A stretch of 31,919 nt of DNA. Source: a virus. Lineage: Duplodnaviria; Caudoviricetes. The notes beneath the pieces are model-generated. The model was given only the letters and a program-made list of their open reading frames with translations, was not told the DNA's origin and did not search any database. The stretch is taken from IMG/VR virus record IMGVR_UViG_3300033067_000395, positions 1 through 31,919 of that record, one strand, 5' to 3'. The translations under genes were made by a program, and so were the position numbers. Below, in pieces: positions 1 through 31,919 of this stretch. Every line of letters starts with the position of its first letter. Positions within the stretch are counted from its first letter, which is position 1.

Positions 1-1853
1 CCACTACTTGTGTTTAATTGAAAAGCATAGGCAGTGTTACTTGCTGAATTTTTAACAAATATAGCACCCGAACCTGATAATATAGATAAAGTATCAGCAG
101 GAACTCCACTTGAAACTACTCCTTTTACATTTAAGTTTCCTGCAATAAATGCTCCTGTTAAAATATCTATCCAAGAACCATTGTCTAAAATATTACTATT
201 ACCAATTGCACTTGCACCTGTAAATTTAGGAATGTAGTTTGTTGTTCCTAATACAGTAGGAATTTGACTTGTTAAAGCCATAGTTCCGTCAGAAGAGGGC
301 ATTGTAATATTTCTAACTCCGTTATGAATGAATTTGGTTTGTTTTGAACCTCCACTATTTACAATTTGAAAATAATCAGCAGTTCCTCCTAATTGCGTAT
401 AACCAGTAGCACCTGAAAATCCACCCGACTCATTAATTAATAAAATATTAGATTTTATTTGAGTTGAAAACGTTTTTACTCCACTAATTGACTGATCTCC
501 CGTTAATTTAACCACAACGCTATCTAAAGCGTAAGTATTACTATCTAAGCTTCCGTCTCCTTTTACAAATTGTGAGCTTGTGCCTCCTAAGATAGTTCCT
601 AAGCTTTTATTTTTCCATAAATCAGTTGAACTTTCGTAAACTAAAACTTGGTTATTTGTTTTTGAACTTATTGCAACATCGTGCAACTCGTCAAGCTCAT
701 ATCCGTTTTGTATTTTAACTTCAATTTGTCCTAAAGTTGCGTGAGAACGAGTTACTACTCCAATGTAAACTAAATGAGCCGGAGCCAATTGTTTTGTAGT
801 TGTATATTCTCCAGCAGTTGTTGATGATAAGTATAATTGTGAACCCTCTGCAATTGCTGAAGTGTTAACTCCTATTAAATCGCCAGTAACTACAACATAT
901 CCATTTGAGTTATTTGTAATATCGGCTTGAACTAATCCAAAAGTTTGAGCTGACGTTGAGTCTCCAGTTGCAATTGCTTTTGCTATTGTTGGATTGTTTC
1001 CACTTGCTCCATTTATATAAACAACCGATCCTTTTGTAATTGTGGCACCTGAGTTATTTCTAACTAATCGAACTAAAGTTCCAGCTTGACCGGCAACCGG
1101 AAAAGTAATTAAAGTTCCGTCTCCAGCAATGTATTGAGTTGTGTCTCCGGTTGGAACTGGATATTTTCCGTTCAAAGCATTTTGCAAATCTGTTTGGTCT
1201 TCTAAATCTCCGGTTATAATTCCCCAAACCGGACTCTCGTCTGCTATTCTTATGTAAGCACTTCCGGACCAACGATAAACATTTCCTGTGTCTATTGTAA
1301 CGTAAATTTTCCCTGTCTCTCCAGTTGCCGGCAAAGCCGCAAAATTTGCAACCTCAACAACATCGTCAACATAACTTGGAAGTTGTGAATTAGGTACTTT
1401 TCCGTCAACCAAATCCGCCTTAGCATCTAATATGTCGTTCAAGTCTGTTTGATCTGATAAAACTCCTGTAATTGTTCCCCATACTCCAGTTGCAGTAATT
1501 GGAATTTCAACACCAATAAACCAATAAGTCCCATTTGATACCAAAGCATTTAAAGGCTCTGTTGTTGTTATTGTAGCTCCTCCTCCAACGTTTGGAAAAG
1601 TCCCAGGACCTACTAAGATAAACTCTTGGTCCTCTGTTGCTGGTAAAGTCTCTCCGTCATTAACCTCAACCGCTCGAAAACCAACCCCGCCAGTAACGTC
1701 AATAATTTCGCCAATAAAAGTTGCTAAATCCTGTAAATTTCCTTTTTTAAGATAACCTCCAACTTCGTGAGGAATTAAATCTGTTGTACTGTAAGCGGCC
1801 GATTGTAAGTCGCCAACTTTTATCGTTGTTGTTGTTGTTGGATCTATTGCCAT
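1..1853 (-). CDS. Tail fibre / receptor-binding protein, N-terminal part (continues across the circular junction into 31919..31136)
   Basis: Missing from the ORF track because no stop lies in the window. ATG at 1853 (MAIDPTTTTTIKVGDLQ...); the segments I translated stay in frame to base 1 (...AYAFQLNTSS-G). Gly/Thr-rich, with a repeated VWG.ITG.L.DQTDL motif; follows the tail genes. Confidence 0.85.
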   Translation of the reverse strand, partial: MAIDPTTTTTIKVGDLQSAAYSTTDLIPHEVGGYLKKGNLQDLATFIGEIIDVTGGVGFRAVEVNDGETLPATEDQEFILVGPGTFPNVGGGATITTTEPLNALVSNGTYWFIGVEIPITATGVWGTITGVLSDQTDLNDILDAKADLVDGKVPNSQLPSYVDDVVEVANFAALPATGETGKIYVTIDTGNVYRWSGSAYIRIADESPVWGIITGDLEDQTDLQNALNGKYPVPTGDTTQYIAGDGTLITFPVAGQAGTLVRLVRNNSGATITKGSVVYINGASGNNPTIAKAIATGDSTSAQTFGLVQADITNNSNGYVVVTGDLIGVNTSAIAEGSQLYLSSTTAGEYTTTKQLAPAHLVYIGVVTRSHATLGQIEVKIQNGYELDELHDVAISSKTNNQVLVYESSTDLWKNKSLGTILGGTSSQFVKGDGSLDSNTYALDSVVVKLTGDQSISGVKTFSTQIKSNILLINESGGFSGATGYTQLGGTADYFQIVNSGGSKQTKFIHNGVRNITMPSSDGTMALTSQIPTVLGTTNYIPKFTGASAIGNSNILDNGSWIDILTGAFIAGNLNVKGVVSSGVPADTLSILSGSGAIFVKNSASNTAYAFQLNTSS

Positions 1854-1856
1854 TTT

Positions 1857-2357
1857 TTATACTTTTATTAAGTTTGTGTTTCCGTCTTGTACAATTACAC
1901 TCGGATCGCCATTATTCAATAATACTAATTCAATTCCAGCCATTAAAGGCTGACCAAATCCAGTAAGGTTACCGCTAAATGTAATTAGTTCATTAACTGG
2001 AGCAGCTTCTGAAATATCAGTCAAATAAGCTTTTCCATAATCAACAATCGGAAATGTTGGTCCTTGAATTTTCCATTCTAATAATTGCCTATCTCTTTTA
2101 AGCTCTTTTAAGCGATCATAACTGGCAACATTAAAGTTTCCTCCAGCAATTGTCGAATTGACTTGTATTCCGTTAAAAGATATGCTATAACTTTGCATTG
2201 TTGGTCGGCTTGTCATCCAGCCAGCGTTGTCTCTTGTTGTCGTGTCGATTGTTTCTGAGCTTTCACTAAATGAATTTTCACTCAAACAACCTATCGGTAT
2301 ATAAGTCCCCGATAATTTTATATATAATATTCTGTCTTCTCCTTTGAAATGTTCCAT
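1857..2357 (-). CDS. Second tail-tube-like protein (paralog of major tail protein)
   Basis: PIGCLSENSFSESSETIDTTTRD...SYSISFNG...L.WK...YGKAYLTDIS...TFSGNLTGFG aligns by eye with 7155..7595 (PVACLTSNSLS...SYTLDAEG...ITWK...YGSALISDLS...TFSVTLNGDG). Confidence 0.75.
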   Translation of the reverse strand: MEHFKGEDRILYIKLSGTYIPIGCLSENSFSESSETIDTTTRDNAGWMTSRPTMQSYSISFNGIQVNSTIAGGNFNVASYDRLKELKRDRQLLEWKIQGPTFPIVDYGKAYLTDISEAAPVNELITFSGNLTGFGQPLMAGIELVLLNNGDPSVIVQDGNTNLIKV

Positions 2358-2361
2358 ACTA

Positions 2362-2369
2362 CAAAATTA
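2362..2369 (-). promoter_or_regulatory. Bacteroidota -7 promoter element (TAATTTTG), 4 nt before ATG
   Basis: Minus strand reads TAATTTTG-TAGT-ATG; matches the TAnnTTTG consensus. Confidence 0.55.
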
Positions 2370-2376
2370 ATAAATT

Positions 2377-4635
2377 TTATGACGTAATTGTCGGCTTAAC
2401 TGTATTTCCATAATCTAAAGTAAATTTATAATCTATATCGTTAAGTTCATCTCCAAAAAATTGCAAAAGTTTTACAGTTGTTGTGTTTCTTAATGCATCA
2501 AAACTCCATTCAATTGGTAAAAATTTACCCTCTAAATTATCAATACTAATAACAGACAAATAAGACATGTATCCGTAAATATCTCCAGTAAATACTTTTT
2601 GAGGCTTTTGTCTAATTCTTAAAATATCCTCTGCCGATATTCTTAAAATTGGTTTGTTTTCTACTTTGTCACGTCTTGACCATGATGTAGTTGCATCTGT
2701 TTCATTATTTTTAAAAATAGCACCCTCATATAATAAAGTCGGACTATCTCCGTTTGATATTTGAGTCGTATCTGTTGAGATTGAACTTGGTCGATCTTGT
2801 CTTTGTACAGTATGAAACTCTCCAATTGCTCCAGTAATTGAGTCGCTGTTATTTTTATTAATTATATCAATTAAATTAATTAGTACATTAGATGCAACTT
2901 CATTAAAAGATTTTTGTGGCTTATAAACAGAAATTATAATTGATCCACTAACTGGCAAAGCTGGTAAATTAATTGACAAATTTAAAACCCTTTCCATAAC
3001 TAATCTTATGTCATTTACAGTTGTTGACCACTCATAATTTGTGCCATTAAAAAACAAATAATAATCTGTCCCACTTGTATCTAATTTTATTTGATATTTT
3101 AAATTGAAATAACCAGGGTCGTAAATTTCCCTAACTACATCATAAAAATCATCAAAAATAGTTTGACGTGCATTTATTTTTATATCTAAAACAGTATTAA
3201 TATCAAATGCAATTGGATTTGAGTAAAAAATAACAGGATAAACAACATCGCTAACAACCGGCTCGATAATTATTCCCTGATTACTCAAAGGATCTAAAAC
3301 TACATCTAAAGGCGAAACAATTGTATATCCTGGATAATCATATCCATTATGAATTAAATTTTTATTTGGTGCAATTGATTTGAAAAATCCGTATTTATAA
3401 TTTATCCTCGCTGCTGAAACTGACCCTTTTATTTCTATTTGTTGATTTCCTCCAGCATGATGTGGATAAAAATTATTTATTTGACTACCTAAGTTAAATT
3501 CTAAATTTTTAGTATTTAATTTAATATAACTGTTGTCAGTTTCACTATACTGTCTAAATTTCACAATTGAGTTTTCATATAATTCGTTTGGTCTGTAAAT
3601 ATACCATTGTCCCTCAATTTGAGAAATTACTGCGTTAAATAAATTTAAAACAGAACTTAAAACATTGTTACAGTCCATTATTGTGTCGTTGTCATCTTTT
3701 ACAAATCTGTCAACACTTACATAAGTCTCGTTTAACGGATCCAAAGTATCAGTTGGAGTCAATCCTTCGTAATAAATATTTACGCTCGTGTTGATGTTCA
3801 TTTGCAGTCCTGTTCTCTTCAAACAATTATAAATAACATCAATTGCTTTTTGCTTTCCAACCCAATGTAAACCATTTGATTGAACAAAAGCCAAATCCTT
3901 TAATAAACCCAATCCGTCAACACATGTCAAATTCATTATCCACTGGTCCTGAACAAATGACTGATAAACTCCGTCCGGTTTTAAATATCCGTCAAATAAT
4001 AATTTATTTCTACGATACATTTTTACAGCAAAAGAGTTTTCCTCCTCTGTGTATAAATCCTCTAAAGTTAAATCTGTTGAAGCGTTTAAATTTAATTCCA
4101 AACCATTTCCACGAATTGCCTCTAAATTATCTTTAACGGATCCATATTTCAAAACTCCATATCCAGAAACGTTTGTTGAAGCTCCAGTATAATTTTTTTG
4201 ATATATTCTAACTGAGTAAGGAACTTGCTCCATGTCAGCCCAATCAATTAAGTATTTTAATTTATAACTTAAACTTGGATTGAAAGCATCGTCTGAAATT
4301 AAAATATTTTCGTTTGCATCCTCTGGATAAGTAACAACAGCATTTTCAAAATTTAAAATTATTTCTATTGTATTATCAACTCTGGAATAACTTATGTTTG
4401 AACTGTAATAAAATTGAACTAAAAAATTCAATGTTGCATCAATAGTCTCAGACAAAGTCGGTTTTAAACCTATTGACGTATAATCTACGTTATTGCCTGA
4501 GACGTAATCTAAATTTAAAGTTGTATATGCATTTGGATATAAAAAAGGTATTTCGTCAATGGTTATATCGTAACTAAATGCATTTCCAACTGTTGGATTT
4601 GCTGTAAATTCTATTAAAATTTTTCTGTTTGCCAT
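2377..4635 (-). CDS. Tail tip / baseplate hub-type structural protein (752 aa)
   Basis: Directly downstream of the tape measure gene; beta-rich; segments such as LTCVDGLGLLK and FNAVISQIEGQWYI resemble tail-hub proteins. Mostly a positional call. Confidence 0.6.
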   Translation of the reverse strand: MANRKILIEFTANPTVGNAFSYDITIDEIPFLYPNAYTTLNLDYVSGNNVDYTSIGLKPTLSETIDATLNFLVQFYYSSNISYSRVDNTIEIILNFENAVVTYPEDANENILISDDAFNPSLSYKLKYLIDWADMEQVPYSVRIYQKNYTGASTNVSGYGVLKYGSVKDNLEAIRGNGLELNLNASTDLTLEDLYTEEENSFAVKMYRRNKLLFDGYLKPDGVYQSFVQDQWIMNLTCVDGLGLLKDLAFVQSNGLHWVGKQKAIDVIYNCLKRTGLQMNINTSVNIYYEGLTPTDTLDPLNETYVSVDRFVKDDNDTIMDCNNVLSSVLNLFNAVISQIEGQWYIYRPNELYENSIVKFRQYSETDNSYIKLNTKNLEFNLGSQINNFYPHHAGGNQQIEIKGSVSAARINYKYGFFKSIAPNKNLIHNGYDYPGYTIVSPLDVVLDPLSNQGIIIEPVVSDVVYPVIFYSNPIAFDINTVLDIKINARQTIFDDFYDVVREIYDPGYFNLKYQIKLDTSGTDYYLFFNGTNYEWSTTVNDIRLVMERVLNLSINLPALPVSGSIIISVYKPQKSFNEVASNVLINLIDIINKNNSDSITGAIGEFHTVQRQDRPSSISTDTTQISNGDSPTLLYEGAIFKNNETDATTSWSRRDKVENKPILRISAEDILRIRQKPQKVFTGDIYGYMSYLSVISIDNLEGKFLPIEWSFDALRNTTTVKLLQFFGDELNDIDYKFTLDYGNTVKPTITS

Positions 4636-4636
4636 T

Positions 4637-6484
4637 TTATCCTATTGCTAAGTTTCCGCCTAATCTTTGATTTGCTCCCAATGTATTGCTTAATACTCCA
4701 ATTAATTTTTGTCCTGAAATTTCAAAAACAACTGTTCCGGATCCAGTATTAAAAGTTCCTCCGCTAGATACTGAGCTTTGAGGACTTGAGACACTTGCTC
4801 CAGTTTGATAATCTCCTCCTCCACTTGACGAACCTGCTCCAGATCCTCCCATTGAACCTCCTAAGCTTTTCGATTTTGCACTAAATGCCGAACCCAAAGC
4901 AACTAATCCAATACCGGCTGCAATTGCAACGTATGGGTTTAATGTTTGTAATGATTTTTTAACCGCTAAAATTCCAATACCGGTTTTAATAGCCATTTCT
5001 CCTAATTGTACTAAAATAGATCCCATTCCAGCTAATAAGGCACCTCCGGCAGCTTTCATAACATTTCCTCCGGTTGCCAATGCATTTCCTATCGCATCAC
5101 CCAATCCAGCAAAAGTATTTCCAATTCCATTATAAATAATGTCGTTGGCTTGCTCATTAAAATCGTAAAGAGTTGTTAACATATTGACAGTCTCACTACT
5201 AACAGCCTCTTTACTAAGTAGCAAATTAGCAGCAACAAACTCTCCAGCTTTTCCGTATGTTTGAATTAATTGTCCGTCTCTTCCTATTCTATCTTTTGCA
5301 ATTTGAAGCTGTTTATCGTCTAATCCAACTAAGTCGGCAGCTTTTGGCAATGGTATAGCTCCAACATTTCTTTTTGACCATTGTTTTTGTTTTTTTGGAG
5401 GTTTAGCACTTGCACCTGGTTTTAGTATAACTTTTGATGCCGATTGAGAAGCTGTTTTAATTAAATTCTCATACTTAGCAACCTCTTTATTTAAAGCAAT
5501 AACCTCGTTTCTCGTCTCTTGTAATCTTTGAGTTGCTCTCTGAGAAGCCGATGCATAAAATTGCATTGAATTTGCAGCAGCTGGATTGCTAGCCGCTTTT
5601 TGATAAGCTGCCTCAGCTTTTGCAGCCTCATCTCTTTGTTTAATTAACCTTGCATTTGCCTCCCATAATTTTAAAGTTGGCTCCGCTGCCTTTTCAGACA
5701 TTTTTTCAGCAATTGCCTTATTGATTAAAGCTTTTGTAACATCATTAACAACCGATGTTAAATCACTATACATTATCTCCTCTTTTGACAAATTGCCAAA
5801 ATAGTTAGGGTACATTTTTTGCAACTGATCAACAGCCTCCAAACGCATTTTTTTACTTTGTGCTTCGGATTGAGCTATTGCAATTAAACCTTTTAAAGCT
5901 CCAGTTTCCTCAATTGCTGAGATAGTTGCCTCTCTTGAAGCCTCCTTTAATGAATTTGCAAATCCGCTAAAATTTCCAGTTAGTTTGTTAAATACATCAC
6001 TAATTGTCAAACCTTGTTGAGCCATTACTGTCAATCCGGTAGTAACTAATGAAATAGCTAATAAAACCCCTCCTGGACCTAATAATGAAGCTCCAACGGC
6101 TTTCAAGGCATTTCCAGCTCCTCCAGAACTTTTTGCTAAATATGTGAAACTTTCAGCTGTTGCAGTTAAGTTGTTTCCAATACCAATAATTCCAAATGGA
6201 GCATCCTGAGCAATTCTTGAAAATTGAGTTAAGGTACTCGATCCATTTGCAGTTGCTCTTGAGTTATTATTAAAAGCAGTTGTTGTACTACCTAATGAAT
6301 TTTTCAATCCATTTAATTTTGTAGTCGTATCTGCTATTTGTTTATTAATTGTACTCGTGTCAAGTCCGAGTTTTATGTTTGAGGCTTGTTGACTTTTGAG
6401 TTTTGCAAGTTCCTTTTCGACTTTTGCAATCTCAGACATAAATCCGCCACTGTCGGCACCGATTTGTACTTCTAATTTAGCCAT
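4637..6484 (-). CDS. Tail tape measure protein (615 aa)
   Basis: Follows the tail chaperones; Ala/Gly-rich helical sequence with hydrophobic segments; N-terminus MAKLEVQIGAD. Confidence 0.85.
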   Translation of the reverse strand: MAKLEVQIGADSGGFMSEIAKVEKELAKLKSQQASNIKLGLDTSTINKQIADTTTKLNGLKNSLGSTTTAFNNNSRATANGSSTLTQFSRIAQDAPFGIIGIGNNLTATAESFTYLAKSSGGAGNALKAVGASLLGPGGVLLAISLVTTGLTVMAQQGLTISDVFNKLTGNFSGFANSLKEASREATISAIEETGALKGLIAIAQSEAQSKKMRLEAVDQLQKMYPNYFGNLSKEEIMYSDLTSVVNDVTKALINKAIAEKMSEKAAEPTLKLWEANARLIKQRDEAAKAEAAYQKAASNPAAANSMQFYASASQRATQRLQETRNEVIALNKEVAKYENLIKTASQSASKVILKPGASAKPPKKQKQWSKRNVGAIPLPKAADLVGLDDKQLQIAKDRIGRDGQLIQTYGKAGEFVAANLLLSKEAVSSETVNMLTTLYDFNEQANDIIYNGIGNTFAGLGDAIGNALATGGNVMKAAGGALLAGMGSILVQLGEMAIKTGIGILAVKKSLQTLNPYVAIAAGIGLVALGSAFSAKSKSLGGSMGGSGAGSSSGGGDYQTGASVSSPQSSVSSGGTFNTGSGTVVFEISGQKLIGVLSNTLGANQRLGGNLAIG

Positions 6485-6823
6485 TTTTCTTTTGGTTTAA
6501 ATATTCTTTGTATGCTTTTAAAAAGTTTTCCTTTTGATCAGTACTAACTTCTTTTTTTGTATTGTTTCCTAAGCTCATAAACCTATCTATTGTTTTAGGT
6601 AACTTTTTAGGATCCTGGTGCGGTGCTATAAATGCACTCCAAGCTATTTGTCGGACCTTTTCCCATTCTCTCAACTCCATTCTCTTATACGCAAAAAGGC
6701 GAATTTGGAACTCTGCGAAAGTCATATCATAAACATCACTTAACCGCAAAATTCCAAGTTCGCCACAAGCAAAGGCAATAACATCTGCCTTAAAATCTAT
6801 TTTTTTGGATTCACTTTTTTTTT
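6477..6823 (-). CDS. Tail assembly chaperone, T segment (reached by -1 frameshift from 6797..7129)
   Basis: The -1 frame is open from the A9 run at 6815-6823 (KKSESKKIDFKADVIAFACGELGILRLSDVYDMTFAEF...) to the stop at 6477; lambda G/GT arrangement. Confidence 0.75.
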
Positions 6824-7129
6824 GCTATCGTCAACCGGAACGTCCTTATTCATCGAGTCGTTAAAAGCTTTGTGAAATTCATTCCAAAAGCTCCCTCCAA
6901 TTCCTCCATTTTCGTCAATCCAATCATTTACATCATACATTGTAAAATCTATTTCCTTAGAGTTTCTTTTATAAGAGTAAGCCAATGAATAATACATCAT
7001 TTTAGGAATTAAAACAGCGTCGGCCTGTGAGCCTAATTCGTCAAGTCTTAAACCTGTTCCGTCTAACAATTCATTTAAAAAACCTATTCCAAAATGGAAC
7101 TCTTTGTCTAATATAATTACTTTATGCAT
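6797..7129 (-). CDS. Tail assembly chaperone (G-like)
   Basis: Lies between the major tail and tape measure genes; ends in slippery A-runs (SKKKVNPKK). Confidence 0.75.
   Translation of the reverse strand: MHKVIILDKEFHFGIGFLNELLDGTGLRLDELGSQADAVLIPKMMYYSLAYSYKRNSKEIDFTMYDVNDWIDENGGIGGSFWNEFHKAFNDSMNKDVPVDDSKKKVNPKK
6800..6823 (-). other. Programmed -1 ribosomal frameshift site(s)
   Basis: AGC AAA AAA AAA GTG AAT CCA AAA AAA TAG contains two in-frame A-AAA-AAA heptamers. Confidence 0.7.
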
Positions 7130-7154
7130 GATTTGATTAATTGGTTAATGATTT

Positions 7155-7595
7155 TTAAGCTTCTGGATCAGTTGTTACAACTAAGCCGTCTCCGTTTAAA
7201 GTTACTGAAAAAGTAGCCAAGTCATCTCCAGACCCCATATCCAAAGATAAGTCTGAGATTAAAGCACTTCCGTAATAAACTGCTCCAGTAACTCCAGTTA
7301 CTAATTTCCAAGTGATTAAAGCTTTTGCAAGTTGCAAATCGAATAAATAATCGTGAGAAGCTTTTGTGTCGTCTCCTCCAACAGAAGTCGTATCGATATA
7401 CTCTCCCTCTGCGTCTAAAGTGTAGCTGTAAATTCCAGCTTGTACTTTAGTTACTCCTGGATCGCATTTTGTGTTTGATTCAATAACAGAAACTGCTGTT
7501 GATAAACTGTTTGAAGTTAAACAAGCTACTGGTCTGTAAGCTGCTCCGTCGTGTACGTAAAGTATTCCAACTTCTCCTTTAATTGGTGTTGCCAT
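7155..7595 (-). CDS. Major tail (tube) protein
   Basis: Follows the tail terminator; 146-aa beta-rich sequence with IESNTKCD and C-terminal ATFSVTLNGDG typical of siphovirus tube proteins. Confidence 0.85.
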   Translation of the reverse strand: MATPIKGEVGILYVHDGAAYRPVACLTSNSLSTAVSVIESNTKCDPGVTKVQAGIYSYTLDAEGEYIDTTSVGGDDTKASHDYLFDLQLAKALITWKLVTGVTGAVYYGSALISDLSLDMGSGDDLATFSVTLNGDGLVVTTDPEA

Positions 7596-7606
7596 AATTT
7601 CTTTTT

Positions 7607-8035
7607 TTAATTAAGTGTTAATTCCAAAGTTAAAAAACTTCGGTAAATATTTTCTGTGTCTGTAATAGTTTCTAATTGTGTGTTATAACTTAAATCCTGA
7701 GTCACAACGTCAAAATTTGCAACCTCTATTTGAGGTAATAATAAATCGCTTACCGCTTGTTCTATATCGTTTAATAATACTCTACTGCCAGCATTCCCCT
7801 GAGAGCTTGTCTTGGTAAATATTTCTATTAATACGGACGTATTCCAACGGTATTCACATTTATTTGCCTTTTCTATTGTTTTAGTCTGAGCCGTTAATAA
7901 GATATAATTCAAAAGCTTAGCGTTTCCAGTTATACGACTGTCAAAACATTTAATTGTTTTTCCCGATACCTCAATATCATTCAAAAGGTCAAAAATTGCC
8001 TTTCTAATGTGTTTATCTGGATTCGTTGTTATCAT
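7607..8035 (-). CDS. Tail terminator / tail completion protein
   Basis: Synteny between the HK97 gp10-like and major tail genes; size 142 aa. Confidence 0.65.
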   Translation of the reverse strand: MITTNPDKHIRKAIFDLLNDIEVSGKTIKCFDSRITGNAKLLNYILLTAQTKTIEKANKCEYRWNTSVLIEIFTKTSSQGNAGSRVLLNDIEQAVSDLLLPQIEVANFDVVTQDLSYNTQLETITDTENIYRSFLTLELTLN

Positions 8036-8039
8036 ACGT

Positions 8040-8047
8040 CAAAATTA
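8040..8047 (-). promoter_or_regulatory. -7 promoter element (TAATTTTG), 4 nt before ATG
   Basis: Minus strand reads TAATTTTG-ACGT-ATG. Confidence 0.55.
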
Positions 8048-8569
8048 CTAAATTTTTTTATTATATTTTGATAATAATTTTTTTAAGTTATCTAAGTACT
8101 GTTTTTTTCCTTTTATCCAAGCTGGATAAAGAAAAGGTTTTGGATTAACTCCAGCTCCTAAGATAGTTGAAAAAATTACCCACGCATATTTTTCGTCAAT
8201 TCCTTTATGTTTGCACCAAAGTTTAATTGACTCCAAACCCTCTTTATAACTTCCGGTTTTTTTGCCTTTAAAACTTGCCGCCATATCTTTGAACTCAGCC
8301 GGAATACTTACTTTTGTTCCGGTCCCGAATTCCATATATCCTGCGTACATTTCTTGAGTTGATATTTTGTATTGACTATCTTTTATTTTTTCTTTGCTAA
8401 TCGATTGAGCTAATTTACCAAAGTTTTTAGGTGCCAGTCTTTTTGCATCCGCCTCAATTTGCAAAGCAACGTCGTTTGTTTCCGCATCAATTAGCTTTTC
8501 CATATCGTTGCCATATTTGCGAAGCTCTTTAATAACTTGGTCAACTCCTTTAATCGATCCCTTTGCCAT
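8048..8569 (-). CDS. HK97 gp10-like neck/tail-completion protein
   Basis: Motifs AKRLAP..G.L..SI, YAGYMEFGT and PKPFLYPA. Confidence 0.85.
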   Translation of the reverse strand: MAKGSIKGVDQVIKELRKYGNDMEKLIDAETNDVALQIEADAKRLAPKNFGKLAQSISKEKIKDSQYKISTQEMYAGYMEFGTGTKVSIPAEFKDMAASFKGKKTGSYKEGLESIKLWCKHKGIDEKYAWVIFSTILGAGVNPKPFLYPAWIKGKKQYLDNLKKLLSKYNKKI

Positions 8570-8882
8570 TTGCTGTTATATTAACAAATCTAAATAACTC
8601 GTCGTCATAACTCACATCGTTAACAACATATTTTGCTCCTCTATAAACAATACTCAAATTATCCAAATCAACATTTATCGTTGAGTTGTTTCTTATCTTA
8701 AAAGAATAATTATCTTTAATATAAGATCCTCCATTTGCGTTGTCTCTAAACGAGCTTAGTTGTCTAACATTTGCCCAGAAACTACCAATTAAAACGTCCT
8801 CAATAGTATAACCTCCAAAACCGTCCTCAACGTTTGAAGTTTTATAAATTTGAATTTTTCGGCTTAATTCTCTCGCAATCAT
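8550..8882 (-). CDS. Head closure (head-tail joining) protein
   Basis: DGFGG, WANV, FKIR and IVYRGAKY pattern of SPP1 gp16-like proteins; synteny. Confidence 0.8.
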   Translation of the reverse strand: MIARELSRKIQIYKTSNVEDGFGGYTIEDVLIGSFWANVRQLSSFRDNANGGSYIKDNYSFKIRNNSTINVDLDNLSIVYRGAKYVVNDVSYDDELFRFVNITANGKGID

Positions 8883-9325
8883 AGAAAACGTCTGTTTACA
8901 TCAATAGCCTGCATCACTGATTCCGGAATTAAGGTTGTATTAACTTGTTTTTCGCTTTCGTAATACCAAACCTTTATCATTTGCAAACAAGCCTGTATAA
9001 GCTCGTCTGGGACGTCTGTCGGGTCCTCATATCCTACGTTCAAAGTAACTTCTGTTTCATTTGGATAAAGATCACATAAGGAGTAATGAATTACAACTGG
9101 ATCGGTTGGACTTACAATATCATTAATAGGATAATCGTAAACTTTTACCGGATGCCCTTTATAAACAACCTCTCTCGCATAAAATATATGATTTGTTCTT
9201 TTCTCAACGAAAATACAAGCTGCTTTAATCATTGATTGGATTTCGTTGTCGTCATCCTCCAAGTCTTCGTCAACTCTTAAATAGTTTAAAACTCTAGCCA
9301 AAGGCAATACATCTAAATACGCCAT
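8879..9325 (-). CDS. Head-tail connector (HK97 gp6 / SPP1 gp15-like)
   Basis: YLRVD..DD..I..MIKAA...VE and VP..L.QA.L..I..WY motifs. Confidence 0.85.
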   Translation of the reverse strand: MAYLDVLPLARVLNYLRVDEDLEDDDNEIQSMIKAACIFVEKRTNHIFYAREVVYKGHPVKVYDYPINDIVSPTDPVVIHYSLCDLYPNETEVTLNVGYEDPTDVPDELIQACLQMIKVWYYESEKQVNTTLIPESVMQAIDVNRRFL

Positions 9326-9507
9326 TATTTTTTAGCTTTTACTGTTTTTGGTTTTTCAACTGATCCACTTGCCAAAAGTTTATCGACAAATTTATTCTTT
9401 ATCATTCTCTCAGCATCCTCTTTTGATAATTCAATTACATCGCCAACAACATAGTTTTTTTGTTCCGATAATTTATAAAAAGGTGCGATTACAATATAAT
9501 TTTCCAT
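9325..9507 (-). CDS. Small post-capsid protein
   Basis: 60 aa with Y.VGDVIELSKEDAERM and a basic tail; typical small gene after the capsid gene. Confidence 0.6.
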   Translation of the reverse strand: MENYIVIAPFYKLSEQKNYVVGDVIELSKEDAERMIKNKFVDKLLASGSVEKPKTVKAKK

Positions 9508-9529
9508 AACTTAAATTTTTAATATTATA

Positions 9530-9537
9530 CAAATTTA
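9530..9537 (-). promoter_or_regulatory. -7 promoter element (TAAATTTG) just after the capsid terminator
   Basis: Consensus match positioned to restart transcription of neck/tail genes. Confidence 0.45.
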
Positions 9538-9540
9538 ATA

Positions 9541-9572
9541 AAAAAGCCTATACAAAAATTGCATAGGCTTTT
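9541..9572 (-). terminator. Intrinsic terminator after the major capsid gene
   Basis: AAAAGCCTAT...ATAGGCTTTTT hairpin followed by a U-tract. Confidence 0.8.
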
Positions 9573-9592
9573 AATTTTTAGAAAGTTACAAC

Positions 9593-10735
9593 TTATGCAG
9601 CAGTAAAATCTCCGTAAATGATTGCAGCTGGTTGCTCAACAGCCAAAGCAGTTTGAGACTCAATACGAGCTGTAATGTTGTTTTTCACGAAGTTAGTACC
9701 TTCTTGCTCAGAGAACTCTAAAGACAAACCTTGAGTGTTTACTTTGTTAACTCTTGACCAGTCTCCAACATAATATTTGTTAGCAGCTAACCAAGTTGCT
9801 TTGTAAACAGCAATTCCGTTGATTCTCAATACTCCATTTTCGTAAACAGCGATTCCTGGCAATCCGTATCCTGAAGATGAAGATTTTGCAGTTTTCATAA
9901 TATCGTAGAAGTCTGAAGGACGAACAACGATTCCGTTTACAGCGTAGTTTGAATTTTCTAATGTTGCAATCTCATTGATCAACATTTCGATTTTGTTCTT
10001 GTCAGTGATAACTTGAGTTGAAGCAGTTGCAGCAGCAGCTAAAACTGTATTGAACGCAGAGTTTTCAGCGAAGAAATAATCTCTTCTCAAAGCTTGAGGA
10101 ATGAATGAAGTCAAGAAAGGCAAGTTGTTAGCCATTTTCTTGCTGTAACGAGTGAAACCAGCAATAAAGTCTGTGTTTACATCTACCATTGTAAAATCGT
10201 AGTCTCTTTGTGCTTTAGAAGAACCTTCTGTTTGAGTAGCGATAGAACCTTCTCCAGCTCCCTCTCTTGGGAATGTATAAGTACCTCCAGAAATGTTAAC
10301 AGAACCAACTAAGTCAGCAACGTTAACCAATTGACCTGGGATCATAACTGTATTGAAGTTATAATCTTTTGGTTGAGCTCCAGTTAAGTTAGCTAAAGTC
10401 ATGTCTCCAACAGCTTTTACTTGTACTGATTTTCCGCTTCTTACTTCTTTGATTTCGTTGAAGTTTTCGTTTAACGCTTTCTCCATTACGTCGAAATATC
10501 CTTCAGACTTAGCCTCAGCTTTTTTCTCTTGTAATTTAACGTCTAACAAGTCAGCGTGATCTTGAATTGATTTCAATTCAGCTTTCAAAGCTTCTACTGA
10601 TTCATTGTTTTTTGATTCCATTTTTGCCTCTAATGCTTCGATTAAAGACTTAACTTCTACTGATTGCTCAGCAGTTTTTGTTTCAACTTGTGCTTTGATT
10701 CCTTCCAAAGCAGCTTTAATTTCTAATGCTTCCAT
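9593..10735 (-). CDS. Major capsid protein, HK97 fold
   Basis: N-terminal coiled-coil (delta/scaffold) region; motifs EG..K, YYVGDWS and F.KN.IT.R.E...A.AV..PAA; follows the prohead protease. Confidence 0.92.
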   Translation of the reverse strand: MEALEIKAALEGIKAQVETKTAEQSVEVKSLIEALEAKMESKNNESVEALKAELKSIQDHADLLDVKLQEKKAEAKSEGYFDVMEKALNENFNEIKEVRSGKSVQVKAVGDMTLANLTGAQPKDYNFNTVMIPGQLVNVADLVGSVNISGGTYTFPREGAGEGSIATQTEGSSKAQRDYDFTMVDVNTDFIAGFTRYSKKMANNLPFLTSFIPQALRRDYFFAENSAFNTVLAAAATASTQVITDKNKIEMLINEIATLENSNYAVNGIVVRPSDFYDIMKTAKSSSSGYGLPGIAVYENGVLRINGIAVYKATWLAANKYYVGDWSRVNKVNTQGLSLEFSEQEGTNFVKNNITARIESQTALAVEQPAAIIYGDFTAA

Positions 10736-10748
10736 TTGTTTTGTTTTT

Positions 10749-11393
10749 TTAAAGTGTAAAGTTTTTAAGTGTATTCAATATAATCGGCTCCTCGTTCAAA
10801 GTGGCAACTTCTGCCGGCTCCTCCGTAAGTGATTTTAATAATTTTTCAATGTTTCTCAATCTCTCATCGCTATAATCTAAATTATATGATTTTTCGATTA
10901 ATTCCATGATTCCGTAATGGCTTTTTATGCTTTTAAGTCCTTGAACGGTACTTAATTCATTTGCTCCCCAACTTGACAAAAAGGAATACTCCATTAATTT
11001 GTACTCGTTGATTATAGCCTTGTTTTTAGCGTCTCTTTGCAAAACTTGGTACCCAATACTCAATTCAGCATTTAAACCGCTCTCATGCATCAATTTTACG
11101 TCTGTAAACATGTCTTTACCTAATGGCTTATTCATATTAAACTGAGACGTTGTTAATAGTCCATAAGGATCGTTTGCATTTATTTCCAAAGGTACTCCGA
11201 TCATCATTGTAGGATTGTGGTCCTTTAAAACTCTAATTCTTTTAAAGTTTTCCGTTACTGTCTTATTAAAAGATCCAGGAGCCGATATGTCTCCGTCTGA
11301 GTCTTTAAAGTTGTAAGCGTTTGCGTAAGCAACTACAATCCCTTTATTTTCGTCTAAGTCTTTTAAGTCGTAAGATAATTGTTTAAAATCCAT
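10749..11393 (-). CDS. Prohead maturation protease (HK97 family)
   Basis: YA..Y..KDSDGD...PGSF, catalytic His in LKDH, LSIGY (Ser), L.EYS and WGAN motifs. Confidence 0.92.
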   Translation of the reverse strand: MDFKQLSYDLKDLDENKGIVVAYANAYNFKDSDGDISAPGSFNKTVTENFKRIRVLKDHNPTMMIGVPLEINANDPYGLLTTSQFNMNKPLGKDMFTDVKLMHESGLNAELSIGYQVLQRDAKNKAIINEYKLMEYSFLSSWGANELSTVQGLKSIKSHYGIMELIEKSYNLDYSDERLRNIEKLLKSLTEEPAEVATLNEEPIILNTLKNFTL

Positions 11394-11398
11394 ATCTT

Positions 11399-12157
11399 TT
11401 ATTTTTTAAATATAATATTCCCGTCTTTGTCTCTCTTTGCTTTAAAACCAATTGTGCATCTGCAATTTATAACTTGCGAGGCTTGTCCTTTTGGATCGCC
11501 TGGATACATCATTTGAGTTCCGTCTGCCATTATAAACGGATCGTTAAAATCAACAATTTGTCCGTTTTCTAATCTGTGGTCCCTTCTTGTTCTGTCGTCT
11601 TTTACACTTATCCACTCTTTTGTTGTTTCAAAGTTTGCTTGAGATGCTGCTCTCATTGCAGCAAATCCAGAAGCAAAAGTCGTTTCTGTTCTCGCTATTC
11701 TTAAAGCTTGCCATTTATAGAACTGCTGAGACCTGTTCACTATTTCAAATATTGCGTCTTGTAATTGAATTAAAGTCGCATTTCCTTCTAATTTTAATTG
11801 GATTGCTTTTATGATATCCTCAATAAGCGTTCCTCTAATACTTACTATTTTACTCCCACCCTCTCCTGATAAAAATAAAAGTATGTCTTGTAAAAAAGAG
11901 TCAGAAAATAAAACGTTCTTTGTTGTCTTTTCGATTTCTTTTTTTATTCTTTTGCTATAATCAAAACCAACCTCTTTGTAAATATCGACTAACATCGCCT
12001 TTATTTTTTCGTCCGTAATGTTTGAATACATCAAAATTTGATAATTAGACAAAGATATATTATTTAAAGGAATTTCCCCTAAAATCTTTTTAATATGCCT
12101 TTGTACTATCCTGTACGATTTTCTCTCGTACATATATTGTAATCGCTCCCAGTTCAT
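11399..12157 (-). CDS. Minor head morphogenesis protein (Mu gpF / SPP1 gp7 family)
   Basis: RIARTET, KEW...D.RTR.DH and YPGDP....INCRC motifs. Confidence 0.9.
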   Translation of the reverse strand: MNWERLQYMYERKSYRIVQRHIKKILGEIPLNNISLSNYQILMYSNITDEKIKAMLVDIYKEVGFDYSKRIKKEIEKTTKNVLFSDSFLQDILLFLSGEGGSKIVSIRGTLIEDIIKAIQLKLEGNATLIQLQDAIFEIVNRSQQFYKWQALRIARTETTFASGFAAMRAASQANFETTKEWISVKDDRTRRDHRLENGQIVDFNDPFIMADGTQMMYPGDPKGQASQVINCRCTIGFKAKRDKDGNIIFKK

Positions 12158-13539
12158 TATGAATTAGCTTGATCAAAAGCTGTCATCGATACATCGGTAA
12201 CTCTTTGCTTATTTGTCTCAATCCAAACCGTATCCATTCCGTCTTCCATTATTGTGTCATATTTCAAAGCCGATCTTATCTCGTTTGGAGTTAATGGAGC
12301 TTTCGCAAGCCAATCCATTTTCTTAGCCATATCTTCCTGCATTTCTGGCAAGTCGTCAATATCCCACTCAATAACTGCGTTTTCGTATCCTTTGAACTTT
12401 TTAATAAAGTTCTTATTTAAAGAGTCTTGTAATAATACAAGGTCCGGTAAAATATTATCTGTAATCGCTTGTTTTCGTGCCTGAGTTGTGTCTGTATTTC
12501 CTAAGCTTGTTTTTCCGTCATTATTCAATAACTCATCCGGCCAGTTTAAAACATTGCAAATTGCTTTTTGATCGTATTTTAAATATTCAAACGGTTTTAA
12601 TTCGTCTGTCGTTAATGATATTCTTGTAAATGCTAATTCCCCACTTGCTCCAGCAATTCGGCTTAATCTCTCTGGACTTGCATCCATTTCAACTAATCGC
12701 TCTTTTAAGCTTGTAGCCTGGTCCTGAGTCAAAGGCGATCCTTTTCCATGAATAAAACCAAAAGCTCCTCCATTTTGCAAAGTTTTAACGTTTAAGTCTA
12801 TTGCACTATTTTGAGAGTTTATGTTTCTTAAAGCTGCTCTTAACGGACTCATTCCGTATAAGTGAGAACCTGATAAATCAAAGTTTGGATTTGAGTATTT
12901 AATATGAATTATATCTTTTGCCTCAAATTTTATCATACTATTTCCCTCAATCAAAACGTAGTGATCAATCGGGTTTTCTGTGCTTAACATGTTTGCTTTT
13001 TGCTTTAATACAATTTGTATCAAATGAGCCGGCAAAACATATAATTGAACTGGCACTCCAGCATTTGCTCCATCTTCCGGACTTAATAAATAAAAATAGC
13101 AGTTTCCTGTTAATTTCATATAAGTTTTGTAAAGTCCCCAAACATCCGACCAAGTTTGAGTCTCGTTTGGTTGCTCCATTGGAAACGGCAAATCAATCTC
13201 ATCGTAAGATTTTAATTCTAAGCTTGCTTTTTTGATTTGCTGTAAAAAGTCAAAATTTCCAGAAGTTGCCTTTTGGAATTTTCTTAGTTTTTCGTGATTA
13301 TTTTTGTCTTTTACAACTTTAACCTCGTAAGGAACAGAAACAGTTTTTGTTGCCATTTGAGAAATACAAGCGTAAACGTCTGGATTTGTATTGTATCCCT
13401 TATTGATATAAGTTTTATTGTCAACGTCATAAGACGTATATCCTGCTCCTAAGTAGCTAAAAAACGCTTCGTTATAAACGTTTTTGCCCATTAACTTTCC
13501 TGTTAAATTTTGGAGTATATTACTGATTGTCTCTTTCAT
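12157..13539 (-). CDS. Portal protein (HK97-like)
   Basis: VYACI, GNCY, IIHIK...YGMSPL and LTPNEIR motifs; follows the terminase. Confidence 0.92.
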   Translation of the reverse strand: MKETISNILQNLTGKLMGKNVYNEAFFSYLGAGYTSYDVDNKTYINKGYNTNPDVYACISQMATKTVSVPYEVKVVKDKNNHEKLRKFQKATSGNFDFLQQIKKASLELKSYDEIDLPFPMEQPNETQTWSDVWGLYKTYMKLTGNCYFYLLSPEDGANAGVPVQLYVLPAHLIQIVLKQKANMLSTENPIDHYVLIEGNSMIKFEAKDIIHIKYSNPNFDLSGSHLYGMSPLRAALRNINSQNSAIDLNVKTLQNGGAFGFIHGKGSPLTQDQATSLKERLVEMDASPERLSRIAGASGELAFTRISLTTDELKPFEYLKYDQKAICNVLNWPDELLNNDGKTSLGNTDTTQARKQAITDNILPDLVLLQDSLNKNFIKKFKGYENAVIEWDIDDLPEMQEDMAKKMDWLAKAPLTPNEIRSALKYDTIMEDGMDTVWIETNKQRVTDVSMTAFDQANS

Positions 13540-13543
13540 ACGT

Positions 13544-13551
13544 CAAAGATA
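13544..13551 (-). promoter_or_regulatory. -7 promoter element (TATCTTTG), 4 nt before portal ATG
   Basis: Minus strand reads TATCTTTG-ACGT-ATG. Confidence 0.55.
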
Positions 13552-13566
13552 TTAAAAAAAAAAATA

Positions 13567-14868
13567 TTAAAAGGTAAAAAATGTTTGTTCAAAACAAAAA
13601 TACATTCTCATCATTAAAGCATCGCTATAATCTGGCGACCTTCCAATTGATGCTTTTACCTTTTCTTTTGATATTATTTGGAGCTTTCCATCGCTGTCAA
13701 TCTTATCTCGCTTGACCATTTCGAGCTCCTTTGTTATTTCGTCAATTATTGTTTGTTCTTTGCAATTTATGAAAATTTTATCGGATTGTATTAATTCGGC
13801 TAATTTAAAATAACATTGCGTTTTTAGATTTTGGTATTGTACAATTTGATTTTCAACTAATAAAGCTTTGCTGTTGTTAATAAATCCTTTGCACCCTTTC
13901 AACATATCAACAACTCCTCCTCCAACTCCATCCTCATCAATTATTACGTTTGACATTGGCACCTGGTATTTAGTTGCCAGCTCTCTAATTAGTTGAGCGA
14001 TTTCTACTATTGAGGATTTGTTTAAACTTATTATATCAATAACTTTAAATCCAGACCAAACGCAAATAACCATTTTATCCGAGCCAAAACGAGCAACGTC
14101 GGCACTAATATACATTTGACCTCCTTCAACAAATTCGTTTGTAAAAACGTTCTGTATTTTATCAAAGTCAATAAGTTTTGACGGATCGTTGTCATACTCC
14201 CAGTTTCCGTAGTATAAACGTTGTTTACTATTCTCATCCAGGCTCAAAAGAGATTCTAAATAAGAAGCTGGTAAATGTGGATTGTCTTGAGGTAAAGCCT
14301 GAATAAACTTTTTATCAGTTTCAATCGTTCCGTTTTTTTGTTTTATATAGAATTGATTATAAACCCAATTTTTTGACGGGTTGCAAGTGCCTAACATTTT
14401 AGGCTCCAAGTTATACTCGTTTAATTTGTATCTAATACGAGATTTTAGGATTTGCCAAGCCTTGTGACTTATTTGGTTACATTCGTCAACAAAGGCTCCG
14501 GTTATCTCCAACGAACCTAAGCTGTCAAAGTTTGGATCGGCCGGATATAAAAATAAATCCTTTAAAAGAATTTCGCTTTTGTTATTCCAAGTTATTACTC
14601 CGGATTGTGAGTTGTAGTGAAATTGATTTGACAACTCAAGCTTTGATGTTAGTTCAAAAAAAGTATTTAAGGTTGTTTCTTTTAATGCTTTTAATTTTGA
14701 CCTACCAATTAACCATCGAGTCTCCGGATATTTTTGGCATTGTTCAATTATCCATAAAACTCCAAGAGCGGATTTTCCTCCTCCAGCAGCTCCTCCGTAA
14801 ACAACCTCTTTTGTTTTATTATCTTTTAAATAATAAACGGCATTTTCTTGTTTACTTATCAGTCTCAT
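13567..14868 (-). CDS. terL: Terminase large subunit
   Basis: Walker A YGGAAGGGKS, Walker B FVDE, motif III TCNP, nuclease motifs ADVARFGSD and SPDYSDAL. Confidence 0.95.
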   Translation of the reverse strand: MRLISKQENAVYYLKDNKTKEVVYGGAAGGGKSALGVLWIIEQCQKYPETRWLIGRSKLKALKETTLNTFFELTSKLELSNQFHYNSQSGVITWNNKSEILLKDLFLYPADPNFDSLGSLEITGAFVDECNQISHKAWQILKSRIRYKLNEYNLEPKMLGTCNPSKNWVYNQFYIKQKNGTIETDKKFIQALPQDNPHLPASYLESLLSLDENSKQRLYYGNWEYDNDPSKLIDFDKIQNVFTNEFVEGGQMYISADVARFGSDKMVICVWSGFKVIDIISLNKSSIVEIAQLIRELATKYQVPMSNVIIDEDGVGGGVVDMLKGCKGFINNSKALLVENQIVQYQNLKTQCYFKLAELIQSDKIFINCKEQTIIDEITKELEMVKRDKIDSDGKLQIISKEKVKASIGRSPDYSDALMMRMYFCFEQTFFTF

Positions 14869-15262
14869 CTGGTTTGATTCCGTTTCCTAAACTTATAATG
14901 TTTGTTGTAACTTCTCCAGAGTGTTCTTGTTGAACTTTGTCTCCATACATCTTTGGATAATACTTAGCAGCTTTCCATTTTAGAGTATCGATTAAAATCC
15001 TTGCTGTTGATGGATCATACTTTCCAAGTCGGCAACCTTCCCAAATCTCATCCAATTGAGCATCAACAGAATCGGCTTTGTCTTGAATACTACGTGTGTA
15101 TAAGTCAAATAATTCGTTGTGCTCTCTTTTCCAATTGCACCAAGTTTGGAATGTTGGATATTCGCTTTTGGAAGCTAAGACAGTTTTAATGTTTGCTCCG
15201 TTTGCTATTTCCTTGCAAATCTCTTTGCACATTTCAAAATTGTATTCGCTTGGTCTTGCCAT
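14852..15262 (-). CDS. terS: Terminase small subunit (Sf6-like)
   Basis: MARPSEY...EIC..IANG HTH region and ID..KW.AAK..PK.YGDK motif; directly upstream of terL. Confidence 0.85.
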   Translation of the reverse strand: MARPSEYNFEMCKEICKEIANGANIKTVLASKSEYPTFQTWCNWKREHNELFDLYTRSIQDKADSVDAQLDEIWEGCRLGKYDPSTARILIDTLKWKAAKYYPKMYGDKVQQEHSGEVTTNIISLGNGIKPDETDK

Positions 15263-15269
15263 AGTTTAA

Positions 15270-15572
15270 TTATCTTTTGTTTATTGTATTGTATTTTTTC
15301 AAACCGTCGTTTTTATCTATTAATTGATAAATTCCAAATTTAACCGGTCTGCCATGTTTGTTTGTTGTTTCTTTGAAGTTGCATTTTATCTCAATTTCGT
15401 GATCCAATCTCAAACGTGAAATAATTGCTGTAACATTTAAGCATCCTGTCGTTTCCATTAGTCCGTTTCTTGAAGCGGTTACGTTGTTTAATAGCTCGAA
15501 AAGTATTTCGGCACTTTGATTTGTTGGTTTGTCTAAATTTAACCTGTTTCTTGTTTTAAAAAAGTACATCAT
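15270..15572 (-). CDS. Winged helix-turn-helix DNA-binding protein
   Basis: Q...IL..L...G..N.TAIISRLR....I and G......Y.L pattern of HTH_39-like phage proteins. Confidence 0.55.
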   Translation of the reverse strand: MMYFFKTRNRLNLDKPTNQSAEILFELLNNVTASRNGLMETTGCLNVTAIISRLRLDHEIEIKCNFKETTNKHGRPVKFGIYQLIDKNDGLKKYNTINKR

Positions 15573-15595
15573 AATTTTTTTGATTTTAAGTTAGT

Positions 15596-15631
15596 AAAAA
15601 TGGAGGCATTTAAAGTAAATAACCTCCATTT
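15596..15631 (-). terminator. Terminator-like hairpin at the early/late boundary
   Basis: AAATGGAGG...CCTCCATTT stem running into a T-tract. Confidence 0.6.
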
Positions 15632-15660
15632 CCCCATTGTTAACCAAATCAAAATCAATA

Positions 15661-15668
15661 CAAATGTA
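15661..15668 (-). promoter_or_regulatory. -7 promoter element (TACATTTG)
   Basis: Consensus match in the intergenic region upstream of the hairpin. Confidence 0.5.
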
Positions 15669-15705
15669 CTATTTTTTTTGACTTGGATTTGATAAATGTT
15701 GATTT

Positions 15706-15840
15706 TTATATTATTTCTTTTAATCCATTAAGTTTAAATACAAATTGACCGCATTTAAATTTTATCAATCCGTATCCGTCTTGAATCTTAATTATCTCTC
15801 CAATGTTTTTATTAACTTTTACTTTGTCTCCGATTTTCAT
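15706..15840 (-). CDS. Small hypothetical protein (44 aa, KOW/SH3-like start)
   Basis: Hand translation MKIGDKVKVNKNIGEIIKIQDGYGLIKFKCGQFVFKLNGLKEII; AAAATCAAC leader. Confidence 0.6.
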   Translation of the reverse strand: MKIGDKVKVNKNIGEIIKIQDGYGLIKFKCGQFVFKLNGLKEII

Positions 15841-15893
15841 AATGTTGATTTTGACAGTTAAAATTGTGCGTTGCAGTCGTACCCATGTTATTT

Positions 15894-16112
15894 TTAGTTA
15901 AATGTTTTTACAATTGCTATTTTTCCAATCACTTCAAAAACTACATATTTAAAAATACTTTCTTGTTCTTTTTGAGTTGCTTTAAAAAACTCAGTTTTAA
16001 ATTCTTGGTTATCATTTAAAAAATTATTAAATGATTTTAATAATACTTTTTGGTTTGAAAATAATTCGTTTTGAGTTAATTCTAAATTTGTTAAAAAAGT
16101 TTGAGTTGACAT
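15894..16112 (-). CDS. Hypothetical early protein
   Basis: First ORF after the strong promoter at 16150-16180. Confidence 0.65.
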   Translation of the reverse strand: MSTQTFLTNLELTQNELFSNQKVLLKSFNNFLNDNQEFKTEFFKATQKEQESIFKYVVFEVIGKIAIVKTFN

Positions 16113-16132
16113 ATTGATTTGATTTTGATTTG

Positions 16133-16182
16133 TTAATTAATTTCTTGTACAAATTTAATTAATATTTTTTAATTACCAAATA
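16133..16182 (-). promoter_or_regulatory. Strong Bacteroidota sigma promoter, repeat copy 1
   Basis: TTTG (16180-16177) - 19 nt - TAAATTTG (16157-16150); 48/50 identical to 17849-17898. Confidence 0.8.
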
Positions 16183-16197
16183 AAAATGATTTTTTTT

Positions 16198-16416
16198 TTA
16201 TTTTTTTTCTAAATCAATTATATCTTTAATGTTTGCAGCTTCTTTTTTTCTGTTAATTAAGTCAACAACTTCTATAACTTTTTTTAAAATATCTGGGTGC
16301 AACTCTATGTTTCGCATACGAAGTCCTACATCAATAGCCATTTGTCTATCTTTTAAAAAATTAAATTTATATTTTGTTTCACATTCAAAACTTGGCATTC
16401 CAGTATTATTTGTCAT
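16198..16416 (-). CDS. Hypothetical protein
   Basis: ATGA-coupled to the upstream ORF. Confidence 0.6.
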   Translation of the reverse strand: MTNNTGMPSFECETKYKFNFLKDRQMAIDVGLRMRNIELHPDILKKVIEVVDLINRKKEAANIKDIIDLEKK

Positions 16417-16577
16417 AACTTTTCTATTTCTTGTTTAACTTCTTGCCAGTAAGCAGAACCAGTTACATTAATTAATTCATTAACCAATATCAAACAACAT
16501 TCTTTACAATTATAGCTTCCAAATGTATAGTCTATATAGGTTATATATAAATCTTTTGCTTTTTCTTTTAGTGTCAT
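16413..16577 (-). CDS. Small hypothetical protein (54 aa), paralog of 18299..18508
   Basis: Hand translation MTLKEKAKDLYITYIDYTFGSYNCKECCLILVNELINVTGSAYWQEVKQEIEKL; ATGA overlaps at both ends. Confidence 0.75.
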   Translation of the reverse strand: MTLKEKAKDLYITYIDYTFGSYNCKECCLILVNELINVTGSAYWQEVKQEIEKL

Positions 16578-16795
16578 AATCCTTTTTCTTTTTTAAATAT
16601 TACTAACTCATCATTATCATTATACTCAAAACAATTGTCACAATAATGCTCATCTCCTACTTTTTTCCAGCCAGCTTCGTCTCTTATTTCCTCAACATAA
16701 CTCTCATCGTTCCAACAGCCATAATCTGTATTTTCGTTTACATCACAACCGCAGCCATCACATACAATTGTGAACATTTTTACTTCTTTTACCAT
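16574..16795 (-). CDS. Small zinc-finger-like protein
   Basis: CDGC...GW....HYCDNC; ends in the shared IFKKEKGL module. Confidence 0.65.
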   Translation of the reverse strand: MVKEVKMFTIVCDGCGCDVNENTDYGCWNDESYVEEIRDEAGWKKVGDEHYCDNCFEYNDNDELVIFKKEKGL

Positions 16796-17058
16796 CCTTT
16801 TTCTTTTTTAAATATTTCTAATAATTCTAAATTTGTGTAAAGTTCGTTTCCATGTAAATAATTATAGTATCTTATTAAATTAGCCGTTTCACAATATGTA
16901 ACAAATTTTAAACACCAATCTCCAAACTCAATAATCTGTTGCTTTTCCATTTCTTTGGCTTCTTTAATAGAAGTATCAATAAATTTTAAAACATTTTTAT
17001 CAACGTGAAGACGTATTTGCACTAATTTTTTTTCTAATAATTCTACTGCTGTTTTCAT
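16789..17058 (-). CDS. Hypothetical modular protein
   Basis: Carries the KTAVE, AKEMEKQQII and ELLEIFKKEKG modules. Confidence 0.7.
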   Translation of the reverse strand: MKTAVELLEKKLVQIRLHVDKNVLKFIDTSIKEAKEMEKQQIIEFGDWCLKFVTYCETANLIRYYNYLHGNELYTNLELLEIFKKEKGW

Positions 17059-17061
17059 AAC

Positions 17062-17823
17062 TTATTTGTTTTTAAATTGTTCAAACCATTCCGTTATATC
17101 ATTTGGATTATCAACTGACATACTAAACAATATATCTAATACTTCTTCCTCACTATACATTCTTTCTTGTTGCCATCTAGCACCAGCGATAAAAGCTGGT
17201 CTTAAACGATTAATGTACTTTGAATAATATTTTTCAGCAGCTTCTTCAAGTGTTTCTTGTTTAGGTTTCCCACCAAAATAAGCAGAAGCTAAATCATTAA
17301 ATTCTTTTGTTCCTAATTGTGGTATTTCTTGTTTAGGTTTTTCACTTGGAATGATTATTTTGTAATTTAATCTTTCATTGTCGTAGCAAGTTTCTACAAT
17401 ATCTCCTAAAGGTGTTATGTATTCTTTCTTAACCTCAACCTCCTCACAACTTGGATTCTTCACGAACCATTCAAGGAACTCATCATCAATAGCTTGTACA
17501 CCATCTTTGATTAAGTCTTGGTCTGTTGTTAGGATGATTTCAGAATATTCGCTTTTACAAATATCCATAGTTGAACCACCACTCAATTGTCTTGAAACAA
17601 TTACATTACCCAATAATTCAGTTTTACACAAAACTCCATTGATTAAAGCGTATTCATTAGGTTTAATTTCTTCATCAGAAGTGATATGGATGTTTTGGGG
17701 TTTATAACCAGCTGACGATATAAACCAATCCATAGCCATAGTACTATTACGATCTTTATACGATGTACCATTATAATATAACCTACTCGATTTGTCTGTT
17801 GGTAATACGTGTATGTTTTTCAT
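17062..17823 (-). CDS. Hypothetical modular early protein (probable start MKNIHVLPT)
   Basis: The track's TTG start at 17868 lies inside the promoter; ATG 17823 follows an (AAAATC)n leader. Contains KPKQE twice, KQETLEEAAE, MYSEEEV and EQFKNK. Confidence 0.7.
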   Translation of the reverse strand: MKNIHVLPTDKSSRLYYNGTSYKDRNSTMAMDWFISSAGYKPQNIHITSDEEIKPNEYALINGVLCKTELLGNVIVSRQLSGGSTMDICKSEYSEIILTTDQDLIKDGVQAIDDEFLEWFVKNPSCEEVEVKKEYITPLGDIVETCYDNERLNYKIIIPSEKPKQEIPQLGTKEFNDLASAYFGGKPKQETLEEAAEKYYSKYINRLRPAFIAGARWQQERMYSEEEVLDILFSMSVDNPNDITEWFEQFKNK

Positions 17824-17848
17824 GATTTTGATTTTTGATTTTGATTGA

Positions 17849-17898
17849 TTAATTAATTTCTTTGACAAATTTAATTAATATTTTTTAATTACCAAATA
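17849..17898 (-). promoter_or_regulatory. Strong Bacteroidota sigma promoter, repeat copy 2
   Basis: TTTG (17896-17893) - 19 nt - TAAATTTG (17873-17866). Confidence 0.8.
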
Positions 17899-17922
17899 TA
17901 AATTAACTTTTTTTTATTTTTT

Positions 17923-18312
17923 TTATTCATCCTTGTAAAATTGTCCGTCAATCATTACTCCGGTACGCTTTGAAATTACATTGTATGCACTTTGCAAACA
18001 ATCCTCAAGCTTCAATCCTTGCATTTCTGCCTGGATAATAATAGTCACTAATATATCGCCCAAAGCGTCAATAATCTCCTCTTTGTTGTTTTCATAAATT
18101 GCTGCTGACAATTCGGTAACCTCTTCAAATGTTTTTTCACATTGTGCGTCTGGAGTTCCGTTTTTTAATATTCCTTTTTGTTCTGCCCAGCTTATTACTA
18201 AGGCTTCGAGTTCATTGTATTTCATTTTTCTTTGTGTTATTTCTAATTTAAATCTTGGATCGTAATCATAAGGTACAGTTCCGACTATCATTGTATTTTT
18301 ATCTAATTTCAT
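17923..18312 (-). CDS. MazG-like nucleotide pyrophosphohydrolase
   Basis: K..EE..EL and I.DALGD.LV motifs, AYN.I..R.G....G.F.K tail; true start may be the internal MKYNELE. Confidence 0.85.
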   Translation of the reverse strand: MKLDKNTMIVGTVPYDYDPRFKLEITQRKMKYNELEALVISWAEQKGILKNGTPDAQCEKTFEEVTELSAAIYENNKEEIIDALGDILVTIIIQAEMQGLKLEDCLQSAYNVISKRTGVMIDGQFYKDE

Positions 18313-18508
18313 AACTTTCTAATTCTTGTTTAACGTCTTCCCAAAATATTAATTCATTTGATTTTTCTAAATGTAAAGATGACCATTTATTTAATATTAA
18401 TAAAATCTCATCAACTGCTAATAAACAACATTGCTGGCAATTATATGCTCCAAATGTAAAATCTATATAAAATCTGTATAATTCTTTTGCTTTTTCTGTC
18501 GGTGTCAT
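18299..18508 (-). CDS. Hypothetical protein, paralog of 16413..16577
   Basis: MTPTEKAKELY...FTFGAYNC..CCL...W..VKQELE. Confidence 0.7.
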   Translation of the reverse strand: MTPTEKAKELYRFYIDFTFGAYNCQQCCLLAVDEILLILNKWSSLHLEKSNELIFWEDVKQELESYEIR

Positions 18509-18639
18509 CTTTTTAAATCGTATTTAATTGGTTTAACGTCTTTGTGTTTTTCTGCCAGTTCTTTTGCCTCTTCTCTAAGTCTTTTTTCCTGGTCAAAAAT
18601 TGTTTCATTTTTTGGTTTATTTTTTAGTTTACTTTTCAT
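18505..18639 (-). CDS. Small basic hypothetical protein (44 aa)
   Basis: Hand translation MKSKLKNKPKNETIFDQEKRLREEAKELAEKHKDVKPIKYDLKR; ATGA overlaps at both ends. Confidence 0.55.
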   Translation of the reverse strand: MKSKLKNKPKNETIFDQEKRLREEAKELAEKHKDVKPIKYDLKR

Positions 18640-19166
18640 AATTTTTCTTTAAGTTTTAATTTATAGGCATTTGAAGCCTCATCTATTGTTTTAAAAGTGC
18701 CTAATGAAATAATTTGTTTATTTATTATAATTTTAGATTGATATTTTTTTAAATCTTTTCTATAAAAAACACCAACTGGCAATCCACTTTTTTTAGTTCT
18801 TTCTTTTGACATATTTTCACGATGTGAAATAACTCTTAAGTTTTCTAAATTGTTATTTAAAGGATTACTATCAATATGATCAACAACATTTTCATAACCA
18901 TTAAATTTGTAATTTAAAAAAGCTGCTGCAACTAATTGATGAACTGTTTTAGTTCTTCTTTTTAAGCCTTTTATTTGTATCCCTAATTCTTTATATAAAG
19001 CTATTTTTAAATTATTAAAATTGACTTCGCCATATTTAATTTTAGAGGATCCCTTTCCATTACCATACCAATCGACTTTAATTTTTCTTACTTTTCCACA
19101 TTTTGTAACTTCAATGTTTGTTTCTAAGCCATTATACAAAACAGCTTTCCATTCTAATTTTTCCAT
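18636..19166 (-). CDS. Free-standing HNH homing endonuclease with C-terminal AP2-like domain
   Basis: VHQLVA.AF, VVDHIDSNPLNNNLENLR...EN and GV......Y...I......LG.F.T..EA..AY motifs. Confidence 0.9.
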   Translation of the reverse strand: MEKLEWKAVLYNGLETNIEVTKCGKVRKIKVDWYGNGKGSSKIKYGEVNFNNLKIALYKELGIQIKGLKRRTKTVHQLVAAAFLNYKFNGYENVVDHIDSNPLNNNLENLRVISHRENMSKERTKKSGLPVGVFYRKDLKKYQSKIIINKQIISLGTFKTIDEASNAYKLKLKEKL

Positions 19167-19262
19167 AAAATAAAAAGCAACGAATCAAAAGGTGGTAGTC
19201 TTTATCATCGTTGCAATTTTAAAAAATTTTTATTTTGGCTACCACTCCGATACGCAAATATA
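19167..19262 (-). ncRNA. Putative structured 5' leader (pseudoknot) with its own -7 promoter
   Basis: TATATTTG at 19262-19255; GUGGUAG is complementary to loop CUACCAC of the hairpin GCAACGA/UCGUUGC. Confidence 0.6.
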
Positions 19263-19283
19263 TAAAAAAAATAAATATAAATT

Positions 19284-19505
19284 TCAGCTTAATTTATTTG
19301 CCTTGCTTTGAACGATTATATATTGAAAACATACTTTGTCCTCAATTTGATTATCGTTCATTGTCCGTAATGTTTTAAGCCTCATTTCGAGCTTTGCTAT
19401 CTCAACGCAAAGGTTTCCTACATATTGAATTTTACATTCTTTTAAATATCGTTTGTAAAGTATCAATTGTTTTTCGATTCGGTTCATTTGGGTTTTGTTA
19501 TTCAT
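19284..19505 (-). CDS. Hypothetical protein
   Basis: Co-oriented ORF overlapping the upstream stop. Confidence 0.5.
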   Translation of the reverse strand: MNNKTQMNRIEKQLILYKRYLKECKIQYVGNLCVEIAKLEMRLKTLRTMNDNQIEDKVCFQYIIVQSKANKLS

Positions 19506-19830
19506 CCTCTAAATACATAAAAACTCGATTCTCTTCGATTTTGTTATTATTTATAAAATTGTAAATCTGTTGTTTTGAATATCCTGTTTCGTTTGCACAT
19601 TCGGCAACTGATTCGAATATTCTTTGGTCCTCAAGTCTTAAAACTTGTTTGTATTTCATTTCTCGCTTTGGGATGTAATAATTATTTTTTACTTTTTTAC
19701 CCTCTTTAATACATTTTAAAACTTCTATATCCATTTCGTTGTATTGTGAATGATGTTTGTTTAAAAGTCTGTGATTTTTAATTCCAGCCTCAGCAAATAT
19801 TTGGTTTATAATGGCATTACTCAGTTTCAT
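19498..19830 (-). CDS. Putative DNA-binding protein (NUMOD1/IENR1-like HTH)
   Basis: IFESVAECANETGYSKQQIYN motif. Confidence 0.55.
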   Translation of the reverse strand: MKLSNAIINQIFAEAGIKNHRLLNKHHSQYNEMDIEVLKCIKEGKKVKNNYYIPKREMKYKQVLRLEDQRIFESVAECANETGYSKQQIYNFINNNKIEENRVFMYLEDE

Positions 19831-19968
19831 AATTTAACTTTTATTTTGCTCTCTTAATTGTTTTTGAATTGATCTTATTTGATCATTTAATTTTTCGTCA
19901 TTTGAGCCTTTTAAATACAAGTTGTTTTGTTTTTTAAGTTCAGAATTACTTCCATATCTTACTTTTTT
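19817..19968 (-). pseudogene. Start-less open frame (frameshifted gene or frameshift extension)
   Basis: Frame ...ELKKQNNLYLKGSNDEKLNDQIRSIQKQLREQNKKLNYETE* fills the gap, but the nearby ATG (19955) is out of frame. Confidence 0.4.
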
Positions 19969-20228
19969 TTAAATTGTTTAATTGCTTCTACTGCAATAGA
20001 TTTCATTTTTACTACTGCTAAAAAATCATTACCTACATCACTAAATTGAGAAATTTTATTTAAAGCATCTACTAATTCTGAAACTTCCTCCTCACTATAA
20101 CCTTTCTGTTGCTTTTCTATTTCTTTGGCTTTTTCAACCATTAACTCAATTCCTCCAATTCCTATTGGAAAATACTCTCCAAGTTCTTGAATTAAAAAAT
20201 CTACTGCTGTTTGTTTTTTATTGCTCAT
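19959..20228 (-). CDS. Hypothetical modular protein
   Basis: MSNKKQTAV, AKEIEKQQ, YSEEEV and QFKKK modules. Confidence 0.7.
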   Translation of the reverse strand: MSNKKQTAVDFLIQELGEYFPIGIGGIELMVEKAKEIEKQQKGYSEEEVSELVDALNKISQFSDVGNDFLAVVKMKSIAVEAIKQFKKK

Positions 20229-20436
20229 AATTTATGTATTAAATGTTTCGTTGTAGTATTGTTCTGCATTATCATAATGTCTTTTATCTAAATTGGCAGC
20301 ATCAATAATCTGTTGCTTTTCTAATTCTTTGGCGTGGTTTATTTCTAAAGCAAACTCATTTAAAAATCTTGGTTCATCTTTAAATAATTCAATAAACCAT
20401 TCTACTGCTGTTTGTTTTTTATTGCTCATAATTTAT
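20200..20436. repeat. 36-bp exact direct repeat (20200-20235 and 20401-20436)
   Basis: TCTACTGCTGTTTGTTTTTTATTGCTCATAATTTAT occurs twice, covering the starts of two adjacent genes. Confidence 0.9.
20232..20429 (-). CDS. Hypothetical modular protein
   Basis: MSNKKQTAV and AKELEKQQII modules; ends AEQYYNETFNT. Confidence 0.7.
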   Translation of the reverse strand: MSNKKQTAVEWFIELFKDEPRFLNEFALEINHAKELEKQQIIDAANLDKRHYDNAEQYYNETFNT

Positions 20437-20676
20437 TTTTGATTCAAATATTTGGTAATAAGTTCTTTTTTGGTATTTTATCTGGCTAATAATAGCCTGA
20501 GCCTTTTCTGCTGAAAAAAGCCTAGCTTTTCCTTTTAATGCGTCTGGGAATATTTCAAGTCTGTGGATGCGTTCTTTTATCGATCCGTAACTTACTCCAC
20601 ACATTTCAGAAATTTCCATTGCAGTAAAGTAATTGTCCGTTGGTTTTGATTCTGTTTTGATTTCCTCTGTTTTCAT
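20419..20676 (-). CDS. HTH DNA-binding protein (MerR/excisionase-like; probable start MKTEEIK)
   Basis: YFTAMEISEMCGVSYGSIKERI helix-turn-helix; ATG 20676 preferred over the track's TTG. Confidence 0.55.
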   Translation of the reverse strand: MKTEEIKTESKPTDNYFTAMEISEMCGVSYGSIKERIHRLEIFPDALKGKARLFSAEKAQAIISQIKYQKRTYYQIFESKINYEQ

Positions 20677-20677
20677 T

Positions 20678-20761
20678 TTAAAAATGTTTATATGTAACGT
20701 TTTTGTTATTGCCAAATAAAAATTTGCTTACAATGTCGATAAATTTTTCAAGTGTTTTCAT
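20678..20761 (-). CDS. Very small hypothetical peptide (27 aa)
   Basis: MKTLEKFIDIVSKFLFGNNKNVTYKHF fills the gap between neighbouring genes. Confidence 0.4.
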   Translation of the reverse strand: MKTLEKFIDIVSKFLFGNNKNVTYKHF

Positions 20762-20763
20762 AA

Positions 20764-21468
20764 TTATTTTATTGTTTGTCTTTTTGCTTTTAATTCCCTA
20801 AGATAAGGTTTCTTTTGTTCGTCTTCGCTCCAGGCCTGTATTAAGTCCTCAAGCTCTAATCTATTTATCCCCTCTGTAATTTTGTCGATGTAAATTAAAA
20901 CTCGGTCCCGAAAAGAATTGTTAGGCTTTATTTTTTCGTATGATTTCTTAACGTCATCAATTGAGATTGTGCTTTCGGTTATTGTTTTTTTGTTTTTGAT
21001 ATATTCTCGCTCTCTGGCTTCGGCTTTCATTTCCATATACATCGGAAACCACTCTCCAAAAATTAAATTGCTGTCAACCCCTCTTTTTGTAGTCCCAAAT
21101 GTTCCGGACCTTGCCAATTTAAAAAATAAAACAATATCCTCAAGGCTATCGTAAGCAAATTTTTGTAAAGTATCAATTGTCAATATTTCTAATTGTGTTT
21201 CGCTTAACTTAGTACTAAATCCAAAAGAATCAATAAATCGGTTTACTAAAACTTTTACAACAGCATAACCAACTTTTCCATTTTCATTTTTAAAAATACC
21301 TCTTATAACTGGTTTATATAAAGTTTCGTTAATTGTTAAGTCCATTTCTAAAACTGAAAGGCTAACTGATCCAGATACTATACTTTTAGCTAAATCTAAA
21401 GTTTTTTGCTGTATCTGATAAGACTGCGTCTTCAAATATTTCTCTGGTTGTTCGTTCTTGTTTTCCAT
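20764..21468 (-). CDS. Replication-associated protein (possible helicase loader)
   Basis: Overlaps and follows the initiator, in the lambda P position; no ATPase motif seen. Positional call only. Confidence 0.4.
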   Translation of the reverse strand: MENKNEQPEKYLKTQSYQIQQKTLDLAKSIVSGSVSLSVLEMDLTINETLYKPVIRGIFKNENGKVGYAVVKVLVNRFIDSFGFSTKLSETQLEILTIDTLQKFAYDSLEDIVLFFKLARSGTFGTTKRGVDSNLIFGEWFPMYMEMKAEAREREYIKNKKTITESTISIDDVKKSYEKIKPNNSFRDRVLIYIDKITEGINRLELEDLIQAWSEDEQKKPYLRELKAKRQTIK

Positions 21469-22168
21469 TGTTAAAAGTATTTGATTGTTTTAAATTATCA
21501 ATCCAGCTCCATTTGAATCCGGACCAGCTTTTTTCAACACAAATTTCTAAAACTTCATTTATGTTGCAAGTTCTTTGTTCTAATTCAGCAATAAAATTTT
21601 TAAATGCCGTTTCTGTATTTGTTGCTTTTTTTGTTTTTCGTACTTTAAGCCAATCCTCAACTAATTGCCTTTCAAATCCATAATCTAATAAACTACCTAA
21701 AAAAGAGAATTTAGGCGAAGCCGGTAAACTTTCATTTTTTATTATTTCATTTTCTATTATTTCCTCTTTTATTATATTATATTCTCTTATGCCTTTTGAT
21801 TCGCTTTCAATTTGGTTTTGATTCGCTTTTATTTCGGTTTCTGTTTGCTTTTTAGGTCTTCCTCCTTTTGCACCGTTTAAGCTATTAACTGAGCTTTTGT
21901 TTGTTGCATTAAAGTATTGATTATCTAAGAACTTAATAACAATTTTGTCGTCTTGTAAATCAATAATTCCCTCGTTTAAAAGTTCGTCAAACTCTTCCTT
22001 GTAATTAAACCTTTTTAAAAATTGAATTTTAGATAAATCGCATTGCCTTTGCCAATAGTAAGAGCAAATGTTAATAAATAGTCCCTGAGCCGATAAAGTA
22101 CAAAATGAAATATCTTTTGTGAGATATTCAGCTGGCTCAAATTGAAAATAAGGTAATTCCTTTGCCAT
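21386..22168 (-). CDS. Replication initiator (YdaU/DUF1376-like N-terminus, lambda O analog)
   Basis: LPYFQF...EYL......LSAQGLFI..., NGAKGGRP and a C-terminal W...RK.KK domain; internal iteron-like repeats. Confidence 0.7.
   Translation of the reverse strand: MAKELPYFQFEPAEYLTKDISFCTLSAQGLFINICSYYWQRQCDLSKIQFLKRFNYKEEFDELLNEGIIDLQDDKIVIKFLDNQYFNATNKSSVNSLNGAKGGRPKKQTETEIKANQNQIESESKGIREYNIIKEEIIENEIIKNESLPASPKFSFLGSLLDYGFERQLVEDWLKVRKTKKATNTETAFKNFIAELEQRTCNINEVLEICVEKSWSGFKWSWIDNLKQSNTFNNGKQERTTREIFEDAVLSDTAKNFRFS
21733..21851. repeat. Putative replication origin: iteron-like repeats plus AT-rich tract
   Basis: TTTTGATTCGCTTT at 21794 and 21816, degenerate copy at 21838 (22-bp period); strand-skewed AT-rich tract at 21733-21790. 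Confidence 0.5.
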
Positions 22169-22295
22169 TGTAAAATTATTTTATTAAAACATAAACGGTT
22201 ATAAATCCAAACGCTTCTCACTTCGTTTTTCATTATAACCGTTGTTTAATATCTTTAGTTTGGTAATGTGAGAAGCCAACCACGAGCCAAATGTA
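22169..22295 (-). ncRNA. Putative structured 5' leader (pseudoknot) with its own -7 promoter
   Basis: TACATTTG at 22295-22288; GCUUCUCAC is complementary to loop GUGAGAAGC of the hairpin AACGGUUAUAA/UUAUAACCGUU. Confidence 0.65.
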
Positions 22296-22326
22296 AAAAT
22301 TTTATTTTAATTAAAAAAACTTTTAC

Positions 22327-22482
22327 TTAATTAAATTGTGAAAATCCTATTTTATAAGGAATGTAAATAAAACCTTTTTTACGCTTAGTTCTATGAAATA
22401 TAAGCCAACTATCCTGAGTCATTATTTTTTTTACTATTTCGCCTGTATTCGTGTTTATTGCAATGATTTCAATTTCATTCAT
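22327..22482 (-). CDS. Small hypothetical protein (51 aa)
   Basis: Hand translation MNEIEIIAINTNTGEIVKKIMTQDSWLIFHRTKRKKGFIYIPYKIGFSQFN; TAATG coupling to the upstream gene. Confidence 0.6.
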   Translation of the reverse strand: MNEIEIIAINTNTGEIVKKIMTQDSWLIFHRTKRKKGFIYIPYKIGFSQFN

Positions 22483-23027
22483 TATTTAAACTCTTTGCAT
22501 TTAATATCATATTGCAATTTTTTTGCAATTAGTTCCTCTCTTGTATATTTGTAATTTCTTTTTTGATCCGATTCAGACTCTAATTTTTTTACAAATTCAG
22601 TTCCAAATCTTTTAATTAATCCTTTGCGATATTCCAATAAATTTCCAGATAAATATTTGTTGCAGTGAGTATTGCATTGTTTATGGCAATTCCTTTCGTC
22701 AAACATTAATCCTGAGTACATTCCGGCCGAAAAATAATGACCTCCAGCCCAATCGTTTGTATTTGAGTTATTGCAACTAATACAAGGTAAATCTTTATCC
22801 CTTAGCCTAACATATCTTTGAAATGATTTCTTAGCTTCGGCTTCTAAGTCTGAAAGTGTTTTTAGCTTTTCTTTTAAAATACTTTTTTCCTTTTTAGCCT
22901 TATTTGCTTTCAATTTATTTGTGTAATCAATTGCGCATTTTGGCGAGCAAACTGGTACCAAAGGACGGTTTGGAGTAAATACTTCGTTACAAACTTTGCA
23001 TCTACGAGCTTTAATTTTATATTCCAT
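22482..23027 (-). CDS. ninG: NinG/Rap-family recombination endonuclease
   Basis: CKVC...F.P....VCSPKCA, F..YVRLRD..LPCISC, AGGHY, FDERN.H.QC...CN..LSGN and Y...L..R.G motifs. Confidence 0.88.
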   Translation of the reverse strand: MEYKIKARRCKVCNEVFTPNRPLVPVCSPKCAIDYTNKLKANKAKKEKSILKEKLKTLSDLEAEAKKSFQRYVRLRDKDLPCISCNNSNTNDWAGGHYFSAGMYSGLMFDERNCHKQCNTHCNKYLSGNLLEYRKGLIKRFGTEFVKKLESESDQKRNYKYTREELIAKKLQYDIKCKEFK

Positions 23028-23545
23028 TAAAATAAAGTTTGTAATTTTCTTTCAACTGTACATATTGTATCGTTATGACTTCCACCATGAGCAACTAATA
23101 ATATTTCAATAAGCTCCATATTTCTTTTAATACCAACTCCTGAGCTATTCCAACCAAAACAAATAACTATTCCGTTTGGTTTTAAAACTCTTGAAATTTC
23201 GTTTATATGTTTAGTCCTCCAACTGCTTTGAGTAGTTTCCATAGTAACCTCAATTCCTACATTTTTATAACATTCACTAACTTGCCTTAATGAATAAGGT
23301 GGATCGTAAAATACAAAATCAATTGAATTATCATCAAATTTTTTTAAAAAATCAACAGCATCCAAATTAAAGTTAGTATTATAATCTGGATTCAAATCAT
23401 TAGTAATTTTTGCTAATTTACTTTTATTTGCAAAAGGGTCAATACTTAACATTTCTTTATTATAATATTTATGTATTAATTTTTGAATACATTTAATATC
23501 AAATGTGTTATGATTAGGCATTTCCCAAACTCTATTAAATTTCAT
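23027..23545 (-). CDS. Compact adenine-specific (N6/N4) DNA methyltransferase
   Basis: IDPFA SAM-binding motif, DA.DFL, catalytic DPPY and RVLKPNG. Confidence 0.8.
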   Translation of the reverse strand: MKFNRVWEMPNHNTFDIKCIQKLIHKYYNKEMLSIDPFANKSKLAKITNDLNPDYNTNFNLDAVDFLKKFDDNSIDFVFYDPPYSLRQVSECYKNVGIEVTMETTQSSWRTKHINEISRVLKPNGIVICFGWNSSGVGIKRNMELIEILLVAHGGSHNDTICTVERKLQTLF

Positions 23546-23549
23546 ATTT

Positions 23550-23699
23550 TTATTTTTTTAATTTTAAAATTAAATCCTCATTTGGTAAATATCTAAAATA
23601 AAAAGACCATAATAAAAAATAAATTGAATAATCTATTTTTAAAGTACAAAATTCATATGTAGATAATAAAATACATATTATTGATAAAATTTTTTTCAT
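23550..23699 (-). CDS. Small hydrophobic hypothetical protein (49 aa)
   Basis: MKKILSIICILLSTYEFCTLKIDYSIYFLLWSFYFRYLPNEDLILKLKK; ATGA-coupled to the upstream gene. Confidence 0.5.
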   Translation of the reverse strand: MKKILSIICILLSTYEFCTLKIDYSIYFLLWSFYFRYLPNEDLILKLKK

Positions 23700-24127
23700 A
23701 AATTTAAAGTTAAATCCTCGTTTGGTAATGGTACCTCAACAGAAAACCATTCTTTTAAAAACTCTCTAATTTGAGAGTGATACTCTTCCTGTTCCGTTGT
23801 TGTGTTTTCTGTTGTGCTTTTTGGTACATTAATAACCTCTCCTGTTTTTTCGTTTACAATCTCAATCGTATTAAATTGCATCTTATAAAAGTCGTGTACT
23901 TTTTCGCTGCTCCAAACCTCGCCCCATTCTATTTTAATGGCTTGTTTTGTTATTGGTACAATAATACCCCAGTAATATGAATTTTGATTGTTAGAACGTT
24001 TCTTTTTTGGTTTCTCAAAAGTAATTAAAACATCACGTCCCTCAAAACTTTTAATCGTTTCTAAAATTTCGGATCTATTCCTTTTTAAATTTCCGTTTAT
24101 TACGTTTGATGTTATTTGTACTTTCAT
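23696..24127 (-). CDS. NinB/YbcN-like recombination protein
   Basis: KRSNNQNSYYWG, VH...K..F, STT and C-terminal LP motifs; ATG 24127 preferred over the track's TTG. Confidence 0.6.
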   Translation of the reverse strand: MKVQITSNVINGNLKRNRSEILETIKSFEGRDVLITFEKPKKKRSNNQNSYYWGIIVPITKQAIKIEWGEVWSSEKVHDFYKMQFNTIEIVNEKTGEVINVPKSTTENTTTEQEEYHSQIREFLKEWFSVEVPLPNEDLTLNL

Positions 24128-24131
24128 AAGC

Positions 24132-24167
24132 AAAAAAAAATGGAGCCGAGATATCCCTTATCGGCTC
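24132..24167 (-). terminator. Intrinsic terminator after the SSB-like gene
   Basis: GAGCCGA...TCGGCTC stem followed by a 9-T tract. Confidence 0.8.
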
Positions 24168-24175
24168 AAAATTAA

Positions 24176-24814
24176 TTAAAAAGGTAAATCGTCTTGAGGC
24201 TCTGAACTAACTACCTCAGCATCATAGACCGGAGTCTCGTTTGCGACAGTAGTTGCGTGAATATACTCAAAACTTGTAACCATTTTTTGGCGTAAAAACT
24301 CTGGTATCTTATTAAATTTTTCTTGGTCAAAATTTTCGTAAGTCCAAACATAACTCGGATTAATTTGTGCCGGACATTCTAAACCTTTTGGAAGTTTTGA
24401 AACGCTTCCGATTTCTGCGTATGTTTTGGTACCGTCTTTAGATTTTTTATGTGTAATATTTAACATGCAAGGCGCTCCTATAAGTTTCTCTATATCGAAA
24501 CTTTTAGCCTCTTCATCTGTAAAGTCTTGACCTCTCCAGTTTTTTAAGAAACTTCTCAAAGTTGCCTTTTCGTGTAATGATAAAGTAAACTCCTTAGAAA
24601 TTACATGAGGTTGCTCTCCGTTCTCTTCTTTAAATACTTTTAACTCAGTTGGAAGCTCAAAAGTGATTCTAACTTTGTTCATTGTTTTAATTTCTCCTTG
24701 AAAGTTTTCGTCAATAGTTCCGATGTGAATCATTGAGTAACATCTCGCTGGGTAACTTCCGGCTTCGATTGGTTGAATTGTTGAGCCTCCTGTGTTTGTT
24801 GCTAAAATTGCCAT
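24176..24814 (-). CDS. Single-stranded DNA-binding protein (phage type)
   Basis: G.YPARC, L.G.PC.LNI.H and acidic C-terminus DDLPF. Confidence 0.7.
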   Translation of the reverse strand: MAILATNTGGSTIQPIEAGSYPARCYSMIHIGTIDENFQGEIKTMNKVRITFELPTELKVFKEENGEQPHVISKEFTLSLHEKATLRSFLKNWRGQDFTDEEAKSFDIEKLIGAPCMLNITHKKSKDGTKTYAEIGSVSKLPKGLECPAQINPSYVWTYENFDQEKFNKIPEFLRQKMVTSFEYIHATTVANETPVYDAEVVSSEPQDDLPF

Positions 24815-24833
24815 TTGATTTTAATTTAATTGG

Positions 24834-25277
24834 TTAATATGTAATTGATAAACTTGATTTTCTGTTTGTTGTGCTTACTTTTGGTATTTCAATACCCTCT
24901 GAGTCGTAAATTGTATTATCTGATTTTAAAGCTACTTTTAGTAATTCTTCTCTGTCTTTTAATTGCTTTTGCAAATCCGAATAAATTGGATCCTCTGAAT
25001 AGTTTAAGCTTTCGCCTCCATTTCTGAAAGTACCCTTAATTCCAAAAGCTTCAAAATTCTCTTGTCCTAAGCTTTCTTTTAATTCAGCTTCAATAATTGA
25101 TAAAGCCTCTTTAAGTCTTAAAGCTTGAGCATAAACCTCAACTTTATTAACTTCTCCGGCATCCAATAAATCGGCTACAAATTTCTTACTGGTAATTTGG
25201 ATTTCTTTTTTTGATGGAAGGAAATTAGTAGTTTGTAATTCCTGCTCTCGCATCAATTCGAATAATTGTTTTGACAT
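24834..25277 (-). CDS. Hypothetical recombination-module protein
   Basis: Coiled-coil ORF directly upstream of SSB, with its own promoter. Confidence 0.55.
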   Translation of the reverse strand: MSKQLFELMREQELQTTNFLPSKKEIQITSKKFVADLLDAGEVNKVEVYAQALRLKEALSIIEAELKESLGQENFEAFGIKGTFRNGGESLNYSEDPIYSDLQKQLKDREELLKVALKSDNTIYDSEGIEIPKVSTTNRKSSLSITY

Positions 25278-25302
25278 GATTTTTGATTTTGATTTTGATA
25301 AA

Positions 25303-25330
25303 CAAATTTAAAAAATATTTTTTAATTAAA
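25303..25330 (-). promoter_or_regulatory. Promoter related to the repeated early promoter
   Basis: TAAATTTG at 25310-25303 with shared spacer TAATTAAAAAATAT; lacks the -33 TTTG. Confidence 0.55.
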
Positions 25331-25345
25331 AAAATAAAAAGGTAA

Positions 25346-26215
25346 TTATTTTTTAATAAAACTAAAAATATGTTCTATTATTGGTAATGTCCAACCATCA
25401 CCTAAAAGACTTGCAGCGTGATTTCTTGTAAGTATATCGCAATAATCATCAGGAAAACCTTGAAGTCTACAAAGCTCTATTTTATTTAAAATCCTCACAT
25501 TTTGATTAGGTTTAAATTCAGGATTGTCAAATACTAAATTAATCATTCCAAGTTCAGTATATCTTTTATATAATTTATCTTTGTTTACTAATTGTCTTTC
25601 TTCGCTTTCTAATATAGCTCTTGCTTTTTTTCTATCAGTATACCCTGAAGTTAAAACGTCTTGAAATAATTTTCCTTTGTCTTTAGGTTGTGGTATATCT
25701 GTAATTAAATCACCAAACATACCATCTTCTTTTGTTCTTATATTACTCCAATAATATCTATCTCTTGAAGCAGCAACAACTAATTCAGAATTAATACGAA
25801 CAGGATAAACACCTAATGCTATACTCATAATTCCAATATCTAATTTATTAGCACTTCCTACATTTTCTTGAAAAAATAAAACTTTTGAATTTAAAGATTT
25901 TATGTGTTCTAAAATTTCAATAAAAGTAAAAAACAAACTCGATTTTTTTCCATTTATTCCAGCACGTTTCCCAGCTGCTGACAAATCCTGGCAAGGTGAT
26001 CCGCTTAAAACCAAATCAATACTTTTCCAATCAATATCCCATTCTCTCCATTTTGTAACGTCTCCAACTTGTATTGTATCTGGAAAGTGATGTTGAGTTA
26101 ATTCAATAGCATAAGGCTTTATCTCACTAGAATAGTATTTATTAACTTTTATGCCTACATTTTCCAAAGCTTGACGTCCTGTATTCATTCCGTTAAATAG
26201 TGATAATACATTCAT
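25346..26215 (-). CDS. DNA (cytosine-5) methyltransferase
   Basis: Motif I SLFNG, GDV, catalytic GSPCQDLS, ENV, R.R.YW, E..RLQGFP and LGDGW. Confidence 0.9.
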   Translation of the reverse strand: MNVLSLFNGMNTGRQALENVGIKVNKYYSSEIKPYAIELTQHHFPDTIQVGDVTKWREWDIDWKSIDLVLSGSPCQDLSAAGKRAGINGKKSSLFFTFIEILEHIKSLNSKVLFFQENVGSANKLDIGIMSIALGVYPVRINSELVVAASRDRYYWSNIRTKEDGMFGDLITDIPQPKDKGKLFQDVLTSGYTDRKKARAILESEERQLVNKDKLYKRYTELGMINLVFDNPEFKPNQNVRILNKIELCRLQGFPDDYCDILTRNHAASLLGDGWTLPIIEHIFSFIKK

Positions 26216-26403
26216 TTTTTTACTGGTTTTAATTTTTGCAGTTTTACATTTAAGCCATTTCTAATAATACAAAGGTCTCTCGCTTTTATAGCTTCAATCT
26301 CAGTATCGAAAAACCCGCAAAAATATGTTACTCCAAAGTGAGTAACTTTTGATTGATATTTGCAAATTCCTCTTTTGTAATTTACTCCGGTGTACTTATT
26401 CAT
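26212..26403 (-). CDS. Stand-alone AP2-domain DNA-binding protein
   Basis: KYTGV......KYQSKV...G.....G.FDTE.EA.KARD motif. Confidence 0.75.
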   Translation of the reverse strand: MNKYTGVNYKRGICKYQSKVTHFGVTYFCGFFDTEIEAIKARDLCIIRNGLNVKLQKLKPVKK

Positions 26404-26593
26404 TTGCTAAAATTTCAGTTATTGCCTCCTTTTCCTGGATGATAAGAATCTCAAATATTTGTCGTTCGTGAATTGTTAACTCTCCCAAGGTTCTGCCGTT
26501 TAAAGTAACTCTTCCATTTACTAAAACTAATTTAATTTCGTGCGACAATCTCTCTCCTTGCACCATTGGCTCAGTTCCGATAATTTTTTCCAT
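26396..26593 (-). CDS. Hypothetical protein
   Basis: Co-oriented; (AAAATC)3 leader. Confidence 0.6.
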   Translation of the reverse strand: MEKIIGTEPMVQGERLSHEIKLVLVNGRVTLNGRTLGELTIHERQIFEILIIQEKEAITEILANE

Positions 26594-26594
26594 T

Positions 26595-26774
26595 TTATTT
26601 TGATTTTGATTTTGATTTTATTGGTTCGTCATTTAAATAAGGTTTTGTTATTTCAGCTATAAAAAGCTTTATTTGGCTTTGTATTGGCTTAGGCAGTAAA
26701 TCATTGTATTTAAATGTTTCAATACCTCTTTTGTACTTTGGCTTTCTTCCTGCTCCTCTTTCGTTTTGTATCAT
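26595..26774 (-). CDS. Small putative DNA-binding protein (59 aa)
   Basis: Hand translation MIQNERGAGRKPKYKRGIETFKYNDLLPKPIQSQIKLFIAEITKPYLNDEPIKSKSKSK; GAGRKP basic motif. Confidence 0.6.
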   Translation of the reverse strand: MIQNERGAGRKPKYKRGIETFKYNDLLPKPIQSQIKLFIAEITKPYLNDEPIKSKSKSK

Positions 26775-26779
26775 TGTTT

Positions 26780-26938
26780 TTATTTTAAAGATTTCATGTA
26801 TTTTATTGCTGGCTCCGGATTTCCGTAAGCTTTAAGAAATTTTGTTGAAATTGTAATCCCAAAAAATAGAATTTTTTTGTGGACGTAAAACATTTTCTCT
26901 TTGTAAGTAAGCTCGTAAACTTTTTTAAATGGTTTCAT
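26780..26938 (-). CDS. Small hypothetical protein (52 aa)
   Basis: MKPFKKVYELTYKEKMFYVHKKILFFGITISTKFLKAYGNPEPAIKYMKSLK; ATGA-coupled. Confidence 0.55.
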   Translation of the reverse strand: MKPFKKVYELTYKEKMFYVHKKILFFGITISTKFLKAYGNPEPAIKYMKSLK

Positions 26939-27144
26939 AATCCTTTTTCTTTTTTAAATATTTCTAATAGTTCTTTAGTATTATATTCGGTATATATTAT
27001 ATCTTCATTATATTGAATTACTAACCATTCTGCAAATTTAATGGCAAAATTATCGCATATTTCTATACAATCATTTGTGTCAAATTTTAAAAAATGAGGT
27101 TTAGAATTTTTTAATACTTTTTCAAACTTTTCTTTTAGTTTCAT
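26935..27144 (-). CDS. Hypothetical modular protein
   Basis: Ends in the ELLEIFKKEKGL module. Confidence 0.7.
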   Translation of the reverse strand: MKLKEKFEKVLKNSKPHFLKFDTNDCIEICDNFAIKFAEWLVIQYNEDIIYTEYNTKELLEIFKKEKGL

Positions 27145-27404
27145 ATTGTATCGTATATTGATAAAATTATTTGTTTTTCTTTTTGCTCTTCGTAAGTAAG
27201 GACTCCGAATGTTGAAAGTGAACTCTCAAGCTCAGATAATCTTTTTAATTGACGTTGCAATAATAAACAATGCTTTACTTTATCCTCAAACTTTCGTTTT
27301 ATTCGATCCAATTCCTCAATAAGCAATTGTTCCTCTGTGTAAATTTCCTCGTCTTCACGCTCTCTCTCGTAGCCTCCAGCTTTCCAAGTGTCGTAATTAT
27401 TCAT
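27141..27404 (-). CDS. Hypothetical early protein
   Basis: Overlapping, co-oriented ORF (MNNYDTWK...). Confidence 0.6.
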   Translation of the reverse strand: MNNYDTWKAGGYEREREDEEIYTEEQLLIEELDRIKRKFEDKVKHCLLLQRQLKRLSELESSLSTFGVLTYEEQKEKQIILSIYDTI

Positions 27405-27561
27405 TTGTTAATTCGTTTATAAGTTCAACACATTTCTCAATACTCTTTGCGTTACCTATTGGCTCCTCGCTGTTGTCCATATTCCAGAAAATAAATTTAC
27501 TTTCCGGATGAGCTGGATAATAATTATCGTTAAGCTCAATTTTGTAGTTTTTAAAAGTCAT
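27397..27561 (-). CDS. Hypothetical early protein (probable start MTFKNYKIE)
   Basis: ATG 27561 overlaps the end of the upstream ORF. Confidence 0.55.
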   Translation of the reverse strand: MTFKNYKIELNDNYYPAHPESKFIFWNMDNSEEPIGNAKSIEKCVELINELTNE

Positions 27562-27733
27562 TATTTTTTGTTTTAAGTTTCCAAACACCTATTGAACTAT
27601 TTGTTTTGACTGGTTCATAATCTCTGCATTGCCAATTTTTTACTAAATTTATTCCTATAAAATTATCAACTATAATAAAGTAAAAACTTCCAAAAGCCCA
27701 GAAATAAGTTTCTGTTTTATATCCTGGCTTCAT
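27551..27733 (-). CDS. Hypothetical early protein
   Basis: ATGA-coupled ORF. Confidence 0.55.
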   Translation of the reverse strand: MKPGYKTETYFWAFGSFYFIIVDNFIGINLVKNWQCRDYEPVKTNSSIGVWKLKTKNNDF

Positions 27734-27822
27734 GATCTAAAAATGATTTGAAATAAAACATACATTGCCATTAAATAAGCGAAATTTTGTTGATTGATTG
27801 ATTTTGATAAAAAGTTTTTCAT
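27730..27822 (-). CDS. Small membrane peptide (30 aa), first gene of the early operon
   Basis: MKNFLSKSINQQNFAYLMAMYVLFQIIFRS follows the promoter and an AAAATCAAAC leader. Confidence 0.55.
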   Translation of the reverse strand: MKNFLSKSINQQNFAYLMAMYVLFQIIFRS

Positions 27823-27843
27823 TGTGTTTGATTTTGGTTATTA

Positions 27844-27891
27844 AATTAATTTCTTGGACAAATTTAATTTAAATTTTTTAATTACCAAATA
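27844..27891 (-). promoter_or_regulatory. Strong Bacteroidota sigma promoter, repeat copy 3
   Basis: TTTG (27889-27886) - 19 nt - TAAATTTG (27866-27859); similar to copies 1 and 2. Confidence 0.8.
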
Positions 27892-27911
27892 AAAAGATAA
27901 AAAAATTTAAT

Positions 27912-27941
27912 AAAAAAAAGCCACTCAGTTAGAATGGCTTT
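27912..27941 (-). terminator. Intrinsic terminator ending the late operon
   Basis: AAAGCCATTC...GAGTGGCTTTTTTTT hairpin and U-tract. Confidence 0.8.
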
Positions 27942-27964
27942 GATTTACAATGGTTTAACTAAAA

Positions 27965-29176
27965 TTAAAAAATGTAATTATTGATTGTTTTTTGACTTAC
28001 ATAATAATTGAAAGTTGTAAAACTGCTCCTTGTATTTTTAAAATTAACCTTTACCCAATCGGAAGGAGGACTAAATGCACCAAAGTTTTGATACTCAAAA
28101 GCTGTCGAGCTGGTTAAGTCAAAAAGTAATTGATGACTGTCTCCCTTTGAAAATTCAATTTGATAACAATGCAATTTATATTCGTCAATGTAATTTTTTA
28201 TCTTTTCTATTTGTACGGCATCCAGGTGCGGTTTAAATCCAAATTTCAAACTCTTATCGTCTTTACCATGGGTTAAAATAAAACAACGATTTTGGACCAA
28301 ATAATGATCGATAAATTTTCTTTGATTAGTTACTGAGACATTTTTATATTTAAGCTCAATATATGCCTTAAAAGCCGAATTAACAATATAACCAAAAGCT
28401 CCTGAGTGATTATCGTTGCAAATGTTTACAATTTGGATATTATCGTAATACTGGACCAAAGCATCAACTAAAGTTATTTTGAAAGTCAAAGCAACATCAA
28501 ACGCTTTTTGATTATCCATATTTTGAGGCAATTGATGACCTCCTCTGGTTGTCATTCCATTATAACCGTCCATAAAATCGCCTAACTCATGAATTAAAAG
28601 TATGTTTGATTTTTGATTGTTTATGATTTCATTTACAAAAATATCTCTGCGTTTAAATAGCTCCTCTTCGTTCCAGGCTCCGTCATATAAAGAATGACCA
28701 TCACTAACTTTCATTCCAACGTGAACGTCAGTTAAAACAGCTCGATCAAATAAAGCAATTTGCTTAACTTTTTTAGCCTTAATTTCAACCGGTGTAATTT
28801 TACCCTCAAAAAACTTTGAGAAGTCAATTTCCTCTAAATTTACCTTTGTTTCTTTAGTTGGCTCTGTAATAATCCATTGTTGACCATTTGAAACGTTTGT
28901 TGAAACTCTTTTTATTTCATGGTTTGAAGGAATATCAATTAGTTTCTTTTGTCCTAACTTTTCAACTGTGGAAATTACTTTACCACTATCGTTTAAAGTT
29001 CTCCTAATCTCTTTAAACTCAGTATTGTGAAAATCCCTAAGTTTATTAAGTTGCTCAATCTTTTGCTTTGAAAGTGAATATTTGCAATTGCCTTTCGTTC
29101 CTAATTTTCTGTTTTTCAAAACCAAACCCAAAGCAATAGCTTCCATTTCGGTTAATCTAATTCTTTGATTTGACAT
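27965..29176 (-). CDS. Calcineurin-like metallophosphoesterase
   Basis: TDVHVG, LGDFMDG, NDNH, THG and GDSH motifs after a long N-terminal extension. Confidence 0.8.
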   Translation of the reverse strand: MSNQRIRLTEMEAIALGLVLKNRKLGTKGNCKYSLSKQKIEQLNKLRDFHNTEFKEIRRTLNDSGKVISTVEKLGQKKLIDIPSNHEIKRVSTNVSNGQQWIITEPTKETKVNLEEIDFSKFFEGKITPVEIKAKKVKQIALFDRAVLTDVHVGMKVSDGHSLYDGAWNEEELFKRRDIFVNEIINNQKSNILLIHELGDFMDGYNGMTTRGGHQLPQNMDNQKAFDVALTFKITLVDALVQYYDNIQIVNICNDNHSGAFGYIVNSAFKAYIELKYKNVSVTNQRKFIDHYLVQNRCFILTHGKDDKSLKFGFKPHLDAVQIEKIKNYIDEYKLHCYQIEFSKGDSHQLLFDLTSSTAFEYQNFGAFSPPSDWVKVNFKNTRSSFTTFNYYVSQKTINNYIF

Positions 29177-29219
29177 ATATTAGATTTTTTTTATATTACG
29201 GAGTGCAATATAAGTTAAT

Positions 29220-29681
29220 TTATAGAAACAATTTATTTTTGATTTGTCTATAAACAAACATTCCGGCCGGAATAAGTAGAAGCCAGAAATAAACAAAATT
29301 GTTCGCTTTTTTATCTGTGGTTTTATTTTTTGTGATTTTATTCTCTTGTTTCTTTTTAGCAACTTGTTTTGAGGCTTTTTTAGACACAATTTTAGTTGAG
29401 GTATCTGTATGCTCATTTTTGCTTTTTTTATATCTTAAAACAGCGTTTTTATAGCTAATTCCGTTTATTACCATTTCAACACCGCAAACCTCTGGAGTAA
29501 TTTCTACCTCTTCGTAGTTTTCAACTATTTTAATATTGTTGTTTATTGTAGAAACTGAGTCTTTTTTCTCAATTGAGATTGAGTCGGATTTTATTGCAAC
29601 CTCGCTTTTATCAATAGTAACTTTTCTGGATGCACATCCAATTAAAGTAAATACTAAAAATAAAATTGAAAGTTTTTTCAT
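29220..29681 (-). CDS. Lipoprotein with C-terminal TM helix (spanin-like)
   Basis: Signal peptide with lipobox LIGC; C-terminal FVYFWLLLIPAGMFVY followed by basic residues; directly after the endolysin. Confidence 0.65.
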   Translation of the reverse strand: MKKLSILFLVFTLIGCASRKVTIDKSEVAIKSDSISIEKKDSVSTINNNIKIVENYEEVEITPEVCGVEMVINGISYKNAVLRYKKSKNEHTDTSTKIVSKKASKQVAKKKQENKITKNKTTDKKANNFVYFWLLLIPAGMFVYRQIKNKLFL

Positions 29682-30136
29682 TAGTAGTTAGTGTAGTAAG
29701 TTTTAATTCCGTTTCTCTTTGCTCTTAAAACTTGTTTTCTGTTATTGTCTTTTGAATAAGAAACGTGTACCCAATCCGGATTTTTATCGGTCCCAAACTC
29801 AAAAATAAGCTGGTCAAAATCTAAATTTTCTTTTATGTAGTCAAAAACTTGTTTGTTTGTTATACTGGTCCCATCTACATCGATGTCAATGGCTTGACCT
29901 GAGCAATGTTGGCTCTTTGCAGCTCCATTAACGGCATTGTTTAAGATTCTGGAACGGTAACCGCTAGAAATGTGAATAGGAACCTTAAAATGGTCCCTAA
30001 TCGGTTGAAATACATTTAAAGCCAATTCCTTTAAATTTTCTAAATGCTCAGAGGTTGGCATATTGTTTATGCCTCTCCTTTTTGCCGATTCACTTCGTAC
30101 AACTTCGGCAAGTGATAAATTTTTAGATAGTTGCAT
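29681..30136 (-). CDS. Endolysin, peptidase M15 family
   Basis: SSGYRS, SQH..GQAID and WVHVSY zinc-peptidase motifs. Confidence 0.9.
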   Translation of the reverse strand: MQLSKNLSLAEVVRSESAKRRGINNMPTSEHLENLKELALNVFQPIRDHFKVPIHISSGYRSRILNNAVNGAAKSQHCSGQAIDIDVDGTSITNKQVFDYIKENLDFDQLIFEFGTDKNPDWVHVSYSKDNNRKQVLRAKRNGIKTYYTNY

Positions 30137-30570
30137 TACTTTGTGATTTCGTCTAAGTCGCCCTTTATCTCCTTAGCTCTATTAAATGATTTTTTTAATA
30201 GTTGCCAAATATCAACCTTAAAAGTTTCCTCAATATTTTCTTTTATTGATACAAGCTCAACAAAGATTAAAAGAATGGCACATATTTTTGTAAACATAAA
30301 ATCAAACCCAAAAGCGGATTTGATAAACTCATTTAAAACATAATTGTCAATTAAATATAAAAACACAATACAAATTTCATACAAAGCCATTTTAGAAATT
30401 ATGTTGGATAATTTTCTACTTCTTATCGATTTCCAGCCGTTTAATTTAATGCTCTTAAATATTCCAGTAAAAGTATCTAAAACAATAGCCGATCCGACAG
30501 CAATTAAAAGTCCGTATATTGGAACAAATAATAAAATTAGACTTGTAAAAATGTAGTTTATGTATTTCAT
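30136..30570 (-). CDS. Holin (phage holin 4-like)
   Basis: Several TM segments, D..TG..K and E..SI.EN motifs; upstream of the endolysin. Confidence 0.85.
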   Translation of the reverse strand: MKYINYIFTSLILLFVPIYGLLIAVGSAIVLDTFTGIFKSIKLNGWKSIRSRKLSNIISKMALYEICIVFLYLIDNYVLNEFIKSAFGFDFMFTKICAILLIFVELVSIKENIEETFKVDIWQLLKKSFNRAKEIKGDLDEITK

Positions 30571-30576
30571 TTAATA

Positions 30577-30599
30577 AAAGGGGATGCCTCAACACCCCC
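30577..30599 (-). terminator. GC-rich hairpin with U-tract just upstream of the holin start
   Basis: GGGGTGT-TGAG-GCATCCCC-TTTTATT. Confidence 0.55.
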
Positions 30600-30606
30600 A
30601 GACTTT

Positions 30607-30771
30607 TTAATTAACCAATTCCTTTTCAACTTCTTTTTTCTCTTCCTCTTTTGGAGCTACAACGTTAATCGCTTGAGCTACTGCTACTGCGTCTTGTAAT
30701 TGTAATAAACCTCCTTTTTGAGCTAAATGAGCCACTTGTACTAAAATCTCAATTGCTTGTTTTTGATCCAT
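30607..30771 (-). CDS. Small hypothetical protein (54 aa)
   Basis: MDQKQAIEILVQVAHLAQKGGLLQLQDAVAVAQAINVVAPKEEEKKEVEKELVN; -7 element TATCTTTG at 30807-30800. Confidence 0.7.
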   Translation of the reverse strand: MDQKQAIEILVQVAHLAQKGGLLQLQDAVAVAQAINVVAPKEEEKKEVEKELVN

Positions 30772-30816
30772 TTTGATTGATTATTTAAAATTAATTTCTC
30801 AAAGATAATAATTTTA

Positions 30817-31134
30817 TTATTGATTTGGTAAACTTAATTGCACCATAACTGGATTGTTGATTAAAAAAATCGCATCCTCAATTTGTTTCTCCAAAGCCTC
30901 TACGTCTAAAATAGACTCCAACCAACCTACAACAATTTCCTGAGTTAGTTCCTTAAAAGGAATGTAACCCTCTGCCTCCGGAGCCGGAAAACTTTGTGCT
31001 CCATATACATCACTTGAAACACCATTCTCATCTGTTCCTGTTAATCTCCAATGTACTGTTTGAACTACGTTTGTTAAACCGTCTTCGTCAATTACGCAAT
31101 CTAACGGGTTTGTTACCCAATTAAAATTTATCAT
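30817..31134 (-). CDS. Tail-fibre-associated small protein
   Basis: Directly follows the tail fibre; VV..VHW and F.ELT.E.V.GW motifs. Positional call. Confidence 0.55.
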   Translation of the reverse strand: MINFNWVTNPLDCVIDEDGLTNVVQTVHWRLTGTDENGVSSDVYGAQSFPAPEAEGYIPFKELTQEIVVGWLESILDVEALEKQIEDAIFLINNPVMVQLSLPNQ

Positions 31135-31135
31135 A

Positions 31136-31919
31136 TTATTTGTTTTTTAAAATTTCTATTTCTGCTTTTAGTTCTTGTATAGCCTGAACTAAAATTGGCA
31201 CTAATTTAGAGTAATCAACTGATTGCATTTGTTCAGCATCTTTTTCTCCTGTAACTGCTTGTGGTATTATTTCCTGTAACTCGTGTGCTTTTACACCATA
31301 AGAACGTATATTTTCAGATTTCCATTTATAATCATAAGTTTTAATTTTAGAAATTAAATCTAAACCTGAATAACTTCTAAAATCTTCTTTTAATCTGTAA
31401 TCAGAAACCATATTATAAGAAGTCCCAACAGAAGTAACTGAAATGCTTCCAACAGTAGTTGAACCTCTTAAAAAAGTAAATACATCTCCATTTGTATTAT
31501 TTGAACGTTGAATATAATTTGAATCTGTAATTGCTAACCAATTATAAGATTTTCCAAAAGTTGCACCTACACTTGTATTTCCTGATGAAGTAATTGCAGT
31601 TGTAGTTCCAACTAATACATCACCACCTGAAGTGATACGCATACGTTCTGAACCATTAGCGAAAAAATTCATAAAATTTCCACCGTGATCATAATTTAAT
31701 ATACCTGAACTATCTGTTGATGAATTACCAAAATATAAAGTACCTCCGCCCGCTACTCCCGAAGCAGAAGTTGATTTTAAAACAACATCAATATAAGCAG
31801 TACCTCCAACAGATAATAATCTTGAAGGACTTGTTGTTCCTATTCCTAAATTACCCGAAGAATCAAGCGTTAATCTACGAGTAGAAGTACCACCTGAATT
31901 TGTACTCCAAAGGTCTAAT
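31136..31919 (-). CDS. Tail fibre C-terminal part with S74 intramolecular chaperone domain
   Basis: Open from the window end; GNLGIGTTSP and ERMRITSGGDVLVGTT repeats; SDYRLKE cleavage motif, G..AHELQ...P.AV and VDYSKLVP.LV.AIQEL. Confidence 0.9.
   Translation of the reverse strand, partial: LDLWSTNSGGTSTRRLTLDSSGNLGIGTTSPSRLLSVGGTAYIDVVLKSTSASGVAGGGTLYFGNSSTDSSGILNYDHGGNFMNFFANGSERMRITSGGDVLVGTTTAITSSGNTSVGATFGKSYNWLAITDSNYIQRSNNTNGDVFTFLRGSTTVGSISVTSVGTSYNMVSDYRLKEDFRSYSGLDLISKIKTYDYKWKSENIRSYGVKAHELQEIIPQAVTGEKDAEQMQSVDYSKLVPILVQAIQELKAEIEILKNK

Follow-up and report, generated by a model that had tools for sequence, protein, structure and literature searches.

The short intergenic unit described here is probably the gene of a trans-acting small RNA that is directed against the leaders of other phage genes and has a predicted self-masking arm. 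The window analysed is the whole virus record of 31,919 bases, and its minus strand holds essentially all genes. By PHROGs assignment, the terminase, head and tail genes lie below 15262, and from about 15700 upwards come replication and recombination genes along with small unknown ones. The capsid protein shares 70% identity with its counterpart in Flavobacterium phage 11b. The PHROGs hits listed for the 59 proteins of the window included neither an integrase nor a CI-like repressor, in agreement with the first-pass annotation, which had noticed no obvious repressor. Since a 44-codon gene overlooked in that annotation occupies 15840-15706, the intergenic gap holding the unit shrinks to 15573-15705, between this gene and a 100-aa gene. 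The elements in and around the gap are listed below.

15706..15840, minus strand: 44-codon gene, directly upstream of the unit (stop-free frame)
15676..15686, minus strand: masking arm upstream of the promoter, complementary to the seed (inverted repeats I3 and I21; pairing predicted)
15672..15679, minus strand: A8 tract, centred near -18 of the promoter (sequence; six A columns invariant in the alignment)
15661..15668, minus strand: Bacteroidota -7 promoter element TAnnTTTG (sequence; putative promoter activity)
15639..15656, minus strand: predicted 5' single-stranded seed, 18 nt, U/G-rich, short allele (pairing test, conservation)
15596..15632, minus strand: intrinsic-terminator-like hairpin with U run (folding z -4.5, covariation)
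15581..15594, minus strand: leader of the 100-aa gene, with predicted secondary cis pairing with the seed in read-through RNA (accessibility)
15270..15572, minus strand: 100-aa probable winged-helix protein gene, ahead of the terminase genes (structure model)

A conserved non-coding unit between early and late genes

The element TAnnTTTG (15668-15661), the U-rich segment (15660-15640) and the hairpin (about 15632-15596) lie where the first-pass annotation had put them, and the same holds for the downstream complement (15594-15581) and for the distal arms (15678-15664 and 15569-15558, both approximate). In F. johnsoniae promoters, as described in PMC6847099, the -7 box stands 4-5 nt ahead of the start site, and an AT-rich motif near -18 is more evident than a -33 box. 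Since the start site follows the box at this distance, we place +1 at about 15656; the A8 tract at 15679-15672 agrees with the AT-rich -18 patch. The U-rich 5' segment proposed earlier for the RNA is thus kept, minus the first four bases quoted for it, which are probably not transcribed. With the hairpin as the predicted 3' end of this RNA and also of early transcripts, the predicted length of the RNA is 61 nt, close to the 60 nt or so first suggested. Three minus-strand late genes at 13551, 8047 and 2369 (portal, tail-terminator and second major-tail genes) have a -7 box, 4 nt and then the ATG, a spacing that agrees with the box-to-+1 distance; late mRNAs from these sites would be leaderless and therefore immune to an anti-leader RNA. 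Farther upstream, in the region 22169-22326, a second TACATTTG box at 22295 is followed by a possible structured 130-nt leader before the replication initiator gene.

At the sequence level, the unit has its own promoter and terminator and contains no open reading frame; in the long alleles described below, a frame of 36-44 codons begins upstream of the predicted +1. Folding of the 128-nt stretch is much more stable than that of its shuffles (z -6.0, 0/200); this is also true of the hairpin by itself (z -4.5), and the seed has a predicted unpaired probability of 0.80 in the short RNA. The box followed by TTTGGTTWA has a single match in the genome, and the coding-strand 10-mer that is antisense to the most leaders (five) is the one at 15658, which bears out the earlier remark that no other inverted intergenic copy was noticed. 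An Rfam 15 scan of the whole window gave no match at E 1 or below. The generic terminator scan overlooked this hairpin, and its sigma-70 promoter scan does not apply here. Contigs from four of 24 RNA-library runs, all 24 of which consist of contigs, cover the unit; they come without ends or strand, and records of up to 9-43 kb suggest DNA carry-over.

The unit is real, conserved and non-coding. It is present in 8/8 relatives found via the neighbouring 100-aa protein, behind different upstream genes, and in all eight the -7 box is identical. Box and seed are 97-100% identical at aligned positions, compared with 56-69% upstream and with 52-58% at the third codon positions of the 100-aa gene (long-allele genomes). 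Covariation in relatives, a check named in the first-pass annotation, is also seen: among 12 aligned copies of the hairpin, 99.5% of the cells are paired and three pairs show two-sided change, with 14 such cells as against 0 in slid controls.

Pattern scans returned true units in 12 of 12 cases in viral contigs, whereas in metagenomes seven of the 22 hits were the unit and the other 15 were chance matches in unrelated DNA. When the viral pattern was relaxed, 33 loci were obtained, and the 27 new ones listed comprised six known carriers, five target-type leaders on the other strand and 16 unrelated sequences. Distant blastn searches of the unit against 50,697 phage records gave chance hits only, none covering 80%. 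Covariance model R1, run on 81 + 74 other related loci and five whole records, found no copy outside the carrier lineage. Since neither these 155 other related loci nor the whole records held a copy, the unit is confined to one lineage.

Predicted pairing of the seed with tagged leaders

Pairing between the seed and the leader was computed for 59 starts, with 1000 shuffled seeds as the control. The eight leaders that the RNA is predicted to target are as follows.

16110..16142, minus strand: leader of a 72-aa gene, the first after an early promoter cassette (start 16112, -14.9 kcal/mol)
17821..17853, minus strand: leader of a 253-aa gene at an early promoter cassette (start 17823, -14.7 kcal/mol)
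24812..24844, minus strand: leader of a 212-aa gene with a weak DUF669 lead only (start 24814, -14.3 kcal/mol)
25275..25307, minus strand: leader of a 147-aa gene at an early promoter cassette (start 25277, -13.8 kcal/mol)
26591..26623, minus strand: leader of a 65-aa gene (start 26593, -13.8 kcal/mol)
start 15840, minus strand: leader of the 44-codon gene (-13.5 kcal/mol)
7127..7159, minus strand: leader of a 110-aa tail-region gene, the sole match in the late region (start 7129, -12.2 kcal/mol)
27820..27852, minus strand: leader of a 30-codon ORF at the first early promoter cassette (start 27822, -11.6 kcal/mol)

The leaders named in the first-pass annotation are indeed the best partners of the seed among the 59 starts (-14.9 to -11.6 kcal/mol), with the exception of 30771, which pairs at only -10.6 kcal/mol; start 27822 is also a top partner, although its ORF has just 30 codons. 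The mean of the top eight is -13.6 as against -8.3 ± 0.9 for the shuffled seeds, none of which (0/1000) reaches it, so that the pairing is clearly better than in composition-matched controls. The duplexes themselves are modest (-12 to -15 kcal/mol) and A-U-rich. When the genome was scanned without regard to position, leaders, which make up 6.7% of it, held six of the top 10 sites and seven of the top 25, the other 18 being outside leaders. The co-fold value of -16.6 obtained for 15572 was rejected as an artefact, its target window overlapping the hairpin.

Taken as a class, early leaders pair no better with the seed than late leaders do (Mann-Whitney p = 0.14; 6/34 early and 1/25 late leaders at -12 or below), and for this reason we limit the claim to the tagged subset of leaders. 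The earlier proposal that early mRNAs are targeted may thus hold for this subset, whereas no enrichment is seen across all early leaders and one predicted target belongs to the tail region. Each of the four copies of a repeated early promoter cassette is followed first by one of the predicted targets. These promoter-plus-leader cassettes (16118-16215, 17834-17931, 25271-25368 and 27827-27924) are 62-89% identical to the first copy, and their AT palindromes could be operators or recombination points for the exchange of gene cassettes. Atlas searches gave no name for the 147-aa and 212-aa target proteins. The 110-aa tail-region gene is the first gene of a frameshift-like layout, in which a gap at 6750-6796 is followed by a frame lacking an ATG start; this is the usual layout for a tail assembly chaperone frameshift.

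The match is not a general property of such leaders. At -12 or below we found 7/60 phage leaders, compared with 3/295 leaders in 400 kb of the 4.5-Mb genome of F. rivuli, a single species of 39% GC that is not known to be the host. A broad host shut-off, considered as another role for the RNA, was unsupported in F. rivuli (z -0.8 with the short seed and 0.0 with the long seed). Early-side leaders reached the same threshold in 16 of 180 cases in 12 carrier loci, which are kin to each other and of which two are probably the same phage, and in six of 700 cases in 42 related non-carrier loci of similar GC, the starts in the relatives having been called by a simple program made for this analysis. 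A covariance-model search confirmed that these 42 loci are without the unit. Judged from sequence, the leader tag is therefore not generic and is concentrated in this phage lineage. In one long-allele genome (G005/L084), no matching leader was found among 13 upstream genes.

The relatives also provide an allelic comparison. The window has a short seed, which corresponds to two blocks of the long seed joined together, and most relatives carry the long allele with 7 extra nt. For the 52 gene families common to both groups, we compared the preference of each leader for the short or the long seed. All six target families (6/6) shift towards their own allele, with a mean of -3.9 kcal/mol (sign test p = 0.016), whereas the 46 other families average 0.0 (16 negative, 24 positive and 6 unchanged; Mann-Whitney p = 0.0007 vs targets). 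The largest allele-matched change, -10.9, is in the leader of the 72-aa gene, and the 7129 leader changes by -1.9. These counts are not independent, since the alleles represent one evolutionary split, with one or two genomes supplying most of the long-allele leaders, and since the carriers are kin. The match is also asymmetric: the short seed fits the long-allele genome G001 as well as or better than the genome's own seed (z -4.6 vs -4.0 in one test, and -7.7 vs -4.3 in another with 30 shuffles per cell), whereas the window is a poor match for the long seed (z -1.7 to -2.6). Taken together, the conservation of the unit, the specificity of its targets relative to a bacterial genome and non-carrier phages, and the allele-matched changes in six of six families argue for the trans action put forward in the first-pass annotation.

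The upstream arm and the downstream gene

The arm at 15686-15676 is predicted to be a conserved third pairing partner, overlooked in the first-pass annotation and new here. It differs between the alleles in a way that keeps the pairing with the seed: combining the short arm with the long seed gives -7.1, and the long arm with the short seed -12.0, compared with -14.2 and -14.3 for the matched pairs. All 13 of 13 loci have a predicted arm-seed hairpin; against arm shuffles it scores 25/500 or better in 11 of them, L096 and L007 not being significant (38 and 53 of 500). In all 13 loci, the predicted accessibility of the seed falls from 0.45-0.84 in the short RNA to 0.14-0.34 when the upstream sequence is present. 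The arm variants are mostly A-to-G changes opposite U and C-to-U changes opposite G, so that the RNA helix is kept and the DNA palindrome is not; such pairing-keeping changes are transitions, which are the commonest mutations anyway.

These variants bear on whether the unit could be a relic or a DNA element, that is, an inverted leader copy left from a gene start on the opposite strand, or an imperfect promoter palindrome beside an ordinary early terminator. Read on the other strand, the seed does resemble a leader followed by ATG, leaders do occur as repeated cassettes in this genome, and the -7 box sits between arm and seed, which form an inverted repeat. However, the antisense ATG runs into a stop only 1-5 codons later, conservation of the seed exceeds that of coding DNA, and the arm variants pair only as G-U on the coding-strand RNA and are mismatches in DNA. 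We consider such an origin very unlikely.

The arm would prevent early mRNAs from working as antisense RNA. No other terminator-like hairpin was seen in the gaps from the early promoters at 17873 and 16157 to the hairpin of the unit, and because of this the early mRNAs probably end at the unit hairpin and so also carry the seed. As the arm is predicted to fold back on the seed and lock it in such long read-through early RNAs, only the short RNA, which is without the arm, would be active.

Downstream of the hairpin lies the 100-aa gene, which is followed by the genes for the terminase small and large subunits. The winged-helix label given to this gene earlier is plausible, since the best PDB matches of its structure model (pLDDT 75) are winged-helix proteins, although no match reaches E 0.001 and a Pfam search gave none; the protein may resemble the Pfam HTH_39 family. 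In read-through RNA from the promoter of the unit itself, the seed may cover the leader of this gene, probably as a dispensable side effect. The predicted accessibility of its start region is 0.32-0.55 with the seed and 0.65-0.90 without it in 11/11 adjacent loci, and the upstream arm restores it in 9/11 of these, the window not being among them.

The unit could on this basis be read as a cis RNA switch, in which the seed would pair with either the arm or the leader of the 100-aa gene, translation of this gene would depend on how long the transcript is, and the matches to other leaders would reflect a shared leader style. The effects of seed and arm on the start region would be expected from such a switch, as would the allele-dependent shift in the 100-aa gene's leader (-5.1); however, six distant leaders shift with the allele too. 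Moreover, three of the eight relatives (L004, L005 and L008) have an HNH cassette with its own -7 box inserted between the unit and the 100-aa gene, which is thereby some 650 nt away, and the unit has stayed intact in all three, although the cassette may have arrived recently. Only short-allele genomes have the distal helix over the start codon, because the long-allele genes start differently. We therefore judge a cis switch to be quite unlikely as the main role of the unit. Of the cis model in the first-pass annotation, the short seed-leader pairing is retained as plausible, being predicted in 11/11 adjacent loci, yet it is dispensable given the intact units separated by HNH cassettes; the distal helix is not conserved. 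That model had been likened to the T4 e and soc genes, in which a hairpin in the long read-through RNA hides the ribosome-binding site and the short RNA has no such hairpin. A structure confined to the long RNA is common to both cases; here, by prediction, what it hides is a small-RNA seed, and a helix over the start codon is not conserved.

The inserted cassettes are related to HNH endonuclease genes with their own -7 box at 19167-19283 of the window and at about 2330-2463 of L004, and in L004, L005 and L008 they stand right after the unit. The leaders of these HNH genes contain two short complementary stretches, one near the 5' end and the other close to the start codon, and the resulting fold is likely to limit translation.

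No conserved separate -7 box was found for the 100-aa or terminase genes, and for this reason the box of the unit may double as their leaky promoter. An internal TAAATTTG box at 15342 in the 100-aa gene was rejected as a conserved promoter, being lost in 3/8 relatives. The unit might then be a late promoter with an attenuator, similar to lambda pR'/tR', in which the box drives the winged-helix and terminase genes, antitermination or leakage is needed to get past the hairpin, and the short RNA is a by-product devoid of any role. A promoter and a terminator directly at the head of the packaging genes, which have no other conserved box, would suit such a device, for which the StxS architecture is a precedent (PMC7547250). 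The attenuator nevertheless leaves the invariant seed, the lineage-specific tag match and the allele-matched leader changes unexplained. It also fits poorly with the HNH promoter inserted downstream in 3/8 relatives, with the terminase gene that has its own -7 box after the terminator in three analogous units (L031, L056 and L153), and with the lack of any antiterminator family, Q-like ones included, among the PHROGs assignments of the 59 proteins, many small genes being without assignment. Attenuation as the explanation of the unit is thus unlikely, and it can coexist with a small RNA, as it does for StxS.

Analogous units, known systems and proposed action

Units consisting of a -7 box, an anti-start segment and a hairpin are found upstream of the terminase genes in several more distant phages. 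They were seen in L153 (998), L155 (3724), L159 (8464), L163, L164 (9424), L202 (673), L056 (598), L031 (about 6420) and L191 (8872); many begin antisense to a start codon. In the cultured phage 11b (L104), an unannotated -7 box, anti-start segment and terminator hairpin lie at about 30325-30400, at the late-to-early boundary. Among eight hand-picked analogous units, five have anti-AUG bases at or next to the predicted +1, and none has a significant arm; phage 11b may need no arm because a terminator-like hairpin precedes its promoter, which is a single case. At 30 shuffles per cell, the 11b and L153 seeds showed no clear preference among several genomes, so that own-genome matching is seen in the present lineage only. 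Sequences that look tRNA-like by eye occur in L152, L155, L164 and L195; they lie in the gap ahead of the gene for the terminase small subunit and no more than 700 nt upstream of the large-subunit gene.

The Bacteroides small RNAs FopS and GibS offer a precedent for the mechanism within the phylum (PMC11697453, PMC7366714). According to its paper, FopS has been deposited in Rfam, regulates host polysaccharide operons and has one noted phage copy (PMC11697453). Neither RNA has a sequence or model match here (Rfam 15, 0 at E 1 or below), and the present unit differs in being single copy and phage-encoded, in targeting the tagged genes of its own phage and in having the upstream masking arm, the last two by prediction. 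Among phage RNAs, the nearest parallels are StxS, c4 of P1/P7 and sar of P22. The last two are likewise small phage RNAs (68-77 nt) that repress phage translation by pairing, and the c4 variants underlying P1/P7 heteroimmunity recall the two alleles described here (PMC12197685). However, c4 and sar act on one antirepressor mRNA in temperate phages (PMC12197685), whereas about eight separate leaders are predicted targets here, in a genome with no integrase or CI-like repressor found by PHROGs. Rfam gave no match to C4 RNA, and no antirepressor family was present among the listed PHROGs hits. StxS/lambda 6S is likewise a short RNA lying between pR' and tR' at the head of the late genes and able to act in trans, but it is processed, bound by Hfq, acts on rpoS and stx1 and needs Q antitermination (PMC7547250); the seed studied here is predicted to target early phage leaders, and no Q-like family was found. 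We found no publication on such an RNA in Flavobacterium phages in a full-text search, which mostly left subscription journals outside. The main text of a review on phage RNAs does not mention Flavobacterium or Bacteroides, and its supplementary table has 38 uncharacterised RNAs (PMC12197685).

For the small RNA that we favour, the following sequence of events can be proposed. Host RNA polymerase would start at about 15656 and stop at the hairpin, producing the 61-nt RNA. The unpaired seed at its 5' end would bind immediately ahead of the start codons in some eight phage genes and block their translation. The seed would cover approximately -1 to -25, an A-rich window which in Flavobacterium serves the ribosome instead of a Shine-Dalgarno sequence. 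Since four of the targets are the first genes after early promoters, one RNA would damp the early operons as it accumulates. More tentatively, and with somewhat less than an even chance of being right as a whole, the picture may be extended to a phage with no recognisable repressor that shuts off or caps its early operons with one tag-reading RNA and keeps the seed locked by the arm in early mRNAs; seed, arm and tags would drift jointly into alleles, and units of this plan with other seeds would be spread among Flavobacterium phages, 11b included.

If the proposed action is correct, a small phage without a recognisable repressor would control many scattered early genes with one RNA, through lineage-specific tags placed in leaders devoid of a Shine-Dalgarno sequence. 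The predicted self-masking arm would elegantly solve the problem of a small-RNA gene that shares its terminator with the mRNAs it represses, and allelic drift of seed, arm and tags could lead to allele-specific exclusion of related phages. The alleles are ready-made matched and mismatched reporter pairs for F. johnsoniae, and the cultured phage 11b has an analogous unit, which makes the proposal directly testable. For work in Bacteroidota, an RNA made of a 5' seed and a terminator would also serve as a compact means of knocking down genes by silencing chosen leaders.

Follow-up and report, generated by a model that had tools for sequence, protein, structure and literature searches.

Lambdoid boundary or linker sequences and T4 promoter-cassette shuffling depend on short conserved sequence at gene ends, which permits whole genes to be swapped, and diversity-generating retroelements and shufflons yield many protein variants from one scaffold. 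In the T-even adhesin gp38, glycine-rich motifs lie between hypervariable segments. This essential tail-tip receptor-binding gene has segments that act together, and a new assortment occurred in 0 of 14 selected chimeras (PMC3157838). Rad52-like recombinases (Red-beta, RecT and Erf), together with Orf and Rap, are linked to homology-driven mosaicism, and 23–27 bp is given as the minimal pairing length of Red-beta (PMC3945230).

We analyzed a 31,919-nt stretch of a Caudoviricetes record from a river phage, hereafter the window. A first-pass annotation had proposed that six small ORFs combine five short shared modules, A to E, in different ways. A six-frame scan located the modules where claimed, offset by 0–7 nt (Table 1), and the six architectures (20232, 19959, 16789, 17062, 26935 and 16574) were as first described. 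The sole extra match was A-like, on the plus strand at 7492. The shared DNA blocks were also recovered by a repeat finder, E as family D3, B as D6 and A as D8. The middles of these ORFs, and the parts of 17062 and 26935 first left unassigned (y and z), hold more conserved stretches, or frames, than that description allowed. The window has eight small genes of this design, namely the six first listed plus 16413 and 18299. Modules A–E are conserved frames belonging to four small-protein families, none of them named, in Bacteroidota-type phages. Each family is laid out frame–variable–frame–variable–frame, with variable segments of 10–30 residues and conserved in-frame joints of 24–60 nt.

Table 1. 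Module genes, conserved frames and associated features of the window (genes are named by their lower coordinate).
Feature	Position	Strand	Description
Gene 16413	16413..16577	-	Family IV, K-variable-central frame-variable-W; matches phrog_21441
Gene 16574	16574..16795	-	Cysteine-rich (zinc-finger-like); grafted E tip overlaps start codon of 16413
Gene 16789	16789..17058	-	Hybrid, 89 aa: family I head + family III tail (variable-E)
Gene 17062	17062..17823	-	253 aa: predicted beta-rich N-domain (frames and variable segments alternate), then family II unit G-variable-H-C-variable-D
Gene 18299	18299..18508	-	Second family IV gene; matches phrog_21441; 73% identity to 16413 over 120 nt
Gene 19959	19959..20228	-	Hybrid, 89 aa: family I head (A-variable-B) + family II tail (C-variable-D)
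Gene 20232	20232..20429	-	Family I, A-variable-B-variable-F, 65 aa; predicted helical homodimer
Gene 26935	26935..27144	-	Plain family III, 69 aa: own head + central frames, terminates in E
Module A	17041-17052, 20199-20210, 20400-20411	-
Module B	16936-16959, 20106-20129, 20310-20333	-
Module C	17140-17157, 20082-20099	-
Module D	17062-17079, 19959-19976	-
Module E	ends at 16574, 16789, 26935	-
Frame F	20241..20267	-	Final helix of family I; lies within the remainder (x) of 20232 in the first-pass annotation
Frame G	17230..17262	-	Overlooked by the first-pass annotation
Frame H	17161..17193	-	Immediately ahead of module C; overlooked by the first-pass annotation
Promoter-like site	17866..17896	-	Bacteroidota -33/-7 type; repeated intergenic cassette (family D1)
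Promoter-like site	27859..27889	-	Second cassette copy, upstream of run containing 26935
NinG/Rap	22482..23027	-	Junction endonuclease; candidate exchange helper
NinB/Orf	23696..24133	-	Recombination mediator; candidate exchange helper

Translation of 17062 likely begins with the ATG at 17823. Profiles of both parent families match 16789, of which only nt 126–265 resemble another locus (L256, 88%). The reading of 16574 as a zinc finger followed by E held, although E is there a short piece grafted onto the end of the gene; the homologue of 16574 in locus L189 matches over nt 1–204 at 75% and ends differently. The module genes sit among replication and methylase genes, away from the tail-fibre locus.

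We assigned module profiles with competition between modules (H and K otherwise drift into B) across the window and 398 viral loci baited with module DNA. Two or more different modules occurred in 559 of 17,077 distinct ORFs, compared with 0 of 17,077 shuffled ORFs. Module genes were present in 91 of 100 loci of at least 15 kb, on one strand only in all 91, and 65 of the 100 carried 2–8 of them. One family alone comprises 8,723 clusters at 50% identity, and the relatives of 17062 number at least 7,999 when clustered at 90%. The 305 locus genes comprised 268 head alleles and 258 tail alleles. Joints differ from one another in sequence, and copies of the same joint are only 73–88% identical. Profile–profile comparison of the four short families gave a best probability of 29% and did not demonstrate homology among them.

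Families I–III had no informative match at the cut-off in Pfam, PHROG or NCBIfam; phrog_21441, which covers 16413 and 18299, is a model without an attached function. A PDB sequence search returned nothing below E 0.03, and the only tblastn matches of 19959 in cultured phages were chance ones to tape-measure proteins. The cultured Flavobacterium phage elemoF shows these architectures too, with segments of its own; the matches were weak (E 0.5–2) and were accepted only on inspection of the ORFs. Elemovirus on Flavobacterium sp. BAL314 is a cultured phage–host pair with two member genes. A degenerate module C pattern hit 70 loci in GTDB, with a true member in one (L420). A profile search of the genus of G001 (uncultured Flavobacterium sp.) matched 4 of 401 genomes, so members were rarely found in cellular genomes. 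The freely accessible literature that was searched contained no description of the family.

Comparison of variable segments indicates that they very probably reassort between phages at the short conserved in-frame joints. When two genes had one variable segment in common (at least 85%), the second segment was below 65% in 69 of 71 pairs. The same test gave 108 of 575 for control small ORFs, a rough control because many of its "one-half" pairs are spurious ORFs. Genes identical across their whole DNA were merged beforehand (37 of 305 had a twin), which drops fully linked pairs from modules and controls alike, and pairs inside one allele cluster are not independent. In 65 of 72 cases, both ends of the identity tract lay no more than 76 nt from the segment, inside the flanking frames, and 73 of 76 tracts in common covered the entire segment. 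Five four-way allele cycles were found among 258 stored A-B proteins, two of them involving window alleles; head–tail cycles were seen only in this denser set, with none among the 305 locus genes. Thirteen tails accompany the head allele of 20232, and 14 heads accompany its tail allele (12 and 3, respectively, for 19959); protein P0005 joins the 19959 head to the 20232 tail. In the long family represented by 17062, linkage is likewise absent among six variable segments. Of 797 DNA-level module pairs, 794 preserved the reading frame and 4 had stops.

The idea that recombination shuffles segments at in-frame short homologies is supported by the near absence of head–tail linkage, by breakpoints within frames and by the silent-site uniformity of most modules described below. 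Mixing is not free, however, since module order is fixed, head before tail. Exchange mostly swaps alleles within one family, and cross-family hybrids are a minority (15 ABF+GHCD and 5 ABF+E against 346 plain ABF). For ordinary divergent paralogs one would expect fixed order and no enrichment of breakpoints; we found the fixed order, but the breakpoints are enriched. This enrichment is no proof that the joints are kept for recombination, because the variable segments are unrelated and homologous crossovers inside them are hardly possible. Reassortment without preferred pairs fits weak selection on the combination.

Substitution patterns indicate that the variable segments themselves are under purifying selection. 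Their dN/dS values were 0.33 and 0.23 (35 and 41 pairs), or 0.12–0.36 in stricter sets with trimmed ends (15–17 pairs), and the loops gave no sign of positive selection. In the tail loops of family I, Asp, Gly, Tyr, Trp and Asn are overrepresented. Within modules, second codon positions vary least. Silent sites of most modules are also more uniform than codon usage predicts, with codon uniformity of 0.66–0.92 in unbaited modules against 0.47–0.64 expected; 37 of 38 control families fell at 0.40–0.65. A, D, G and H far exceed the control families, while the busiest joint, module B, is weak in this respect (0.68 versus 0.59). A special role of end modules in translational coupling was not supported overall: the next start lay within -25 to +15 nt for F in 120/235, D in 87/138, E in 8/14 and W in 63/73 cases, compared with 1,426/2,560 for control genes, and only W stands out.

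We modeled 20232 as a monomer (pLDDT 90), with a predicted helix–loop–long helix–loop–helix fold, and as a homodimer. The homodimer scored 0.73, whereas the best of three controls scored 0.09; at least 95% of contacts agreed among runs and partner pLDDT was at least 84. Of 30 solved pairs, 20 attained the dimer mark, as did 1 of 23 single chains, a calibration that applies only roughly to this one protein of one family, modeled with a custom alignment. The predicted interface takes in 31 of 36 frame residues and 6 of 26 variable residues. According to this model, joints A, B and F quite probably double as a helical dimer core. The modules had also been described as linkers. They do appear to serve as exchange joints, but they are not mere linkers, given their least variable second codon positions and the predicted core. 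A fold search with the 65-aa model gave a best Z of 4.7, with none at 5 or above, so that a new fold is neither indicated nor excluded. In BFVD and the ESM Atlas, the structures most similar to 20232 and 17062 belong to uncharacterised phage proteins of uncultured Caudovirales. For the N-domain of 17062, compared with the LexA/CI C-terminal (S24) fold, the best match was the lambda repressor C-domain (Z 6.5, rmsd 3.5, 77 aligned, 8% identity), and 9 of the 10 top matches are LexA/CI/UmuD-type; Z values below 8 are common.

Taken together, it seems fairly likely that the four families swap segments at their joints and that a helical dimer core displays the variable segments as binding surfaces. 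The segments would reassort by ordinary short-homology recombination, with crossovers in co-infected Flavobacterium-like cells. Candidate enzymes are phage single-strand annealing proteins, possibly helped by Orf and Rap. ERF annealing proteins, chosen by eye, occur in loci L142, L152 and L469/cultured elemoF phage, and no annealing protein was recognised in the incomplete genome that the window represents. The module genes may be expressed early. One promoter-like cassette is directly upstream of the run 17062-16789-16574-16413, and it resembles the Bacteroidota -33/-7 consensus (PMC6847099); a sigma-70 promoter scan stayed at chance level (70 versus 65). The A+B-sharing paralogues 20232, 19959 and 16789 may form mixed dimers, and the loops on the dimer core may bind proteins. 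That the loops are binders, putatively of host or rival-phage proteins, is a tentative reading. It is doubtful, though conceivable, that freshwater Flavobacterium-type phages share a community-wide, antibody-like repertoire of loop cassettes on dimeric scaffolds, forming mixed dimers directed against host defence proteins.

Shuffling could instead be a by-product, and we consider this rather unlikely. Here the frames would be the structural core of a generic protein (a spacer, adaptor or packaged filler) with interchangeable, weakly constrained loops, and recombination would mix the loops because the frames are the sole homology. Almost free reassortment, the number of head and tail alleles, purifying rather than positive selection and the stable second codon positions all suit it. 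It accounts poorly for alleles that stay nearly constant from one unrelated gene context to another, their dN/dS remaining far under 1 even after end trimming, or for the silent-site uniformity of A, D, G and H and the multiple module genes in 65 of 100 long loci.

It is improbable that the frames dock on one conserved host machine (e.g., RNA polymerase, ribosome or protease) and bring it varied payloads, a variant of which the first-pass annotation had raised. The frame residues are strongly conserved, and D and E tips are grafted on unrelated bodies (the cysteine-rich 16574 and several short hydrophobic ORFs), as docking would have it. However, the predicted self-dimer uses up most frame residues, so that modules likely dock on each other, with another copy of the protein as predicted partner. 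The four short families also have little common sequence, and the tips frequently touch or run into the start codon that follows, making the grafts explicable at the DNA level.

We regard as very improbable a dedicated site-specific or capture system that cuts the joints and loads outside segments. Very high allele diversity and sharp tract ends would fit, but the window proteins scanned include no recombinase, integrase, reverse transcriptase or invertase, in line with the earlier suggestion that neither of the latter two is needed, and the joints differ in sequence both from one another and among copies. Only 36 of 1,014 segment matches fell outside annotated module ORFs, and the 30 listed were mostly module genes cut by short loci; about 400 loci showed no sign of capture from outside DNA, a comparison of low power.

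Comparison of river-run contigs with window region 15500-22200 showed that those of X2 and X3 span 19959 and 20232 with 0 differences and that one of X5 spans 20232, so the junctions of these genes are unlikely to be assembly chimeras. A mosaic created by metagenome assembly through shared short repeats is scarcely credible: relatives outside one phage genus are uncultured short-read assemblies, and depth and loose ends pile up on modules in the river samples, but most tracts are under ~200 nt and end on both sides, requiring two switches in quick succession, runs of a second study contain the window genes whole with 0 differences, and elemoF, with the same architectures, is cultured.

The four families explain a large block of phage "dark matter", and clustering likely splits the 8,723-cluster family because of its mosaicism. 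This mosaicism operates at a 30–100 nt scale inside genes, with linkage almost wholly lost. If the repertoire exists, it would consist of thousands of loop cassettes on a few helical scaffolds, from which each phage draws a hand of binders. It would be a diversity generator without a dedicated enzyme, kept by the phage population as a whole and not by any single genome. If the loops bind, they would direct attention to the defence proteins of aquatic Bacteroidota hosts; the scaffold would then be a natural loop-tolerant miniprotein. The cultured Elemovirus–BAL314 pair makes function directly testable.

The window differs from a diversity-generating retroelement in having, within this incomplete genome, no reverse transcriptase among the proteins scanned and no 100-nt near-identical coding repeat. 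It differs from a shufflon in having no recombinase among those proteins, with its module genes all on one strand. In contrast to both, diversity here consists of whole segments swapped between genomes. Lambdoid and T4 joints resemble the D and E tips and the promoter cassette that is repeated here, but they are intergenic, whereas most joints described here are internal to the ORF and code for the predicted core. Short imperfect homology at the borders of exchanged pieces is shared with Rad52-like mosaicism (here at 65 of 72 tracts). NinB/Orf and NinG/Rap are encoded in the window, and candidate ERF proteins in three related loci. The mosaics described for Rad52-like recombinases are larger and concern E. 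coli temperate phages, while the pieces here are intragenic, 30–100 nt long, and the enzyme is a presumed one. The principle is already known from T-even gp38. As there, conserved motifs alternate with hypervariable segments in fixed order, form the core (a predicted one here) and serve as crossover sites without long homology (here from comparative data). Unlike gp38, a single gene, these are several tiny genes per genome in a non-structural region; their frames are predicted helices and not glycine-rich, their segments reassort nearly freely, and they form cross-family hybrids.

The first-pass annotation had proposed five short shared modules (A–E) combined into six gene architectures, and all five and all six were recovered, displaced by 0–7 nt from where it had placed them. 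Four module DNA baits retrieved 398 viral loci, and profile seeds were taken from the window by coordinate. A profile scan of these baited loci found at least two different modules in 559 of 17,077 distinct ORFs and in none of 17,077 shuffled ORFs. Four protein families, with members of 55–100 residues, have these modules as their frames. All four share one layout: a start frame and a central frame, each followed by a variable segment, and then an end frame. These are family I (A-B-F, 366 family-profile hits), family II (G-H-C-D, 162 hits), family III (ending in E, 72 hits) and family IV (K-W, 96 hits). When unconstrained, the H profile drifted in register onto B, hinting that these central helices are related or convergent; profile–profile comparison gave no confirmation of B–H homology. 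The E tip of the cysteine-rich gene 16574 is, judged by alignment, a graft, since a homologue in locus L189 matches over nt 1–204 and then has a different ending. The D tip also ends hydrophobic ORFs of 27–39 aa (L122, L166, L216 and other loci), three of which directly precede a family I gene; these may be membrane peptides that share the joint.

Features of the window; single numbers are genes named by their lower coordinate
Feature	Position	Strand
Tail, head, portal and terminase genes	1–15.3 kb	minus
Small genes with replication, Nin and methylase genes	15.5–27.7 kb	minus
Endolysin and fibre-like gene	right end of window	
98-nt intergenic cassette, four copies	16118–16215, 17834–17931, 25271–25368, 27827–27924	
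Family I gene, plain	20232	minus
Hybrid genes	19959, 16789	minus
Family II unit behind long N-domain	17062	minus
N-domain of 17062	17460–17823	minus
Family III gene	26935	minus
Family IV genes	16413, 18299	minus
Cysteine-rich gene carrying E tip only	16574	minus
DNA methyltransferase genes, one C5 cytosine type, one likely amino type	23027–23545, 25346–26215	
HNH endonuclease with AP2-like end; lone AP2-like fragment	18636–19166; 26212–26403	
MazG-like pyrophosphatase	17923–18312	

The 305 fully parsed genes contain 268 head alleles and 258 tail alleles. In these loci, which were baited with module DNA, 27 of 29 head alleles seen at least twice have different tails, and 31 of 32 such tail alleles have different heads. 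With whole-gene twins collapsed (37 of 305), and bearing in mind that pairs inside one cluster are not independent, 69 of 71 pairs with one segment alike at ≥85% have no relation in the other segment, versus 108 of 575 for ordinary small ORFs. Shared tracts cover the whole segment in 73 of 76 cases, and in 65 of 72 the identity ends no more than 76 nt from the segment on both sides, which is within the flanking frames. In a set of 258 stored proteins, 13 different tails accompany the head of 20232, and 14 different heads accompany its tail. Five four-way allele cycles close in this set, two of them via window alleles; descent without exchange cannot produce such cycles. One stored protein, P0005, matches residue for residue the head of 19959 and the tail of 20232, joined at B. 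Linkage is likewise absent among the six variable segments in the long family (the relatives of 17062). Assembly errors are an unlikely source of the junctions in 19959 and 20232, because contigs from two river runs span both genes without a mismatch and those of a third run span 20232. The unlinked heads and tails, the tract ends and the cycles bear out the earlier proposal that recombination shuffles segments at in-frame shared blocks. The order of the modules is fixed, however, and cross-family hybrids are a minority (profiles I and II both hit 15 ORFs, and I and III both hit 5).

Of 797 module pairs compared at the DNA level, 794 are in frame, and 4 have a stop. The dN/dS values of the variable segments are 0.33 and 0.23, and close pairs gave 0.12–0.36 whether or not the ends were trimmed, with every interval below 1. 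The segments are working protein, not junk. Modules vary least at second codon positions, which indicates that they are constrained as protein too. Silent sites were more uniform than predicted in unbaited modules (same-codon use 0.66–0.92, versus 0.47–0.64 predicted from codon usage; 0.40–0.65 in 37 of 38 control families), but module B was weak (0.68 versus 0.59). This uniformity fits continual homogenisation by exchange. Another ORF family from the baited loci (124 aa, 20 members) lacks modules A–W; its codon uniformity is similarly high, at 0.69 versus 0.50 expected, and it is probably a fifth shuffled family.

AlphaFold2 modelled 20232 (pLDDT 90) with helices at 8–15 (module A), 20–25, 27–47 (through module B) and 55–62 (module F). 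The two-copy prediction scored 0.73, whereas the highest score among three controls was 0.09; scores at this mark were seen for 20 of 30 solved pairs and 1 of 23 single chains. Dimer runs share at least 95% of their contacts, and the partner chain has a pLDDT of at least 84. In the model, module A of one chain packs against module B of the other, and the interface involves 31 of 36 frame residues versus 6 of 26 variable residues. The prediction supports, at the level of a model, binding between the two copies. Sequence and fold searches of solved structures gave no good match to 20232. The N-domain of the long protein 17062 (model pLDDT 82) is predicted to be a beta domain, and structure searches match it best to the C-terminal domains of LexA, lambda CI and UmuD. 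The best match, to LexA/CI (Z 6.5, rmsd 3.5, 77 residues), had a weak echo in another structure search, and we treat the LexA/CI likeness as a lead only. Relatives P0142, P0170, P0206 and P0207 carry this N-domain as a tandem duplication, and in P0259 it is joined to an HNH nuclease.

The window is an AT-rich, incomplete siphophage contig of 31.9 kb whose genes lie on the minus strand, and river metagenomes hold DNA near-identical to it. Its methyltransferases are a usual anti-restriction feature. Three of the four cassette copies match the Bacteroidota −33/−7 promoter consensus (PMC6847099), which has 7 matches across the window versus 2.1 expected; given the matches in the cassettes, the host is likely a Bacteroidota. 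One promoter-like copy lies directly upstream of 17062, and from these promoter-like sites we infer early expression of the module genes. The cassettes may also serve as between-gene recombination joints.

A family I profile search returned 8,723 clusters at 50% identity. For the long protein 17062, clustering at 90% leaves at least 7,999 relatives; identity is just 36–59% among the best 120 listed. No library model was found for families I–III. In the cultured Flavobacterium phage elemoF, families I and II are each represented by one gene annotated as hypothetical, and 4 of the 401 genomes in one Flavobacterium-labelled genus sample gave matches. Contigs binned in a Chitinophagaceae MAG (L420/L470 and L471 (G002)) also have family I and II genes, and one has segments in common with viral locus L029; these members may be binned phage or reflect a wider host range. 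Between 2 and 8 member genes occur in 65 of 100 long loci.

On the likeliest reading, the joints would hold two roles. As protein they would form a small dimer core tolerant of any loop, and as DNA they would be the sole homology between otherwise unrelated alleles, so that a crossover there would exchange loops without breaking the frame, and the product could still fold. At 24–60 nt, the joints are compatible with the 23–27 bp that Red-beta needs at minimum for pairing; Orf and Rap help short-homology exchange of this kind (PMC3945230). Genes for NinB/Orf and NinG/Rap lie in the window. ERF is encoded by three related loci, whereas the window, an incomplete contig, yielded no recognisable annealing protein. 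As for the loops, the main rival is a generic role in which they are interchangeable, and both the near-free reassortment and the absence of positive selection agree with it. We tentatively favour loops that bind host or rival-phage proteins, at somewhat under an even chance, because of the allele diversity, the multi-copy carriage, the purifying selection and tail loops rich in Tyr, Trp, Gly and Asp.

The window failed retroelement and shufflon tests, no RT or invertase having been found among the window proteins scanned; the first-pass annotation had proposed shuffling that needs neither. We found no description of its module families in the open literature. In T-even gp38, as described in PMC3157838, conserved motifs form the core, part the hypervariable segments and host crossovers, as the frames appear to do in the window families. 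These are not members of the gp38 family, since their frames are predicted to be helical, their genes lie outside the fibre locus and they reassort almost freely, whereas none of the 14 selected gp38 chimeras reported there had a new assortment. We consider module shuffling in the window genes to be real; its working principle, by analogy, would be one already known from T-even gp38.
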